Part shown: positions 1 to 64,000 of the stretch, in pieces
Layout of the letters: the number at the start of each line of letters is the position of its first letter
Numbering within the stretch: position 1 is the stretch's first letter
Source of the DNA: Candidatus Omnitrophota bacterium
GTDB taxonomy: Bacteria > Omnitrophota > Gorgyraeia > Zapsychrales > JAKLDJ01
Reading direction: 5' to 3'
DNA length: 64,000 nt
Assembly (NCBI GenBank): GCA_022703585.1
Contig: JAKLDJ010000002.1
Span: 91,413 to 155,412, forward strand
Program-made: the position numbers and the translations under genes
Notes under the pieces: generated by a model
What the model was told of the DNA's origin: nothing
Database searches by the model: none
The model's input: only the letters and a program-made list of their open reading frames with translations

Positions 1-14
1 TTACGCTTGGGACT

Positions 15-205
15 ATAAATAAAAAAGCCGATAAAGATTGGGGCTCATCACCCCGTTCACTTCGGCAACCCAGCCACCATATTGTCAGTAACCACGCCTA
101 TCGGCGAGTATCGCCCAACCGCTTGGGGGGCCTTTTGGGTTTTAGACAACTTAGGTCTGTAGGCTTTGCGTCCCCGGCTTTCACCGGGTTTACCTTTATC
201 GGCTA
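15..205 (-). ncRNA. Candidate c-di-GMP-I (GEMM) riboswitch leader with expression platform and terminator-like end
   Basis: The minus-strand sequence 5'-AGCCGATAAAG-GGTAAACC-CCCGGT-GAAA-GCCGGG-GACGCAAAGCC (forward ~203-162) has the same length and layout as the Vibrio Vc2 aptamer core GGCAAACC-CCAUUC-GAAA-GAGUGG-GACGCAAAGCC. It has a 6-bp stem with a GNRA tetraloop followed by the invariant GACGCAAAGC. An outer 11-bp helix pairs forward 26-36 with 194-204 and is followed at once by a TTTTTTATTTAT run on the minus strand. A near-repeat of the 5' arm (cGCCGATAgg) lies in the enclosed region, which allows alternative pairing. Confidence 0.5.
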
Positions 206-210
206 ATTAA

Positions 211-239
211 AATATAGCATACATTTAGCCTGTTGGCAA
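211..239 (-). promoter_or_regulatory. Sigma70-like promoter on the minus strand (TTGCCA-N17-TATATT) driving the riboswitch leader
   Basis: The minus strand reads cTTGCCAacaggctaaatgtatgcTATATTtta. The -35 lies at forward 234-239 and the -10 at 211-216, with an exact 17-nt spacer. The predicted TSS is ~203, the start of the P1-like helix. Confidence 0.45.
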
Positions 240-295
240 GGTAACGAGAGGCAGGATGCGGGCGGGTTTTAAGCGATACGCCTTAGGGTAATGAA

Positions 296-2023
296 CTACG
301 GAGTTTTCTTGCCCATCTTCTTTTGTCTTATGTCCTGCAGAAAATTCTTAATAAATAGAGCCCTGTCGTCTGTTTTGTTCTCCAGCCCAAGGCCAACCAA
401 GAGCCCTGTCAGAATTTCCTCGGCCCTGTCATATTCTTTGATTTGATTATACAATACGGCTAATTGAATACAGTCTCCCGCCTCTCTTTTTTCCTGGCGC
501 TTAATCAAATCTTCAAATTCTCGCGCAGCATCCCGAATCATGCCTTTGTTAAGATAGCTTGTGGCAAGCTTGCGTTTTAAATTCAGAAAAATAGCATCCT
601 GGTATTTTCTTGTCACGCCTTCCTTTAAAGAACGAGGACTTGATGCCACGGCGCTTTGATATTCTGAAATAGCCAAATCCCACGAACCTTCAAGGTAATA
701 GCAATCACCCAGGCCCTCACGGATCCTGGCCACCCCGGGTTCAAACCGTGCCGACCTTTTAAAAATAGCTAAATCACTTTTCCAGAACGGCTGATAGGAC
801 AATGTGGTCCCAAAAAGAGGCAGAATAATCAACGCGCATACTCCTGAATAAAACCATCGGTCACGGTTATCTTTGTTTAAGAAAGATATGCGTTCCTTAA
901 CTCTGAGCAGAACAGCCGCAGTAAATATACTAAAACCGATCGACGGAAAATAAAGAAAGTGATCCGAAACGACAAGCGTTGCCCCCTCCAAATAAAGAGG
1001 CAAAACCAAAGGAAGCGTAGGAAAAAGCGTAATGATAAACCACAGCCATCCGAAACAAAGAACGCGGTCTATTTTCTTAAATACTAAGGTTAAAAGAATC
1101 AACAGCGGCCAAAGCAAAAGATACGCCACCGCCGATAAATTAAAATGAAACTGCAAGAGTTCTTGGGCCCGGAAATAATGCAAGTCAAAGGGAAACAGCA
1201 TAATTCTAAGATAGCCCAAAAAAAGCTTTGATGACGTCAAAAACCTTTCCGGAAAAACTTCCGTATGCACATTCCACGAATATCCTAATTTCAGATAATA
1301 AATCCTGAAACAAAAAAACACCAGGACAACTATTAACAAGCCACCGTACAACAACAGATTTTCCCGAACAATTTTAAAGACATTCCTCTTTTGAGCGCAG
1401 AGAACATCGTAGGCGAAAATAAGAAACGGCAAGATAATGGAACTTTCCTTACTCAAAAGCGCAAATGCATACAAAAACAGAATCATCCCCACGGCGGGCC
1501 ATTTTACGCTGCCTGTCCGAATACCATTTTGGAAAAGTAGCAGAGCTGAAAGAATAAAGACCGCACTTAAGCTCGCAATAACACAACTGACCATGCATAC
1601 TGTTTCAACCTGGACAGGATGCACTAAGAATATCATGGCCGCCAGAAGGGCGTATTTCCTGTCTGGAATAATTCGAGAAGAAAACAAGTAAACTAAAATA
1701 GCAACAGTAATATGCATGAGCAGGCTTATAAGATTCCATCCGGCCGAATTCTCCCCGAAAAGAAGACATTCCGATAGGTACGCTACAATCCCTAGCGGGC
1801 GGTAGTATTCCGCGACCCCTATAGACGTCCCGATACTCTCAGGATACCGCGGCAGAAAATACCCCGCGAGCTGATGAAAAGACTTAATGGCACTGACTTC
1901 AGCTAAATTCGGAACACTATCAAGGATAAAAGGGAAAGAAAGTGATGCAGTATATAGTGTTAATCCGAGCGCAACAAGAACGGCGGAAGCAGCAAGAAGA
2001 TGATGAACCCCTCGGCGGCTCAT
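296..2023 (-). CDS. Polytopic membrane protein, GT-C fold (PMT_2/GT39/ArnT-like) glycosyltransferase family, with C-terminal TPR-like region
   Basis: 575 aa. About 12 hydrophobic segments occupy the first ~400 aa. The cytoplasmic/periplasmic tail has TPR-like repeats (YQSAV..., AVLYNQIKEYDRAEE). Confidence 0.55.
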   Translation of the reverse strand: MSRRGVHHLLAASAVLVALGLTLYTASLSFPFILDSVPNLAEVSAIKSFHQLAGYFLPRYPESIGTSIGVAEYYRPLGIVAYLSECLLFGENSAGWNLISLLMHITVAILVYLFSSRIIPDRKYALLAAMIFLVHPVQVETVCMVSCVIASLSAVFILSALLLFQNGIRTGSVKWPAVGMILFLYAFALLSKESSIILPFLIFAYDVLCAQKRNVFKIVRENLLLYGGLLIVVLVFFCFRIYYLKLGYSWNVHTEVFPERFLTSSKLFLGYLRIMLFPFDLHYFRAQELLQFHFNLSAVAYLLLWPLLILLTLVFKKIDRVLCFGWLWFIITLFPTLPLVLPLYLEGATLVVSDHFLYFPSIGFSIFTAAVLLRVKERISFLNKDNRDRWFYSGVCALIILPLFGTTLSYQPFWKSDLAIFKRSARFEPGVARIREGLGDCYYLEGSWDLAISEYQSAVASSPRSLKEGVTRKYQDAIFLNLKRKLATSYLNKGMIRDAAREFEDLIKRQEKREAGDCIQLAVLYNQIKEYDRAEEILTGLLVGLGLENKTDDRALFIKNFLQDIRQKKMGKKTP

Positions 2024-2110
2024 TTTTCCCAGCTCCCAAAGGAACAGGAATATTCTTTCATAAACACAATTCTCTCGATAGGGATTTCAATATTTCAAGA
2101 ACTAGAAAAA

Positions 2111-2782
2111 TCAGAATTTTAAGAACTTCTCCCAGTACTTATACAGTTCTTTAGTGGCCCTAACATCCCCGAGGCAATACCGGGCGATATCCTGATAGCG
2201 GCCTTCTTTAAATAGGTCTTTAACCTGCAAACCGCTGATTCCGTCTTGTTTGGGGCTTTTGATATTAAAGGCATTGCACCACATATGCAGGCTGAATTTC
2301 CTGCGCATCGCGTCGTAAAAGGTCAGCTGATCGCTTAAATCGATATGCTCGGCATGAGAATAGCGATAGGGCACAAGATTCCTGATCGGCTTGATTTTGT
2401 TCATCGCCGAACGCAGCATCACAAACGGGCCGTCGAATGTCCGGCCGTTAAACGTCACAAACTGGGTATAATTTCGCATGTGTACCCAGAAATTAGTCAA
2501 AATATCCTGTTCGTTGCCGGAGATAAAAACAACATCCCCGTCGATAAATTTCTCCGGTTTGGCCCCGCCATTCTGATAATAGACGAAACCCTTATCCGTC
2601 TCCGCCTCCAGCATGGCAATGGTAACGATCTGGGCAGTAAGAGGATAAAAACTTAAAGAGTTCTTCGCCTCTTCTTTTTCTTCCTCATTTTCGGCGAATC
2701 TTAAGAAATATTCTTTGGACGTCTCGTCCAAGAGCTCAAAATCCTGCCCCACGGTTTCGATATCAAAGATTACTTTAGCCAC
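2111..2782 (-). CDS. Predicted 3'-5' exonuclease, RNase H-like fold related to the PolB exonuclease domain (YprB-like)
   Basis: 223 aa. N-terminal VIFDIETVG (Exo I, DxE) and FNGRTFDGPF (Exo II-like) motifs. Size and motif order fit the stand-alone DNA_pol_B_exo2-type exonucleases. Confidence 0.55.
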   Translation of the reverse strand: MAKVIFDIETVGQDFELLDETSKEYFLRFAENEEEKEEAKNSLSFYPLTAQIVTIAMLEAETDKGFVYYQNGGAKPEKFIDGDVVFISGNEQDILTNFWVHMRNYTQFVTFNGRTFDGPFVMLRSAMNKIKPIRNLVPYRYSHAEHIDLSDQLTFYDAMRRKFSLHMWCNAFNIKSPKQDGISGLQVKDLFKEGRYQDIARYCLGDVRATKELYKYWEKFLKF

Positions 2783-2810
2783 AGACTATCCCTCCTATTA
2801 TTTCTGCCGC

Positions 2811-3437
2811 TCAAACGCCGGCACGAGCCTTTACTAAGAATTCTACCAATAATTTTTCATCCTTCTTGCCCGGAACGCTTTCCACGCCCGAGGAAACATC
2901 CACCGCGTAGGGCTTTACCGTTGTTATCGCCGCGGCGATATTTTCCGCGCAAAGGCCGCCGGACAAAATAACAGGTTTGCTTAACTTTTTGCCCGCAATA
3001 ATTTCCCAATTAAAAGTCTTGCCGCTGCCGCCGTACACGTTTTCCTGGTGCGCATCAAACAAATACGCACATACCGGATATTGTGAAAGGCCGCTTATGT
3101 CAAATTTATCATGCACCCGAAAGGCCTTGATCACTTTGTAGGATTTGAATCGCTGGCAGTACTGCGGAGTTTCATCGCCGTGAAATTGCAGGGTATTAAG
3201 ACCGCAGAATTCGGCGATATCCCTGACCGCCCCCTCTTTTTGGTCAACAAAAACTCCCACCGGTGTTACAAAAGGCGGTAGGATCTGGATAATACGCTGT
3301 GCCTTCGACGGTGAGACAAACCGCGGGCTTTTTTTATAAAAAATAAATCCTAACGCCCACACCCCCAATGACGCCGCCAGCAGGGCATCTTCCGTGTTGG
3401 TTATTCCGCAAATCTTCGTCTTGACATTATTTTCCAT
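2811..3437 (-). CDS. trpF: Phosphoribosylanthranilate isomerase
   Basis: 208 aa. KICGIT...GFIF and QFHGDE motifs. Follows trpC in operon order. Confidence 0.9.
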   Translation of the reverse strand: MENNVKTKICGITNTEDALLAASLGVWALGFIFYKKSPRFVSPSKAQRIIQILPPFVTPVGVFVDQKEGAVRDIAEFCGLNTLQFHGDETPQYCQRFKSYKVIKAFRVHDKFDISGLSQYPVCAYLFDAHQENVYGGSGKTFNWEIIAGKKLSKPVILSGGLCAENIAAAITTVKPYAVDVSSGVESVPGKKDEKLLVEFLVKARAGV

Positions 3438-4215
3438 GCATCACTTCCCTTATCTTGGCCGACATATTCTCGGCACGTAAAAAAGTTTCTCCGATTAAAA
3501 CCGCATGTACCCCTAAATCCTGTAACACCTTTACTTCCTCATGACTTTTAATGCCGCTTTCAGAAACAATGATTCTGTCTTTGGGAATCATCGGAATCAG
3601 TTTGCGACTGATATCAAAATTAACCGTCAATGTACGTAAATTGCGGTTGTTAACGCCGATGATCTCGGCACCGCATTTAAGCGCCCTTTTTAATTCAGCC
3701 TCATTGTGGACTTCAACCAGGCAATCAACGTCCAGTTTAGCGGCCCTGTCGATAAGGCGCCTAAGTGTCTCGTTGTCTAAAAGCGCAACAATTAGAAGAA
3801 TGGCGCTGGCGCCAAAATAAAACGCCTCGTAAATTTGAACCTCATCGATAAAGAAATCTTTTGCCAGCACAGGAATCTTAAAATGCTCACTGACCTGGCG
3901 CATATAGGGAACTTTTCCTAGAAAGAATTTTTCCTCGGTTAAAACCGAAATAGCCGACGCCCCGGCCTCAAGGTAAGTTGCGGCAATCCTATTAATATTA
4001 AAATCCTTGCAGATAATCCCTTGAGATGGCGAGGCTTTCTTGATTTCCGCGATAAGATTAACCTGGCCCGGCTGCGTAATCGCCTGCTTAAAAATCCGGT
4101 AGCGGGAGAGCTTGTCGTCTTTGATTTTCTTCTTCAAGGATTCGAAAAAAGCCTTCTTTTCCTTAAGAAGGCTTTGCTTGTGCTTTAGGATTTTATTAAG
4201 AAAATCAGCCGGCAC
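3427..4215 (-). CDS. trpC: Indole-3-glycerol phosphate synthase
   Basis: 262 aa. IAEIKKASPSQG and other IGPS motifs. Overlaps trpD and trpF ends. Confidence 0.9.
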   Translation of the reverse strand: MPADFLNKILKHKQSLLKEKKAFFESLKKKIKDDKLSRYRIFKQAITQPGQVNLIAEIKKASPSQGIICKDFNINRIAATYLEAGASAISVLTEEKFFLGKVPYMRQVSEHFKIPVLAKDFFIDEVQIYEAFYFGASAILLIVALLDNETLRRLIDRAAKLDVDCLVEVHNEAELKRALKCGAEIIGVNNRNLRTLTVNFDISRKLIPMIPKDRIIVSESGIKSHEEVKVLQDLGVHAVLIGETFLRAENMSAKIREVMHGK

Positions 4216-5218
4216 GGTTTGTAAACTCTCTTAACAGGGTTAACTTCTTCGCCGCCTTGCCCGAGTCAATGGATTCTTCAGCTATTTTTATACCGTCAGC
4301 GACCGTCGTTACGGCCTGAGTAACATACAAAGCACAGGCGGCATTCAAGACAACAATATCGCGCTGGGGTCCTTTTTGGCCGCTCAATACATCCTTGGCA
4401 ATCCGGACATTCCTATTCAAGTCTCCGCCTTTAAGGTCTTCGCTTTTGGAAATAGCAATACCGAATTCTTCCGGCGAGAGAGGATACGACGACACTTCAT
4501 TGCCGTCGTATTCGCTGATAAAGGTCGCCCCCGTTGTCGTTACCTCATCTAAACCGTCATGTCCGTGAACCACCATGGCGCGCTTGATCCCTAAATTCTT
4601 TAAAACATACGCGATCGGCTCAACCAGCCCTTTATCGTAAATACCCATCATTTGATGCGTGGCCGAAGCCGGATTGGTTAACGGCCCTAAGATATTAAAG
4701 ATTGTTTCAACGCCCAGCTCTTTACGTACCGGCCCGGCATATTTCATGGCCGGATGCAGGTTCGGGGCAAACAAAAAAGCGATACCGACTTTATCCAGGC
4801 ATGTACCTAATTTTTGAGCATCCAGGCTTAAGTTTATCCCCAAGGCCTCCAGAAGATCGGCGCTGCCGCAGCTGCTGGAAACAGACCGGTTGCCGTGTTT
4901 GGCAACGGCCACCCCGGCACCGGCAATAACAAACGCCGCCACCGTCGATATATTAAACGTGCCCTTTTTATCGCCGCCCGTGCCGCAAGTATCCAAGACA
5001 ACTTCATGATTTGTTTTTACCTTGAGACAATACTCCCTCATGACTTTGGCGGCGCCGGTTATCTCCTCAACGGTCGAGCCCTTGGCGCGCAAGGCCAACA
5101 AAAAAGAAGCAATATCTTCTTTAAGCGCCTGGCCGGACATAATCGTCCGCATGACCTGCTGAATTTCTTCTTGGGTCAGGTTTTTCTTATCTTTGATTTT
5201 CGCGATAGCGGATTTCAT
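4205..5218 (-). CDS. trpD: Anthranilate phosphoribosyltransferase
   Basis: 337 aa. VLDTCGTGGDKKGTFNIST motif. Confidence 0.9.
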   Translation of the reverse strand: MKSAIAKIKDKKNLTQEEIQQVMRTIMSGQALKEDIASFLLALRAKGSTVEEITGAAKVMREYCLKVKTNHEVVLDTCGTGGDKKGTFNISTVAAFVIAGAGVAVAKHGNRSVSSSCGSADLLEALGINLSLDAQKLGTCLDKVGIAFLFAPNLHPAMKYAGPVRKELGVETIFNILGPLTNPASATHQMMGIYDKGLVEPIAYVLKNLGIKRAMVVHGHDGLDEVTTTGATFISEYDGNEVSSYPLSPEEFGIAISKSEDLKGGDLNRNVRIAKDVLSGQKGPQRDIVVLNAACALYVTQAVTTVADGIKIAEESIDSGKAAKKLTLLREFTNRAG

Positions 5219-5245
5219 ATTTTGAGATGAATAGAATCTTTTTGT

Positions 5246-5314
5246 GCGGGGGGCGGCCCTCGATGTTTTCCAATCGCCCTTGGGCGATAGACCAACGGGT
5301 CGGGCCGCCCCCTC
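5246..5314 (-). other. Intercistronic pure-GC hairpin (11-bp G/C stem GGGGGCGGCCC/GGGCCGCCCCC) with nested hairpin ATCGCCC-TTG-GGCGAT, between trpG and trpD
   Basis: Read directly from the sequence. Stem arms are at 5248-5259 and 5302-5312; the inner palindrome is at 5273-5288. There is no U-tract after it on the minus strand, so it is not a canonical intrinsic terminator. Confidence 0.5.
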
Positions 5315-5321
5315 CCAGAAC

Positions 5322-5888
5322 TTAGCGTAAAGCTAAGAAATTACTCAAAATATCTTTACCGGACTTAGTTAAAATCGACTCCGGATGAAACTGGACACCC
5401 CAAAGGGGAAACTTCTTATGCTTGACCCCCATAATCTCTTTATCATTCGTCCAGGCCGTTAATTCCAAGCATTCGGGAAGATTTCTTGGGTCAATGACCA
5501 GAGAATGGTAACGGGTCGCTTCAAAAGGATTTTCGACCGACTTAAATATTCCTTTTTTATTGTGGTAAATTTTCGATGTCTTCCCGTGCATCAACCTCTT
5601 GGCTTGGATAATCTTTCCCCCGAAGGCATAGCCGATCGCCTGATGCCCCAGGCAGACACCTAAAATCGGCAATTGAGCGGACAATTCGCGAATCAGCGAA
5701 ACGGAAATTCCCGCATCCTCGGGCCGTCCCGGCCCCGGGGAAATAAGGATCTTGTCGGGCTTGAGTTTCTTAATCTGCTCAAGCGTAATTTTATCGTTAC
5801 GGTAAACCTTGAGCTGCGCGCCCAATTCCCCTAAATACTGGACGAGGTTATAGGTAAACGAATCATAATTATCGATAACGAGAATCAT
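5322..5888 (-). CDS. trpG: Anthranilate synthase component II / glutamine amidotransferase (TrpG/PabA type)
   Basis: 188 aa. MILVIDNYDSFTYNLVQYL, catalytic GVCLGHQ and the H-P-E triad region. Confidence 0.85.
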   Translation of the reverse strand: MILVIDNYDSFTYNLVQYLGELGAQLKVYRNDKITLEQIKKLKPDKILISPGPGRPEDAGISVSLIRELSAQLPILGVCLGHQAIGYAFGGKIIQAKRLMHGKTSKIYHNKKGIFKSVENPFEATRYHSLVIDPRNLPECLELTAWTNDKEIMGVKHKKFPLWGVQFHPESILTKSGKDILSNFLALR

Positions 5889-5892
5889 AAAA

Positions 5893-7155
5893 TTATTCTT
5901 TTTCTCTGCTTACTTTCGCGCCCAACTTGGCTAATTTTTCATCGATGGCCTCATAACCGCGATCTAGATGGTAGATACGATGAATCTCCGTCGTCCCTTC
6001 CGCTGCCAGGCCGGCAATCAAAAGTGCCGCCGACGCCCTTAAGTCCGAGGCCATGACCGGAGCGCCATAAATGGCCTTTGTCCCTTGAACAATAGCGCTG
6101 CTGCCTTCACGGCGTATATCCGCACCCATACGGTTTAATTCAGCGATATGCATAAAACGATCAGGGTAGATCTTGTCGGTAATAACACTGATCCCTGGCG
6201 TCATAGCCATCACCGCCATAAACTGCGCCTGCAAGTCCGTCGGAAATCCCGGATACGGCAACATAGTCACACTGACGGGTTTTATAGTTTTGTTTGTTTT
6301 TACCCGGATCATGTTGTGCTCCTTGATAACCTTAACGCCCGCCTCTTCCAGCTTATCCACAAGTGCCGATAAATGATTATAGCGCACATCCCTTAAAACA
6401 ATATTGCTTCTCATGGCTGCCGCCATCAGAATAAATGTTCCGGCCTCGATCCTGTCCGGAATAACTTTATAATCGGCGCCATGAAGCTTCTTAACGCCCG
6501 AAATAACGATTTGCGGTGAGCCGTGACCCTTGATCCGTGCTCCCATTTCGATTAAGAAATTTGCCAAATCTTCCACTTCCGGTTCACAGGCCGCGGATTC
6601 AATGATGGTCTCCCCCGCAGCCAGGGTTGCCGCCATCATCACGTTCGCCGTTGCCAGAACTGATGAGCCCGAAACCCCGCCCAGATAAATATGAGTTCCC
6701 TGTAATTTCTTCGACTGAGCAATAACATAACCGCCTTCAAAATGTATCTTTGCTCCCAACGCCTGGATGCCTTTAATATGCAAATCAACCGGCCGCACCC
6801 CGATAATACATCCGCCGGGTAAAGACACCTTAGCAATCCCCAGCTTTGCCAATAAAGGCCCTAAGACGCAAAACGATCCGCGCATAGTCGAAACCAGCTT
6901 GTAATCGGCGAGATAGCTAATCTCCCCCTTGGAAGAAACAGTTACGCAGTCTTTCTCGATGTCAACGTTTTTACCCAGGGAGCGCAAGAGCTTCGCCATC
7001 GTCATCGTATCCCGCAATTTCGGGACATTGTGAATCGTGCAGGTCTCGTCGGTCAATAAAGTCGCTGCCATAATCGGCAGGACCGCGTTTTTGGCACCGC
7101 TGATCTTAACCTCACCCTGCAATTTCTTTCCGCCTTCGATAACTAATTTTTCCAT
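5893..7155 (-). CDS. murA: UDP-N-acetylglucosamine 1-carboxyvinyltransferase
   Basis: 420 aa. KISGAKNAVLPIMAA N-terminus; full-length EPT fold. Confidence 0.9.
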   Translation of the reverse strand: MEKLVIEGGKKLQGEVKISGAKNAVLPIMAATLLTDETCTIHNVPKLRDTMTMAKLLRSLGKNVDIEKDCVTVSSKGEISYLADYKLVSTMRGSFCVLGPLLAKLGIAKVSLPGGCIIGVRPVDLHIKGIQALGAKIHFEGGYVIAQSKKLQGTHIYLGGVSGSSVLATANVMMAATLAAGETIIESAACEPEVEDLANFLIEMGARIKGHGSPQIVISGVKKLHGADYKVIPDRIEAGTFILMAAAMRSNIVLRDVRYNHLSALVDKLEEAGVKVIKEHNMIRVKTNKTIKPVSVTMLPYPGFPTDLQAQFMAVMAMTPGISVITDKIYPDRFMHIAELNRMGADIRREGSSAIVQGTKAIYGAPVMASDLRASAALLIAGLAAEGTTEIHRIYHLDRGYEAIDEKLAKLGAKVSREKE

Positions 7156-7159
7156 AGAC

Positions 7160-7954
7160 TTATACCTTTGCGATTAGGACACGTTCAGTTTGGTTATAAT
7201 CTTTTACGCAATCAACAATTTTGAAACGGCCATTAGCACACAGAATGTTTTCAATGTCGCCTCTTTGCCCATTCCCGATCTCCAGGAAAATAAAACCGCC
7301 TTTTCTTAAAAAACGGGGGCTTTCGTCAGCGATACGACGATAAAAATCCAATCCATCTTCACCGCCGTCAAGGGCAATGACAGGATCGTGACGCACTTCC
7401 TTGGGCAAATGGGCAATTTGAGCAACAGGAATATACGGAGGATTGGAAACGATAATGTCGAATAAATTCTCTAAAGCTAGGTAGCTGGAAAGATACGAAA
7501 ACAAATCGCTTTCAATAAATCGTATCTTGTCTTCGGATTGATTAAGGCGGGCATTGTCACGGGCAAGATCAAGCGCTTCTTTAGAAATGTCAACAGCCGT
7601 TACAAGGCAATTTGAAATATTCTTAACCAGGCTAACGGCAATATTGCCGCTGCCGGTACCGATATCAAGAATTCTTAAAGGAAAGCGCGAAAGGCTTAAA
7701 GCCTTTTCAATGACAAGCTGAACTAAGATCTCCGTTTCGGGCCGAGGGATCAGCGCCCTTTTATCGGTCAGGAATTTTAACCCCATGAATTCACAGCTTC
7801 CCAGAATATGCTGCAGCGGCTCGCCGTTTTTTCTCCTCTCTTGCATCAAGGTCAGGATATTTTGCTGCTCGGGCGTCAGCGTCTTTGAACCAACATAGAG
7901 ATCAATGCGCCGGCAGTTCAGCAAACTCGTTAGCATCAATTCTTGTTCGGTCAT
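7160..7954 (-). CDS. prmC: Release factor glutamine N5-methyltransferase
   Basis: 264 aa. LDIGTGSG SAM motif and NPPY catalytic motif. Immediately downstream of prfA. Confidence 0.85.
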   Translation of the reverse strand: MTEQELMLTSLLNCRRIDLYVGSKTLTPEQQNILTLMQERRKNGEPLQHILGSCEFMGLKFLTDKRALIPRPETEILVQLVIEKALSLSRFPLRILDIGTGSGNIAVSLVKNISNCLVTAVDISKEALDLARDNARLNQSEDKIRFIESDLFSYLSSYLALENLFDIIVSNPPYIPVAQIAHLPKEVRHDPVIALDGGEDGLDFYRRIADESPRFLRKGGFIFLEIGNGQRGDIENILCANGRFKIVDCVKDYNQTERVLIAKV

Positions 7955-7999
7955 CTATTTCTCACCGCCTCTTCCTCAGAAAAGATCTTCAATGACAAA

Positions 8000-9082
8000 T
8001 TACTGCTTGGCTTTCTCCAATTCCAGTTCGGCTTCAGCCTCCGCCTTCATAAGGGCACCAGTTAACTCATCAAGTTCGCCGTCCATCACACTCACCAGCT
8101 GATGCGTGGTAAAGCCTATCCGGTGATCCGTTACTCTTCTGTCGGGGAAATTATAAGTCCGTATTTTTTCACTACGGTCACCGGTACCGATTTTTGCACG
8201 GCGCTCTTGGGATGCCTTGGCCGTAGCCTGCTGTCTCATGTTGTCTAAAATCCTTGCCCGCAAAACCCGCATGGCCTTCATTTTATTCTTAAGTTGAGAA
8301 CGTTCATCCTGACAAACAACCACCGTCCCTGTAGGAAGATGTGTTAGCCGAACGGCGGAATCCGTCGTGTTGACGCTTTGCCCGCCCGGGCCTGAGGAAC
8401 GAAAAACATCAATCTTTAAATCTTTAGGATCGATCGTAAGCTCAACCTCTTCAGGCTCGAATAAAACTGCCACGGTTGCAGTTGAGGTATGGATACGGCC
8501 CGAGGCCTCGGTCGTGGGGACACGCTGAACCCGATGGACACCGCTCTCCCACTTAAGCCGCCGCGATGCCTCTTTACCGCTAATGCTAAAAATCGCTTCT
8601 TTAAACCCGCTGGCTTCCGATGCAGAACTGCTGATCGAATCAACCTTCCAGCCTTTTTGGGCCGCGTACTTGGTGTACATACGGTATAGATCAGAGGCAA
8701 AAAGACTGGCCTCCGCGCCTCCCGTGCCGGCACGAATCTCCATAATAACATCTTTATCTTTTTGTTCTTTGCCGGCATTAAAAAGCTGCTCGAGCTTATC
8801 TTCAAGCTCCTGCTGCTTCTTCTCTAAATCTTTGATCTCGGCCTTTGCCAGTTCTTCGAATTCCTTATCGTGTTTTTCCTTAAGAAGCTTTTTAAGTTCT
8901 GTAACCTGCTCTATGATTTTCTTATACTCGCGAAAGGCCCCCGCCATAAAAGTAATCTCGGAAAACTCCCGGGCAAACTTTTGGTATTGATTGCTATCCG
9001 CGATGACCTTGGGATCCCCTAAAATCTGCTCGAGCTCCAGAGCACGTTTTTCGATCTTTTCAAACTTCTCAACGATAAACAT
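8000..9082 (-). CDS. prfA: Peptide chain release factor 1
   Basis: 360 aa. GGQ motif (SGPGGQSVNTT) and a PxT-type decoding motif (RVPTTE). RBS AAGAGG lies 10 nt upstream. Confidence 0.9.
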   Translation of the reverse strand: MFIVEKFEKIEKRALELEQILGDPKVIADSNQYQKFAREFSEITFMAGAFREYKKIIEQVTELKKLLKEKHDKEFEELAKAEIKDLEKKQQELEDKLEQLFNAGKEQKDKDVIMEIRAGTGGAEASLFASDLYRMYTKYAAQKGWKVDSISSSASEASGFKEAIFSISGKEASRRLKWESGVHRVQRVPTTEASGRIHTSTATVAVLFEPEEVELTIDPKDLKIDVFRSSGPGGQSVNTTDSAVRLTHLPTGTVVVCQDERSQLKNKMKAMRVLRARILDNMRQQATAKASQERRAKIGTGDRSEKIRTYNFPDRRVTDHRIGFTTHQLVSVMDGELDELTGALMKAEAEAELELEKAKQ

Positions 9083-9100
9083 TGATTAGAACCTCTTAAA

Positions 9101-9136
9101 GCGCAACATCTTACGGCTAGCCGTAAGATGTTGCGC
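9101..9136. other. Perfect 36-bp palindrome GCGCAACATCTTACGGCTAGCCGTAAGATGTTGCGC between rpmE and prfA
   Basis: Read directly from the sequence: a 16-bp stem with loop CTAG. It sits 15 nt after the rpmE stop and just before the prfA RBS. On the minus-strand transcript it is followed only by TTTAAG, a weak U-tract. Confidence 0.6.
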
Positions 9137-9150
9137 CGTGAAATAAATAA

Positions 9151-9372
9151 TTATTTCTTGGCGTAACGCTTAGAGAACCGGTCAATACGGCCTGCCGTGT
9201 CAACGAATTTCTTGGCCCCGGTAAAAAAGGGATGACACTTTGAGCAGATCTCCACACGGATGTTCTTTTTTGTCGAACGCGTGTGGATAACCTCGCCGCA
9301 GGCGCAGGTGATCGTGGTCTCGGCATAATTGGGGTGAATACCTGCCTTCATGATAATGCTCCTTTCTTTCAA
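9151..9372 (-). CDS. rpmE: 50S ribosomal protein L31
   Basis: 73 aa. MKAGIHPNY...CxxC...CHPFFTG zinc-ribbon L31 signature. Confidence 0.9.
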
Positions 9373-9390
9373 GTTTCCTATAAGTGTATT

Positions 9391-10671
9391 CTATTGGTTC
9401 ATATTTTGCAAGAATTCCACGTTGTTCTTAAATTTCCGCAATTTTTCCACGAGAAGCTCCATGGCTTCGGCCGCATTCAAATCATTGACGGCCTTGCGTA
9501 GCAACCAGATCTTTTGCAGTTCGTCTTCCTTGATCAACAGCTCTTCATGGCGAGTATTCGAGCGCCTGATATCGATCGCAGGATAAATTCTCCTTTGAAA
9601 TAACGTGCGGTCGAGCTGTATCTCCAGGTTTCCTGTCCCTTTAAACTCTTCAAAAATAACCTCATCCATGCGGCTGCCGGTATCAACCAAGGCAGTAGCA
9701 ATAATCGTAAGGCTTCCGCCCTCTTCCACGCCACGCGCCGCTCCGAAAAAGCGTTTGGGCTTATGCAATGCGTTGGAATCCACACCGCCGGAAAGAATCT
9801 TACCGCTATGTGGGACAACTGTATTGTAGGCGCGCGCCAGACGCGTGATGCTATCCAGGAGAATCACCACATCGCGTTTGTGTTCAACTAAACGTTTTGC
9901 CTTCTCCAGGACAATCTCCGCTATCTGAACATGGCGCTCGGGCGGTTCATCAAAAGTGGAAGAAATAACCTCCCCCTTGACACTGCGCTGCATATCCGTA
10001 ACCTCTTCCGGGCGCTCATCGATTAAAAGCACCATCAGGATAACATCCGGATAATTGGTCGTGATCGCATTGGCGAGTTTTTGCAAAAGGACCGTCTTAC
10101 CGCTATAGGGCGGCGCCACGATTAACCCGCGCTGACCCTTGCCTAACGGCGCCAACAGATCCATGATCCGGGTTGATATCTCATCCTTGGTCGTTTCCAA
10201 GACAAGGCGTTGATTGGGATACAGGGGCGTTAAATTATCAAAAAGGATTTTCTCCTTCGTCTTTTCAGGGTCCTCAAAATTAACCGCTTCAACCTTAAGA
10301 AGGGCAAAATATTTTTCGCCTTCCTTTGGGGGGCGGATATGGCCGCTGACGCTATCCCCGGTCTTTAAGTCAAACTTTCTTATCTGGGACGGCGACACAT
10401 AGATATCATCGGGACAGGGCAGATAATTGTAATTGACGCTGCGTAAGAAACCGAAACCCTCAGGTAAAATCTCAAGGGTCCCCTCGCCGAACATCAGCCC
10501 TTCTTTTTCGGCCTTGCCCTGAAGGATCTTAAAAATCATATCCTGTTTTTTGATGCCGCTGATACCGTTGACATTCATCTCTTTGGCAAGCTTGGTCAGC
10601 TCGGACATCTTCATGTCTTTTAACTTGCCAATATCAATTTCTTCCATCGTTTTTTCTGCTTTTTCTGGCAT
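9391..10671 (-). CDS. rho: Transcription termination factor Rho
   Basis: 426 aa. N-terminal RNA-binding domain and RecA-like ATPase with Walker A (GKT) and Q/R loops. Confidence 0.95.
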
Positions 10672-10694
10672 TGCGTTTCTCCCTTAAACTGTTT

Positions 10695-11300
10695 TTACTT
10701 TTTTATCCTTAATAACCGTTGCCACAAAACTTTCACTTGCTCTTTTGTTCTTGTTAAACTGCCTCTATTATCAATAACCGCGTCAGCCATACGGATTTTC
10801 TCTGCCAAAGGCATCTGCGCTTTTATCCTTTTAAGCGCTTCGCCCCGGGCGATACCCGTACGTTTCACAGTCCTCGCTAACTGCTGGCGTCGATTAGCTT
10901 TCACAACCACCAAAAAGTCAACGATTATGCCTAAACCCGCCTCGATTAAAAGCGGGGCATCGATAATAACGACGATGCTTTTATTCTGACTCTTCCGGTA
11001 GTGCGTTATGGTTTGCTTCGTCTGCCGAATAACAATGGGATGTATAATGTCGCAAAGTTTCTTGAGCTTCCGGGAATCATTAAAGACAATTGCCGATAAT
11101 TTCCTACGGTCAATCCTGCCTTTAGTGAATATGCCGGGGCCAAATACTTTCAAAACAGGCTTAACGCACCCCCCGCCGCGCTCCAGCAGTTTGCGGTTGA
11201 GGTCATCTGCATCAATGACCTTACCGCCCAACCGGCGGAACATCTCCGCGACGGTACTTTTACCCGTTGCCAAACTTCCTGTTAAACCGACGACAAGCAT
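10695..11300 (-). CDS. coaE: Dephospho-CoA kinase
   Basis: 201 aa. MLVVGLTGSLATGKST P-loop at the N-terminus. Confidence 0.85.
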   Translation of the reverse strand: MLVVGLTGSLATGKSTVAEMFRRLGGKVIDADDLNRKLLERGGGCVKPVLKVFGPGIFTKGRIDRRKLSAIVFNDSRKLKKLCDIIHPIVIRQTKQTITHYRKSQNKSIVVIIDAPLLIEAGLGIIVDFLVVVKANRRQQLARTVKRTGIARGEALKRIKAQMPLAEKIRMADAVIDNRGSLTRTKEQVKVLWQRLLRIKK

Positions 11301-12694
11301 TTCTGATATAATTCCTCGTATTCTTTGGCTGATTTGTCCCAGGAAAAATCACACTTAAAAGCCCTTTGGATCAATTTTCTAAATTGCTTCTTATCTTTAT
11401 GAATCTTCATAGCCAGCTGGATGGTCTTTATCAGGGCCTCCTTTTTATAATCTTCAAAAACAAAACCGTTACCCTTATTTTTGGGCCCGTCAAAGGACAC
11501 AATAGTATCCGCCAGGCCGCCGGTCTTAAAAACGAGCGGAATCGTCCCGTACTTGAGGCTGATCATCTGACTCAAGCCGCAAGGTTCATAGGTAGACGGC
11601 ATTAAGAAAACGTCGCTACCTGCATAGATCTGATGCGCGATTCTTTCGTTAAACTCCAGAAAACTGGCAATCTTCTTCGGATACATATAGGCGATCTCTT
11701 CTAAAATCCTGCGATAGCGTTCATCGCCCGTCCCTAAAAACACCATTTGCACGTCCAGCTTGGCAATCTTGGTAATGGATTTTATGACCAGGTCTAAACC
11801 CTTCTGCGTCGATAAGCGCCCAACGAAACCAAAAAGAGTCACATCCGCGCGTAACGGCAATTTTGAGATCTGCTGGAGCCTAATCTTGTTGGCCGCCTTA
11901 TCTTCAATATTCTCCGGAGAATATTTCTTGGCAATACTGCTATCCGTTTTGGGATCCCAGAGAGCATAGTCGATGCCATTTAAGATGCCGACTACGGGTG
12001 TCTTTTGCTGCTTTAAGACACCTTCCAATCCGCAGCCAAATTCATAGGTTTGAATTTCTTTGGCATAACGTTTACTGACAGTCGTGACCATATCGCTAAA
12101 GGCAATCCCGCCTTTCAGCAAATTGACCAACTCGTAGAATTCAAAACCATTAATGCCGTAAAGTTCCTCGGGAAGGCCGAGCTTAGGATATTCTTCTTTT
12201 TCAAACAATCCCTGAAAGGCCAGGTTATGAATCGTCAAAATCGATTTTACATCTTTAAAGAACGGGTCATTACGATACAACGACTTAAGATAAGCCGGAA
12301 TCAAAGCCGCTTGCCAATCATGGCAGTGGATAATATCGAATTTAAGATTATTCTCCTTTATAAATGCCAGCCCTTTACGGCAATAATACGCGAACCGGTC
12401 AAGATTATCTTCATAATCGCCGCTCTTGTCTCCGTAGAGGCCGTCACGGCCATAGAGGGCATCATTTTCGACAAAATAGACCTCAATATTCCGCCCGATT
12501 TTAGTTTTAAAAATACCGCCGCCAAGATTATTTAAATTAAATCTTTCCCTGTCAACACACTTGTACAGCGGCAACATGATAGAAACTTCTATCCCCCTTT
12601 TTTCCAGCGCTAACGGTAACGTCCCGCAAACATCGCCCAAACCCCCTGTTTGCGCGAACGGGCCGACTTCAGAGGAACAAAAAAGGATCCTCAT
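11282..12694 (-). CDS. glgA: Glycogen synthase (ADP-glucose type, GT5)
   Basis: 470 aa. MRILFCSSEVGPFAQTGGLGDV N-terminus with the KTGGL motif. Confidence 0.9.
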   Translation of the reverse strand: MRILFCSSEVGPFAQTGGLGDVCGTLPLALEKRGIEVSIMLPLYKCVDRERFNLNNLGGGIFKTKIGRNIEVYFVENDALYGRDGLYGDKSGDYEDNLDRFAYYCRKGLAFIKENNLKFDIIHCHDWQAALIPAYLKSLYRNDPFFKDVKSILTIHNLAFQGLFEKEEYPKLGLPEELYGINGFEFYELVNLLKGGIAFSDMVTTVSKRYAKEIQTYEFGCGLEGVLKQQKTPVVGILNGIDYALWDPKTDSSIAKKYSPENIEDKAANKIRLQQISKLPLRADVTLFGFVGRLSTQKGLDLVIKSITKIAKLDVQMVFLGTGDERYRRILEEIAYMYPKKIASFLEFNERIAHQIYAGSDVFLMPSTYEPCGLSQMISLKYGTIPLVFKTGGLADTIVSFDGPKNKGNGFVFEDYKKEALIKTIQLAMKIHKDKKQFRKLIQRAFKCDFSWDKSAKEYEELYQKCLSSV

Positions 12695-15273
12695 AACTCC
12701 TCCGTATCAAACCAATTTCTTCCCGCCTTGACGGTAACCTTAACCGGGACGGATAAATTTAGGGTATGTTCCATCTGTTTGCGGATAAGCTCAACTACCG
12801 TTTTCTTTTCTTTCTCGGGGACATCAAAGACAAGTTCGTCATGGACCGTGATAATCATTTTGGAATACAATTTCTTTTCCTCGAGCTCCCGCTGGATATT
12901 GATCATGGCGAGCTTGATCAAATCCGCCGCCGAACCCTGAACCGGGGTATTGATCGCCTGACGCTGGGCAAATTGGCGTATGGCCATATTGGGGCTTGTT
13001 ATTTCGGGTAAATACCGGCGGCGATTAAGCAAGGTTAAGACAAAACCTTCTTTTTCCGCTTTCTTAATTTCGTCTTCCATGAATTTCTTAACATCGGGAT
13101 AGCGCAAGAAATATTTATCGATAAATTCCTGCGCCTGCCCCAAGGAAATATCCAGATCTTTAGAGAGCCCGAAAGCGCTGATTCCGTAAATAATCCCAAA
13201 ATTAACCCGCTTGGCGGCATTGCGCATATCCGAGGTAACATCTTTCTCCTTGACGTCAAAAATCTGGGCCGCCGTAAACGCATGGATATCCTCGTCGTTC
13301 TTAAAGGCCTTTATAAGATTTTCATCTTTGGAAAGATGGGCCAAAATACGCAATTCGATCTGAGAATAGTCGGCAGAAACGATAAAATGATCTTTGTCCT
13401 TGGGCACAAAGGCCTTTCTAATCTGCCGGCCCAACTCGGTACGAATAGGAATATTCTGCAGATTAGGATTGTTCGAACTTAAGCGTCCGGTCTCGGTGCC
13501 GGCCTGATTAAACGAGGCATGGACACAACCCGTCTTGGGATTGATCAGTTTAGGCAAGGCATCGATATAGGTCGACTTTAATTTTGTCATTTGCCGGTAT
13601 TCGAGAATCAAAGCCGGTAAGGGATGTTCCTTGGCTAATTTTACCAAAACACCCTCGTCGGTCGAAAGGCCCGTCTTGGTTTTCTTGACAACCGGCAATT
13701 TTAATTTCTCAAACAAAACATGGCTCAGCTGCTTGGGGGAATTCAGGTTAAATTCCATCCCGGCCAATTCGTACAACTTGGCAACTAGGCCTTCGAGTTT
13801 TTTATCCAGCTCTTTGGATAATTTCCCCAGCAATTTTTCATCAACCGCCACCCCTTGTGCTTCCATGCGGGACAAAACATAGGCCAAGGGAATTTCGATC
13901 TCTTCAAATAATTTAATCAGAGACTTATCTTTTAACTCATCCCTTAAAATCGGATAGAGCCGGAAAATAATATCGGCTGAAACGGCAAAATCTTCTTTAT
14001 TAGATACGGACGTTTTAAGATAATTCCACGCCAAAGCGTCAATGTCGTAATTGCCTTGCGAAGGAGCGATCAAATACCCCGCCAAAAGACAATCAAACAT
14101 TTTTCCCTTAACGTCGATTTTCCTCTCGCGCAGAGCCTTCATTCCTTCCTTGATATTGTGGCTAACTTTAAGAATTCCATCGTCTTCGAAAATATCTTTT
14201 AGCTGAATGATCTTTGCATCGGACAAGACATACGCGTCCTTGCCGCCCACTGAAACCGCCATACCCTTAGGAAAGATTTCCTGGGTCTCGTCGCCGGGTT
14301 CGAACAAAAAAGCAAATTCTTTCTTTTTACGTATCTGGGATAAAAGTCCGTCGATCTCTTCTTTATTCTTTAGCGGCTTAACGCCAACAGCTTTATCGGT
14401 CTTGCCTTGTCCAGGTAAATACGGGGCTATTTCCTCGGTTAATTTACGGAATTCGAGTTTCTTAAATAGCTCGAACAGCTTTTGATAATCCGGCTCGGCA
14501 ACCTTCAATGTTTCCAAGTCAAAAGAAATCGGTACGCTGCGATCCAAAGTCGCCAACTCTTTACTAAACACCGCCTGCTCTTTTTGCTCAATAAGTTTTT
14601 CTTTGATCTTTTCGGATTTAATCGAGTCGACCTTTTTAAGGATATTTTCCAGGCTTCCATATTCCCCGATCAAATCCCGGGCCGTCACCTCGCCAATCCC
14701 TAAAACCCCGGGTATATTGTCGGTTTTATCACCCGTTAAAGCCAAGTAATCCGTCATCTGTTCAGGCTCAATGCCAAAAATCTCCCTGGCGGCAAGGCAA
14801 TCAATAATGCCGTCTTTATGCGTATTAAATATTTTTACTTTATCATTTAATAACTGGACCATATCTTTATCGCCGCTGACGATAACAACCTCGAGATCCT
14901 TCTTTGAGAATTTATCGGCAATAGTGGCAATAACATCATCGGCCTCGAATCCCTCCAGCTCAAAACGCGGCAATCGGTACGCCGAAACCACCTCTTTGAT
15001 AATCGGAATTTGACTGATCAGCTCATCCGGCATCTGTGGGCGGTGAATCTTATACTCGGCAAAGCGTTCCTGGCGCCGTGTTTTCTTACCGACATCAAAA
15101 CAAACGGCCATGTAATCGGGCTTATGATCCTTCAAGATCTTCTTTAAAGTGCTAATAAACCCGTAGACCGCGTTCGTGGCCTGGCCGTAGGTCGTCGATA
15201 GATTCTTAATAGCAAAATACGACCGGTAACACAGGGCATGGGCGTCGAGTAAAAATAATTTAGGATAAGACAT
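12691..15273 (-). CDS. polA: DNA polymerase I
   Basis: 860 aa. 5' nuclease, 3'-5' exo-like and polymerase domains. Motif A (DYSQIELR) and motif C (VHDE) are present. Confidence 0.95.
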   Translation of the reverse strand: MSYPKLFLLDAHALCYRSYFAIKNLSTTYGQATNAVYGFISTLKKILKDHKPDYMAVCFDVGKKTRRQERFAEYKIHRPQMPDELISQIPIIKEVVSAYRLPRFELEGFEADDVIATIADKFSKKDLEVVIVSGDKDMVQLLNDKVKIFNTHKDGIIDCLAAREIFGIEPEQMTDYLALTGDKTDNIPGVLGIGEVTARDLIGEYGSLENILKKVDSIKSEKIKEKLIEQKEQAVFSKELATLDRSVPISFDLETLKVAEPDYQKLFELFKKLEFRKLTEEIAPYLPGQGKTDKAVGVKPLKNKEEIDGLLSQIRKKKEFAFLFEPGDETQEIFPKGMAVSVGGKDAYVLSDAKIIQLKDIFEDDGILKVSHNIKEGMKALRERKIDVKGKMFDCLLAGYLIAPSQGNYDIDALAWNYLKTSVSNKEDFAVSADIIFRLYPILRDELKDKSLIKLFEEIEIPLAYVLSRMEAQGVAVDEKLLGKLSKELDKKLEGLVAKLYELAGMEFNLNSPKQLSHVLFEKLKLPVVKKTKTGLSTDEGVLVKLAKEHPLPALILEYRQMTKLKSTYIDALPKLINPKTGCVHASFNQAGTETGRLSSNNPNLQNIPIRTELGRQIRKAFVPKDKDHFIVSADYSQIELRILAHLSKDENLIKAFKNDEDIHAFTAAQIFDVKEKDVTSDMRNAAKRVNFGIIYGISAFGLSKDLDISLGQAQEFIDKYFLRYPDVKKFMEDEIKKAEKEGFVLTLLNRRRYLPEITSPNMAIRQFAQRQAINTPVQGSAADLIKLAMINIQRELEEKKLYSKMIITVHDELVFDVPEKEKKTVVELIRKQMEHTLNLSVPVKVTVKAGRNWFDTEEL

Positions 15274-15308
15274 GCGAGGAATTATAAGACCATTAAATTA
15301 AAATCATG

Positions 15309-16259
15309 CTATTTCTTGCTTGGATTAGAAACGATGATAGGTTCATCTGGAATATTGGCGAGTATTCTACGGATTTCTAATTTTGCAGAAAACGTATCTC
15401 CTAATTCGAGCATCTTAATCGCGAGATCCGCGTGTTCCTTAACCTTCACTTGAGCGTAAGCAATCCTGGCTTCGTTACGGACATTAACAATCTTGGGATT
15501 TTTAGGGGTTAAGAAAAGTGCCCGGTCGTATTCTTCGATGGCATTTTCGTATTTCTTCTCTTTGGCTAGCTTCTTGCCGCTTTGATAATATTGTTCGGCA
15601 TCAACAACACGCTTATAAAACTCTTCTTGCGACTTTCGAGTCAGCTCCTGGTTAAGCTCAGAAGCCTCGAATTGCGTCAGCCATTTCCTGACGCTAGGGT
15701 CTTTTTTGCCAAACTCGGCCAACCCCTGCTTCGCCTTGTCAGTCCAAGGGTCTTTTGAGTCACCCCATTCAATACGTTTCTTAAGATAGGCTATGGCCTC
15801 TTTTGTGTTACCTTGCTTTTCATAAAAGTAGGCAAGGTTTGTGTACGTCGGCAGATAGTGACTGTCGACATCCAGGGCCTGCAGGTAGCTCTCTTCGGCT
15901 CTGTCCAGCATCCCCAATTGTTCATAGATAACGCCGATATCATTAAAGATACTCGGGTCAGCTAAGCCCAGCGCAGAGGCCTTAACGTAATACGACAAGG
16001 CCTCCTGGAGATTACCCTTTTGCTGCGCGTCATAGCCCTTGAGACGTAGTTCTTGGGCTGATTTTTCTTTTATTTCTTTCTCGGCAAAAACACTTGGATG
16101 AAAAGTGAAGAATAAAAAGGAGAAAATAAGAAACGTGCTGCAGATTCGATTAATCTTAAGCTCCTTCCAATATTTAGGATAATGTATCGTTTTCATTTTG
16201 GCAAGTAAAATCTCACGTCCTCCGATAAAATTTCCTCTCGCTTCCGACGGCACAATCAA
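15309..16259 (-). CDS. TPR-repeat protein with N-terminal hydrophobic segment (secreted or membrane-anchored)
   Basis: 316 aa. Several TPR units (e.g. EALSYYVKASALG, AEESYLQALDVDSHY). The true start may be the internal MKTIHYP. Overlaps the upstream gene by 4 nt. Confidence 0.55.
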   Translation of the reverse strand: MIVPSEARGNFIGGREILLAKMKTIHYPKYWKELKINRICSTFLIFSFLFFTFHPSVFAEKEIKEKSAQELRLKGYDAQQKGNLQEALSYYVKASALGLADPSIFNDIGVIYEQLGMLDRAEESYLQALDVDSHYLPTYTNLAYFYEKQGNTKEAIAYLKKRIEWGDSKDPWTDKAKQGLAEFGKKDPSVRKWLTQFEASELNQELTRKSQEEFYKRVVDAEQYYQSGKKLAKEKKYENAIEEYDRALFLTPKNPKIVNVRNEARIAYAQVKVKEHADLAIKMLELGDTFSAKLEIRRILANIPDEPIIVSNPSKK

Positions 16260-17542
16260 GAAACGCCCTCCCGGTTTTCAGCCAATGCCTGAAGATTATC
16301 GGTAACCTCGGGTAATTTCGCAGGAATCTCGGTTTCGCATTTATCAACACTATCTTCAAAAAGGCAATCTCTTAAAGAAGCAATGTCGGGTGATTGCTCA
16401 CGCACAAGACGAATGACTTTATCTTTTAGGATACCGGCATTAATAAGAACGGCCCCGAGCGGACAATGATCCTTGACAAGTATTTTCACATAGCTTTTCG
16501 CTTGAGAATCAAATCTCGACCATTCCTTCGTATCGGCGTGGCGTTTTGCTCTGCCTGCAAAAGTTAAATCCAGGCCCAATAAATCGACTTCAAACAACCG
16601 GGAAGGAACGCTAAAAGATGCCTCCTGGCCGCCGATAATGCATCCGGCAACCCGTCCTTGTTCGGCGAGAGACAATAAAGAAATCTCGCAGTCATCCCAG
16701 CCATCAAGACCGGCATCTTTTACCATTCGGTCAAGCGCAAAGACATTCTCAAGATTCGTACGCAAGCCGGTATCAACCGGAATCCTTTGGTCAATTTCTA
16801 AGACTGAATCCGTAAATAACTTTAAATCCGGGCTAACTTCATCGAACATAACCGCTTGAGCCGCTAATACTTTTCCGCTCTTTAGCCGCACAGCCTTAAC
16901 GTCATTGTCACCTAGAATTTCACTAATAGAATTTTCTTTGACGATACGGACGCCACTCTCCTCCAAATGCTTCGCAAGAATTTCCGAAGGATCACGATCA
17001 ATCAAAGACGAGAGCAGATATTCGTTCGGGATAACCAGCAGTACCTCTTTGCCGCGTTTGCGCAATCCCGCCGCAACCTTTAAAGCCGCTATGCTGTTGC
17101 CTTCAACAACCACCGTATCGATAACCGGGATGATCGTGAGAATATCTTTGATACCGCTTAAACGCTTCAGGCTAAAAACACCGGCCTTGCTGACCCCCTT
17201 TATTTCTGGAAATTTGTCCGCGCCGTCGGCAATAATCAGAACATCATAAGGAAATTGCTCTTTTTCCTCAGTAATAACACGGCTCTTTTTAAAATCAACC
17301 CTGCCTATTTTCTTATCAAAAATGACATTGATCTTTTTATCTTTGTAAAAATCGTTCGGTTTATAAAAAACCTTCTCCTGGGGAGCATCTTTTTCTAAAA
17401 GATCAGCCAACAGATGCCGCCGGTAGGCAAAATGGGCTTCATAAGAAAAGACGGTTATTTCGCTTTCCTGGTCAGCAACACGGATCTCCTCCAGGGCTCG
17501 TATAGCAGCGATAGAATTTCCCAGAACAACGATTTTTTTCAT
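16256..17542 (-). CDS. Pyridine-nucleotide-disulfide/FAD oxidoreductase-like protein with degenerate dinucleotide-binding motifs
   Basis: 428 aa. Two Rossmann-like segments, VVLGNSIAA and VVVEGNSIAA, stand in place of GxGxxG/A. A Cys-containing C-terminal domain is present (DHCP..., DKCE). Confidence 0.5.
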   Translation of the reverse strand: MKKIVVLGNSIAAIRALEEIRVADQESEITVFSYEAHFAYRRHLLADLLEKDAPQEKVFYKPNDFYKDKKINVIFDKKIGRVDFKKSRVITEEKEQFPYDVLIIADGADKFPEIKGVSKAGVFSLKRLSGIKDILTIIPVIDTVVVEGNSIAALKVAAGLRKRGKEVLLVIPNEYLLSSLIDRDPSEILAKHLEESGVRIVKENSISEILGDNDVKAVRLKSGKVLAAQAVMFDEVSPDLKLFTDSVLEIDQRIPVDTGLRTNLENVFALDRMVKDAGLDGWDDCEISLLSLAEQGRVAGCIIGGQEASFSVPSRLFEVDLLGLDLTFAGRAKRHADTKEWSRFDSQAKSYVKILVKDHCPLGAVLINAGILKDKVIRLVREQSPDIASLRDCLFEDSVDKCETEIPAKLPEVTDNLQALAENREGVS

Positions 17543-17546
17543 CAGC

Positions 17547-18410
17547 CTAACCCTTTACCTGTAACTTAAAAGCTTCAATAGTATTTTTCATGAGCATCAC
17601 GACCGTTAAGGGACCAACGCCTCCGGGAACAGGCGTAATATACGACGCCTTTTGGCTTGCCGATTCAAAGTCGACATCTCCGACAATCGTCTTTCCGATC
17701 CGGTTAATGCCGACATCAATAACAACGGCATTCTCTTTGATCCACTCGCCCTTAACCAGCCCCGCCTTACCGACAGCAACGATGAGAATATCGGCGCGAG
17801 CGATATGCTCCGTCAAAAGGCCAGCCTCAACAGTCCCGGTATGGCAAACGGTAACAGTCGCCGATTGCTCCAGCAAAAGCAAGATCAAAGGTTTTCCCAC
17901 GATTTCACTGCGCCCAACGATAACCGCCTCTTTACCACGCAGCTTCACGCCCGTTGATTTAATATGTTCCATGACCGCGGCCGGAGTCGCGGGGATAATT
18001 TTCGCTCCCCCAAGAAGCATTTTACCGAGATTGGCCGGTTTCATCCCTTCGATATCTTTAGCTGTATCCACGCACTCGGCTACCAGACGATAGTCAACGT
18101 GTGCGGGAAGCGGCTGGTAAATCATGATACCGTGCGTCCCGGGATCTCTATTCAACTCCTCGATTGACTCGATCAATTTCTTTTGAGAAATATCCTCAGG
18201 CAAATTGATAAGCCCGTAATCTATTCCGATATCCTGGGCAACTTTTTTCTGAGAATTGGCATAGGTCTTGGCCGCCGCATCATCACCGACCAAGATATTC
18301 GCTAGTCTAGGGACAAGCCCTGTTTTTTGCCTAAGGGCATCGACTTCTTTCTTTAAGTTTTGCTTAACGCTTTCGGCAAGAAGCTTTCCGTCCAAGAGAC
18401 GTGCCGTCAT
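17547..18410 (-). CDS. folD: Bifunctional methylene-THF dehydrogenase / methenyl-THF cyclohydrolase
   Basis: 287 aa. YANSQKK... and GxSxxVGxP (GRSEIVGKPL) motifs. Confidence 0.9.
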   Translation of the reverse strand: MTARLLDGKLLAESVKQNLKKEVDALRQKTGLVPRLANILVGDDAAAKTYANSQKKVAQDIGIDYGLINLPEDISQKKLIESIEELNRDPGTHGIMIYQPLPAHVDYRLVAECVDTAKDIEGMKPANLGKMLLGGAKIIPATPAAVMEHIKSTGVKLRGKEAVIVGRSEIVGKPLILLLLEQSATVTVCHTGTVEAGLLTEHIARADILIVAVGKAGLVKGEWIKENAVVIDVGINRIGKTIVGDVDFESASQKASYITPVPGGVGPLTVVMLMKNTIEAFKLQVKG

Positions 18411-18892
18411 TGATTGATCTCCACATTGACAAGAGCGGAATTAAATGCGGCAGTTAAAAGTTCCAGCGCCACCCGGATATCGCTTAACAGATACTGATTG
18501 CCATGTTCCACCAAAAACGGGGTAAGCTCAACCGCCTTGTAACACAAGCGGCAAGTTTCGAAGGGGACTTCCCGGGCTTTCTTTAGAGCGGCATTCTTAA
18601 TACGAGGGCTCGCCTTTCTGGTTTTGACAACACCCAAATAGGCCTTGGCGTCCAAGTCGACAATTTCCAAGAGTCGTTTTCTGATTTTTTCGCTTTCGCA
18701 CAAAATACCCTTGATCTTCCCATCGGTAGGCTTCGGCTTGTCTTTGCGGACGGAATAATTAGCGACCATCGAGATAAGAGCCGCGCCCAAGGCACCGCTA
18801 AGGGCTGCCGCCGAGCCGCCCCCGGGAACGGGCACACGCATTGAAAGCTCTTGCAAGTATCTTCTTAAAGTTTGATTTTTATATGCCGGCAT
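18407..18892 (-). CDS. Cyclodeaminase/cyclohydrolase-domain protein (FTCD C-terminal-like; methenyl-THF cyclohydrolase-like)
   Basis: 161 aa. PVPGGGSAAALSGALGAALISMV is the hallmark of the formiminotransferase-cyclodeaminase C-domain family. Translationally coupled to folD. Confidence 0.7.
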   Translation of the reverse strand: MPAYKNQTLRRYLQELSMRVPVPGGGSAAALSGALGAALISMVANYSVRKDKPKPTDGKIKGILCESEKIRKRLLEIVDLDAKAYLGVVKTRKASPRIKNAALKKAREVPFETCRLCYKAVELTPFLVEHGNQYLLSDIRVALELLTAAFNSALVNVEINQ

Positions 18893-18938
18893 GGCGGGAT
18901 AAAAAAGGTTGGTACTCTCTTTCCTCTGTTGATGTTTT

Positions 18939-18967
18939 TATCATACCGTAAGCTAAATCTTTTTGCA
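18939..18967 (-). promoter_or_regulatory. Sigma70-like promoter TTGCAA-N17-TATGAT for the cyclodeaminase-folD transcript
   Basis: The minus strand reads TTGCAAaaagatttagcttacggTATGAT, inside the 135-nt AT-rich gap between yraN and the cyclodeaminase gene. Confidence 0.4.
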
Positions 18968-19027
18968 ATAGCTGGTTATGATTTTTTATGCGCTCCAATG
19001 AGCTTTCTTTTTAGGGGTTCTCGCATC

Positions 19028-19411
19028 TTAATACCTATAAGAAGAATCCAACTCAAAGGCGTCTTTAAGAATGCCAGGCTGATACTCTCCGTCTTCGCCC
19101 TGAGCAACCGCCACAATATCAAAACGCGCCTTTTGGTCTAACAGGTTTTTGCGCTTAAGATACAAAAGGGCGGATTGGGAAAGTTTGCGTTGCTTAAACT
19201 TTGATACGGCCTCAAAGGGCGTGCCGTATGTCTCATCCGTCCTGGTTTTCACTTCGATAAAACAAACCGTATCGCCATCGAGGGCAATAATGTCAATCTC
19301 GCCCAAAGGGGTTTTAAAATTCTTTTCCAGGATCCGATAGCCATGTTTCTTTAAGAAAGTAACGGCTAACGCTTCTCCCCTTTTTCCCAATGCGAGTGTT
19401 TTAAGAGTCAC
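19028..19411 (-). CDS. yraN: YraN-family endonuclease (UPF0102)
   Basis: 127 aa. GEIDIIA...FIEVKTR motif. Confidence 0.8.
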   Translation of the reverse strand: MTLKTLALGKRGEALAVTFLKKHGYRILEKNFKTPLGEIDIIALDGDTVCFIEVKTRTDETYGTPFEAVSKFKQRKLSQSALLYLKRKNLLDQKARFDIVAVAQGEDGEYQPGILKDAFELDSSYRY

Positions 19412-20034
19412 GGGATCAATTTAAATGTTTTGCGATGGATAGGCGACGGGCCGCGTTTCCGGATAACCATCCGGTGGTCTTTCGTCGGATAACCTTTATG
19501 GACGCTGAAACCATATCCGGGAAAAATCCGGTCATAGATGCTCAAAATTCTATCCCGGCTGACCTTGGCCACAATCGAGGCGCAGGCAATGGACATGCTT
19601 AAATTATCGCCCCGGATAATCGTCTTATAGGCATACGGCAGATCCGTTTTAAAAGAATTTCCATCGACCAAGATGCAGATTCTTTTTTCAAAATCCCTTT
19701 GGCTTTTCTTTGACGAGGGTAATTTTTCAACCAGTTGACGGATCGCCATGGCCATGGCGCAATAGGTTGCGTTGAGAATATTCATCGAGTCAACCACCGC
19801 CTCGCTCATAATACCGATGCCGACATAAGCATTTTGGAGAATTTCTAAGAATGCCTTTTCGCGCTGATGATGACTTATTTTCTTGGAATCACAAATCTTA
19901 TTGTGGAATTTTCTGCTCTTTAGGCAAACTGCCGCGGCAACGACTGGCCCCGCCAAAGGGCCCCGCCCGGCTTCATCCACGCCGATAATGACCTTAAAAC
20001 CTTTTTGTTTGGCTTTGTTTTCGTGATACAGCAT
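19408..20034 (-). CDS. rnhB: Ribonuclease HII
   Basis: 208 aa. GVDEAGRGPLAGPVV catalytic N-terminus. Confidence 0.9.
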   Translation of the reverse strand: MLYHENKAKQKGFKVIIGVDEAGRGPLAGPVVAAAVCLKSRKFHNKICDSKKISHHQREKAFLEILQNAYVGIGIMSEAVVDSMNILNATYCAMAMAIRQLVEKLPSSKKSQRDFEKRICILVDGNSFKTDLPYAYKTIIRGDNLSMSIACASIVAKVSRDRILSIYDRIFPGYGFSVHKGYPTKDHRMVIRKRGPSPIHRKTFKLIP

Positions 20035-20124
20035 CAGAAAAGCAGAAATTGATTTGAATTACCTGAGTTACGGTAAACGAGAAATATTCCGGAGTGCCGT
20101 CGTCGTTGGAGTGTTAAAAGACCT

Positions 20125-20490
20125 TTAGCTCTGGCCGACTTGCAGCGTCTTAATGCGGCTTCCTTCTTTGCCGATTTTATCCCGCAGATAATAAAGCCTG
20201 GCGCGCTTGACCGTACCTCGGCTGATGACCTTGAGACTATCAATGACGGGTGAACGTAAAGGGAATATCCTTTCTACCCCTTCGCCGAATGAGATCTTGC
20301 GCACAGTAAACGTGCCGTTTAAGCCCTCACCGCTTTTTCGGATAACGATTCCCTCAAAAGGATGGAGACGAACCTTATCGGCCTCGGCTACCCTGATCAT
20401 CATTCTGACCGTATCCCCGACTTTAAACACGGGTAAATCTTTTTTCTCAAAATTCTTCTCAATAAGCTTCATTCTTTCTCTTAAACCCAT
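20125..20490 (-). CDS. rplS: 50S ribosomal protein L19
   Basis: 121 aa. FKVGDTV...EGIVI L19 signature. Confidence 0.9.
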   Translation of the reverse strand: MGLRERMKLIEKNFEKKDLPVFKVGDTVRMMIRVAEADKVRLHPFEGIVIRKSGEGLNGTFTVRKISFGEGVERIFPLRSPVIDSLKVISRGTVKRARLYYLRDKIGKEGSRIKTLQVGQS

Positions 20491-20502
20491 GATACTTTCT
20501 CC

Positions 20503-21213
20503 CTAATCTTTCCTAGAATTTTTTTTGGATTCCTGGTATTTCTTAAACAAATCAGGACGAAGCTTTTTCGTCCTTTCGATGGATTGTTTAATCCGCCACT
20601 TATTTATGTCTTCGTGGTTCCCAGATAATAGCACATTTGGCACAGCCATGCCACGAAAATTTGCGGGGCGGGTATACTGCGGATACTCCAGCAAATTGTC
20701 TTCAAATGATTCCACCGAAAGCGATTGCGGCTTTCCCAGGACACCGGGGACAAGCCTGACGACACAATCAATTAAAATCATTGCCGGCAATTCCCCTCCG
20801 GTCAAGATATAATCACCCACGGAAATACTTTCGTCGACCAACTTCTCGCGGATGCGCTCATCCATCCCTTCATAGTGGCCGCAGATAATAATCATGTGTT
20901 TTAAACGGGCAAGTTTACGGGCAAGATTTTGGGTCAGAGGCCTTCCCGTGGGGCACATCAAAATAACTTTTGCCTTCTTCGCCCCTTTAATTTTCTTAAT
21001 CGCGTCAAAAACCGGCTGGGCGCCCATCACCATCCCCGGACCGCCGCCAAAGGGGCGGTCGTCGACCTTGCGATGCTTATCCGACGTGTAATCCCGCAAA
21101 TCGTGGATCTCAATGGTGGCCCTTTTCTTCTCCTGGGCCCGTTTAACGATCGACTCGTTTAAAACCGGGGAAAAGCTTTTAGGGAAGATCGTTATCACGT
21201 CAACGCGCATCAT
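20503..21213 (-). CDS. trmD: tRNA (guanine37-N1)-methyltransferase
   Basis: 236 aa. VITIFP SPOUT N-terminus and GGELPAM motif. Confidence 0.9.
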   Translation of the reverse strand: MMRVDVITIFPKSFSPVLNESIVKRAQEKKRATIEIHDLRDYTSDKHRKVDDRPFGGGPGMVMGAQPVFDAIKKIKGAKKAKVILMCPTGRPLTQNLARKLARLKHMIIICGHYEGMDERIREKLVDESISVGDYILTGGELPAMILIDCVVRLVPGVLGKPQSLSVESFEDNLLEYPQYTRPANFRGMAVPNVLLSGNHEDINKWRIKQSIERTKKLRPDLFKKYQESKKNSRKD

Positions 21214-21229
21214 CGAATATCAACCTTTC

Positions 21230-23421
<2,192 letters not shown>

Positions 23422-23450
<29 letters not shown>

Positions 23451-24591
23451 TCTCCGCGCCTGGATAATAGTAGCTTAAGATTTCCTTAAAATTAAATCCT
23501 TTGCGCGACATTTCGGCCGCGCCCCACTGGCAAAGCCCTACGCCATGCCCCCAGCCTTTTCCGATGAGGTCCATATAATAACCCTTCATTTCGATCTCAT
23601 AATTATTGCTGCGGATAAGATTGGGACCGATGATATTGCGAAAATCTTTCCCGGAAATAGTCGCTGTCTTATCATCCCGAGTCGTAATTTTCAAAGTCCT
23701 TATCCGGCCGCTGGCATTACGCTCGACAATAGAGATCTCTTTAATCAGCCCTAGTTTAAAACCGTTTTCATTTAATTTATCCTGGATGTCTTTGAGGCGA
23801 AAATTCTTCTTCCACCGGCTATGAGGAGAATGCACGCAATAATCGCATTGGACACCTTTTAGCGGCGCCAGATCTTCTTTCCAGAGCTCGTTGGCATCTT
23901 CGGTAAACCCGGCACAGGTCGCCGAATAGTACGCCGGAACAATTTTTCCCTTATAAAACAAAATGAGCCCCCGCGTCCTATCAACGGCGACGCTGGTACG
24001 ATAACGTTCGGAATTACGGCCTCCGTAAACCTGCGAATAGATATCGTTGGTAACATCATAGTCTTTGGCTTTATTTATCCCCATCTGATAAAGGGCATAC
24101 GTCCTGGCTGCCACCGCCTGTGCCTTGATCGATTCAAGCGGCCAATAATGCGAGACTTCGTGATACAGGACTCCCTTAATATAGTCTTCTAAATTTAAGA
24201 CATTAACGACCGTTAGTGAGCCGTTGCCGTTTTTAACAATATCGACTTCTCCGCGCAGGCGCCGGTCATTAACATAGACGGTCGCGTCTTTGAGGGGAGA
24301 AAATTTTAGCCGGGGAGAAAAAAAGCTTTGTAGGCCTACGCCAATCCCCTGTTCGCCGATCCTTACTTTTGAGGCACGCAGAGCACGTTCCTGCAACAAG
24401 ACCTGCCCCGTCGCTGAGTCTATGACCTTAAATTTTCCTTTTATCGAAAGATTAAACTCTTTAACTTCTTTTAAGACCGCAACCCGAACCAATCTTTCCG
24501 GCGGCGGCACAGCCAAAGTCTTTCCCGACGCCAGAAAACCAACGGCCAGCGCGCAAAACAGGATAACAGTCTTTTTTATTTGCGATTCCAT
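23422..24591 (-). CDS. SpoIID/LytB-domain protein (secreted)
   Basis: 389 aa. Signal peptide. YHEVSHYWP...AQAVAARTYA matches the SpoIID/LytB amidase-enhancer domain. Confidence 0.8.
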
Positions 24592-24794
24592 AAGTAGAGA
24601 ATAATGCTTACGACAACACTGATTAAAAGACAGGTCGTCAAAGGGAAATAGAAAGTAAAATTATCCTTTTTGACCAAGAAATCTCCGGGGAACCTGCCGG
24701 CGCCGGGGATTTTCCCTGTAATCAACAGAATAACCCCGACTACAAGCAAGATTCCGCCGGTTAAAATCATCATTTTTGCCATCTCGTTCATCAA
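24576..24794 (-). CDS. DUF2905 small membrane protein
   Basis: 72 aa. Two TM segments and a conserved PGD...GNFTFYFPL motif. This family often neighbours ruvB. The start is TTG or the adjacent ATG. Confidence 0.6.
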   Translation of the reverse strand: MMNEMAKMMILTGGILLVVGVILLITGKIPGAGRFPGDFLVKKDNFTFYFPLTTCLLISVVVSIILYLWNRK

Positions 24795-24868
24795 GCACCC
24801 CTAAAGCCGCACGAAAAATAAACTTTATTAAATTCTATTATAAGATTTTTAAAGAGAATTTTCGATAA

Positions 24869-25990
24869 TCAAAAAAGTTCTTTTTGAGATTTGTCTTTCG
24901 GGGAAGAAGCGCCATTCATGCCAAGATGCTTAAGGGCTATATCGGCAAGCTGCCGGCCCCGGGCGGTGCGTTTTAAAAAACCCGTTTTAAGCAAAAACGG
25001 TTCGATAACATCGACGATGGTGTCGACTTCTTCATTGAGGGTAGCGGCGAGGGTCTCGACGCCAACGGGCCCGCCTTTGTAGTATTCATGCATGATCTTC
25101 AAAAGCCGGCGGTCGGCATCATCTAATCCGGCGGTATCAATCCCTAAAGTTTCCAGGGCCTTGACGGCAACCTCTTTTGTGATTTTAGCTTGCGATGTCT
25201 TAACCTGCACATAATCTCTGACCCGACGCAGCAGGCGATTGGCAATTCTTGGAGTCCCGCGGGAACGCTGTGCGATTTCTTCAGCTGCATTTTCATCAAT
25301 GGCAAGATTAAGTTTTTTAGCGGAATTCTTGACGATCAGACTTAATTCTTCGGGTTCGTAAAAGTCCAGATGATAAAAAATCCCGAACCGGTCCCGCAAC
25401 GGAGACGCCAGAAGACCGCTACGGGTCGTAGCTCCAATCAAGGTAAAGGGCTTCAAGTTAAACTTAATCGTTCTGGCATACGGCCCCTTATCGACGACAA
25501 AATCAATCTGGAAATTTTCCATCGCCGGATACAAGAATTCCTCAACGGTTTTTGACAGCCTATGGATCTCGTCGATAAAAAGGATATCGCCTTTTTCCAG
25601 ATTGGTCAAAATCCCGATAAGGTCCCCGGCACGTTCGATGGCCGGCCCGGAAGTAACGGTAATCCGCGTATTCATTTCGTGCGAGACAATATACGCCAAC
25701 GTCGTCTTTCCTAATCCCGGCGGGCCCGAAAACAGCATATGCTCAATCGACTCTTTGCGCTGCCGCGCCGCCTGCAGCGCTACTTTAAGATTCTCGACCA
25801 AGTCTTTCTGCCCGACAAATTCTTTTAGCTGGCTAGGACGAAGCGACAGACTCATCACCTGGTCTTCTTCCGTCTCCTGGCTGAGAACCAGCCTGCGTTT
25901 TTCCTTGTCGGAAGGGTCACTAGACTGCTGGCCGACGGCTAGCTTGTGTCTTTGTTTTCTTACATCGTCCATAGGATGACCTGAGATCAA
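24869..25990 (-). CDS. ruvB: Holliday junction branch migration ATPase RuvB
   Basis: 373 aa. LRP..L.EFVGQ, Walker A GPPGLGKTT, Walker B DEIH. The first 45 aa are non-conserved, so the true start may be the internal Met at 25855. Confidence 0.9.
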   Translation of the reverse strand: MISGHPMDDVRKQRHKLAVGQQSSDPSDKEKRRLVLSQETEEDQVMSLSLRPSQLKEFVGQKDLVENLKVALQAARQRKESIEHMLFSGPPGLGKTTLAYIVSHEMNTRITVTSGPAIERAGDLIGILTNLEKGDILFIDEIHRLSKTVEEFLYPAMENFQIDFVVDKGPYARTIKFNLKPFTLIGATTRSGLLASPLRDRFGIFYHLDFYEPEELSLIVKNSAKKLNLAIDENAAEEIAQRSRGTPRIANRLLRRVRDYVQVKTSQAKITKEVAVKALETLGIDTAGLDDADRRLLKIMHEYYKGGPVGVETLAATLNEEVDTIVDVIEPFLLKTGFLKRTARGRQLADIALKHLGMNGASSPKDKSQKELF

Positions 25991-26059
25991 ATGCGATTGA
26001 AACCGACGATATCTTCCCGAAAGCCCAACGGAAAATTATCTCTACTATTTCTGCCTTCT

Positions 26060-26821
26060 CTATTGTTGCGGTTTTTCATCCTCTTGCGGAGGAGCCATAT
26101 TTTCTTTATTGCGCACGACTTCAATTTCATCAAACAGGCGCTTCTGCAAAGCAACGATTTCCCGCAACCGGATCAATTCCAGAATGGCCATAAAGGTCAC
26201 AATGATCTCTATCTTGCTTCGCGAGCGGCTAAAGAGGTCTCCGAGCATCACCTTGGGTTTTTCCAAAAGCATATGCAGGATGTCGTGGATCTTCTGCTCG
26301 ACAGTATGCTCTTCCTTGATAACCTCATAAAAAACTTCTTTGGGGACATTCTTTAGAATCTTGGTAAAGGCGGTAATCAGGTCAAACAGGCTCGCCTCAA
26401 AATAAACCTCTTTGGCCTCTTCTTTCATCTCCTTGGTACGCTCGACATCCATGATGCGCCCGAAAAAATCCTGGCGCGTCAATTCGCGGGAGCGCAAATT
26501 CTCGGCAATTTCCTTAAATTGTTTATACTCTAAGAGACGGCGTACCAGCTCGTCGCGCGGGTCGAGCTCTTCCTCTTCCTGGGCGTTAGGATCCGGTGGC
26601 AGAAGCATTTTGGACTTTATCTGCATTAGGGTCGCAGCCATAACCAGAAAATCACCCACGATATCCAGATTGAGCATCTTCATCAGGTCCAGATACTGCA
26701 TATACTGTTCGGTGACTTGGGCAATAGGGATATCGTAAATATTTAGCTGGTCTTTCTTGATTAGATACAAAAGCAAGTCCAGCGGCCCTTCAAACATTTC
26801 CAGCTTGATTTTATAACTCAT
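26060..26821 (-). CDS. scpA: Segregation and condensation protein A
   Basis: 253 aa. FEGPLDLLLYLI kleisin N-terminus. Confidence 0.85.
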   Translation of the reverse strand: MSYKIKLEMFEGPLDLLLYLIKKDQLNIYDIPIAQVTEQYMQYLDLMKMLNLDIVGDFLVMAATLMQIKSKMLLPPDPNAQEEEELDPRDELVRRLLEYKQFKEIAENLRSRELTRQDFFGRIMDVERTKEMKEEAKEVYFEASLFDLITAFTKILKNVPKEVFYEVIKEEHTVEQKIHDILHMLLEKPKVMLGDLFSRSRSKIEIIVTFMAILELIRLREIVALQKRLFDEIEVVRNKENMAPPQEDEKPQQ

Positions 26822-26823
26822 TT

Positions 26824-27801
26824 TTAGAAAACCGCCTCTTTGACTTCGGCCATGGTCTTTTGGGCTATCTTACGGGCGCGATTAGCCCCGTCTTCCAAAA
26901 TATCAATAATCTTCTTTTTATTTTTGGTCAATTCGTTTCTTTTCTCCTGAATAGGCCCAATCTTTTTAAGGACACACTCAGCTAGAATCTTTTTGCATTC
27001 GGTGCAGCCCTTCTTGGCATTCGAGCACCAATCGTAAACGTCTTTAGCCATTTCCGGCGCAAACACCTTGTAATAGTTATAAACATTGCATTGATCCGGA
27101 TGGCCAAGATCGGTGATCTTAATCCGCAAAGGATCAGTAAACATACTTTGAATCTTTTCGCGCACGGTCTTTTCCGAATCAGAAAGATTGATGGCATTCT
27201 GATAGCTTTTGCTCATCTTGCGGCCATCAACACCTAAAAGACGGGGTGTTTGGGTCAGCATCGCCTGACAATCGGGAAAAAGATTGGTTTTATAAAGATG
27301 GTTGAAACGCCGTGCGATCTCGCGGGTTAATTCCAAATGAGGAAGCTGATCTTCGCCGATGGGAACGGCATTGGCTTTATAAAGCAAAATATCCGCCGCC
27401 TGTAAAGCCGGATAGCCCAAAAAGGCATAAGTGTGTAGGTCCCGAGTCGTGATTTCCCTTAATTGTTCTTTGTAAGTAGGAACACGCTCCAGCCAGCCTA
27501 AAGGTACCAGACAGGAAAGAAACATATATAACTCCAAATGTTCCGGAACATGCGATTGGATAAAAATAATGGATTTTTTCGGATCTATTCCGCAGGCCAT
27601 CCAGTCAATAGCCATATCCAATATGTTTTCCGAAATATCTTTGCTCTGCTCATATTCACTCATCAGGGCATGCCAATCGACAATGCCATAGATGCAGTTA
27701 TGATCCTTCTGGAGTTCCACCCATTTTTCTAGAGCCCCAAGCAGGTGCCCTAAATGCAGTTTTCCGGTGGGGCGCATTCCGCTAAAGACAGTTTTTTTCA
27801 T
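26824..27801 (-). CDS. trpS: Tryptophanyl-tRNA synthetase
   Basis: 325 aa. HLGH (TGKLHLGH) and KMSKS motifs. No leader space upstream; it overlaps the infB stop. Confidence 0.9.
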   Translation of the reverse strand: MKKTVFSGMRPTGKLHLGHLLGALEKWVELQKDHNCIYGIVDWHALMSEYEQSKDISENILDMAIDWMACGIDPKKSIIFIQSHVPEHLELYMFLSCLVPLGWLERVPTYKEQLREITTRDLHTYAFLGYPALQAADILLYKANAVPIGEDQLPHLELTREIARRFNHLYKTNLFPDCQAMLTQTPRLLGVDGRKMSKSYQNAINLSDSEKTVREKIQSMFTDPLRIKITDLGHPDQCNVYNYYKVFAPEMAKDVYDWCSNAKKGCTECKKILAECVLKKIGPIQEKRNELTKNKKKIIDILEDGANRARKIAQKTMAEVKEAVF

Positions 27802-30236
27802 AGTGTCCGGGCAATCTTTTCCAGTTCATAGGCTTCTATAATATCGCCGACCTGTATCGCGTCAAAACCGTTGATGGTAATACCGCATTCAAAACCTTCC
27901 GCAACCTCGCGCACATCATCTTTAAAGCGCTTTAAGGAGCTTAGGGAGCCGGAAAAGACAATCTCGCCGTTTCGAACGATATCCACCATGACCTTACGGG
28001 TCACCTTGCCTTTGGCCACAAAACATCCCGCCACCGTTCCGGATTTGCTTAATTTCAATACCTGCCGTATTTCGACTCTCCCTAAGAACTTCTTTTTCGT
28101 CTTCGGCTCCAAAAGACCCTGAAGCGCCATCTTGACGTCGTTGATCGCGTCATAAATAATCCGGTAGGTGCGCACGTCCACCAGGCGTTTTTCCATTTCC
28201 GAGGCTGCCCGGGGACTGACTTGGACATTGAAGCCGATGATAATCGCATTGGAAGCCTCGGCTAAGATCACGTCCGAGGCCGTTACTTCCCCGACACCGG
28301 TATGGATAATTTTTAGCTGAACCTCAGAGCTGACAATTTTTACCAAAGAATCCGTCAGGGCCCCCAGGGATCCCTGGACATCGGCTTTGACAATAATATT
28401 GAGTTCTTTTATTTTCCCTTCCTGAATCTGTGCGTACAAATCTTCGAGGGTAATTTTCTGCAGGGGTTGCATCTTTTGCATCTTAATTTGCTGCTGCCGT
28501 CTTCCGACAATCTCGCGGGCCTGTTTTTCGTCGTCCATCGCGTAAAACATTTCCCCCGCCTCCGGAACACCGGAAAGCCCCAAAATCTCAACCGGAGTAG
28601 CCGGCCCGGCCTCTTTAACCGGTCTTTCATGGTCATCCAGCATCGCCTTGATCCTGCCGGCATGAGGCCCGACGATAATATGATCGCCTTCACGCAAAAT
28701 CCCGTTTTGCACAATGACCGTAGCAATCGGCCCCTTACCGCGGCTTAGCTGGGCTTCGACAACGATTCCCGATGCCTGCTTTTGATAGTTGGCCTTTAAT
28801 TCCAGCAATTCGGCTTCGAGCAATATCATTTCCAGGAGCCGGTCAATCCCTTCGCCGGTAAGAGCAGAAACTCCGACACAAATTGTTTTCCCGCCCCAGT
28901 CTTCAGGGCTAAGGTCTTTGGCTGCCAATTGTTTCTTGACCAAATCAAGATCAACGCCGCGTTTGTCAATTTTGTTGAGCGCGACAATGATAGGAACCCC
29001 TGCCGCTCTGGCATGGTCAATCGCTTCTTCCGTTTGGGGCATAATACCTTCATCTGCCGCCACGACCAGAACAACCAAGTCGGTAATGTGCGCACCGCGA
29101 GCCCGCATCGAGGTAAACGCTTCGTGGCCCGGCGTATCAAGAAACGTGATTCTCCCCTTGGGTAGATTGACCGAATAGGCCCCGATGTGCTGAGTAATGC
29201 CTCCATGCTCAGTATCCGCAACCCTGCTTTTTCTGATCTTGTCCAGCAAGGATGTCTTACCGTGATCAACATGGCCCATAAACGTAATCACCGGCGAGCG
29301 GGGCTTAAGAAGCTTGGGGTCTTCTTCGACCGTGCGGCTTTCGACAAGCTGTTCCTCGGGCGTCTTAAACTTTGCTAAGGAAAAGCCAAAATCAACGCCC
29401 AGCTTGCTGACAGTCTCCTCGTTGAGATTTTGGTTAATAGTAGCAAAGATTCCGATTTCCAAAAGCTTTTTTAAAATAATACTTGGTTTCTGTTGAATAC
29501 GTACCGCCAGGTCTTTGACGCTAATGGGAAGCTCTATCTCAAGCGGACCCAAGGTTTTTTTAACCTCGGGCGCAACCGCCTTGATTTCTCTTGTCGGCGG
29601 TTGCGCTTTCGGTAAAACACGAGCCGCAACAGGTGCCGCCGGTTTAGCTTCAATTTTTGGTGGCGTAATAATACGCGCCGGTTCTTTGACCGGCGTAATT
29701 ACGGGCTCAACGATCTTAGGGGTTTCTTTAGTGACCGCTCCCGCCTTCTCTTTTATCACTTTCTCAGCAGCAGGCGCAACCACGTGTTCGTGGGTTTTAG
29801 CCGCAGGACGCTGAGCCGGTTTTTGCACCGCAGTTTTCTTTTCCACAACACCAACAGACGGCTTTGGTTTGGCTTCTTTGGCCTTGGAAACTTTTTTATG
29901 GATAACCCCGGACTTCTCTTCCTTGGCTTTGGACTTGGCGGATTTCTTTGCTGTTATTTTTTCTTTCGCCCCGCCCTCTTTCTTTGCCTTTGCCGTTTCC
30001 TTAACAACCTTTTCTTTCCTCCCCTCCGGCTTCTTTTCAGCAACCAATACCCGGGGCAATTCTTTAACTTTTGCAGGAGGCGGCGGAGACTTTTTAAAGT
30101 CGCTTTGTAAAACAGCCAAGACTGCGCTGTTTAACTCCTGCTGACTGTCCTTGGCCTTAAGCTTAAGCGTTCTTAATCGAGCCAAAACAGCATCACTCGT
30201 CGTTTTCAATTCCTTTGCCAGATCTTCAACGCGCAT
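27798..30236 (-). CDS. infB: Translation initiation factor IF-2
   Basis: 812 aa. Lys/Ala/Pro-rich low-complexity N-terminus, then G-domain ([17 protein letters not shown]) and C-terminal domains. Confidence 0.95.
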
Positions 30237-30259
30237 AATAAATCACTTTCCGTATAGTT

Positions 30260-31450
30260 TTATTTTTTAGTAATCTTCTTTGCTTCCTTAATAATCTTCT
30301 CGGCTTTGACCTTACCGACTCCCTTGACCTCCGTAAGCTCTTCAACCTTCGCCTGGGAGATTTTCTCCAAATTATCCCAACCGGCTTGCTTCAATGCCTC
30401 AACTAACTTTTCACCAACGCCGGTTAACTCGGTTAAGGCTGCCGCTGCCCCCTCCGGGACAACCTCTTCTTTAGGCAAAGCTGCTTCAGCTGCCTGTTTT
30501 TTCTCTTCCTCTAAACGGGCTACGGAACGGATATCCAGTTCCCAACCGATGAGTTTTGAAGCCAAACGCACGTTTTGTCCATGTTTCCCGATCGCCAAGG
30601 AAAGCTGGTCATCCGCAACGATAATGCTGGCCTTCTTCGCTTCCTTGTTAAGCTGTATCTGGCTGATTTGTGCCGGTGAGAGCGCCGCTTGGATATATTC
30701 CTTCATATCGGCAGAGTAACGGACAATATCGATCTTTTCGCCGTGCAATTCGGAGACAACCCCCTTGACGCGCGAACCGCGCATCCCCACGCAGGCCCCG
30801 ACACAATCCACTTTTTCATCCTTTGAATAAACTGCAATTTTTGTCCTCTCCCCGGCATCGCGTGAAATGGCCTTGATCTCCACAATGCCGTCATAAATCT
30901 CCGGGACCTCCAGCTCGAAAAGACGCTTAACAAAATTAGGATTGGCCCGCGACAAGACAATCTGAGGACCCTTATTATCCTTCTTGACGTCCAAGACATA
31001 GGCTCGAATCCTGTCCCCCTGCTTAAATTCCTCTTTGGGCGATTGTTCGCTTTTGGGGACAAAGGCCTCGGATTTTCCTAAATCGACAATGATATTCCCT
31101 CTATCAAAACGATAAACGCCGCCGTTAACGATTTGACCGATACGCGCCTGGTATTCGGTAAAAACAACATCCTTTTCCGCCTCACGAATTTTCTGGATCA
31201 CAACCTGTTTGGCGGTCTGAGCCGCAATGCGGCCGAAATCTTTTGATTTGATTTCCTGTCCTCCGGCGAAGGCCGACAACTTTCCGGTCTTACGGTCAAG
31301 GACAACTTTTACTTCCTCTCCCAATTCCACGTTCCATGCCTTCCTGGCTGCCGAGGCAACCGCCGCCTCAACTGCCTGAATAAGAATTTCCTTGTCAATG
31401 CCCTTGTCCCTCTCAAGCTGTTCAAGTATTGATAATAATTCGCTATCCAT
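30260..31450 (-). CDS. nusA: Transcription termination/antitermination factor NusA
   Basis: 396 aa. N-terminal, S1 and KH domains, plus a C-terminal HhH-rich extension. Confidence 0.95.
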   Translation of the reverse strand: MDSELLSILEQLERDKGIDKEILIQAVEAAVASAARKAWNVELGEEVKVVLDRKTGKLSAFAGGQEIKSKDFGRIAAQTAKQVVIQKIREAEKDVVFTEYQARIGQIVNGGVYRFDRGNIIVDLGKSEAFVPKSEQSPKEEFKQGDRIRAYVLDVKKDNKGPQIVLSRANPNFVKRLFELEVPEIYDGIVEIKAISRDAGERTKIAVYSKDEKVDCVGACVGMRGSRVKGVVSELHGEKIDIVRYSADMKEYIQAALSPAQISQIQLNKEAKKASIIVADDQLSLAIGKHGQNVRLASKLIGWELDIRSVARLEEEKKQAAEAALPKEEVVPEGAAAALTELTGVGEKLVEALKQAGWDNLEKISQAKVEELTEVKGVGKVKAEKIIKEAKKITKK

Positions 31451-31469
31451 GATTACATCACCCTTCCGT

Positions 31470-31922
31470 TTATATGATCTGTAAACCTTTTCTCACTTTA
31501 GAAACGGGAATCACAATTTCTCCCGACTCTGATTTAACAACAATGTTCTCCCCATCCACACGTTCGACAATCCCTGCGTACTCCACCTTTTCCCCGACGG
31601 GTTCTAGGAGAAAAAAACGCACCGGCCGGCTCACTACCCGCATAAAATCTTTAATGGTAACTAACGGCCTGTCCAAACCCGGAGAAGAAACCTCGAGATT
31701 AAACCCTTCCGACAAGAGCTCTTTTTGTTCCATTAAATCGATAACCTTTCGATTGAGCCGCGAACACTCTTCAACGGTAATTCCGCCGCCGAATCGGTCG
31801 ACCAGTACTTCGATAACAAAATCCCCTCCTTGCCGGCGCGTGCTTAGATCGATAAGCTCCAAATTCATTTCGATTAAGAAAGGATTAATAATTTCCTCAA
31901 TCTGTTCTTTTGAAATCTCCAT
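31470..31922 (-). CDS. rimP: Ribosome maturation factor RimP
   Basis: 150 aa. Conserved position upstream of nusA. LEVSSPGLDRPL motif. Confidence 0.85.
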   Translation of the reverse strand: MEISKEQIEEIINPFLIEMNLELIDLSTRRQGGDFVIEVLVDRFGGGITVEECSRLNRKVIDLMEQKELLSEGFNLEVSSPGLDRPLVTIKDFMRVVSRPVRFFLLEPVGEKVEYAGIVERVDGENIVVKSESGEIVIPVSKVRKGLQII

Positions 31923-31938
31923 AAAGGCGTTGCCCGTT

Positions 31939-33213
31939 TTATACCTTTTCTATCAGCTCTTTTATCTTCGAGGAAACTTCGTCTTTGCCCAGCTTCATGA
32001 CCTCTCCGGTGCGGCGGTTTTTGATCTCTACTTTCCCTTCAGCGAACGTCCGCTTACCGATAACAATCCGAAGCGGGATCCCGATAAGATCGGCATCGTT
32101 AAACTTAACCCCAGCGGTTACATCACGGTCATCGATCAGGGCTTCTAAGCCCAACCGGCTTAGGTCCTGATAGTAATTTTCGGCCAATTCCATAATGCCG
32201 CTATCAGCCATTTGCACCGGCAGAATTTCAACATCAAACGGCGCGACCTCTTTCGGCCAAATGATACCGGCTGCGTCGTTGTGGCTCTCGACCACGGCCG
32301 CAATCAAACGGCTTACCCCAATACCGTAACAGCCCATGATAATCGTCTGCTGTTGCCCATTCTCATCTAAAAAGTTTGCCCCTTGAGCCTGGCTGTATTT
32401 TGTACCCAGTTGAAATATGTGCCCGAGCTCAATGGCAACTTTTTTTTCCAATGTCCCTTTGGCGCACTGCGGACACGACCCGTTTTCCAATGACTGTACC
32501 TGAGCTCCCCCCATAGCTTGCCCGCAGGCATTACAGATCAAAACCGCGTCTTCACCGATAGCCCCGGGTACCATAAATTCGTGCGAAATGTCCCCTCCCA
32601 TAGCGCCCGAATCAGCCTTGACCGCGATGGCGTTAAGATTGCAGCGCTTAAAAATCTTTTCGTAGGCACCGTACATCAGCTGGTAATTTCTCTCCAAACC
32701 TTTTTTGTCTCGGTCAAAGCTGTAGGCATCCTTCATAATGAATTCGCAAGCCCGCACAATCCCAAAACGCGGCCGTATTTCATCTCTAAATTTCGTTTGA
32801 ATCTGATACAAAACCAGCGGCAACTGCCGGTAGGACTGGACAAAATCTTTTACCAAATCCGTAATGATCTCTTCATGGGTAGGCCCCAGACACATATCCT
32901 TACCGCGTTTATCTTTAAAACGAATCATCACCTCGGCTAAGGTCTTATCTCGTCCGGTCTGTTGCCAAAGCTCCAGGGGCTGAAGGCAGGGCAAGAATAA
33001 TTCCTGGGCACCTATCGCATTCATTTCTTCGCGGATAATATCCTGAATACGGTTTAAAACTCTTAAACCTAAAGGCAGATAAGAATACACCCCAGAGGTA
33101 AGCATGTGGATTAAACCGGCCCGCAGCAAAAGCTGATGGCTAACCGCCTCCGTCCCTACGGGAGCTTCTTTTGCCGTCGGAATAAAATAACTTGACCAGC
33201 GCATAACCTTCAA
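31939..33213 (-). CDS. proS: Prolyl-tRNA synthetase (short form lacking the INS editing domain)
   Basis: 424 aa. Class II motifs. At 424 aa it is too short to hold the inserted editing domain. Confidence 0.9.
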   Translation of the reverse strand: MKVMRWSSYFIPTAKEAPVGTEAVSHQLLLRAGLIHMLTSGVYSYLPLGLRVLNRIQDIIREEMNAIGAQELFLPCLQPLELWQQTGRDKTLAEVMIRFKDKRGKDMCLGPTHEEIITDLVKDFVQSYRQLPLVLYQIQTKFRDEIRPRFGIVRACEFIMKDAYSFDRDKKGLERNYQLMYGAYEKIFKRCNLNAIAVKADSGAMGGDISHEFMVPGAIGEDAVLICNACGQAMGGAQVQSLENGSCPQCAKGTLEKKVAIELGHIFQLGTKYSQAQGANFLDENGQQQTIIMGCYGIGVSRLIAAVVESHNDAAGIIWPKEVAPFDVEILPVQMADSGIMELAENYYQDLSRLGLEALIDDRDVTAGVKFNDADLIGIPLRIVIGKRTFAEGKVEIKNRRTGEVMKLGKDEVSSKIKELIEKV

Positions 33214-33221
33214 TTTCCTTT

Positions 33222-34484
33222 CTATTCAAAAAGTCCGGCCGGAAGAGGCACGTTTCTTTTAACGAATTTCTCGTAAAAAGAAGGCCGCTTCTTACTGGCA
33301 ATCCAATCGCCGATAACCTTGCCGTTGGCTTCGACGCGTTCCTGTTTATAATAAAATATATTCTCCAAAGAAATTTCATTGCTGTCCAGCAAATGCCTGA
33401 CGTCAGTAATATAGGTTATTTTTCTGGTTCCGTCCAAGAAAAGTTCCGTGTGGACAATCAGATCAACGGCACTGGCAATCTGCCGGCGTATTTCATCCAC
33501 GCTTAATTGAATTCCAGAGATTAAAATCATGGTTACTAAACGGTTAAAACAGTCGCGCGGCGAATCAGCGTGAACAATTGCCAAAGACCCCGTATGGCCG
33601 CTGCTGATCGCTTGAATCATGTCCAAGGCCTCGGAGCCGCGAACCTCACCGATAATAATCCGGTCAGGGCGCATGCGCAGAGAATTAACAAATAAATCCC
33701 GGATGGAGATCGTCCCCTTGCCTTCGATATTGGCGGTTTTCGATTGCAACCGAACCACGTGATCCTGCATAAGACGAAGCTCAGCAGTATCCTCAATCGT
33801 CACAATGCGCTCTTCTACCGGAATATAACGCGAGAGGACATTCAAGGTTGTCGTTTTTCCGGTTCCGGTCGCGCCGCAAAAAACAATATTAAGCTTGGCC
33901 TTAATCGATGCCAGAAGAAATTCCGCCATGGCCTTATTTAACATATCACGGCCCAGGAGATCTTCCATTTTCACAATATCCGGGGCAAATTTTCGTATCG
34001 TCACCACCGGCCCGATCAAAGAAACGGGCGGCAGAATAATGTTGACGCGCGATCCGTCGTTAAGAGAAAAATCCACGTAAGGCGAGGATTCATCCACCCG
34101 CCTGCCGGAGCCCGAGGCCGCGATAATCTTTTGAATGGTATGAAAAAGGTGGTGCTCATCATCAAATTTAACCGGAGCTAATTCCATATGCCCCCTACGC
34201 TGGACGTAAATTTGCCGGGGGCCGTTAATCATGACTTCGGTAACAGAGGTATCCTCCATGAGCGGCCGCAAGGGGCCAAAACTCACCACCGCGCTGACCA
34301 GTTCTCGGATAAGGGCCGTGCGTTCCTCTTCGGTCAAGGCAACCTCTTCCTTGGCGCAGAATTCGCTAATTGTCTTGGAAACAAAAACTCGCAATTGATC
34401 CTCGGAAAGCTTGTCTTTAACCGCCAGAAAATCCGTTTTTGTGGCAAAATACTGATGAATTTTGGCTCGTACTTTATCGATCAT
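33222..34484 (-). CDS. CpaF/TadA/VirB11-family secretion ATPase (type II/IV secretion NTPase)
   Basis: 420 aa. Walker A GATGTGKTT, Asp box, and His box (SGHTGSL). Confidence 0.75.
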   Translation of the reverse strand: MIDKVRAKIHQYFATKTDFLAVKDKLSEDQLRVFVSKTISEFCAKEEVALTEEERTALIRELVSAVVSFGPLRPLMEDTSVTEVMINGPRQIYVQRRGHMELAPVKFDDEHHLFHTIQKIIAASGSGRRVDESSPYVDFSLNDGSRVNIILPPVSLIGPVVTIRKFAPDIVKMEDLLGRDMLNKAMAEFLLASIKAKLNIVFCGATGTGKTTTLNVLSRYIPVEERIVTIEDTAELRLMQDHVVRLQSKTANIEGKGTISIRDLFVNSLRMRPDRIIIGEVRGSEALDMIQAISSGHTGSLAIVHADSPRDCFNRLVTMILISGIQLSVDEIRRQIASAVDLIVHTELFLDGTRKITYITDVRHLLDSNEISLENIFYYKQERVEANGKVIGDWIASKKRPSFYEKFVKRNVPLPAGLFE

Positions 34485-34516
34485 ATTTTATCCGCTCCTT
34501 AATTTCAGTTAACATG

Positions 34517-35605
34517 TTACGGATTAAAATTCCGCCACAGGCCGATGATCTTGTCAAACCATCCAAAACGAACCATGTCGCTATAAAATATAAATACCGC
34601 CAGGCATAAAATAAGAGTTAACCCGGCACGATTAATCGCCTCATCCACTTTTGCCGATAAAGCTTTTTTACGAATTTTTTCTATCGCCAGAAAGAACAAA
34701 TGCCCCCCGTCTAGAATAGGCAACGGCAGAAAGTTAAAAATAGCCAGGCTAGCGCTGATAATCCCCATGATATACAAAAGATACGATATCCCTAAAGTCG
34801 CCGCCTGCTTAATAATGTAGTAGATGCCGATGGGGCCGGTCATCGTGTCCTTAGGAGACATCGCGCCCGTCATGATCCGATACAGCGCCTTATAGGTGGT
34901 TGCGGTAATGTCAAACAGCTGCTGAGCGGCCCTTACCAGCGACTGAGACAAGCCGTACTTTAGAATGACAATTTCTTCTTTAGGCTTTATCCCGACAACG
35001 CGAATATCTTCTGTCTGGCCAAAAATATTTTCGAGCCTTTTAACCGTTGGCTCGATAGTCTTTTTTATTTCCATGCCGTTTCTAACAACCGTAAAGGTAA
35101 GCACCTTGTCCTTCGAGGTCATAATAGAGCGCTGCATCTCTTCCCAACTGTTGATCGGGGTTTGGCCAATACGAATAATTTTGTCACCCACTTCCAATCC
35201 TGCCGACTGCGCCGGAAGCCCGCTTAATAATTCTCCGACTTTTGCTGACAAGGTTGGATAACCGGTCACAAAAACAATGACAAAACAAACATAGGCCATG
35301 ACGTAATTAACAACCGGCCCCATAAGAACAATCAACGCCCGGTGGCCCGGCGGTTTTGAATAGAATTCTTCCGCCAAACCCTTACAATTGGGACGTTCAT
35401 CACCGGCCATTTTTACGTAACCGCCCAAAGGAATCAGGCACACGGCGAATTCCGTATTGTCGTAGTTAAGCGAGAAGAGCTTCGGCCCAAAGCCAATAGC
35501 AAATCGTTCAACCCTTACCCCGAGTCTTTTGGCCATAATAAAATGCCCAAACTCGTGGACAACAATAAGAATCCCTAAAACCGCAAGAAAGACAAGAATG
35601 CTCAT
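34517..35605 (-). CDS. rseP: RIP metalloprotease RseP (site-2 protease)
   Basis: 362 aa. HEFGH zinc motif in TM1, PDZ domain, and LPLPxLDGG C-terminal motif (LPLPILDGGH). Confidence 0.85.
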   Translation of the reverse strand: MSILVFLAVLGILIVVHEFGHFIMAKRLGVRVERFAIGFGPKLFSLNYDNTEFAVCLIPLGGYVKMAGDERPNCKGLAEEFYSKPPGHRALIVLMGPVVNYVMAYVCFVIVFVTGYPTLSAKVGELLSGLPAQSAGLEVGDKIIRIGQTPINSWEEMQRSIMTSKDKVLTFTVVRNGMEIKKTIEPTVKRLENIFGQTEDIRVVGIKPKEEIVILKYGLSQSLVRAAQQLFDITATTYKALYRIMTGAMSPKDTMTGPIGIYYIIKQAATLGISYLLYIMGIISASLAIFNFLPLPILDGGHLFFLAIEKIRKKALSAKVDEAINRAGLTLILCLAVFIFYSDMVRFGWFDKIIGLWRNFNP

Positions 35606-35608
35606 TTT

Positions 35609-36763
35609 TTAATTTAGAATTAAACCTTTCGCTTGTTCCCGCGCCCAGCCGTCCGCCGCCCAAACATCTTCGAGGGTGGGGGATTGGATGCTGCGGTGTT
35701 TTGAAACTACTTTCTCGACAATTTTGTATATGCCGAGGAAATTCACCTTGTTATTTAAGAACGCCTCAACGGCTTCTTCGTTGGCCGCGTTTAAAACACA
35801 CGGCGTTGTTCCTTTATCCCGGGCTACGTCCATGCACAGCTGCAATGCCGGAAATTTATTCAAATCCGGTTTTTTAAACGTCAGCTGCCGCAATTTCAAG
35901 AAATCCATATCCTTAAGATTCGTTTTAAAACGCCGCGGGTAGGTCAAGGCATACTGAATGGGAAGCCGCATATCGGTTATCCCCAACTGCGCCAGAATAG
36001 ATCCATCGCGAAATTCTACCATCGAATGAATCACCGCCTGGGGGTGAATTAAAACCTCGATAGCGTCGGCATCCAAATTAAACAGCCACATCGCCTCAAT
36101 AATTTCTAACCCTTTATTCATAAGAGTCGCCGAGTCGACGGTAATTTTTTTTCCCATTTTCCAGCGCGGGTGTTTTAAAATCCGGCTCACCGACAACTTC
36201 CCGAATTCGCTTTTGGGCACATCACATAACGACCCACCCGAAGCCGTCAGGTAGACCTTGTTTAATTCACTTTTATTCTTCCCATCAAGGCACTGAAATA
36301 TCGCGCTCTGCTCGCTGTCGACGGGAACAATCGTCGCATTGTGCCTCTTAGCCTCTTTGATAATAATATGTCCGGCCATCACCAAGGCCTCTTTGTTGGC
36401 CAGGGCAACTGTTTTCCCTGACCGCACCGCCCCTAAGAGAGGCTTGAGAGCTGCCGCACCTCGAATCCCCAGGACAACCGTATCCACCTGCGGACTATTA
36501 ACAATCGGGGCCATCCCCTCTTCGACGCAGAACAACTTTGACTTTCCCAAGCCCCGGCATTTGTGTAAGTATTCAATGCCCTGTCGGCTGGCCCCGGCAT
36601 AAAGAGGGGAAAACTTTTTTATCTGCTGCTCTAATAATCTTGTATTCGTATAAGCCGAAAGGGCAACAACTTGAAATTCTTTTGGGAATCGTTCAACCAC
36701 CCGCAAGGTATTAATACCGATGGAACCTGTTGACCCTAAGACCGCAATTCTTTTTAAATGCAT
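35609..36763 (-). CDS. dxr: 1-deoxy-D-xylulose 5-phosphate reductoisomerase
   Basis: 384 aa. LGSTGSIG NADPH-binding N-terminus. Confidence 0.9.
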   Translation of the reverse strand: MHLKRIAVLGSTGSIGINTLRVVERFPKEFQVVALSAYTNTRLLEQQIKKFSPLYAGASRQGIEYLHKCRGLGKSKLFCVEEGMAPIVNSPQVDTVVLGIRGAAALKPLLGAVRSGKTVALANKEALVMAGHIIIKEAKRHNATIVPVDSEQSAIFQCLDGKNKSELNKVYLTASGGSLCDVPKSEFGKLSVSRILKHPRWKMGKKITVDSATLMNKGLEIIEAMWLFNLDADAIEVLIHPQAVIHSMVEFRDGSILAQLGITDMRLPIQYALTYPRRFKTNLKDMDFLKLRQLTFKKPDLNKFPALQLCMDVARDKGTTPCVLNAANEEAVEAFLNNKVNFLGIYKIVEKVVSKHRSIQSPTLEDVWAADGWAREQAKGLILN

Positions 36764-36795
36764 GCGTTTAAAGAAAATCGTTCCTGCGATTAAGA

Positions 36796-37653
36796 TTACA
36801 GCGTATTAGAAACCGCGCTTATATACAGATAAAAGGCCGGCGCGGAAAAAAGCAAACTATCAATGACATCCAAGACGCCGCCCATCCCCGGCAAAATATT
36901 GCCCGAGTCTTTGACGTTACAGTCACGCTTGATCAATGATTCGGATAAATCCCCTAATTGACCTATGCATCCAAAAATGGCCCCCATAAGAGCCACGTGG
37001 AGCAAAGAAAAATCAAGGATACCCGGTAACCACCCCTTCGCCAAAACAGCAAAGACAACGCTAAAGACCAGACTCCCTATGCATCCCTCAATCGATTTAT
37101 TGGGGCTAATCCTCGGTAATAAAGGATGCTTGCCGTACCGAATGCCGATCAAGTAGGCACCGATATCGCCGGCTTTAGTAACCAGAAGGATAAAGGCTAG
37201 CAGCTTAACACCCTCTCCGTCAACGCCGGGAAACATCATCCGGATCTTAACTAAGAAACTAAAGAACCAGGAAACGTACAAAACTCCGAAAATCGTTGTC
37301 GATATACCGACAGTCGCATTGCTGTTATCCCGCCGGACAAATTGCATCAAGATAATAATCAAAAAAGCCAGGATCGTAAAAAGGAGTTCCCAGTTTTTCG
37401 TAAGCTCAAAATGCCAAAATATTGAAATCGGTATCAAAACGCCTATGGGGATACCGACATAACTGTAAATGGGGATTCCCTTCTTTTTAATAAGCGTAAA
37501 AAATTCGTAAAGCCCTCCGACAGTTAAGGCAACAATAACGGCAATAAAAATCCAACGGTCAATGACCGCACATACAGCCAAGACACTCAGTGAAGTAGCC
37601 GTCAGTAAACGATTTAAGGGGATGTTACCCTTTTGAGCTGTTGATGTTCCCAT
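36796..37653 (-). CDS. cdsA: Phosphatidate cytidylyltransferase
   Basis: 285 aa. Polytopic. C-terminal CTP-transferase signature (SxxKRxxxxKD and GxxxPGxGGxxDxxD). Confidence 0.8.
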   Translation of the reverse strand: MGTSTAQKGNIPLNRLLTATSLSVLAVCAVIDRWIFIAVIVALTVGGLYEFFTLIKKKGIPIYSYVGIPIGVLIPISIFWHFELTKNWELLFTILAFLIIILMQFVRRDNSNATVGISTTIFGVLYVSWFFSFLVKIRMMFPGVDGEGVKLLAFILLVTKAGDIGAYLIGIRYGKHPLLPRISPNKSIEGCIGSLVFSVVFAVLAKGWLPGILDFSLLHVALMGAIFGCIGQLGDLSESLIKRDCNVKDSGNILPGMGGVLDVIDSLLFSAPAFYLYISAVSNTL

Positions 37654-38350
37654 ACCGCCTCTCTCTGAGCCTGAAGTCTTCGATGGCCTTATCGAATTCC
37701 GCTTTGTTAAAATCCGGCCAGAATTTATCCGTAAAATAAAGTTCGGCGTAGGACAACTGCCATAACAAAAAGTTGCTGATTCTTTTTTCTCCGGAGGTGC
37801 GAATCAAGAGATCCGGATCCGGCAGCCCGGCCGTATAGAGCGCCTTATTAAAAACCTCTTCATCGATATCCTGAACGCTCATTTTATTGCCTTTAACCTT
37901 ATCAGCAATTTTCTTAACGGCGTCAATGATCTCGCAGCGCCCTCCGTAATTAAACGCGATATTTAAAATCATCCCCGTATTCTTCTGGGTTAATTTCCTA
38001 ACGGCATCAATTGTCTTCAAGACTTCTGTGGGAACACCTTCCCGCCGACCAATAGACTGCAACCGGATATTAGCCCGGTTCAGCTCCCTGGCTTTCTTAT
38101 TGAGAACCGAAATCAAAGTCTTCATGAGAATTGAAACCTCATCCTTGGGCCGATTCCAATTCTCGGTTGAGAAAGTAAACAGGGTTAAAACTTTAATGCC
38201 CATATCGCTGGCGGATTTGATCACCTCTTCGACCCTTTTCACACCTTCAAGATGACCCTGGGTACGCAACAGCCTTCTTTGCCGGGCCCACCGGCCGTTG
38301 CCGTCCATAATGATGGCAACATGTACGGGCAAACTATTTAATTCCTTCAT
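37625..38350 (-). CDS. uppS: Undecaprenyl pyrophosphate synthase
   Basis: 241 aa. HVAIIMDGNGRWA motif. The uppS-cdsA-dxr-rseP order is conserved. Confidence 0.9.
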   Translation of the reverse strand: MKELNSLPVHVAIIMDGNGRWARQRRLLRTQGHLEGVKRVEEVIKSASDMGIKVLTLFTFSTENWNRPKDEVSILMKTLISVLNKKARELNRANIRLQSIGRREGVPTEVLKTIDAVRKLTQKNTGMILNIAFNYGGRCEIIDAVKKIADKVKGNKMSVQDIDEEVFNKALYTAGLPDPDLLIRTSGEKRISNFLLWQLSYAELYFTDKFWPDFNKAEFDKAIEDFRLRERRYGNINSSKG

Positions 38351-38399
38351 GGAATATTCTTAGCCTTAATTAAAATCCGCAATATCCGATTTAAACCGC

Positions 38400-39983
38400 T
38401 TACTGGTGCACCTTATAATCAATCTCAGGGAATATATTGTCTTTTGACTCGATGTCACTCAACCAATAATCATCGACGCTATTGCTCCGGATGCTGTCGT
38501 AAAGATGATTGAATCTTGCCAGGTGTTCCTTGGTACGTTTGATCGCGTAGGGCACATGCGTTCCCGTTCCCATAATAAACGCCCAGTCCGAACTCTGCGC
38601 CAACAGAAGCTCGCGCAAAGCTTGATTCAATGCCCTTCGGGTCAAACCGTTGACATTGGTGCGGCTATGCATCTTGGCCAATTCCGTCATGCGCTCAGAG
38701 GCTTTATGCAGATGCCTGTAAACCCAGTCATTGGACCCCTGCAGCCAAACCTCGCAGTATCCCTTGTATCCCCAGCTGGACATCGATGGGGTAACGACTT
38801 GATTGCGGGGATTTTCTGCCAAATACTCCGAAGGCGTTATCATGCGGATCGTATCTTGGTCAAAATGGATTTTACGAATCAGAAAATCCAGCCACTGCGG
38901 CCCTTCAAACCACCAGTGCCCGTAAAGCTCCGCGTCGTAAGGAGAAACGATCAACGGCTTTTGCTTTAGAAAATCATAAAGGTATTCAACCTGTTGATGA
39001 CGATTAAACAGGAAATTCCCGGCGTGGTCCGCTGCCTTATCCATGGCCATTTTCCGGTTGTAGGGCTGCTTTTCTTCGGTTGGCCCGCTAATCCGGTAAT
39101 ATTTTATCCCGGTATTCACCCGTACTCCGTCGGGAAGAATATAGGGTTTGATATAATCAAAGTCCAAATCATAACCGATATCCCGATAAAATTCGCGGTA
39201 AAGATAGTCACCCGGATAGCCTTCAATAGACGACCAGACTTGCTTCGAGGATTCCAGGTCACGGCCTAAAGCCGCAACACCGGAAGGGCAATACACAGGG
39301 GCAAAGGTTCCGTATTTCGGCCGGGGAGAACCATGCAGGATACCGTGAGCATCCAAAAAGAAAAACTTAATTCCGGCTTCTTTAAGAATCGCATCGCAAC
39401 CCGGGTTATACCCGCACTCCGGAAGCCATATCCCCCGGGGAGGCCTTCCGAAAATATTGCGGTAATGGGATGCGGCCACCTTCACCTGGGCCCGTATCGA
39501 TTCCTGACAGACATCCATGAGAGGAAAAAATCCGTGCGTCGCACCGCAGGTAATGATTTCGACCTTGCCCCGATCCTGGAAATCTTTAAAAGGTACGGTA
39601 AGATTCTTTCCGTAACGCAAAAAGGTGTTTCGTGCGGTTGTAAAGAAATCCAGATACATCTTTGCCAATTCACGAAATTCCGGCTGCCACTGGGTCCGAT
39701 GGACTTCTTTCTCGGCCAATTCAATCAGTTTATTGATGTGCTTCAAGTAGCGGTCCTGCAATAAAGGATCGCAGAACATCGAAAGCAGCGTGGGACTTAA
39801 GGTCATGGTCATGCGAAAATCCACGCCATCGTTGATTAATTTCTCAAAAACAAGAATAAGCGGAATATAGGTCTCAGTAATCGCCTCGTAAAACCAGCTT
39901 TCCTCTAAGAAATTATCATACTCCGGATGCCGGACATACGGAAGGTGACCGTGCAGCACCAAATTCAAATAACCTTTTTCCAT
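38400..39983 (-). CDS. Glycoside hydrolase family 57 protein (probable 1,4-alpha-glucan branching enzyme, DUF1957 C-domain)
   Basis: 527 aa. N-terminal LVLHGHLPYVRHPEY is typical of GH57 branching enzymes. Confidence 0.75.
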   Translation of the reverse strand: MEKGYLNLVLHGHLPYVRHPEYDNFLEESWFYEAITETYIPLILVFEKLINDGVDFRMTMTLSPTLLSMFCDPLLQDRYLKHINKLIELAEKEVHRTQWQPEFRELAKMYLDFFTTARNTFLRYGKNLTVPFKDFQDRGKVEIITCGATHGFFPLMDVCQESIRAQVKVAASHYRNIFGRPPRGIWLPECGYNPGCDAILKEAGIKFFFLDAHGILHGSPRPKYGTFAPVYCPSGVAALGRDLESSKQVWSSIEGYPGDYLYREFYRDIGYDLDFDYIKPYILPDGVRVNTGIKYYRISGPTEEKQPYNRKMAMDKAADHAGNFLFNRHQQVEYLYDFLKQKPLIVSPYDAELYGHWWFEGPQWLDFLIRKIHFDQDTIRMITPSEYLAENPRNQVVTPSMSSWGYKGYCEVWLQGSNDWVYRHLHKASERMTELAKMHSRTNVNGLTRRALNQALRELLLAQSSDWAFIMGTGTHVPYAIKRTKEHLARFNHLYDSIRSNSVDDYWLSDIESKDNIFPEIDYKVHQ

Positions 39984-40049
39984 AAAAAATCCCCCTTTAA
40001 GAAAACCTATCGGATGATCGGAATCTTAATTCCCTAAAATCGCCAGATT

Positions 40050-41105
40050 TTAATGGGTTTCTTTAGAGACGACAGGCGTGATAGACCTATAGTCTTCACC
40101 ATCAGACGACCGAGCTTCGACAGGAATCGTTTGCTTGCCGTCCGGCAAGGCAAACCGCAGCGAAAAAGTTCCGTCTTTCTTTAGCTTGATCGGCTTACCG
40201 CACACGGTGACTTTAGCGTCTGGTTCGGTAGCGCCGTAGACGATAAGCTCCGTGTTAACGACCAGCCAGAATCCCTTTTGCCCCTTGGCCTTGACGTAGA
40301 CCTTGCGGGGGCTGCTGATTGAAAATAGACCCGGAGAACTTATGTGTAGGAGCCTCAGTTTCTCTCGCTTGACCCGTTCAAGCATCCCCTTACCCGTCGG
40401 AGAAGCAGGTCCAAAACCAAAACCCATTCCGTACAAGCGGGTAAAAATCTCGTCCGGAACCATCCATTCTTCATCGGTCATCCAGGATGGACCGTCTAAA
40501 GGCGTCGTAACACTATTGGAACGTGCCAATGCAATAAAACGGCCGTTACGGAGCCTAAAACCGATTTCGACACACCATCCACGACCCGGGCCTCCGGTAT
40601 CAATATACCAACTCTTCGCATCAAAACTAATTTCGATATCAAAATGGCGATGTGCGTTGCGTCCGTTAAAGGTGATAAAGCTCACATCATAAACTCTTAA
40701 GATAGATTGCGCCCCTTCAAACTCAGCCCCCAACCGTTGCTTGGTCTCTTCTATCGTGTGATGCCGTAGTTCCCAATAGGCATGAATCCACCACGGGTCA
40801 CGGACCTGGATAATAATTTTGTCTTCATGATAACGATCGGGCAATTCAGAGGACATCGGACGGCCGGGCTCGAGTTGATAGCCGGTATAAAATTTGGCAG
40901 AAGATACTTCTTGCTGGACAGAATCAACCCCTACTGTCTTTTCAATAGATTTTTCGGATCGGCGCTTCAGGAGGCTGGTAAGGAGGCTGGACTTTCTTCG
41001 TTTTGCGGTCTTCGCGCGCGCAGCAGTTTCTTTTACCGGCGTACGTTTTAAGACTTTCAATAGTGAACTCTTTTTCTTCGCCAAAGAGCTCGTCTTCTTC
41101 TTCAT
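40050..41105 (-). CDS. DUF4912-domain protein with basic low-complexity N-terminus
   Basis: 351 aa. Lys/Ser/Arg-rich first ~60 aa, then a conserved globular domain (IIIQVRDPWWIHAYWEL). This family usually sits next to GH57 genes. Confidence 0.55.
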   Translation of the reverse strand: MKKKTSSLAKKKSSLLKVLKRTPVKETAARAKTAKRRKSSLLTSLLKRRSEKSIEKTVGVDSVQQEVSSAKFYTGYQLEPGRPMSSELPDRYHEDKIIIQVRDPWWIHAYWELRHHTIEETKQRLGAEFEGAQSILRVYDVSFITFNGRNAHRHFDIEISFDAKSWYIDTGGPGRGWCVEIGFRLRNGRFIALARSNSVTTPLDGPSWMTDEEWMVPDEIFTRLYGMGFGFGPASPTGKGMLERVKREKLRLLHISSPGLFSISSPRKVYVKAKGQKGFWLVVNTELIVYGATEPDAKVTVCGKPIKLKKDGTFSLRFALPDGKQTIPVEARSSDGEDYRSITPVVSKETH

Positions 41106-41193
41106 TGTACCCTCCGTTTCCGAAAAACCTTCGGACTTGTTTTAAATGGCGCTAATGTTTTTCGCCCCTCACTATCTATATCGACTCTTCGAA

Positions 41194-41220
41194 GTAAAAA
41201 GGGGGATTAAAACATCCCCC
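41194..41220 (-). terminator. Intrinsic terminator (7-bp GGGGGAT/ATCCCCC hairpin plus U-tract) after the coiled-coil protein gene
   Basis: The minus strand reads GGGGGATGTTTTAATCCCCCTTTTTACTT. It lies in the 189-nt gap before the DUF4912 gene. Confidence 0.55.
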
Positions 41221-41294
41221 AGCGAAGAAGAAACCATTTCTCTACAAGTTAACAGACGGTCAAAATCATCCTATCGAGCACAAAACATGTTTCT

Positions 41295-41708
41295 CTACTT
41301 TGGTCCCGATCCTTCTATTGGAGGTTGAATCTGTTCTTGCTGGGCACTAGTAGCGTTTTTAAGATCCTGCTCTAATTTGGCGTTTAAGGCCATGACTTTA
41401 TCTAGCTCAGACTTTAAGTTCGAGACAACCGTTTTCTGCTGCTCGAGAACCGAACCCACGCCTTGAGCCTGGTTTTGCGCATTGGCGATATCCGATTGGA
41501 GGGCCTTGATTTTAGAAAGACTTTCGTCCAGCCTTTCCTCAGCACTCATGCGATTATAGCGCTCAACCTCTAAATCTTTCTGAATCTTGCTTACCTTCTT
41601 GCCCGAAACCGTAACCATCACCAAGCAAAACGCCATGACGATAACGGCTAAAATCATCACGACAGGCAATTTCTTCTTCACATCTTTCTCCTTATCGACA
41701 GAAAACAA
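41295..41708 (-). CDS. Small single-pass membrane coiled-coil protein
   Basis: 137 aa. One TM segment, then a heptad-rich region and a Gln-rich C-terminus. Confidence 0.4.
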   Translation of the reverse strand: MFSVDKEKDVKKKLPVVMILAVIVMAFCLVMVTVSGKKVSKIQKDLEVERYNRMSAEERLDESLSKIKALQSDIANAQNQAQGVGSVLEQQKTVVSNLKSELDKVMALNAKLEQDLKNATSAQQEQIQPPIEGSGPK

Positions 41709-41739
41709 GAATCACCGTAACAAACTTTTAAGAAACACC

Positions 41740-42420
41740 CTACTTCAGATTTTCTTCGCTTTGAGCCGGAACCACTGCCTCTTCTTTGCTCACCTTGGGC
41801 AAAATAACAATTTCAACCCTGCGGTTTTTCTGCCGTCCTTCGGCCGTATCATTGGTAGCAACAGGATGATATTCGCCGTATCCGGTCGCCGAGAGCCGCT
41901 GGGGTGCAACACCCTGGCTGTCAACCAGATGATGCAAAACACTCATCGCGCGCGCAGAAGAAAGTTCCCAGTTCGATTTCCACCCTGAGTATTTTATCGG
42001 AACATTATCTGTATGGCCTTCCACGCCAACGTTCAAGTCGCGTACCGTCGTATTTAACACGCTGGAAACCTTATTGATTTTCTCCAGAGCATCTTCTCTT
42101 AATTTGGCCTTACCCGAATCAAACAAAACTTCGGAAACAAAGGTAATAACCAGGCCCCGCTCGAGCATCTCGATTTTGACTTCCTTATTGCCAATCTCCC
42201 TTTTCAGCTTATCTTCAAGCTCTGCCTTCGCGCGTTCCATTTCGCTCAGCTCGCTTTTAAGCTGGGTAATTTTTTCAATATCCGATCGTCTTCCTTTTTG
42301 GAAAATAAAAGTACAACCAACGAGTCCAAAACTCAAAAATGACACTATTGTTACTAATGAAATTACCTGTGCCGTCCTGCGCATTCTAGCCTCCTTTTTT
42401 TTAGTAACCAACATTAACAT
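41740..42420 (-). CDS. OmpA/MotB-family peptidoglycan-binding lipoprotein
   Basis: 226 aa. Lipobox LVGC, a coiled-coil stretch, and an OmpA C-like domain (GHTDNVP...SNWELSSARA...RRVEIV). Confidence 0.75.
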   Translation of the reverse strand: MLMLVTKKKEARMRRTAQVISLVTIVSFLSFGLVGCTFIFQKGRRSDIEKITQLKSELSEMERAKAELEDKLKREIGNKEVKIEMLERGLVITFVSEVLFDSGKAKLREDALEKINKVSSVLNTTVRDLNVGVEGHTDNVPIKYSGWKSNWELSSARAMSVLHHLVDSQGVAPQRLSATGYGEYHPVATNDTAEGRQKNRRVEIVILPKVSKEEAVVPAQSEENLK

Positions 42421-42534
42421 AAGCCTAAATTAAAGTCAAGAAATTTCTGGCAACATAATACTTCGCAATAAGATACGTGCTTATCAAATAACTTGTTTCT
42501 GCAATCGCGGACCGATCAAATATCGATTAACGGC

Positions 42535-43857
<1,323 letters not shown>

Positions 43858-43867
43858 TTAAGCCGTA

Positions 43868-45646
43868 TTATTTCTTATTTGCCGGTACGGTATCTTGAGC
43901 ATCAAGAATACTCAATACTTGTGCCGCTGTTGTTTCTTTGCCGGCACCAAATATCTCCACGTTATCAATAAGAAACAACGGGCCGTAAGAAATATTCATC
44001 TCCTCGGAAAATTTAATCCTTTCCGCCAGCAATTTAGTCCCTTCTTCACCCCGGGCACAATCTTTTATCTTTTTAACATCCATGCCATTGCTCTCCAAGC
44101 AATCTTCCCACCACAGGCTATCAATATTATCCGTGCGGCAAGTAAGATAATCCCGGCTTTTTTCGGGATAGGACGCATCCACACAGGCATAGATTTTGTC
44201 TTCAATTGTTTCCCGGATACCGCCGGGGCTTACGATCTCGTCGGTCTCCGGGTTTTTAGCCCCGACCAGGCGCAAGGTAAATTTTGTTTTGTCTTTTTTC
44301 TGATCCATAATTTCCCTGGCAACCTTAAGAACAGCCGGGGTATCCGGGTGAGACAAAACAATAAATAAATCCAGTTGGCCCGGCTGGGGTGCGCGATTGA
44401 TAAAATAAGAGACACCGGAAAACGACGGTTTTAAATAATACCGGTCCCCGATGAGATCGGCAATCTGGCTAAACCGGGAGAAATTCGGATCTTTTTCCAC
44501 CTGCCGGGAAAGCACGTAGGCGGGAAGCATCTCTACTTTAAATTCATCGATCATTTTCTTAGCTTCGGGATCGTCCGCCGTTAACGATTGCACCTCTAAG
44601 CCCGGAAAGATACTTTTGAGCCCTGCGACCACATAATCCGTCTTGCAGGTGCGGCATTTTTTGGGAACAATCATTGTCATTTTAACATTAACCGCTTCCT
44701 GGAATACGCAGCTGGCAATCTTCTCGCCCGGATTCTGACAAGCCGAACGCACCCCCGGACGCGCACAGTCTTTATCAGAATAACAACGGGGCAGAAGATT
44801 GTTAATCTCGGCATCATCTTCGACGCGATTATCAAGTGCTATTTCCTCAATTGAAGAATGAACGATTGTTCCGTTCTCCAGGCTCAGATTAAGCTTCGCT
44901 AATTCTTTTGCCCCCGACGGCAAAGTCACAATCAAGGTTTCGCCGGTCTTTTCAGATTCCTTGCCTTCCTGCTCCGCGGTCAAATCGATCATAACATTAA
45001 TCCCCGGAATTTGACCGGCTATGATTTTATCTTTCTGCCGGCCAAACGAACTTAAAACAATAATCAAATCGGCTTTTTTGTCTTTCAATTCATTGACGGC
45101 ATTCTTAATGCCCTCAAAGGGATCAGCCGTAAAGGGATCCTGGCCCGGCTGGGTCACGCCGATGACACCGACAGTCAAGTTGCCCGCCTTTTTCTTCAAG
45201 TACGGGCGGGCTCCTTTGATTTTAGTATTGCAAGAAAGAAAAGTTAAATCCATCTTTGAAATCACTTCTTCTAAAAATTTATCACCAAAATTATATTCAT
45301 CCTGCCCGATAACCAGGGCATCGTAATCCATCATTTCCAAGCTTTTCAGATAAACCAGCGTACGTGAAGCATCCAGATTTTGTTCGACTCGATTGATGTC
45401 TTGTTGGGCACCGGCAAAAGAGCTGCCCCCTTCGATCAAGAGGAGATCAGGAAAATCCTTGCGGAGCTGCTTAATCTTTCCCGCTCGACGGGAAACACCG
45501 CCTAAGGGCCCAGCCCCTTCATTAGCCGGATATAGCGCAGCACGCGATCCCGCCGTATAGATAACGGTAATATTTTCAGCATAGGCGCATTGAGAGAAAA
45601 AAGTAATCGCCAATAACAACGTGATAGAAAAAAACCATTTTTTCAT
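43868..45646 (-). CDS. Secreted multidomain protein: degenerate 5'-nucleotidase/metallophosphatase-like domain + Cys-rich linker + DsbA-like thioredoxin-fold C-domain
   Basis: 592 aa. Signal peptide. The N-terminal domain aligns with UshA-type 5'-nucleotidase blocks, but metal ligands are replaced: TAGSR in place of the Asp/His-containing metal-binding block I, IEGGSS for the conserved Asp of block II, GQDEY for GNHE, TAEQ for GHSH. The middle has CxxxxC/CxxC clusters. The C-terminus has a DsbA-like ending (YGPLFLIDN..FGA). Confidence 0.5.
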   Translation of the reverse strand: MKKWFFSITLLLAITFFSQCAYAENITVIYTAGSRAALYPANEGAGPLGGVSRRAGKIKQLRKDFPDLLLIEGGSSFAGAQQDINRVEQNLDASRTLVYLKSLEMMDYDALVIGQDEYNFGDKFLEEVISKMDLTFLSCNTKIKGARPYLKKKAGNLTVGVIGVTQPGQDPFTADPFEGIKNAVNELKDKKADLIIVLSSFGRQKDKIIAGQIPGINVMIDLTAEQEGKESEKTGETLIVTLPSGAKELAKLNLSLENGTIVHSSIEEIALDNRVEDDAEINNLLPRCYSDKDCARPGVRSACQNPGEKIASCVFQEAVNVKMTMIVPKKCRTCKTDYVVAGLKSIFPGLEVQSLTADDPEAKKMIDEFKVEMLPAYVLSRQVEKDPNFSRFSQIADLIGDRYYLKPSFSGVSYFINRAPQPGQLDLFIVLSHPDTPAVLKVAREIMDQKKDKTKFTLRLVGAKNPETDEIVSPGGIRETIEDKIYACVDASYPEKSRDYLTCRTDNIDSLWWEDCLESNGMDVKKIKDCARGEEGTKLLAERIKFSEEMNISYGPLFLIDNVEIFGAGKETTAAQVLSILDAQDTVPANKK

Positions 45647-45666
45647 AGCTTCCTCTCTTTCCCGTC

Positions 45667-46362
45667 CTAGGCAAACATAAACAATAAACCCAGGCCCAGC
45701 CCCAAGAACACCGCAGCGCTGATAATCTTTACTTTTGAAAAATAGATTTTGACAAAATCCGCGGGATTTCTCCCTTTGAGCCCTTTAAGAAGTAAAATAA
45801 GAATAACCGGCAGCGGGATAATTAAAGCCAGGCTATAAAGAGCCACGCCAACAACCGCTTTAAAGATACGCCCCTGTTCAACAAGCATCCCCACCGCGAC
45901 GGGAAAATACGGATACCCTCGCCCCGCAGAACTTAAGATTCCAAAAACAAAACCACCCAAAATCGCGATGAAGAGAACTTTCCCGGGACCGTGGATTCCT
46001 CCGCTTCTCCCAGCCCCTATTTTCAGAAAAATAGATCTTTCACAATCTCCCGTTTTTCGGCAGATAATCCAATCATAAAAATTGAGGATTCCCAGGACAA
46101 CGGCCAGCACACCAAGAAAAGCATGGGCCGTATTGGTTATAACAGAGAAAACCTCCAGATTCCGGAATACCCCAAATGCGCCCCATTCGATCAATAGGGT
46201 CGACAGAAAGATGCCCAAGATAAAAAAGTTTCCAAAGAGCAGGATTTGCCTGCGGGAATAATTAACAAAAAAAATGTAGGCAATAAGATACGCCCATACC
46301 GCGAGGGCACACGGATTAACACTGTCAATTAACCCCGCTAAGAAAATTGTGATAAAATCCAA
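45667..46362 (-). CDS. CcdA/DsbD-family thiol:disulfide transmembrane electron transporter-like protein
   Basis: 231 aa. Six predicted TM segments. LIDSVNPCAL motif in TM1 is typical of CcdA/DsbD cores. Confidence 0.6.
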   Translation of the reverse strand: MDFITIFLAGLIDSVNPCALAVWAYLIAYIFFVNYSRRQILLFGNFFILGIFLSTLLIEWGAFGVFRNLEVFSVITNTAHAFLGVLAVVLGILNFYDWIICRKTGDCERSIFLKIGAGRSGGIHGPGKVLFIAILGGFVFGILSSAGRGYPYFPVAVGMLVEQGRIFKAVVGVALYSLALIIPLPVILILLLKGLKGRNPADFVKIYFSKVKIISAAVFLGLGLGLLFMFA

Positions 46363-46367
46363 CGCTT

Positions 46368-47951
46368 TTAGACCTTAATCAGTTTGACAAACAGGATATC
46401 TTTTGTCTTGCGCAATTTCTCAATCGCCCTTTCGGGAACCTCGGTATCAACATTAACGACGCTAATCGCCATCCCTCCCGGCGTCTCTCGTCCGAAAGTA
46501 ATGCCGGCAACGTTGATATTTTCTTGCGCCAGGACAGTCCCGACGGCCCCGACAATTCCAGGCCTGTCATTATTATTAACAAAAAGCATATACCCCCCGG
46601 GAAAGGCCTCGACATAAACGCTATTGACCTTGACAATACGCGGTTGTTTATTACCCGATAATGTCCCCCATAAGGAGAATGTTTCTTTATCCGTCTTGAT
46701 CTTTAAGTTGATAAGATTAACAAATTCCTCTTCTTCGCTCGAGATAATCTCTTGCACCTTGATTGCCCGTTCTTTGGCCAATTCCAAGGCGTTAATAAAG
46801 TTAACCGTTTCGCCGACAATCGGCCAGAGAAGGCCATAAACCAAAGACATGGTAACCGGCGCCAGTTTATAGCCAGTGATTGCGCCGCTATAGACGATTT
46901 CAATTTCGTTGACACGGCCGTTGACCAGTTGCCCCGCAAACTTGCCCATGCGTTCGGCAAGATTGATGTACGGGCCCAACACCTTGTAACTGGCCGCATC
47001 CACCGTCGGGAAATTCGCCGCGTTAACAATTCCTTTGCCCAATAAGGCATCACGAATCGTATTGGCGATTTCGATGGCAACATTAACCTGCGCCTCGGAA
47101 GTCGATGCGCCCAAATGGGGCGTCACCACGCAGTTTTCAAATTTTAAAAGAGGCAAATCTGCCGGAGGTGGTTCCTGTTCATAAACATCCAGGGCGCAAC
47201 CAGCCACGATTCCCTTTTCCAATGCCCTGGCTAATGCGGCCTCATCAATGATTCCGCCGCGGGCACAATTGACAACACGCACGCCTTTTTTCATAATGGC
47301 AAATTCTTTATCCGAAATGAGGTGCTTGGTCTCGCTGCTCTTTGGCGTATGGACGGTGATATAATCCGCCTGCCGGAATATCTGATCCAGTTCGGCCATT
47401 TCAATTTCCATTTTTGCGGCGACTTCCATGGAGATGTACGGATCAAAGGCCAAGATTTTCATGCCGAAACTTCTGGCAAACTTTGCCACCGTCGAGCCGA
47501 TACGGCCCAGGCCGATAATCCCTAATGTCTTTCCGTAAAGCTCAACACCCATAAACTTGTTGCGCTCCCACTTGCCGGCCTTAAGGGCACCGTGCGACTG
47601 AGGGATATTGCGAGACATCGACAAGATAAGGCTCATGGTATGCTCTGCCGTCGAAGTAGTATTGCCGGCAGGCGTATTCATCGCAACGATTCCTTTCTTT
47701 GTGGCGGCCGGTAAATCGACGTTGTCTAAGCCCACTCCGGCGCGGCCGATAAACTTTAATTTATCAGCGGCCGCGATGATATCAGCGGTAACTGTGGTCC
47801 CGCTGCGGATGATCAAGGCATCATAATCTTTGATGATGCTTTTAAGCTCATCGGGCTTGATGCCGTATTTGCAGTCCACCTGAAAATCTTTAACATCTTT
47901 AAGTATTTTTACCCCTTCTTCGGCTAATTTATCGCTAATTAGAATTTTCAT
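46368..47951 (-). CDS. serA: D-3-phosphoglycerate dehydrogenase (long form with ASB and ACT domains)
   Basis: 527 aa. NAD-binding GxGxxG (GLGRIGS), catalytic R/E/H, and a C-terminal ACT domain. Confidence 0.9.
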   Translation of the reverse strand: MKILISDKLAEEGVKILKDVKDFQVDCKYGIKPDELKSIIKDYDALIIRSGTTVTADIIAAADKLKFIGRAGVGLDNVDLPAATKKGIVAMNTPAGNTTSTAEHTMSLILSMSRNIPQSHGALKAGKWERNKFMGVELYGKTLGIIGLGRIGSTVAKFARSFGMKILAFDPYISMEVAAKMEIEMAELDQIFRQADYITVHTPKSSETKHLISDKEFAIMKKGVRVVNCARGGIIDEAALARALEKGIVAGCALDVYEQEPPPADLPLLKFENCVVTPHLGASTSEAQVNVAIEIANTIRDALLGKGIVNAANFPTVDAASYKVLGPYINLAERMGKFAGQLVNGRVNEIEIVYSGAITGYKLAPVTMSLVYGLLWPIVGETVNFINALELAKERAIKVQEIISSEEEEFVNLINLKIKTDKETFSLWGTLSGNKQPRIVKVNSVYVEAFPGGYMLFVNNNDRPGIVGAVGTVLAQENINVAGITFGRETPGGMAISVVNVDTEVPERAIEKLRKTKDILFVKLIKV

Positions 47952-48027
47952 TTAAGTTTCCTCGCAATCTTTCTTAATCTTACAAAGCGGTTCGTCTTAA
48001 GATTTATCCAAAAAACCAAAATTCCGA

Positions 48028-49167
48028 TTAAGAGTTGAGCAATTTCTGCGCTGCCGCAACCCCAGCACCTAATTCGAATTTATAACCCATCTCCTTTAAA
48101 ACTTTTTCCAGGCAGGAAATACCGGTTAAAATATCGTATTCATCCACACAGCCCATCTGGGCGATACGGATAATCTTTCCCTTTAATTCCGACTGCCCGC
48201 CGGCCATCGTAATACCATGCGTGTCGCGCATCACCTTGGCGAGTTTTTCGCCCTCAATGCCGTCCGGAACACAAATAGCAGTCACCGCATTGGAAATGCA
48301 CGACTCGTCGGCAAATAACTTTAAACCTAGCGCCTTGGCAGCCGCACGGTTAGCCTTGGCCAGACGCGCGTGATGGGCGATTAACTTTTCCAAACCCATC
48401 TGTTTAATTAATTTTAAGCTCTCGTTAAGCGCAATAATAATCCCGATCGCCGGAGTAAAAGGCGTGTCCGTCTGATCGCAAGCCTTTTTTGCTTTCTTCA
48501 GGTCAAAATAATATTTGGGACATTTCGATTGCTCGACTAAGGCAAAGGCCTTTTTGCTGACGCTGATAAAGGCAAGCCCGGGCGGAAGCATGAGCCCTTT
48601 TTGCGAACCCGAGACCACCACATCCACACCCCACTCATCGGTCTTTAATTCCGTTGCCCCCAAGCCGCTGATGGCATCAACCACCAAGACCGCATTGGTC
48701 TTCTTTATTACTTCGGCAATCGCCTTGATATTCGTATCAACACCCGTCGAGGTCTCAGTCAGGGTCGTAAAAACAACCTTGATGTCTTTGTCTTTCTCAA
48801 GCAGTTCGCGTATTTGGGTATCTTTAACGGCCTTGCCCGAAGGAATTTTAAGAACTTCCGCTTTGATGCCGTAGGCCTTGCACAATTCCGTCCAACGCTC
48901 GCCGAATTTTCCCGCCTCGACGCAAACGGCCTTGTCACCGGAAGAAAGAAGATTGCAAACAGCAGATTCCATGGCGCCGGTTCCGGAAGAAGTCAGAATA
49001 AAGACATCGTTTTGTGTTTGGAAAACATATTTAAGGCCTTCCGCTGCTTCTTTTAAGATCGTTTGAAACTGTGGCGTACGGTGATGGATAATCGGCCGGC
49101 CTAAAACTTCGCAGATTTGAGGCGGAATTTGTGTCGGACCCGGAGTAAGCAATAGATTTCTCTTCAT
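48028..49167 (-). CDS. Class V aminotransferase (serine-pyruvate/alanine-glyoxylate family); probable phosphoserine aminotransferase in serine biosynthesis
   Basis: 379 aa. LLTPGPT N-terminus and a PLP-lysine region (SGSQKGL). Adjacent to serA. Confidence 0.75.
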   Translation of the reverse strand: MKRNLLLTPGPTQIPPQICEVLGRPIIHHRTPQFQTILKEAAEGLKYVFQTQNDVFILTSSGTGAMESAVCNLLSSGDKAVCVEAGKFGERWTELCKAYGIKAEVLKIPSGKAVKDTQIRELLEKDKDIKVVFTTLTETSTGVDTNIKAIAEVIKKTNAVLVVDAISGLGATELKTDEWGVDVVVSGSQKGLMLPPGLAFISVSKKAFALVEQSKCPKYYFDLKKAKKACDQTDTPFTPAIGIIIALNESLKLIKQMGLEKLIAHHARLAKANRAAAKALGLKLFADESCISNAVTAICVPDGIEGEKLAKVMRDTHGITMAGGQSELKGKIIRIAQMGCVDEYDILTGISCLEKVLKEMGYKFELGAGVAAAQKLLNS

Positions 49168-49227
49168 GGCTGGTTCCTTTCTTGCAATAAAATTGCGTTT
49201 ATGCGTTTATTGGATTAGTATTTAGGC

Positions 49228-49896
49228 TTACTGGATCTTTTTGGTGTTAACGATCACTTCATCAATCAAGCCGTATGCCTTGGCCTCCGACGAACTCATA
49301 AAGAAATCCCTATCGGAATCCTTCAGGATTTTATCCAGCGGCTGATTGGTATGCCTGGCTAAAATTTTATTGATATCGTCTTTCATTCTTAAAATCTCGT
49401 TAGCCTGAATCGAGATATCCGTCGCCGCTCCCTGCACCCCGCCCCAGGGCTGATGAATCATCACCCGTGAGTAGGGAAGGCAGTAGCGTTTTCCTTTTGT
49501 CCCTGCGGTTAAGAGTACCGCACCCATACTGGCGGCCTGGCCGATACAGTAGGTACAGACATCCGGCTTAACAAATTGAATCGTGTCGTAAATCGCTAAA
49601 CCCGCCGTGACCGACCCGCCGGGGGTATTGATGTAAATATTGATATCGCGCGTGGCATCTTCGGATTGCAAAAAAAGCATCTGGGCAATCACCAGATTGG
49701 CAACGGTATCATCGATCGCCGTGCCTAAGAAAATAATCCTGTCTTTTAGCAGGCGCGAATAAATATCATAGGCGCGTTCAATATGCCCGCTTTTTTCGAT
49801 AACGATCGGAACCAGCATTTGAGATTTTACGTCTTTAGTGTCCATGTCCTGCCCCCTTTTTAACAACTGCTTTTGAAATTGCTCGTGCACGATCAA
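49228..49896 (-). CDS. clpP: ATP-dependent Clp protease proteolytic subunit
   Basis: 222 aa. Ser-His-Asp triad context (GQAASMG, MIHQP). Confidence 0.95.
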
Positions 49897-50798
49897 TGAA
49901 TAATTTTTGATTCTTCCTGCCAGTCAGCCTCCTTTAATAAAAATGCCAAAACCTTATAAAACAGGTTCTCGTTTGTGTCCACCGTAATATTTTCCAGTTC
50001 GGCAATTTTGCCTAAGATAAAATACATCTTTATGTCGCGCTCAGCAACGCTTTTTAGATTTTTTCGCAGTTCCTCTTCTTTCTTGTCGATGTCTTCTTTT
50101 TTGGCGCCCTGATGCTCCAGGCGATGCTTGCCTTCTTCCACCAAATGCTCCAGCTGCCTTTTGACCGCGGACTCCGGCACTGCCAATGTGGCGTTCTTTA
50201 AAAGATATTCGACAATTTGATTTTCGACATCCAGGCGGTTTTGACGGTCCTTGTCAATTTCCATCTGTCTTTTTAAAGAAGTCTTAAAATCTTCCAGGCT
50301 CGGGTAACCCAGACCGCGGGCAAAATTATCGTCGATGGCGATTTCCTTGCCCTGCCCCTGGCCTTTTTTAAGAAATTCAAACGTCTTGTTGATTTCTTCG
50401 TCGGTTACCGCGGACGTCTTTTTTACAACCTTGATCTTTTTGTAATCTTTGATTTTGACTTCCGGTTTGATATCCAGCGTCGCCGTAAAAGAAACAATAC
50501 CGTCTTTTAAATGAACATCTTCAATCTCGGGCATATCAATAGGATCCAGGGCTTCTTTTTCAAGGGCCTCCTGATAGACCTCAGGAATGATCTTTTTGAT
50601 CATCTCCTCTTCAGCAAGCTTACCGTGATGCTCCTGAATAACATGGCGGGGCGCCTTGCCGGGCCTGAAACCCTTGATTGTTGCCACCTTACCCAGTTCA
50701 CCGTATACCTCTTCAAGTTTTTTAGCGACACGCTCCTTGGGAACTTCGAATTTTAATTCTCTTTTAGTCGCATCAATCTTCTTAACTTCAACTTTCAT
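49893..50798 (-). CDS. tig: Trigger factor, short form apparently lacking the FKBP PPIase domain
   Basis: 301 aa. The ribosome-binding N-domain has GFRPGKAP. It is followed directly by a C-terminal arm-like region. The ~100-aa FKBP block is absent. Confidence 0.75.
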
Positions 50799-50848
50799 GA
50801 AAAACCCTGACCTCTCTTTATTATTGGTTTAAACGGTACTGCCTTCCC

Positions 50849-51571
50849 TTACATCGAAAATTTCTCACCCAGATAAATCTTTCGCGCCTTGGGGTCGTTA
50901 ATCAGCTCCTGGGCCGTACCGGAAATCAAAACCCTGCCCTCGGCAATGAGATAGGCACGGTCGGTAATCGAAAGCGTCTCACGCACATTGTGGTCGGTGA
51001 GCAAAATCCCCAAGCCTTTTTCTTTTAATTCCTTAATAATCTCCTGCGCCTCGGCAACAACAATCGGGTCGATACCGGAAAAAGGTTCGTCCAAAAGGAT
51101 AAAGGAAGGATTGGTCACCAGGGCCCGCGTAATCTCAAGCCTGCGGCGCTCACCGCCGGATAACGTATACGCCTTGCTTTTGGCTAAATGAGCAATCTTA
51201 AGCTCTTCCAGTAAAGCCTGAAGCCTTTTGCGGCGTTCGCGAGGGCTGATATTTAAGGTTTCCAGAATAGCCATAATGTTTTCTTCCACCGTTAATTTAC
51301 GAAAAATCGACGGCTCCTGCGAAAGATATCCGATTCCTAAATGGCAACGTTCGTGGATCGATTTTCTTGTAATATCTTCCTGGTCAAAAATAATCTGTCC
51401 CTGGTCCGGCGCAATAATGCCTACTGCCATATAAAAGGTGGTTGTTTTTCCGGCGCCGTTAGGGCCCAGGAGCCCCACGATTTCGGAACGCCTCACGGAA
51501 ATGCTTAGGCCATCGACAACCCTTCGGCCGCCGTAAGCCTTGACCAAATTTTTTGTCTCGAGAAGGTACAT
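50849..51571 (-). CDS. lptB: LPS export ABC transporter ATP-binding protein
   Basis: 240 aa. Walker A GPNGAGKTT, signature LSGGERRR, Walker B ILLDEP. Located after the lptA-like gene. Confidence 0.85.
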   Translation of the reverse strand: MYLLETKNLVKAYGGRRVVDGLSISVRRSEIVGLLGPNGAGKTTTFYMAVGIIAPDQGQIIFDQEDITRKSIHERCHLGIGYLSQEPSIFRKLTVEENIMAILETLNISPRERRKRLQALLEELKIAHLAKSKAYTLSGGERRRLEITRALVTNPSFILLDEPFSGIDPIVVAEAQEIIKELKEKGLGILLTDHNVRETLSITDRAYLIAEGRVLISGTAQELINDPKARKIYLGEKFSM

Positions 51572-51574
51572 GGA

Positions 51575-52510
51575 TTACTTGCCCTCGTCTGTTTTACTAC
51601 TCTGCGATTCTGTGTCCGTCAAAGGCAAGACCGCGTCATCGCCTTGGGTGTAAAAAATCAGCTTGGGAGTTCCGATCAATAAGAGTTTTTGTTCTGCCGC
51701 TTTATAAATAGCCTTCTCCGAATAGCTGGTGTTTTGCCCCATCGAAATCGAGACATGGCCGGTGCAGATCATTTCCTTGATCTGTTTGGCTTCCTTGTCA
51801 AAAAAGACTTCCATTTTATCAGCCGTCAGTTTCCGTTCGCCTTCGATGGCCACCACATTGTTGTTAAAAACAGCATTGCCCGTGGCATAATCCACCTCCA
51901 GCGGCCCATCGCAGGTAATGGTGACATGGTTCGAATCCTTTTTCTTAGGATCGGTATCGACCGTCACTGTGACATTTTCATTGATCTGCGCCGTATTTAA
52001 ACCTGGATGAGCGATAGCGCCGGTGCCGGTTGTCTTCATCCCTTCCCGGGTCAGGACAACCTTATCGGGGGTCGTGACCACATTCTTTTCTCTTTCCCAA
52101 TCGAGAGAATCGGTGACTAATTTTGAGCCAGTCTGAGTTGTCACCACCACGTCGTCCTGCAGGTGCATTTTACCGCTCACCTTATCGATAGTACCGGACT
52201 TGGCGGTTAAATTCATCTGTTCCTCGCCGTAGGCATTGGCCACGATGTCGGTCAGCTTTATAATATCGCCCAAAATATCAGCCCTGTCACCCTTGATATC
52301 CCAGGCCTTTTGACCGCCGTCTTTGTACCCGGCAAGGTCAAAGCCCTGAAACTGCTGGTTGGATTGCTGGGCAGCAGGCTGAGAAGAATCTTCGGCGCGG
52401 ATAAGCACTCCGCCGCTAAGAAGAATTAAGAAGGCGAGTGTGATATTTCTAATCATGATTTGAGAAAATCCTTGTGGATTTAAGCGTAACGGGCGAGAGT
52501 TCCTTGCCAT
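51575..52510 (-). CDS. OstA-like LPS transport periplasmic protein (LptA family, possibly LptC-LptA-like arrangement)
   Basis: 311 aa. N-terminal TM/signal segment, then two OstA_N-like beta-jellyroll regions. No separate lptC lies between kdsC and lptB. Confidence 0.6.
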   Translation of the reverse strand: MARNSRPLRLNPQGFSQIMIRNITLAFLILLSGGVLIRAEDSSQPAAQQSNQQFQGFDLAGYKDGGQKAWDIKGDRADILGDIIKLTDIVANAYGEEQMNLTAKSGTIDKVSGKMHLQDDVVVTTQTGSKLVTDSLDWEREKNVVTTPDKVVLTREGMKTTGTGAIAHPGLNTAQINENVTVTVDTDPKKKDSNHVTITCDGPLEVDYATGNAVFNNNVVAIEGERKLTADKMEVFFDKEAKQIKEMICTGHVSISMGQNTSYSEKAIYKAAEQKLLLIGTPKLIFYTQGDDAVLPLTDTESQSSKTDEGK

Positions 52511-52998
52511 TTACCTTGTGTCTTTAAAATAAGCTCGACAACTTCGCGTACCGCGCCGTTGCCGCCTTTCTTCTTGGTAACATAGTGCGCGGCTTTTTTA
52601 ACCTCAGGGACAGCATTGGCAACCGCCACGGCAAAACCGACCCTTTTTAAAACCGGTAAATCCGGCAAATCGTCACCGACAAAACAAACCTCGTTATCTT
52701 TAACCTTAAAACCGCGCAGCATTTTTTCATAGGCGTGCGTTTTAGGGAATGCGTCTAAATAAACCTTATCGATTTCAAGATCCGCCGCCCTTAAAGTGAC
52801 AACCTTTGAGGCGCGGGCGGTGACAATGGCTGTCTTAAATCCGGCCTTGCGGAAAAATACGATGCCAAAACCATCCTGCACGTCAAAAAACTTGGTCTCC
52901 GCGCCGTTGCTGTCAAAAACGATTTTTCCGTCGGTTAAAACGCCGTCAACATCCAGGGCCAATACTTTTATCTTCTTAATGCGGTCTTTCATAGCCAC
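52480..52998 (-). CDS. kdsC: 3-deoxy-D-manno-octulosonate 8-phosphate phosphatase
   Basis: 172 aa. HAD motif I LALDVDGVLTDG. Confidence 0.85.
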   Translation of the reverse strand: MAMKDRIKKIKVLALDVDGVLTDGKIVFDSNGAETKFFDVQDGFGIVFFRKAGFKTAIVTARASKVVTLRAADLEIDKVYLDAFPKTHAYEKMLRGFKVKDNEVCFVGDDLPDLPVLKRVGFAVAVANAVPEVKKAAHYVTKKKGGNGAVREVVELILKTQGKWQGTLARYA

Positions 52999-52999
52999 C

Positions 53000-53953
53000 T
53001 TACACCAGCCCGACTTTTAACAAATCCTGGACATCCAACAACCCCACCGGCTTCCCTTTTTTGTCCACGACCGGAATCTCGTCAATGCGCTTTTCCTTTA
53101 AAATCCGCGAGGCCTCAACCGCAAGCTTTTCTTTAAGAATAGTCGTAGGGCCTTTCGTCATTACTTCTCTGACTTTACGCAGCGAAAGATTAGAATCAGC
53201 TTCCAAATGACGACGTAGGTCGCCGTCAGTAAAAATACCGGAAAGCTTGCCATTGGCGTCAACCACACAGGCCGAACCGCAACGCGCACGGGTAATCGCC
53301 AAAAGCACATCTTTAACCACCACGTCCCCTTTGACCTTGGGAAAATTGACCCGCATAATATCTTCGACCTTTAAAAGGAGTTGGCGTCCCAACGCTCCAC
53401 CGGGATGATAAAAAGCAAAATCTTCTTTTCTAAATCCTTTGCGTTCAATCAAACACGCCGCCAAGCAATCGCCCATAACCAGATTGGCCGTGGTTGACGC
53501 CATCGGCGCAAGACCTAACGGACAACCTTCTCTTTTAACGGTAACATTTAAAACGACATCGCTATACTTCGCCAGATTTGATTTGGGGTTTCCGGTCATG
53601 GCAATTATTTTTGCGCCGATTTTCTTAACGATAGGCAGCAGCTTCGTCGTCTCTTCGGTCTCGCCGCTGCTGGACAAGACGATGACAACATCATTACGCG
53701 TCACCTGGCCTAAATCCCCATGAATAGCCTCGGCGGAATGCATCCACAAACTCGGCGTCCCGGTCGAAGACAAAGTCGCGGCGATCTTGCGCCCGATAAT
53801 ACCGGTTTTTCCCATGCCGGTAACAATCACCCTTCCCCGGCATTTATAAAGAAGTTCAACCGCCGATAAGAAATTCTTATCCAAATGCCGGGCTAAATCT
53901 TTAATAGCCTGGGCTTCAATAGCAATAACTTCTTTGGCGCGTTTAAGGGTCAT
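53000..53953 (-). CDS. kdsD: Arabinose-5-phosphate isomerase (SIS + tandem CBS)
   Basis: 317 aa. SIS domain GMGKTG, C-terminal CBS pair. Confidence 0.85.
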   Translation of the reverse strand: MTLKRAKEVIAIEAQAIKDLARHLDKNFLSAVELLYKCRGRVIVTGMGKTGIIGRKIAATLSSTGTPSLWMHSAEAIHGDLGQVTRNDVVIVLSSSGETEETTKLLPIVKKIGAKIIAMTGNPKSNLAKYSDVVLNVTVKREGCPLGLAPMASTTANLVMGDCLAACLIERKGFRKEDFAFYHPGGALGRQLLLKVEDIMRVNFPKVKGDVVVKDVLLAITRARCGSACVVDANGKLSGIFTDGDLRRHLEADSNLSLRKVREVMTKGPTTILKEKLAVEASRILKEKRIDEIPVVDKKGKPVGLLDVQDLLKVGLV

Positions 53954-54771
53954 TTCTTAACAACTCCGTCAATGGCTTTTAATTCTTTAAGCAGCGCTCC
54001 CATCTTGCCTAAGGGTAACATGTTCGGCCCGTCGGAAAGTGCCTTCTTGGGATTAGGGTGTGTCTCCATAAAAAGTGCACTACAACCTGCCGCAATCGCA
54101 CAGCGCGATAATAGCGGAATAAATTGACTATCGCCTCCTGAGGCTTTACCTAAGCCTGCCGGACGCTGGACGCTATGCGAGGCATCATAAACAACCGGAT
54201 AGCCGGTTTCTTTCATGACTGCCAACGAACGAAAATCACTGACCAGGGTATTATAACCAAAACTAACGCCCCGCTCGGTTAAAAGGATTTTTTTGTTGCC
54301 GCGGCTTTCAATCTTCTTAATGATTTCCCTGACATCCCACGGTGCCAAAAACTGCCCCTTTTTAACGTTAACAACTTTGCCCGTATCCGCGGCAGCGACA
54401 ATCAAATCCGTCTGGCGGCAGAGAAAAGCCGGAATCTGGATTATATCTAAAACACCCGCCGCCAATTCAACGTCAGAAATCGAGTGAACATCGCTGAGCA
54501 CCGGGATATGGAAACGTTCTTTAACCTCCATTAAAACCTCAAGCCCTTGCTCTATCCCAAGCCCGCGAAAAGACGCAATCGATGTCCGGTTGGCCTTGTC
54601 GTAACTGGCCTTGAAAATAAACGGAACACCGGCGCGCGCGGTAATCTTTTTTAACTCGCCCGCGATTTTCAGCGTCAGCTCTCTTGTCTCGATCACGCAA
54701 GGACCGGCGATCAAAACAAAAGGCAAATCGTTACCGATGCGGACTTTTCCTATTTTTAAAATTCTTTCCAT
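53950..54771 (-). CDS. kdsA: 3-deoxy-8-phosphooctulonate (Kdo-8-P) synthase
   Basis: 273 aa. DAHP-synthase-like TIM barrel with KASYDKANR and GPNMLPL motifs. Confidence 0.9.
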   Translation of the reverse strand: MERILKIGKVRIGNDLPFVLIAGPCVIETRELTLKIAGELKKITARAGVPFIFKASYDKANRTSIASFRGLGIEQGLEVLMEVKERFHIPVLSDVHSISDVELAAGVLDIIQIPAFLCRQTDLIVAAADTGKVVNVKKGQFLAPWDVREIIKKIESRGNKKILLTERGVSFGYNTLVSDFRSLAVMKETGYPVVYDASHSVQRPAGLGKASGGDSQFIPLLSRCAIAAGCSALFMETHPNPKKALSDGPNMLPLGKMGALLKELKAIDGVVKK

Positions 54772-54773
54772 TA

Positions 54774-55511
54774 CTAGCTTTTCCTTCTTAAGAAAGCCTC
54801 TACTTTTTTTAGATCGGCGGCCGTATCCACGGCAATCGTATCAAATCGTGTTTCGACGGTTTTAATTTTATATCCTGCCTCCAGCACCCGCAGCTGCTCC
54901 AATCGCTCCGCTTGCTCGAGCCGCGATTGTGGCAGATTTTTAAACTTCATTAAAAAATCTTTCCGGTACGCGTAAAGCCCAAGGTGTTTGTAATAACCTA
55001 TTTTTTCTATTCCCACACAATCGCGGTTATAGGGAATAACCGACCGCGAGAAATATATGGCAAAATGATTTTTATCAATAATGGCTTTAACGATATTCGG
55101 ATTTTCCAGATCCTTTTGCCGGTCCAACGGTTTTATGACCGTCGCCATCGGGCAGGACTTATCCTTTAAAAGGGCACCCACCATGCTGTCAATCATCGAC
55201 GGATGGACCAAGGGCTCGTCGCCCTGAATATTGACGACGATGTCGGCTTTTAAATTCTTAACCGCTTCCATGATCCTGTCTGATCCCGAGGCGTGATTCT
55301 TCGAGGTCATCACCGCCCTGGCGCCGAAACTCTTTGCCGCCTCAATAATCCTTTGGTCATCACAGGCAATAACCAAATCGTCTAAAAGCCTGGCCTTTCG
55401 AGCCCGCTGCCAGACATGCCAAATCATCGGACGGCCTAGAATATCGGCCAAAACTTTGGCCTTAAGCCGGGTGGAACCGTAACGCGCAGGAATAACTCCG
55501 ATAGCAGTCAT
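54774..55511 (-). CDS. kdsB: 3-deoxy-manno-octulosonate cytidylyltransferase (CMP-Kdo synthetase)
   Basis: 245 aa. IPARYGSTRLKAK N-terminus. Confidence 0.9.
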   Translation of the reverse strand: MTAIGVIPARYGSTRLKAKVLADILGRPMIWHVWQRARKARLLDDLVIACDDQRIIEAAKSFGARAVMTSKNHASGSDRIMEAVKNLKADIVVNIQGDEPLVHPSMIDSMVGALLKDKSCPMATVIKPLDRQKDLENPNIVKAIIDKNHFAIYFSRSVIPYNRDCVGIEKIGYYKHLGLYAYRKDFLMKFKNLPQSRLEQAERLEQLRVLEAGYKIKTVETRFDTIAVDTAADLKKVEAFLRRKS

Positions 55512-55519
55512 TTTAATTC

Positions 55520-56563
55520 TTAAGATGTCCTTACTGCAGCCAAGAGTTCTTTTCGGGTAACGGGAACCGCCCCCATCTTGCCGACAACAATACCCGCCGC
55601 ATAATTTGAAAGGTCGGCCGCTTCGTGCTTGGACGCCCCCGCCGCTAAACTTAAAGTAAAAACCGAAATAACCGTGTCCCCGGCACCGGTCACATCAAAA
55701 ACCTCCCGGGCCCTGGTATCGATATGAACAGGTTTTCTGCCTTTTTCAAACAGGCGCATGCCTTGATTGCCCAGGGTAATCAAAAGCGATTCCAGGTTTA
55801 GAAATTTGACCAGTTGTTGTCCGGCCAGATCGACATCCGCGTCAGTTTTTAAGACATCCACGTTAATCGCCAGTTTCCTTCCGGCATTCTGACGAATTTT
55901 GATATCCCGAATAGCATTCTCCGTCTCTTTTTTGTTAGGCGTAATAGCCGTCACGCCACGGTAATAGCTAAAATGTTCCACCTTGGGATCAACTGCGATA
56001 ATCTTTTTCTTCGCAATCGCCAAAGAACAGACCTCCGAAACTAAAGCGGCATTGATCATGCCCTTGCCGTAATCGGAGACAATAACCCCGTCGGCTGAGG
56101 GAATCGATTTTAAAATAAGATTTCTTATCCGTCGATAAATAGGATCATCGGGTAAAACAACATTTTCTTCCCGGTCAACCCGTAAGACCTGCTGGTGCTC
56201 GGCAATAATACGCGTTTTTAGGATCGTGGGAATCTTTTTATCCGCAAAAATGCCGGCAGTGTTAATCTTTTTTTTCTTTAATTCCTTTAAGAGGATCTTG
56301 CCATCGGCATCCGTACCGATTTTACCGATCAGGGTCACTTTTGCCCCCAGGCTACGGAGGTTGCTGGCGACATTCGCTGCCCCGCCGGGCGTATAAACAG
56401 GAAACCCCTGCTGCAAGACAATCGGCACAGGGGCTTCGGGAGAAATCCGGGAAACAGTTCCCTTAATATATTGGTCTAAAATCACATCACCGATGACCAA
56501 AATACGTTTTTCTTTAAATCGGGCGATAATATGCTGGTATTGGCTCATGAATGGGTACCTCAA
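55520..56563 (-). CDS. D-glycero-beta-D-manno-heptose-7-phosphate kinase (HldE domain I / RfaE-I, pfkB family)
   Basis: 347 aa. ILVIGDVILDQY N-terminus and GAGDT motif near the C-terminus. No fused adenylyltransferase domain. Confidence 0.8.
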   Translation of the reverse strand: MRYPFMSQYQHIIARFKEKRILVIGDVILDQYIKGTVSRISPEAPVPIVLQQGFPVYTPGGAANVASNLRSLGAKVTLIGKIGTDADGKILLKELKKKKINTAGIFADKKIPTILKTRIIAEHQQVLRVDREENVVLPDDPIYRRIRNLILKSIPSADGVIVSDYGKGMINAALVSEVCSLAIAKKKIIAVDPKVEHFSYYRGVTAITPNKKETENAIRDIKIRQNAGRKLAINVDVLKTDADVDLAGQQLVKFLNLESLLITLGNQGMRLFEKGRKPVHIDTRAREVFDVTGAGDTVISVFTLSLAAGASKHEAADLSNYAAGIVVGKMGAVPVTRKELLAAVRTS

Positions 56564-56636
56564 TTAAAGAAAGTATATAAATATTAATTATATAAAAAAC
56601 GGTTTTAAGATTTTTTGAGGATGAAAACGAATGCTG

Positions 56637-56665
56637 ATTGTAGCATAGTTTATATGCCCAGTCAA
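56637..56665 (-). promoter_or_regulatory. Near-consensus sigma70 promoter TTGACT-N17-TACAAT upstream of the heptose kinase-kds-lpt gene string
   Basis: The minus strand reads TTGACTgggcatataaactatgcTACAAT, inside the 120-nt AT-rich gap. A ~75-nt AT-rich 5' UTR and RBS GAGGT follow. Confidence 0.5.
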
Positions 56666-56683
56666 CCATTCTGGCTTAAGAAA

Positions 56684-57724
56684 TTAAAGGCTTAGAAGGG
56701 ATTTTGCGGCAGCGACAACCTCGGAAACACTGACGGCTTGAAGGCATTTAAAGTCCAACCTGCAATCATGGGCAAGGCAAATTTCACAGCCAACCTCTTT
56801 GTGCAGGGCGATGTCCTTCTTGCCCAGAGGTCTCCAGCGCGTAGGGCTTAAACCCTTTTGATTGCGGCCAAAAATCGAGATAACCGGCGTCCCCACCGCC
56901 ACCGCCAGATGAACCGGGCCGGAGTCGTTGGAGATCAAAAGCCGGCAGCGCTTAAATAAGCTGGCCAGTTGAGCCACCGAAGTCTGCCCGGTAAGGTCGA
57001 TAATGGGGATTTTGATGCCTGAAAGGACCTGCTGGGCGATTTGTTGATTGTCGGGCGCCCCCACGAGAATAACCTTAAAAGGGGGCGCCCCAAGGCTGTT
57101 AATCACCTCCGCAAATCTCTGCGCCGGCCAACGCTTGGAAATACAGCTGGCCCCGGGATGAACCGCAATCACTTTCTCCGACGAGGATATAAAATTATCG
57201 GAGAAAATATTTTCAACCCAGGCATTCGCCTCTTCTTTAAGCGGCATGTCAAGCTTGAGGGTATCCAATTGAACATTAATACCGATATGCCTTAAGACAT
57301 CCAGGCAATATTCCGCCTCGTGCTTGAGTCCTTCCGGCCGCTGATCCGGGATACCTTTCGTCAGCAAAAACCCGAATTTATTATTTTTGTATCCGATGCG
57401 GCTAGGGATTCCGGACAAGAAACATAAGAGATTCGTCCGTTTTTTCGTATGAAGAACAACAGCCAAATCAAATTTCTTCTTTCTTAACATGCAGACCAGT
57501 TTTAAAAAACCCCAAAAGCCGCGATGAATTCCTTTACGGTCATCAATAAAAATCTCGTCAAGGCAAGGATTGCCATCGACAATATCCAATGTCTGAGGCG
57601 TAACTAAGATGGATATCTTCGCCCCTAAATTCGCCTCGCGCAACGCCAGAATCGCCGGCGTTGTGAGAATAACATCGCCGATTCTGTCCGTGCGGACAAT
57701 AAGAATATTTTCGTAAGTTTTCAT
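56684..57724 (-). CDS. Glycosyltransferase family 9 (LPS heptosyltransferase)
   Basis: 346 aa. ILIVRTDRIGDVILTTPAI N-terminus typical of WaaC/WaaF-type GT9. Confidence 0.8.
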   Translation of the reverse strand: MKTYENILIVRTDRIGDVILTTPAILALREANLGAKISILVTPQTLDIVDGNPCLDEIFIDDRKGIHRGFWGFLKLVCMLRKKKFDLAVVLHTKKRTNLLCFLSGIPSRIGYKNNKFGFLLTKGIPDQRPEGLKHEAEYCLDVLRHIGINVQLDTLKLDMPLKEEANAWVENIFSDNFISSSEKVIAVHPGASCISKRWPAQRFAEVINSLGAPPFKVILVGAPDNQQIAQQVLSGIKIPIIDLTGQTSVAQLASLFKRCRLLISNDSGPVHLAVAVGTPVISIFGRNQKGLSPTRWRPLGKKDIALHKEVGCEICLAHDCRLDFKCLQAVSVSEVVAAAKSLLSL

Positions 57725-57791
57725 AATTTGGTTACGGAACCGCCAAGCGACAAAAGATGCGCCCTAAAAACCTCACACCGAACTCAATGAA

Positions 57792-58214
57792 TCAGGGTTT
57801 CGGTTGAGCGGCCGCTTCCTTGGCGGTCGTTGTAGTCGTCGTTTTAGTAGTCGTTACAGCAGTTTGTTTTTGGACAGACCTGACGGTACTCTCGGTTTTT
57901 GTCACGTTGCCGGGAGGGTTGGGTAGCGTATTTTCTTTCTTGGCTGCCGCCGGCACACCCTTTTCGTCAATCTTGGGCTCTTTCTTTTGGGCATAGTCAC
58001 CGCTGGGGATGATTCTTGAGGTTGTCGATGATTTCTCGGCCGCCGCCTTCGTTGTCTCATCCATGAGCACATCCGCCGCTTTTTCATTATGGTCACCACT
58101 GGGGATGATTTTTGACGCTGAAACTTCCTTTTGGGCTTCTTCGGCTCCGTAACCTGAGGAAACAATCACAAAGAAAGACGCGACCGATAGAATGACTGTA
58201 AATTTCTTATCCAT
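57792..58214 (-). CDS. Small secreted protein with internal IIPSGD repeats and Thr-rich C-terminal tail
   Basis: 140 aa. Signal peptide. Two ~45-aa repeats (IIPSGDHNEKAAD... and IIPSGDYAQKKEP...), the DNA repeat CCACTGGGGATGATT(C/T)TTGA, and a terminal TTTKTTTTTTAKE stretch. Confidence 0.4.
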   Translation of the reverse strand: MDKKFTVILSVASFFVIVSSGYGAEEAQKEVSASKIIPSGDHNEKAADVLMDETTKAAAEKSSTTSRIIPSGDYAQKKEPKIDEKGVPAAAKKENTLPNPPGNVTKTESTVRSVQKQTAVTTTKTTTTTTAKEAAAQPKP

Positions 58215-58278
58215 CTCTCACCTTCCTCTTCCTGCCTAAGAAAATAAAACTCCGGGATTCTAAACAACCCCTATTTCT

Positions 58279-58656
58279 TTAGTCTCGCAACAACTCGGAT
58301 ATTTCTTCCAGCAAGGCTTCTCCGCTAAAAGGTTTAGTCAGATACCCATCCGCCCCGCATTTAAATCCCATCGCCTTATCGACATCCCCGGCGCGGGCGG
58401 TAAGCATTAAAACCGGGATATGCATAAACTTTTCGTCCGCTTTTACCTTAGCGCAGAATTCATATCCCCCTATTCCCGGAAGCATCAGGTCTAGAATGAT
58501 CAAGTCAGGATTCTCAGTGGCAAGTTTTTTAAGCCCCTCCTCGCCGTCAGAGGCAGCAACCACTTTATACCCCTCGGATTCCAACCGTCCCTGAAGCACA
58601 GAAATCAAATCCGGCTCATCATCAATAACCAGAATTTTTTTTGCCTTAGCCATCAT
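58279..58656 (-). CDS. Single-domain response regulator (CheY-like receiver)
   Basis: 125 aa. DD pocket (VIDDEPD), phospho-acceptor Asp (LIILDLMLP), conserved T and K (LTAR, YLTKPF). No output domain and no kinase nearby. Confidence 0.8.
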   Translation of the reverse strand: MMAKAKKILVIDDEPDLISVLQGRLESEGYKVVAASDGEEGLKKLATENPDLIILDLMLPGIGGYEFCAKVKADEKFMHIPVLMLTARAGDVDKAMGFKCGADGYLTKPFSGEALLEEISELLRD

Positions 58657-58775
58657 CTCTCTCCCTTGATTTCAAAAAAATTCTTAAAAAACCGATAACG
58701 CAAAATGAGTATATCACTTCAAAAGTACGGCTTCAAGCCGGAATTCAGGGCTTGCCCCTAAACGTAAACCCGAGC

Positions 58776-59246
58776 CTACCGGTACCGTTTCCCTTTATGT
58801 TCAATCCATCCGCCCGGCTTTTGCCCTTGGGGATCGTGATGCGTCCAATGGATAATACCGCCCTTGTCATTCCATTCGTACATCCCGTAAAAATAAACAC
58901 GGTCCCCGATCGTAAGATTTCCGATACGCGGTGCAACATCAACATTATGCACCATAAGGAGCGTCTGCCCCGAATCAAGCCTGATGATAAAACGCTGATG
59001 CCGCGCACCGTCGGTGTCATCCTTTAATAGCTTCTCCACGACACCAGAGGAGCGGACAAAAAAGCCACCTTGTTGATTTTGATAAGCCTGACGGATTCTT
59101 TCGTCATCAGAAACAGAGCCGCTTCGAAAAATATCCGCCCGGGAACCTTGAGAATCTTTGGACTTTGACGGATTACAGCCAGTAATATTAAGAAGAACGA
59201 TCAAGAATAGAACAAGCGATAATTTTATGCGAGACATACGATCCAT
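58776..59246 (-). CDS. DUF3465-family lipoprotein
   Basis: 156 aa. Lipobox ITGC. Conserved core (QRFIIRLDSGQTLLMVHNVD..., GDRVYFYGMYEWNDKGGIIHWTHHDP). Confidence 0.55.
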   Translation of the reverse strand: MDRMSRIKLSLVLFLIVLLNITGCNPSKSKDSQGSRADIFRSGSVSDDERIRQAYQNQQGGFFVRSSGVVEKLLKDDTDGARHQRFIIRLDSGQTLLMVHNVDVAPRIGNLTIGDRVYFYGMYEWNDKGGIIHWTHHDPQGQKPGGWIEHKGKRYR

Positions 59247-59271
59247 CCGACTTTCAAGAAATTCTTAAAAG

Positions 59272-59754
59272 TTAACTTATAATCTTCTTGACTAGTTCCG
59301 CCACGCGCCTGCCCAACTTAACGCCGTTTTGGCAGGTATTGCCATCCGGGGCACCACAACAGGAAACGCCGTAATGTCCGGTTGCGTCCAAAGGGTCACC
59401 GACAATAATCATTCCATAAATCAACATCGCCTGGATAATCGAAATAAGGGTTGTCTCTTTCCCTCCGGAAAGGTCGCCCGAGGTAGCAAAGGCCGCCCCG
59501 ACTTTACTGCCCATGCCATCCCTTACCTCAACCAGCTTGTCAAAAACTTGCTTTAACTCTGCCGCCATCGAGCCAAAATAAACCGGCGAACCGGCGATGA
59601 TACCGTCGGAGTTGATAAAATCATCTTTGGTAACTTCGGCAGCCGGTTTCACCAGACATTTAACACCCTTGACCTGCCCCACCCCTTTGGCAATCTCCCG
59701 GGCAAGTTTCTCGGTGTTACCCGAACGGGTATAGTACATGATCAGCACTTGCAT
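59272..59754 (-). CDS. Flavodoxin-like fold protein (WrbA/NADPH-dependent FMN reductase-like)
   Basis: 160 aa. MQVLIMYYTRSGNTEKLA FMN-binding N-terminus and GSPVYFGSM loop. RBS AGGAGA. Confidence 0.7.
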   Translation of the reverse strand: MQVLIMYYTRSGNTEKLAREIAKGVGQVKGVKCLVKPAAEVTKDDFINSDGIIAGSPVYFGSMAAELKQVFDKLVEVRDGMGSKVGAAFATSGDLSGGKETTLISIIQAMLIYGMIIVGDPLDATGHYGVSCCGAPDGNTCQNGVKLGRRVAELVKKIIS

Positions 59755-59812
59755 CGTTTATTCTCCTATATCCAGATAATAAATACTTAACTATGTTATC
59801 CCCGAAAAGAAA

Positions 59813-59971
59813 TCAAAGACTTCGTTTCTTTTTTCGCCGGATAGCTTTGACCATCCGGTCGTAGGCCTCCTGGCGTGTCGCCCCTTCGGTTAAGTGATCC
59901 GCACAAAGCGCGGCATATCCTCGCCGGTTTTTGATTTTGAAAATCTTAACGCTTAAGCTCCCGATTTTCAT
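59813..59971 (-). CDS. Unlisted 52-aa ORF, HicB/UPF0150-like (DUF1902-type antitoxin-fold) small protein
   Basis: Translation is MKIGSLSVKIFKIKNRRGYAALCADHLTEGATRQEAYDRMVKAIRRKKKRSL. The strong RBS AAAAAGGAGGG lies 6 nt upstream of the ATG. The G-Y-x-A-x-C-x-[DE]-[LH]..(T/S)-x-G-x-T..EA..(N/R)..(E/K)AI pattern matches the HicB/UPF0150 family. At under 60 aa it is absent from the ORF track. Confidence 0.45.
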   Translation of the reverse strand: MKIGSLSVKIFKIKNRRGYAALCADHLTEGATRQEAYDRMVKAIRRKKKRSL

Positions 59972-60048
59972 GCGGCCCTCCTTTTTTTATCAGCATCCGT
60001 ACCTTTTCCTGAAACAACAAAACCCGAGATCTTCATACGTTACCAATG

Positions 60049-61524
60049 CTATCTTTCAATCCCGTCAAAATCGACATAGCCCTGCCAGGGATCCAACCGG
60101 ACCAGGCGCACGCGCACCTTATCGCCGATATTCATCCCCCGGAAGTTCCTGACTACCCGGCCCTCGACCGGAGGCGTAAAGATCCTGACATAAGTTCCTT
60201 TTTCGGAAGCGCCGGTAATAATACCTTCAAAAATCTGATTGACTTTATCCATTAATAGGATCGCCCCCGCCACTTTAACCATAAAACGCTCGACCTTCTT
60301 TGATGCCCGGTCCCGGTCCGAACACCAGTCCGCAATCTCTTTTAACTCTATTTTTGTATACGGCGTATTTTTACCGGCCAAGGCTGCCTTGATAAGCCTT
60401 TGAAGAATAACATCGACATAACGGCGGTTGGGAGCGGTAGAATGCGTATAGTCACGGACAGCCAGCCCAAAATGCCCCGGTGTTTTCCTTCCCGGCTCTA
60501 CGAGATCGTAGATCGCGTAGCCCAATAATTTTACGATCGCCAACGAGAGGTCGGGAAAATGATCCGGATCGCGGTCACGCTGGCGGACTAAAAAGTCGGA
60601 CAATGCCTTGGCATCAGCCCTTAACGGCAAATCATCATAGTGCTCCTGGGCCACTTCGATAATCCTCGACCAGCGCTCGGGAGTCGGAAGAATTCTTTGA
60701 ACATAGGGAATCCTGTTTTTTTCAAAGAATCCGGTCATAGTCCGGTTGGCCGCAATCATGAAATTCTCGATAATCGTACGGGCTAAATTTCTTTTCTTTA
60801 CCGTAATGTCCTCGATCTCTCCTTTTTTCATAACCACACCCGGCTCCCGGGTATCAAGTTCGAGCGCCCCGTTATTCATGCGAAAATCATGCAATCGCTG
60901 CGCCGCTTCGGACTGCAGAAGAATTTGTTCTTTAAGATTCTTTATCTGTCCGATTTTCTCCGGCATAGAGCCCCTATTTTCCAGCCAATCTCCGACAGAT
61001 TCGTAGACTAGTTTTGCCTTATTGTGGACAACAGCCCTCCGGATTTGGCCATGGCGAAGCTCGCCATCTCTCCCGACAAAAAAATCAATCACAATCGCCA
61101 GCCGATCGCAACCTTCAAGCAATGACGATAAGTTCGTGCACAGCTTTTCCGGGATCATAGTAAAAGTCTCGACCTCGGCATAAACGGTAGCCCCGTTTTG
61201 ATAAGCCCGTTTATCCATCGCCGTACCCTTAACGACATAAGCGTCGACATCCGCAATAGCAACAAAGACCTGTATTTCTCCCCGGGGGCTTCGCTGGCAA
61301 AATTCCAACTGATCCAAATCCTCCGAATCAAAATTATCAATCGATGACCACAGCAAAGAGCGCAAATCTTCAATACTTTTATCGGAAATCCCGTCTTTTA
61401 GTTGATCTTTCAGGGCTTTCGCTTCCTTAACAACATTTTTAGGAAATTCGGGATTAAAGCCGTAATTAAGAAGTGCCCGGTGGGCTATCGCATGCAGATT
61501 AATCCGACGGGAGGAACTAGCCAT
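60049..61524 (-). CDS. RNase II/RNase R-family 3'-5' exoribonuclease (RNB domain, short form without obvious CSD/S1 modules)
   Basis: 491 aa. RNB catalytic motif region (HFGLAVRDYTHSTAPNRRYVD) and Asp cluster (VFVAIADVDAYV). Confidence 0.8.
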   Translation of the reverse strand: MASSSRRINLHAIAHRALLNYGFNPEFPKNVVKEAKALKDQLKDGISDKSIEDLRSLLWSSIDNFDSEDLDQLEFCQRSPRGEIQVFVAIADVDAYVVKGTAMDKRAYQNGATVYAEVETFTMIPEKLCTNLSSLLEGCDRLAIVIDFFVGRDGELRHGQIRRAVVHNKAKLVYESVGDWLENRGSMPEKIGQIKNLKEQILLQSEAAQRLHDFRMNNGALELDTREPGVVMKKGEIEDITVKKRNLARTIIENFMIAANRTMTGFFEKNRIPYVQRILPTPERWSRIIEVAQEHYDDLPLRADAKALSDFLVRQRDRDPDHFPDLSLAIVKLLGYAIYDLVEPGRKTPGHFGLAVRDYTHSTAPNRRYVDVILQRLIKAALAGKNTPYTKIELKEIADWCSDRDRASKKVERFMVKVAGAILLMDKVNQIFEGIITGASEKGTYVRIFTPPVEGRVVRNFRGMNIGDKVRVRLVRLDPWQGYVDFDGIER

Positions 61525-62500
61525 TGATCATCACCTTTGCCCCTTCATATACTTCACTGGGTTGAATATCGCTCATGCACTCATGCCCATATTGACAACC
61601 GGATTTCTCGCAAGGCACACAATAAATATCCCTTTGGATAACTTTAGCCTTTGTGCCCCAAGGCCCGTACTTGGCCGGATCGGTGGGCCCAAAAATCGCC
61701 AGCGTCGGTACATCCAAATAACTCGCCATATGCATAATCGCGCTATCATTCACAAGCGTTAGGCAAGCCCGGCTTAAAAGCGCCGCCAGCTGGGTTAGAG
61801 AAGTACTGCCGCAGGCATTGACGGCCCTGGTTTTCATTTTACCAAGAATTTCTTTGGCAATTTCTTTGTCGGCCTGGTCACCCACAAAAACAATTTTGAT
61901 CTTCAGCTCCTGGTTTATACGGTCACACACCTGGGCAAAACTTTCTTTGGGCCAACGCTTAGCCGTATTGGCAGCCCCGGGGCCGACAGCAATAAATCTT
62001 TCCTGGGCTACACCATCGGACCGGAGTAGGATATCTATATATTTTTTGTCCGCGTCGGAAATAAAAAGCGCGTAACGTTCTTTTGATTCACGGGCAAATT
62101 GAAAAACCGTTTTTAAACGGTTTAAATGTTTTTGCTTCATGTGCATATGTTTGGCGCGAACAGTCCAGAGAGGAGTAAAACATTTTGCTCCGGCAAGAAT
62201 GGGAATTGCGGTATTGCGCAGGTCAACCGCCAGATCAAATTGTTCTTTTCTTAAATGTAACACCCATCTTAACTGATTGATACCGGAGTCGTGTTTATTA
62301 AAAATATGGACTTTAGCAATATGCGGATTGTCCTTAAAAAACGATTTAGCCTTGGGCCCCACGACCACATGCAGATTTGCGACGGGAAAATTTTCTTTAA
62401 GAATATCAACAACCGGAAATGTCAAAATGACATCGCCTAAGTTGCTGAGCGAAACAACAAGAATGTTTTTAATTTTTGAAGCGTCTAATTTCATCGACAA
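61517..62500 (-). CDS. Glycosyltransferase family 9 (LPS heptosyltransferase)
   Basis: 327 aa. NILVVSLSNLGDVILTFPVV N-terminus. Confidence 0.8.
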   Translation of the reverse strand: MSMKLDASKIKNILVVSLSNLGDVILTFPVVDILKENFPVANLHVVVGPKAKSFFKDNPHIAKVHIFNKHDSGINQLRWVLHLRKEQFDLAVDLRNTAIPILAGAKCFTPLWTVRAKHMHMKQKHLNRLKTVFQFARESKERYALFISDADKKYIDILLRSDGVAQERFIAVGPGAANTAKRWPKESFAQVCDRINQELKIKIVFVGDQADKEIAKEILGKMKTRAVNACGSTSLTQLAALLSRACLTLVNDSAIMHMASYLDVPTLAIFGPTDPAKYGPWGTKAKVIQRDIYCVPCEKSGCQYGHECMSDIQPSEVYEGAKVMING

Positions 62501-63482
62501 CCTGCTCTACGGTAATAGACTTCATGCACACATTATCCGAACAGCCCAAATCGTAACAGGGCTTCTGGTTACATTGAACATCGTTTTGAATAATCCGAAA
62601 ACGCCCCTTGCCCCGGGGGCCGGTTATCTCGGGGCGTGTCGGGCCGAAAAGCCCCACAACAGAAGTCCCCACGCAATTTGCCACATGCAAAGGGCCAGAG
62701 TCATTGGAAATAACCAAATTCACTTTCTCTAAAAGCGCGGCAAGCTGTTTTAAATTGGTCCGCCCGGTAAGGACCACCGGTTTATGACGCGCCATAGAAA
62801 CTATTTCTCCCGCCAACAGCACATCCTTAGGCGCCCCCGAAATAATAACTTTTGCCTTAAAATCTTCGACGAGACGGTCCGCGAGCTTGGCAAAATTTTC
62901 CTTCGGCCAGCGTTTTAAATCCCAGTTGCCGCCGGCATTAATCACAACCGCAAAGTCATTTTTTGTGACACCGTTTTCATTGAGTAGCTTTTCAACAAAA
63001 AGCCGCGCATCATCATAGACTTTGAGTTCGCAACTGCGGTCTTTGACCTGGATGCCAAACGATTCAATAACCCCAAGATAATAATCCGAACGATGCGCCG
63101 TGTCCGATAAAGGCTCTGCGCGATGAGTTAAAAGAAATCCCCTTTTTTTCGTATCATAACCGACACGTACGGGAATACCGGCTAAGAAAATCAAAAGGGC
63201 GCGGGTTAAAGAACGGTGCAGCAAAAAGGCAACATCAAATTTCTTCTTTCGAAGCTCGAGGATCAGTTTTATTTTTGCCCAGGGAGTTTGATGACGCCCT
63301 TTCTCGTCGTAAATAATAATTTCATCTAAACAAGGCGCGCTTTCTAGAATATCCCGAACCCGCGGAACAGCCAAGCAACTAATCGAGGCCGCAGGGTAAG
63401 AGCTTTTAAGCGCCTTAAAAACGGGAGTTGAAAAAATAACGTCCCCGACCCAATTGACATTAACGACGAGAATTTTCTTCAT
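62469..63482 (-). CDS. Glycosyltransferase family 9 (LPS heptosyltransferase)
   Basis: 337 aa. MKKILVVNVNWVGDVIFSTPVFKAL N-terminus. Confidence 0.8.
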   Translation of the reverse strand: MKKILVVNVNWVGDVIFSTPVFKALKSSYPAASISCLAVPRVRDILESAPCLDEIIIYDEKGRHQTPWAKIKLILELRKKKFDVAFLLHRSLTRALLIFLAGIPVRVGYDTKKRGFLLTHRAEPLSDTAHRSDYYLGVIESFGIQVKDRSCELKVYDDARLFVEKLLNENGVTKNDFAVVINAGGNWDLKRWPKENFAKLADRLVEDFKAKVIISGAPKDVLLAGEIVSMARHKPVVLTGRTNLKQLAALLEKVNLVISNDSGPLHVANCVGTSVVGLFGPTRPEITGPRGKGRFRIIQNDVQCNQKPCYDLGCSDNVCMKSITVEQVVDEIRRFKN

Positions 63483-64000
63483 ATTCTTTCAGTATGCGTT
63501 TGTAAAAATCGGCGGTTTTTACCGCCATTTCTTCAGCGGAGAAATTCCTTTCAATAAATTGCCGGGCATTACGCCCGAGCTCTTTTGCTTTTGGTAAATC
63601 CGATAACAGCCGCATGATCCCCTGCTCAAGCTCGTCAACATTTCCCGGAGAAACAAGAATGCCGGTCTTATTTTCTTCAATTAAGCTCGGGATACCGCCC
63701 ACCCGCGAGCCGACAACCGGCAGATTCATCGCCTGCGCCTCCATGACCGAGAGCCCCAGGCCTTCCTGCAATGACGGCATCACAAAGACATCCATTAAAG
63801 AGAGCATGGCAGCGGTTTTATTGACAATGGGATAAAAACGAATCTGTTCTGTAAGGCCCAGGTCATTCACTTGGCCCTTAAGGGCACCTTCCATTTTTCC
63901 TTCGCCGACAATTAAAAGCAATGCCGAAGGGATTTTTGAAATAATTTTCTTCATGGCAGAAATTAAAATGCTGTGCCCCTTGACATCCGAAAGCCTGGCA
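63460..64000 (-). CDS. Glycosyltransferase family 1 (GT4-type, retaining), C-terminal part; the N-terminus lies beyond the window end
   Basis: The EGLGLSVMEAQAMNLPVVGSRVGGIPSLI region is the E-x7-E motif of GT1/GT4. The reading frame stays open to coordinate 64000. Confidence 0.75.
   Translation of the reverse strand, partial: ARLSDVKGHSILISAMKKIISKIPSALLLIVGEGKMEGALKGQVNDLGLTEQIRFYPIVNKTAAMLSLMDVFVMPSLQEGLGLSVMEAQAMNLPVVGSRVGGIPSLIEENKTGILVSPGNVDELEQGIMRLLSDLPKAKELGRNARQFIERNFSAEEMAVKTADFYKRILKEYEENSRR

Follow-up and report, generated by a model that had tools for sequence, protein, structure and literature searches.

The closest described counterparts of the RNA analyzed here are c-di-GMP riboswitches that function as small RNAs or lie within them. 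In Bdellovibrio bacteriovorus, merRNA is a riboswitch small RNA that apparently has no regulated ORF, and it has been proposed to serve as a store or sponge for c-di-GMP (PMC3627812). The Vc2 aptamer of Vibrio cholerae is located in the 3' portion of small RNAs, and their abundance varies with binding of c-di-GMP (bioRxiv 10.1101/617340). For the Bc1 riboswitch of the Bacillus cereus group, the published report describes a first terminator (T1) that unfolds with c-di-GMP, a second (T2) that persists, and downstream genes that do not respond (PMC11218506). Work on Vc2 has also defined how the ligand is held: G20 contacts it, C92 has a ligand role as well, the phosphate of A47 is contacted, and G14 lies in proximal P1 (PMC5888326).

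We examined a stretch of 64,000 nucleotides ("the window") from a Candidatus Omnitrophota MAG. The RNA element lies on the minus strand, as do all features given below, and occupies 239..1 plus about 40 nt past coordinate 1. For comparison we used a set of 25 loci that share the RNA, referred to as relatives. The RF01051 covariance model (c-di-GMP-I/GEMM-I) matches 204..61 with 66.3 bits (gathering score 35), and the E-values of 4e-12 (first 3 kb) and 9e-11 (whole window) place this match far beyond chance. It spans the full model (positions 1-87), with 58 nt inserted into the loop of P3, and is the sole Rfam hit in the 64 kb. The initial annotation had proposed a complete c-di-GMP-I aptamer on this strand, and 204..61 is confirmed by its sequence as a genuine class-I c-di-GMP riboswitch aptamer. 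The class-II model RF01786 gave no match at E values up to 10 in positions 1-3000, and no hit reached its gathering score anywhere in the 64 kb. A sub-threshold match to RT-17 at 157..243 (25 bits against 40.4, E 0.08) was discarded as noise.

Vc2 numbering was taken from the RF01051 and RF03167 alignments. The aptamer core GGTAAACCCGGTGAAAGCCGGGGACGCAAAGCC had been likened to Vc2 block for block; the 33-nt block is indeed found at 194..162, but the hyphenated blocks in which it was originally written share two C's, and the C of Vc2 at position 22 is replaced by U. G20 (at 194) and C92 (at 65), which would pair with the ligand, are present in 25/25 relatives, and A47 (at 167 by the RF01051 alignment) is conserved in all of them. 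In the Vc2 crystal structures, A47 intercalates between the two ligand guanines. P2 is the hairpin CCCGGU-GAAA-GCCGGG at 173..188, with its GAAA tetraloop at 182..179, and P3 contains CCUAAG (150..155) and UAUGG (77..81), the 5' and 3' halves of the 11-nt GAAA-tetraloop receptor. Tetraloop and receptor are both present, and their docking is predicted. P2 and P3 carry compensatory changes among the relatives; in an RNAalifold structure of 10 relatives, both partners differ in 15 of 42 pairs, some of them in P2 and P3. The window RNA therefore shares with Vc2 the GEMM-I model match, the P2 GAAA and its P3 receptor, and the G20/A47/C92 set. Proximal P1 could likewise form here through G14-C93 and C13-G94, with C93 and G94 at 64 and 63 forming the proximal P1 3' strand next to C92 (63..65). 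In contrast to Vc2, there is a branched, clade-specific P3 extension of 58 nt (86..143), seen as an insertion in the Rfam alignment, and an additional hairpin after the aptamer. The extension adopts the same architecture in single-sequence folds of the relatives, and its sequence is poorly conserved. The additional hairpin, P4 (GGGGUGAUGAGCCCC, 40..54), is a small G/C hairpin in the folds; it is kept in the relatives closest to the window locus, with variable loops.

Directly before the aptamer, a promoter scan located TTGCCA-17-TATATT with a TG extension at 239..211, comprising the -35 hexamer TTGCCA (234..239) and the extended -10 element TGcTATATT (211..219). This promoter had been recognized in the initial annotation, and its register is kept throughout the family. 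All 25 relatives have a sigma-70 promoter with TTGnnn in the same register and the -10 hexamer 6-8 nt before the 5' arm of the RNA, and the TG extension is found in 18/25. From the promoter spacing, transcription is predicted to start at A204, at the edge of the 5' arm AGCCGAUAAAG (194..204).

The 5' arm corresponds in the Rfam alignments to Vc2 A10-G20, and so contains the P1 5' strand (C13 G14), J1/2 and G20. It also has a second potential partner. AGCCGATAAAG (204..194) and CTTTATCGGCT (36..26) are perfectly complementary over 11 bp, and these two arms are the only exact copies of the 11-mer in the 64-kb window. The 3' arm, CUUUAUCGGCU (26..36), lies after the aptamer and the small P4 hairpin. 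Such a long-range helix had been proposed from the initial reading of the sequence, and it appears both in the minimum-free-energy fold and in the RNAalifold structure. The 5' arm is nearly invariant in the 25 relatives, and helix positions 2-11 pair in 24/25. Compensatory changes affect two positions (loci L118, L148 and L075), 93% of the alignment cells in the helix are paired, and the covariation score was reached by 3 of 500 shuffles. Among 99 GEMM-I loci, a complement of at least 9 nt to the 5' strand is almost confined to this subfamily. Relative to a state with a free 5' arm, the helix is predicted to gain 9.8 kcal/mol. The strings AGCCGAUAAAGGU...CUUUAUCGGCU provide a sequence tag for the family in metagenomes and metatranscriptomes.

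In Vc2 terms, the P1 5' strand, J1/2 and G20 here have an invariant distal complement, and the alternative helix encloses the aptamer. Because it pairs exactly these elements, the helix should compete with ligand binding. The initial annotation had suggested another pairing alternative, a second copy of the 5' arm (cGCCGATAgg) at 106..97. That copy is present, but the pairing is absent from all relatives; GCCGAUAGG forms its own small hairpin inside the variable P3 extension and is not conserved, and we rejected it as a switch partner.

The U-run TTTTTATTTAT at 25..15 follows directly after the helix, as the initial annotation had observed, and helix plus run (UUUUUAUUUAU) make up the predicted terminator T1. 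A U-rich run stands right after the helix at 19/25 loci, which suggests terminator activity. An intrinsic terminator with a stem that encloses ~150 nt would be unusual, and we know of no tested example. Further downstream lies a second hairpin with its own U-run, the predicted T2. Its 5' half is at 1..12, and the whole element, UCCCAAGCGUAAGCGAGGGA plus U7, extends past coordinate 1 (L001 12012-12042) with a dG of -10.8 kcal/mol. T2 is found at 19/25 loci, the window locus included; both elements are found at 13/25, and every locus has at least one of them. At the sequence level we predict two tandem rho-independent terminators after the aptamer in the window. The platform differs from that of Vc2 in having neither a Shine-Dalgarno sequence nor a start codon. 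In Bc1, a GEMM-I aptamer likewise precedes two rho-independent terminators spaced by a few tens of nucleotides, and the response of its T1 and T2 is the behavior we predict for the window RNA. As described in PMC11218506, however, Bc1 forms T1 as a local hairpin beyond the aptamer rather than as an aptamer-closing helix, and Bc1 resides in a long 5' UTR with an RBS, in a different phylum.

The next minus-strand gene past coordinate 1, on parent contig L001, is a 100-aa zinc-ribbon ORF, which is overlapped by an ArgE/DapE-family M20 gene. The zinc-ribbon protein has only a weak Zn_ribbon_3 match in Pfam, and an NCBIfam search returned nothing. The AlphaFold model of a 93%-identical homologue has a pLDDT of 80.6 and found no match in the PDB at E <= 0.001 (Foldseek). 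This gene has a TGnTATAAT box (TGGTATAAT at the window locus) 7-10 nt before its ATG and lacks a Shine-Dalgarno sequence, an arrangement that we predict to be a leaderless-type promoter. The box without a Shine-Dalgarno sequence recurs at 11/13 zinc-ribbon loci and at 4/6 loci with a GH1 gene, including loci without the RNA. At four zinc-ribbon loci the box is 17 nt before the ATG chosen by the script and 8 nt before an upstream in-frame ATG.

The genomic context of the RNA is otherwise variable. Genes downstream of it differ between clades, and some family members precede a GH1 glucosidase gene unrelated to the zinc-ribbon gene. At every locus the RNA and the gene that follows it share one orientation, and this holds across at least five different contexts. 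Only 12 of the 23 zinc-ribbon loci with enough upstream sequence have the RNA, window locus included, and a motif search of the others for diverged copies gave isolated chance matches only. The initial annotation had emphasized adjacency to a TPR/GT-C membrane glycosyltransferase gene. This adjacency is not conserved, the upstream neighbor in relatives being trpF or an exonuclease gene, and Pfam backs only the TPR part of the protein, with no GT-C domain. The statement that the window contains no GGDEF/EAL/PilZ gene agrees with our crude motif scan of its ORFs, in which GGDEF, EAL, HD-GYP and PilZ motifs yielded a single chance EAL-like string. Pfam labels on a 21.7-kb stretch of the parent contig likewise included no GGDEF, EAL, HD-GYP or PilZ domain, so that 85 kb are covered together with the window.

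We consider it an even bet that 239..1 and the following ~40 nt form a transcription unit for a self-contained c-di-GMP-sensing small RNA rather than an mRNA leader. In this model, the sigma-70 promoter would start the RNA at about A204, and its first 11 nt would have two mutually exclusive partners. With ligand bound, the 5' strand would form the binding pocket and proximal P1 (G14-C93, C13-G94). Without ligand, it would pair with CUUUAUCGGCU and enclose the aptamer in the T1 helix, yielding a short RNA of about 190 nt clamped at both ends. Since the two partners exclude each other, ligand binding should suppress T1; the RNA would then run ~35 nt further to T2, and this longer product would leave the 3' arm and the U-run single-stranded. 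Because of T2 and the leaderless-type promoter of the next gene, the output is most likely the RNA itself and not downstream translation. That output could be the amount or the conformation of the RNA, acting through c-di-GMP buffering or a function in trans. A search of the window for trans targets, as sequences resembling the 5' arm, gave three hits with one mismatch (1.9 expected), each in mid-ORF, and yielded no target; this counts against the model, as does the lack of a GGDEF, EAL or PilZ gene in the 85 kb.

The initial annotation had instead assumed that the riboswitch controls the gene beyond the window, and a classical cis leader does have several points in its favor. Read-through of T1 set by c-di-GMP, combined with a leaky T2, would control the zinc-ribbon and M20 genes. 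A conserved gene does lie 120-130 nt downstream on the same strand, the RNA is always co-oriented with its neighbor, also at its 12 zinc-ribbon loci, and expression platforms typically show the anti-aptamer logic seen in the 3' arm. Moreover, T2 is missing from L003 and L007, where the zinc-ribbon gene has a Shine-Dalgarno-like sequence, and cis-regulation is plausible at those two loci. Against control of the gene at the window locus stand the presence of T2 here and at most other loci and the gene's own box without a Shine-Dalgarno sequence, which is retained in genomes without the RNA. The RNA is missing from about half of the zinc-ribbon loci, and other members of the family precede the unrelated GH1 gene with the same promoter arrangement. 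In Bc1, a dual terminator blocked the response of the downstream genes (PMC11218506). We therefore regard the proposed regulation as doubtful and the leader as rather unlikely.

A non-switching RNA would explain a different subset of the data. The long helix could be an end clamp on a constitutively terminated, stable RNA that serves as a c-di-GMP sponge or buffer in the manner of merRNA, for which there is a precedent (PMC3627812). The near-invariant arms coincide precisely with the predicted 5' end and the position preceding the U-run, and genes for strongly expressed RNAs typically have tandem terminators. Proximal P1 is also weak, with only 2-3 bp and a mismatch in 3/25 relatives, and for this reason ligand binding might leave the outer part of the long helix in place, in which case T1 would be constitutive. 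On the other hand, J1/2 and G20 have to be accessible to the ligand but are engaged by the inner half of the helix, and a built-in competitor would be useless to a sponge; the proximal CG/CG pairs are conserved in 21/25 relatives. A sponge of this kind is accordingly improbable in our estimation. The remaining alternatives, another ligand (3'3'-cGAMP or an unknown one, through GEMM-Ib or GGC/UAU variants) or a decaying relic, are highly improbable. For several relatives, RF03167 (c-di-GMP-I-GGC) gives a slightly higher score than RF01051, but the window sequence scores best with RF01051, and position 20 is G rather than A, position 47 is A rather than G, and C92 is kept in all members. The GGC class was rejected for the window because it reads GCAAAG against GCGAA in the model, where the defining column is our reading of the consensus; even L018, which is best scored by RF03167, has A in the position-47 column. 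GEMM-Ib riboswitches for 3'3'-cGAMP reportedly have A at position 20, and this class was rejected on the G at 194, which is G in 25/25 relatives. Strong conservation over 25 loci and the compensatory changes argue against a relic.

The self-contained small RNA invites comparison with the known examples. Like merRNA, which we compare here at the level of the aptamer, it would place a GEMM-I aptamer in a non-coding RNA. Its conserved own promoter, its predicted terminators and a variable downstream gene with its own predicted promoter would suit a merRNA-like RNA. However, merRNA is 445 nt long with the aptamer as one part, has been reported only in Bdellovibrio and was measured to be massively expressed. 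The window RNA also differs from the Vc2-containing small RNAs, whose 3' ends reflect protection from degradation and not termination, and whose aptamer also controls tfoY.

The aptamer itself is ordinary and would be flagged by any Rfam-based annotation; the interest lies in the architecture of the subfamily. Here the predicted transcript begins with the switching strand, and the helix that would compete for it surrounds the whole aptamer and ends next to a U-run. Behind this lies a second terminator-like element, and the neighboring genes have predicted promoters of their own. Tentatively, and with somewhat less than even confidence, we propose that Omnitrophota, a phylum of host-dependent nanobacteria, and perhaps related uncultured bacteria have a dedicated small-RNA gene for a c-di-GMP aptamer that is fully surrounded by its own terminator or clamp helix, and that c-di-GMP chooses between a short closed RNA and a long open RNA that exposes an invariant 11-nt strand and a U-run. 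If this is true, c-di-GMP would act in these bacteria through a trans-acting or buffering RNA instead of a leader, and the idea put forward for merRNA would gain a second, independent example. The RNA would join the few c-di-GMP riboswitches known as or within small RNAs (merRNA, the Vc2 small RNAs and Bc1) as a compact example of ~190 nt, and it would offer a first handle on c-di-GMP signaling in uncultured Omnitrophota.

Rfam identified a complete c-di-GMP-I (GEMM-I) aptamer on the minus strand, as the initial annotation had proposed, and the elements it described in window 1-300 were all confirmed. The search with RF01051 (c-di-GMP-I) gave a full-length match at 204..61 (-), covering model positions 1-87 with 66.3 bits against a gathering score of 35 (E = 4e-12). 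RF01051, to which the aptamer belongs, was the sole Rfam family reaching threshold in the 64-kb window, and no match to the class-II c-di-GMP riboswitch was found in window 1-3000. Judged by its sequence, the aptamer is canonical. Its 33-nt core, GGTAAACCCGGTGAAAGCCGGGGACGCAAAGCC, occupies 194..162 (-), it has both the GAAA tetraloop and the CCUAAG/UAUGG receptor, and P2 and P3 covary among relatives. In the numbering of Vc2, the Vibrio cholerae prototype, G20 and C92 are invariant across relatives and A47 is conserved. Binding of cGAMP would require A20. The predicted ligand is c-di-GMP because one ligand guanine pairs with G20 and the other with C92 in Vc2 (PMC5888326).

Relatives were collected from two directions. 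An alignment of the zinc-ribbon protein encoded beyond window coordinate 1 was searched against one genome per species, yielding 27 loci, all from Omnitrophota-type MAGs. According to Rfam, nine of these carry an upstream, same-strand GEMM-I aptamer, and two further members with large insertions (L002 and L023) were located by motif. Metagenomes were scanned with a pattern of the aptamer core only, which is therefore unbiased towards the flanking arms; 13 of the 120 loci returned belong to the same subfamily and were Rfam-confirmed. The family set comprised 25 distinct members and one outgroup, L075, a metagenome locus from another lineage. Seven members (L018, L020, L032, L088, L108, L140 and L148) were assigned by Rfam clan competition to RF03167 (c-di-GMP-I-GGC), with scores that narrowly exceed its gathering threshold of 59 and are marginally over RF01051. 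We rejected a GGC-variant identity after an alignment check, made for L018 only, showed A rather than G at the variant-defining column. Automatic annotation could mislabel such members as variant riboswitches.

A promoter scan found TTGCCA-17-TATATT with a TG extension at 239..211 (-), ahead of the aptamer as proposed. The -35 TTGnnn and -10 TATAnT elements are kept in 25/25 members and the TG extension in 18/25. In members, 6-8 nt separate the end of the -10 element from the 5' arm, a register that very probably places the transcript start at the first base of AGCCGAUAAAG. The 5' arm, AGCCGATAAAG (204..194, -), and the 3' arm, CTTTATCGGCT (36..26, -), are exact reverse complements and the only exact copies of that 11-mer in the 64-kb window. 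A small G/C hairpin separates the aptamer from the 3' arm (CUUUAUCGGCU). The arm-arm helix was found in both minimum-free-energy and RNAalifold structures, and the 11-bp long-range pairing claimed for this locus extends to its relatives: positions 2-11 are paired in 24/25 members and both arms are almost invariant. The few substitutions are compensatory: L118 has A-U for G-C, L148 has G-C for A-U, and the second aptamer of L075 has U-A for G-C. Paired cells make up 93% of the helix, and its covariation score was reached by 3/500 shuffles. The same scan supplied 99 distinct GEMM-I loci, in which a complement of at least 9 nt to the 5' strand was almost entirely restricted to this subfamily. The arms are kept in L002 (1287-1603), L023 (2262-2483; one A·C mismatch) and L005 (1924-2230) despite large insertions in P2, J2/3 or past the aptamer, which give RNAs of 222-317 nt; L002 and L023 fall below the Rfam gathering score and L005 lies just above it at 36 bits. 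L118 (2923-3113, -) carries a duplicated or inserted segment past the 5' arm, with a second GGTAAAC-like stretch ~55 nt downstream that is used by the Rfam alignment.

The RF01051 match contains a 58-nt insertion in the P3 loop. This extension is clade-specific and poorly conserved in sequence, with a three-way junction and two hairpins predicted in most close relatives. It holds the second copy of the 5' arm, cGCCGATAgg (106..97, -), that had been suggested to provide an alternative pairing; the copy is present here but is not conserved, and the pairing is absent from all relatives.

The predicted terminators lie further 3'. In T1, the enclosing helix is followed directly by a U-rich run in 19/25 members (TTTTTATTTAT here, as anticipated). 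T2 is a separate hairpin and U-run 25-70 nt further on, also in 19/25 members; both elements occur in 13 members, and no member lacks both. At this locus T2 (UCCCAAGCGUAAGCGAGGGA and U7, -) straddles window coordinate 1. The 5' side of the T2 hairpin opens with similar UCCCAAC sequences in distant members (L053, L063, L118, L126, L144 and L148) and with UCCCAAG at window 12..1, which suggests that T2 may belong integrally to the RNA rather than being a generic terminator. An insertion interrupts the T2 hairpin in L126.

Vc2 numbering was transferred to the window via Rfam model alignments, such that 204 corresponds to A10, 201-200 to C13 and G14, 194 to G20, and 65-63 to C92, C93 and G94 (-). 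The ligand-bound form has a closing helix beside the ligand, made of G14-C93 and C13-G94, and a pocket lined by J1/2 together with G20 (model structure; NMR study PMC11705072). The long helix pairs A10-G20 with the distal arm and would thereby sequester the strand needed by the pocket; the helix and ligand-binding states are mutually exclusive in this model. The proximal CG is kept in 21/25 members, indicating that the canonical bound state is also under selection. In ViennaRNA predictions, the best structure that leaves the 5' arm free is 9.8 kcal/mol less stable than the helix state; we estimate this difference to be similar in order of magnitude to the energy of binding for a picomolar-to-nanomolar ligand present at micromolar concentration. 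When c-di-GMP is absent, the distal arm would capture the 5' strand and, with the U-run, stop transcription at T1. When it is present, the 5' strand would be held in the pocket, T1 would fail and transcription would reach T2. Suppression of T1 by ligand is the simplest reading of the switch direction. Alternatively, T1 might be constitutive: proximal P1 is only 2-3 bp, so the bound form might retain the five outermost pairs of the long helix.

The parent contig, L001, is a 1.17-Mb metagenome-assembled sequence that was located through the TPR protein encoded upstream of the RNA; proteins identical to it are annotated as Candidatus Omnitrophota bacterium. On L001, the next gene is a conserved zinc-ribbon ORF of 100-103 aa (12121/12130-12432) on the same strand as the RNA. 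It overlaps an ArgE/DapE-family M20 gene, after which come genes for a YdjM-like membrane protein and a DUF3108 protein, then trpB and trpA. The zinc-ribbon protein has 13 homologues, the few with a source name being from Omnitrophota or Auribacterota MAGs, and it gave no informative family match in Pfam or NCBIfam and no structural match in Foldseek against PDB. In all contexts the RNA and the gene downstream of it share one orientation, and L003 and L007 lack T2 and have a Shine-Dalgarno-like sequence at the gene; both points would fit a leader. Nevertheless, T2 lies behind T1 at this locus and most others, and the RNA occurs in only 12/23 zinc-ribbon loci for which 1 kb or more of upstream sequence was available, this locus included. 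The zinc-ribbon gene also appears to have its own promoter: a near-perfect extended -10 box, TGnTATAAT, lies 7-10 nt ahead of the ATG, with no Shine-Dalgarno, in 11/13 loci examined, including loci without an upstream RNA (TGGTATAAT at L001 12114-12122; ATG at 12130). In 4/11 such loci the box is 17 nt from the script-chosen ATG and 8 nt from an upstream in-frame ATG. A read-through transcript would leave this ATG internal and without a ribosome-binding site. Elsewhere, seven members with short P3 arms precede a GH1 beta-glucosidase gene, whose promoter likewise adjoins the ATG in 4/6 cases, and others precede unrelated genes. The initial annotation was right on the aptamer, promoter, helix and U-run and wrong on the inner pairing, and its view of the RNA as a leader for a gene beyond the window is probably wrong.

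Near-ATG boxes at zinc-ribbon or GH1 genes were recorded in L001 (12114-12132), L002, L004, L006, L015, L016, L021, L024, L026, L063, L126, L140 and L148; just one other long ORF in the 64-kb window, near 44674 (-), has this arrangement. The short box-to-ATG distance without a Shine-Dalgarno suggests that the zinc-ribbon and GH1 genes produce conserved leaderless mRNAs in Omnitrophota. Upstream of the RNA lies a 575-aa TPR protein (296-2023, -) that had been labeled a GT-C glycosyltransferase. Its Pfam matches are to TPR families only, at the C-terminus; the long hydrophobic N-terminal part had no match at E <= 0.001, leaving that label unsupported at this threshold. The trp operon is split between window 2811-5888 and L001 14869-16838, in the order trpG-trpD-trpC-trpF, exonuclease, TPR membrane protein, RNA, zinc-ribbon, M20 deacylase, YdjM-like, DUF3108 and trpB-trpA, and the RNA directly follows trpF in some relatives. 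The outgroup L075 has two GEMM-I aptamers in tandem (210-301 and 375-466), the second with the same type of 5'-strand/distal complement (UCCGAUAAAG / CUUUAUCGGA). A Shine-Dalgarno and ATG stand there in place of the U-run, and a hairpin could mask the start codon.

Within an incomplete set of literature, no earlier account was found of an entire aptamer enclosed by a terminator or clamp helix with the transcript's 5'-terminal strand as switching element, and full-text searches returned nothing relevant on riboswitches in Omnitrophota. In its platform the RNA is similar to Bc1 of the Bacillus cereus group, which has two terminators past the aptamer, with c-di-GMP unfolding T1 while T2 stays and downstream genes are unresponsive (PMC11218506). 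A GEMM-I aptamer acting as or within a small RNA has precedents in the merRNA of Bdellovibrio, a proposed c-di-GMP sponge (PMC3627812), and in Vc2-containing small RNAs (bioRxiv 10.1101/617340).

Follow-up and report, generated by a model that had tools for sequence, protein, structure and literature searches.

Two adjacent genes on the minus strand of the window (the whole 64,000-nucleotide stretch of the Candidatus Omnitrophota contig JAKLDJ010000002.1 that was analysed) encode a secreted multidomain protein of 592 amino acids and a six-TM membrane protein of 231 amino acids (Table 1). Both open reading frames were found where an earlier note, made from the sequence alone, had placed them, and the 20-nt gap reported there between the two same-strand genes is real, but the membrane protein gene, described as lying downstream, is upstream of the 592-aa gene relative to transcription. 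The pair is flanked by serA, purA and a cimA-like gene; a functional link to these neighbours was considered and rejected, the arrangement being conserved housekeeping synteny.

The order of domains in the 592-aa protein is as follows: a signal peptide, a UshA-like N-domain, a segment with four cysteines, a thioredoxin-like domain and a DsbA-fold domain. Inspection of the signal peptide sequence revealed no lipobox, and Cys20 was rejected as a candidate lipoprotein cysteine because its context, FSQC, does not fit one. A Pfam search with both proteins yielded zero matches. The earlier note did not recognise the architecture as a described system, and our literature search likewise found no account of it.

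Table 1. Features of the two-gene locus (positions in the window; residues are those of the respective protein)
Feature	Position	Strand	Basis or remark
Gene for the 592-aa secreted multidomain protein	43868..45646, stop codon included	-	ATG start, good RBS
Sec signal peptide, residues 1-23 (MKK...SQCAYA/EN)	45578..45646	-	Read from the sequence; N-terminal helix in the model
UshA/5'-nucleotidase-fold N-domain, residues 24-280	44807..45577	-	Profile, phmmer and Foldseek matches
Residues 41-43 (A-N-E) at the C-x-C site of orthologues	45518..45526	-	Orthologue alignment
Four-Cys segment, residues 286-316 (C288, C294, C303, C313)	44699..44791	-	Conservation and predicted secondary structure
Predicted thioredoxin/glutaredoxin-like domain, residues ~317-420	44387..44698	-	Model topology and marginal profile matches
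CRTC, putative active-site motif (C331 and C334)	44645-44656	-	N-terminal end of helix 1, Trx-like domain
DsbA/GILT-fold domain, residues 421-585	43892..44386	-	Foldseek; sub-threshold Pfam DSBA matches in orthologues
Gene for the 231-aa six-TM membrane protein	45667..46362	-	TTG start, 5 nt past the serA stop
Cys18 codon, TM1 NPC motif (N16-P17-C18)	46309..46311	-	Aligns with DsbD T-P-C163
Gly147 codon at the TM4 catalytic Cys position	45922..45924	-	Aligns with DsbD C285

The N-domain is homologous to 5'-nucleotidases, as the earlier note had proposed, and the similarity is well beyond chance. Its best NCBIfam match is UshA_like_PCGU (NF041198; E 2e-28, 99.2 bits, below the curated cutoff of 275 bits and covering only positions 4-281 of the 519 in the profile), followed by the thiosulfohydrolase SoxB (E 8e-17). 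A phmmer comparison with CD73 gave E 1.6e-9, and the AF2 model (pLDDT 85) matched CD73/UshA in Foldseek with E 7e-19 over about 305 columns. The motifs of UshA and CD73 can be aligned block for block with residues of this domain, but all seven dimetal ligand positions are replaced in the alignment with CD73 (D36->G, H38->R, D85->S, N117->Q, H118->D, H220->S and H243->T), as the earlier note had claimed. The substrate domain of these enzymes is absent as well: no Pfam match to 5_nucleotid_C (PF02872) was obtained for the 592-aa protein, the C-terminal half of which folds as Trx-like and DsbA-like units. Phosphoesterase activity of the N-domain is not expected.

The dimetal site is degenerate in the entire family of UshA-like orthologues, not in the window copy alone. 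A C-x-C motif is kept in 60-61 of the 65 orthologues from Omnitrophota, and a conserved His nearby in 56 of the 65; the His precedes the motif by five residues, both lie in the loop following metallophosphatase motif I, and D116/E117 are retained next to this loop. The window protein has A-N-E in place of C-x-C and Arg35 in place of the His, and the simultaneous absence of both was seen only here and in a relative with 83% identity (P0002). The proposal of a non-catalytic scaffold is not supported for the family, whose N-domain conserves His and C-x-C and is more than inert; it is specifically the window copy that has lost both.

The extended motif C-x-C-P-x-x-P-x-G is common to the Omnitrophota orthologues and a bona fide member of NF041198 (P0016; 287 bits versus the cutoff of 275), which has CGC at this site and is directly followed by a gene for a TlpA-like thioredoxin with WCIPC. 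The C-x-C of the orthologues corresponds in sequence to the CxU/CxC of NF041198, the catalogued family of UshA-like (seleno)proteins. Zhang & Gladyshev 2008 (PMC2398784) have this family as their COG0737 UshA-like CxU selenoprotein, and UshA-like proteins are listed among the CxU selenoprotein families (PMC2398784, PMC13188914). The window protein shares with NF041198 the N-terminal 5'-nucleotidase/metallophosphatase fold and the degenerate dimetal site, but lacks the CxC/CxU motif, and its four-Cys, Trx-like and DsbA-like parts differ from the multihaem or other C-terminal part of the NF041198 members.

The N-domain is followed by a cysteine cluster, described in the earlier note as a linker that includes CRTC. 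The cluster is real, its four cysteines being invariant in 65 of 65 family members, but CRTC belongs to a separate Trx-like domain. In the model the four-Cys segment forms a short helix and a beta-hairpin packed on the following domain; it probably contains two structural disulfides, the pairing of which is inferred.

The next hundred residues are assigned to the thioredoxin/glutaredoxin class from a predicted topology together with profile E-values that are borderline. The full model has the strand 321-327, C331/C334, the helix 337-346 and L374-P375 before the strand 376-380, which agrees with a beta-alpha-beta-alpha-beta-beta Trx/Grx arrangement. A profile of this domain retrieved from the PDB almost exclusively Trx, PDO and Grx-like proteins (E 1e-3 to 1e-2), in which the CxxC and LP positions line up; hhalign comparisons of the segment with a Grx-like set and with DsbD gamma were not significant, though the CxxC and LP motifs coincide. 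Leu374-Pro375, at the cis-Pro position, is invariant among the orthologues, and C331 and C334 are kept in 63 of the 65 family members. The dipeptide between them varies (CRTC, CVVC, CSSC, CLGC and others); this variation and the two members without CxxC are unusual for a tuned oxidoreductase.

The C-terminal domain does have the DsbA-like fold assigned to it earlier: Foldseek matches to GILT and DsbA have E-values from 9e-8 to 1e-5 and target TM-scores of 0.6-0.7 (about 0.65 for the top match), and Pfam DSBA matches in the orthologues are sub-threshold. It has no CxxC, however, the window protein having SHPD and all 65 members lacking Cys at these columns. Four invariant cysteines (C488, C503, C516 and C530) are located in its helical insert. 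A DsbA fold with a helical insert in a periplasmic protein rich in structural cysteines resembles DsbA/GILT, and the tandem of two Trx-fold units resembles PfPDO (1A8L); it differs from both DsbA and PDO in that CxxC is missing from the DsbA-fold unit and occurs only once, as CRTC of the preceding small Trx-like unit, with a dipeptide that is not conserved among orthologues. Absence of metallophosphatase or thioredoxin folds had been named beforehand as grounds for abandoning the earlier reading; the metallophosphatase and thioredoxin/DsbA folds are both present, so these grounds fall away.

The 231-aa protein has six hydrophobic segments and a K/R-rich loop between segments 3 and 4. Exhaustive phmmer searching with it retrieved 1423 cluster representatives at E<=1e-3, and the resulting family is characterised by DxxNPCA in TM1 (DGxNPCAF) and CTGQxYxP in TM4 (CTGQxYLP). 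Similarity to DsbD/CcdA comprises the predicted six-TM topology, the Pro-Cys in TM1 and the alignment of the two consensus cysteines with C163 and C285 of DsbD; in addition, relatives are fused to periplasmic domains comparable to nDsbD (the Ig-like DUF1573) and to cDsbD (the Trx/Grx-like domains). The family is nevertheless distinct and very divergent, most members having no Pfam DsbD_TM match: DsbD_TM (PF02683) or DsbD_2 was detected in seven of 109 relatives (best E 5.8e-9) and not in the window protein. The hhalign comparison of the family with the beta domain of E. coli DsbD (E 1.6e-4, probability 50%) suggests distant homology. Profiles of the family, searched against PDB sequences, recovered neither CcdA nor DsbD chains; apart from spurious matches to GPCRs and cytochromes, the fused Grx/Trx-like parts alone gave matches. 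In NCBIfam, the TM module resembles only ArsG, an organoarsenical efflux permease, and that weakly (E 2e-4 to 6e-6); a literature search on the ArsG fold gave no usable account.

The window protein appears to belong, as a standalone member depleted of cysteines, to a distant family of the DsbD/CcdA superfamily. The NPC motif by which it had been called a CcdA/DsbD-core protein is present in TM1, but the second catalytic cysteine is missing: position 147 is Cys in 99 of the 109 relatives and Gly here. Unlike DsbD, it carries no periplasmic domain, and DUF1573 is absent both from the protein and from its 64-kb surroundings; a weak DUF1573 match at 63519-63680 was rejected as a shadow ORF within a glycosyltransferase gene. 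Since it has neither the TM4 Cys nor a DUF1573 domain with CxC, the protein presumably cannot relay electrons by the CcdA/DsbD mechanism, and the suggestion that it delivers reducing equivalents in this way is not supported.

Both genes remain under purifying selection. The dN/dS ratios, calculated from one sequence pair with dS of about 0.6-1.0, i.e. near saturation, are 0.10 for the whole 592-aa gene, 0.115 for its N-domain and 0.17 for the membrane protein gene, and neither reading frame is disrupted in two genomes about 0.9 dS apart. The membrane protein (71% amino-acid identity) and the N-domain (82%) are the fastest-evolving parts of the neighbourhood, compared with 90-97% for the flanking genes.

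The two gene families adjoin in four of 66 Omnitrophota genome loci and in two metagenome loci. Co-occurrence of the pair extends beyond this genome, but adjacency is the exception rather than the rule; the upstream serA flank was seen in 62 of the 66 loci. A single lineage probably makes up most of the 80 metagenome loci, and these are therefore not independent counts. The membrane proteins adjoining UshA-like genes in L002, L007, L028 and L033 have both TM cysteines and, unlike the window protein, a DUF1573/OS_HP2 (seleno)protein domain (PF07610, NF041425) with a CxC of the SCGC type. In most loci of the TM family, which were found with a trimmed alignment of 10 TM sequences, DUF1573 is a separate downstream gene. 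Modules of the two families also occur, in other organisms, in single polypeptides (P0114, P0104, P0038, L089, L103, L104 and L137): UshA-like, Grx-like and TM modules are joined in P0114; UshA-like, DUF1573, Grx-like and TM modules in P0104 and L137; and DUF1573, TM, Trx and DsbA-like modules in P0038. Adjacency and fusions show that the functional link between the two families is real at the family level.

The nearest relatives of the C-terminal half of the window protein (44-55% identity) are short forms without the N-domain, which occupy the same slot between serA and purA, have no membrane protein gene and keep CRTC. These sister lineages have completely lost the N-domain and the membrane protein gene.

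We therefore consider that the window pair derives by reduction from a modular thiol-redox system outside the cytoplasm, one conserved in Omnitrophota and present elsewhere, with CRTC as the only redox site left, and assign to this explanation a probability of about one half. The full form would comprise a six-TM protein of the DsbD superfamily, with cysteines in TM1 and TM4 and, on the periplasmic side, either DUF1573 with CxC or a glutaredoxin-like domain with CxxC, and a periplasmic protein combining a UshA-like domain, which would hold His and CxC within the former dimetal pocket, with the four-Cys segment, the Trx-like CxxC and a DsbA-fold domain that lacks an active-site Cys. From the analogy with DsbD, we infer that electrons would pass from the cytoplasm to the TM Cys pair and then to the CxC/CxxC centres in the periplasm. 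This relay would be broken in the window lineage at the membrane protein, through loss of the TM4 Cys and DUF1573, and at the UshA-like domain, through loss of His and CxC. CRTC of the Trx-like domain would then be the sole redox-active site of the secreted protein, which most likely, as far as its sequence tells, is a periplasmic thiol-disulfide oxidoreductase using CRTC alone, with small thiols or proteins of the envelope as possible substrates. Surfaces for substrate binding or scaffolding could come from the DsbA-fold domain and from the 5'-nucleotidase domain, which is dead, and the single-Cys membrane protein may be a non-relay partner, e.g. an anchor or a transporter. The dedicated thiol-redox module of the earlier note is partly supported: the families are linked by adjacency and fusions, but the window holds overall a degenerate remnant of it and no intact dedicated relay.

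An intact relay, in which the membrane protein would reduce CRTC using Cys18 and a second cysteine supplied in trans, by a dimer or by Cys101/Cys107 of the loop, is compatible with the 20-nt spacing of two genes on a common strand, the retained NPC cysteine, purifying selection on both genes and the fusions that, at the family level, join the TM module to Trx/Grx-like CxxC domains. Replacement of the equivalent of DsbD C285 by Gly makes it improbable; the loop with Cys101 and Cys107 is presumably cytoplasmic, and these cysteines are not conserved even in a membrane protein with 71% identity (P0019), which has Tyr at position 101. The short forms, moreover, keep CRTC without a neighbouring membrane gene, and hence CRTC is independent of this membrane partner. 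An equally improbable explanation goes in the opposite direction: the N-domain and the membrane gene could be functionless relics en route to deletion, so that only the C-terminal half (the four cysteines, Trx and DsbA-like units) matters. Both parts are indeed deleted in sister lineages and evolve fastest in the neighbourhood, but their dN/dS ratios are far under neutrality and their frames have stayed intact in both genomes compared.

Slightly less doubtful, though still unlikely, is that the conserved His, the CxC and the Asp/Glu of what was once the dimetal pocket constitute a new site for a metal or chalcogen (e.g. Cu, Hg, Se or sulfur species), not a dithiol redox centre, and that the window copy gave up this activity. 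The periplasmic role of the family would then be to handle a compound of a metal, a metalloid or sulfur. The placement of the His and CxC in one loop beside D116/E117 is consistent with such a site, as are the rank of SoxB as the second NCBIfam match, the weak similarity of the TM module to ArsG and the existence of Sec-containing forms of both DUF1573 and UshA-like proteins (PMC2398784, PMC13188914); the partners of the family, however, are classical thiol-redox modules (Grx-like, TlpA-like and DsbD-like).

The families from which the window pair derives may, tentatively and with less than even odds, represent an undescribed periplasmic redox pathway: a divergent DsbD-like conduit (TM1 NPCAF, TM4 CTGQ) would pass electrons to DUF1573 (CxC/UxC) and Grx-like (CxxC) carriers and from these to the UshA-like selenoprotein family, in which a repurposed metallophosphatase fold would serve as a Cys/Sec redox or chalcogen catalyst. 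The textbook periplasmic thiol-redox pathways are DsbA/B, DsbC/D and CcdA/ResA; to our knowledge, none has been characterised in Omnitrophota or in many uncultured lineages. The four modules tied by fusion or adjacency, namely UshA-like CxC/CxU, DUF1573, Grx/Trx/DsbA-like and the divergent DsbD-like core, are all annotated as hypothetical or of unknown function. If real, such a pathway would for the first time put two orphan selenoprotein families, UshA-like and OS_HP2/DUF1573, into a functional context, and a testable hypothesis for both now exists.

For the window itself the meaning is more modest: a reduced periplasmic oxidoreductase, probably with one site only, next to a membrane partner that has ceased to be a relay. 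If the pathway exists, the window would capture its natural stepwise dismantling. Intact, Cys-depleted and deleted forms constitute a natural series that shows the mutual dependence of the parts: the UshA-like CxC, the TM Cys pair and DUF1573 are lost together, and the unit of Trx CxxC and DsbA-like domain persists alone.

All genes of the region around the 592-aa protein gene are on the minus strand, in the transcription order aminotransferase gene, serA, the 231-aa membrane-protein gene, the 592-aa gene, purA and a gene for an OmpA-like protein. The 20-nt gap described earlier between the two genes of interest is real, but the membrane-protein gene precedes the 592-aa gene in transcription; it is upstream of it rather than downstream. 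A protein identical to the 592-aa one is on record from a Candidatus Omnitrophota MAG, annotated as "hypothetical protein".

Features of the locus (genes, window positions; domains, residues of the 592-aa protein)
Feature	Position	Strand	Remarks
serA	46368-47951	-	preceded by the aminotransferase gene in transcription order
231-aa membrane-protein gene	45667-46362	-	TTG start, 5 nt past the serA stop
592-aa protein gene	43868-45646	-	ATG start; Shine-Dalgarno GGAAAGAGAGG
purA	42535-43806	-	3' of the 592-aa gene; then the OmpA-like gene
GH57 branching-enzyme-like and DUF4912 genes	38400-41105	-	downstream of the OmpA-like gene
Sec signal peptide	1-23		MKK, hydrophobic run, AYA before EN; read from the sequence by eye
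N-domain	24-280		homologous to the 5'-nucleotidase N-domain
Four-Cys segment	286-316		C288, C294, C303, C313
Thioredoxin-like unit	317-420		small; CRTC = C331-R-T-C334
DsbA-fold unit	421-585		Foldseek of a separate model

The UshA-type N-domain proposed in the earlier note was recovered by several methods: it matches the NCBIfam models UshA_like_PCGU (E 2e-28), SoxB (8e-17) and several 2',3'-cyclic-nucleotide phosphodiesterase/nucleotidase models; phmmer against the PDB finds CD73 (E 1.6e-9); and an AlphaFold2 model of the protein (15-sequence alignment, mean pLDDT 85) retrieves CD73, UshA and the T. thermophilus 5'-nucleotidase in Foldseek (E 7e-19, ~305 columns). Pfam gave no matches for the 592-aa protein, which has no 5'-nucleotidase C-terminal domain. 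The metal ligands are all changed in the CD73 alignment (D36 to G, H38 to R, D85 to S, N117 to Q, H118 to D, H220 to S, H243 to T), as had been claimed.

A word-indexed search with the 592-aa protein yielded only 15 relatives, all from Omnitrophota, and a pattern scan, run on a single genome from each GTDB species, yielded 66 loci, all from Omnitrophota or from MAGs mislabelled as Planctomycetes. The setting is a constant housekeeping array: aminotransferase, serA, the 592-aa orthologue, in most loci an HMGL-like synthase, purA and OmpA-like. Loci L007, L016, L027, L036, L037 and others come from TPA MAG records titled "uncultured Planctomycetales/Planctomycetia bacterium", which on this Omnitrophota-specific gene array is probably a taxonomic mislabelling.

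The dimetal site is degenerate in the orthologues as well. The His at position 2 of motif I is near-invariant (56/65 orthologues), and five residues after it stands C-x-C-P-x-x-P-x-G-G, with Cys in 61/65 and 60/65. The same motif (N-C-G-C-P-E-Q-P-L-G) is found in P0016, a bona fide member of NF041198 (287 bits, cutoff 275), where multihaem cytochrome and LysM domains follow; in the available excerpts of PMC2398784 and PMC13188914, "UshA-like" figures among the CxU selenoprotein families, with no function given. Arg replaces the His in the window protein and in P0002, a relative 83% identical to it, and A-N-E and S-D-E, respectively, stand in place of C-x-C; no other full-length member lacks both. 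Since the orthologues have the His and CxC that are gone here, the window N-domain is more than a dead phosphatase; by its sequence, it appears to be the dead version of a domain already repurposed around a Cys pair. The notion of a non-catalytic scaffold thus holds for the metal site but misses this repurposing and its loss. A CxxC variant occurs at the same loop position in the N-domain of L033 (C-G-S-C-P) and in the fusion protein P0104 (C-P-T-C-P).

The cysteines of the four-Cys segment are invariant (65/65 aligned family sequences), and the segment is predicted to form a short helix and a hairpin packed against the next domain. The latter has the order strand, CRTC, helix, strand, helix, invariant L374-P375, strand; its profile, built from 44 sequences and run against the PDB, matched nearly exclusively thioredoxins, PfPDO and a glutaredoxin-like protein, with CxxC and LP lined up and E-values of 1e-3 to 1e-2, so that the thioredoxin-like assignment is marginal by sequence. 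Of the Cys-rich linker suggested earlier the four-Cys cluster stands, but the CxxC belongs to a thioredoxin-like (Trx) domain of its own. Its dipeptide is highly variable between orthologues, and CxxC is absent in 2/65 members. In the L034 and L049 orthologues, SLAA and SRIA replace CxxC while the UshA-like CxC is kept, the opposite of the loss in the window copy.

A second model, of residues 277-592 alone (pLDDT 89), bore out the DsbA-like C-domain: in Foldseek it retrieved mouse GILT along with numerous DsbA structures (E 9e-8 to 1e-5, target TM ~0.65). However, SHPD takes the place of the CPHC active site of DsbA, and none of the 65 aligned members has Cys at that position. The domain is therefore catalytically Cys-less, and the CxxC sought in the AlphaFold2 model is present in the Trx-like unit but not here. 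C488, C503, C516 and C530, in its helical insert, are invariant (65 aligned). In the TM-fused proteins P0041 and P0083, one Cys remains at the active site of the DsbA-like unit (CPFA, CPYG), where the Omnitrophota family has none; this hints that the Cys-less domain descends from a monothiol one.

The 231-aa protein shows six hydrophobic segments, with a K/R-rich loop joining TM3 to TM4; it has no Pfam match and one NCBIfam match, a weak one to ArsG. With 1.84 billion cluster representatives as the target, exhaustive phmmer gave 1423 relatives (E<=1e-3); among the best 109 of these, 17 carry DUF1573, 2 carry Metallophos, five Trx/Grx-family Pfam models match 3 to 7 each, and 7 have a Pfam match to DsbD_TM or DsbD_2, the best at E 5.8e-9. 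The family consensus has AGLxDGxNPCAF in TM1 and ExxCTGQxYLPT in TM4, and hhalign against E. coli DsbD beta (210 columns, E 1.6e-4, probability 50%) sets both Cys on C163 and C285, indicating distant homology. CcdA/DsbD proteins are defined by paired Cys, one in TM1 and one in TM4. The NPC motif named earlier along with the CcdA/DsbD assignment is indeed kept (N-P-C18), but Gly147 occupies the second position, which is Cys in 99/109 of the best relatives; having no TM4 Cys, the window protein does not seem to be a functional member. Two relatives, P0019 and P0020, likewise lack this Cys, and Cys101 and Cys107, in a presumably cytoplasmic loop, are not both kept in P0019.

Within Omnitrophota, serA and the 592-aa orthologue have a membrane gene between them in 4/66 genome loci (L002, L007, L028, L033); two metagenome loci (L070, L116) show this too, so the pair does co-occur elsewhere, but adjacency is the exception. 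The four genome-encoded membrane proteins, fully read, have 380-390 aa and are built from a signal peptide, a DUF1573 domain (SCGC-type CxC) and the six-TM core with both Cys; DUF1573 is the OS_HP2 selenoprotein family (UxC). The units are also fused: UshA-like (CxC), Grx-like (CxxC) and TM in P0114, L089, L103 and L104; UshA-like, DUF1573, Grx-like and TM in P0104 and L137; and DUF1573, TM, Trx (CLVC) and DsbA-like in P0038, whose C-terminal half is that of the window protein. A DsbA-like unit on a TM protein also occurs in P0041, P0052, P0083 and P0148; of these, P0041 and P0083 were read in sequence and have a Grx-like unit too. Among 80 metagenome loci, the most frequent layout has a Grx-like-TM protein and, behind it, DUF1573 as a gene of its own. 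Genes farther downstream are also common to these loci (HtpX-like protease, lysS, LolC-like gene), probably the conserved synteny of one lineage, and the loci are therefore not independent counts. The protease, an M48 metalloprotease with a HELSH motif, follows in 29/80 (within L071-L148; e.g. L087:1711-2691), with lysS and a LolC/E-like permease next in part of those 29. Outside Omnitrophota, P0016 is directly followed by a TlpA/AhpC-like thioredoxin (WCIPC; L152:1914-2498) overlapping its stop codon, a further pairing of UshA-like protein and thiol oxidoreductase.

Searching with the C-terminal half of the window protein, we found 13 clusters of short forms (328-383 aa) without the whole N-domain, 44-55% identical to the window protein and nearer to it than all full-length forms except P0002. 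In a rough NJ tree of this half, the window protein and P0002 stand beside the short forms, and this group is near the TM-adjacent L007. In all three short-form contexts examined, serA is followed by the short form and then purA, and a membrane gene is absent. Three states can be distinguished: DUF1573-TM (C...C) with UshA-like (H, CxC)-4Cys-Trx (CxxC)-DsbA-like; the window state, TM (one Cys, no DUF1573) with UshA-like (no H, no CxC)-4Cys-Trx-DsbA-like; and 4Cys-Trx-DsbA-like only. The joint loss of the UshA-like CxC, DUF1573 and the TM4 Cys, with the Trx CxxC and the DsbA-like unit retained, suggests two functional units, judging from few lineages. The HMGL-like (homocitrate-synthase-like) gene (~411 aa; PF00682, E 4e-50), found between the 592-aa orthologue and purA in most of L001-L066 (e.g. 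L001:7733-8968, L007:7718-8962), is absent from the window (43807-43867), the 83% relative and the short-form lineages; thus the same clade lost that gene too.

We calculated dN/dS for one sequence pair, the window and the syntenic P0002 contig (L068), with dS of 0.46 to 1.0. The ratio is 0.10 for the whole 592-aa gene (N-domain 0.115, four-Cys and Trx segment 0.10, DsbA-like segment 0.05), 0.17 for the membrane gene and 0.02-0.09 for flanking genes. Both window genes are therefore constrained, though less than their neighbours, and are not pseudogenes. An alternative, that the N-domain and the membrane gene are relics, has to be set against this constraint and beside the short forms, which have neither. 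Another is that the relay is intact with its second Cys supplied in trans; N-P-C18 is in place, and DUF1573 is missing along with the TM4 Cys. The UshA-like pocket might also be a metal or chalcogen site rather than a dithiol; the motif I His stands near the CxC, and the CxC units recur with Grx-like and Trx partners.

Our preferred reading, to which we give a probability of about one half, is that the window pair is a CRTC-only periplasmic thiol-disulfide oxidoreductase with binding or scaffold domains and a membrane partner without relay capacity. CRTC would be the sole working site, surfaces for binding or scaffolding would come from the doubly dead UshA-like domain and from the DsbA-fold unit with its Cys-less active-site position, and the 231-aa protein would be a partner whose relay capacity was lost; the delivery of reducing equivalents by this protein, as the earlier note had it, is made unlikely by Gly147 and the missing DUF1573. 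In the full form, a DsbD-like flow would run from the cytoplasm through the TM Cys pair to DUF1573 or a Grx-like carrier, and from the carrier to the UshA-like CxC, the Trx CxxC or both.

The components are of known kinds, the N-domain family being catalogued in NCBIfam and in selenoproteome surveys. In agreement with the claim of an undescribed architecture, a literature search found no description of UshA-like-4Cys-Trx-DsbA-like proteins, none of a membrane family with NPCAF and CTGQ, and none of the association of the two; database entries all read "hypothetical protein". The window instance represents a degenerate copy of a wider uncharacterised system, and within that system two orphan selenoprotein families acquire a context.

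The GH57-like and DUF4912 genes are in synteny shared with the 83% relative and have no relation to the redox pair. GC skew is negative in each 2-kb window of 1-64000, the cumulative skew going steadily down to -3.87, and each gene examined at 37.6-52.5 kb is on the minus strand, consistent with a single replichore read against the leading strand.
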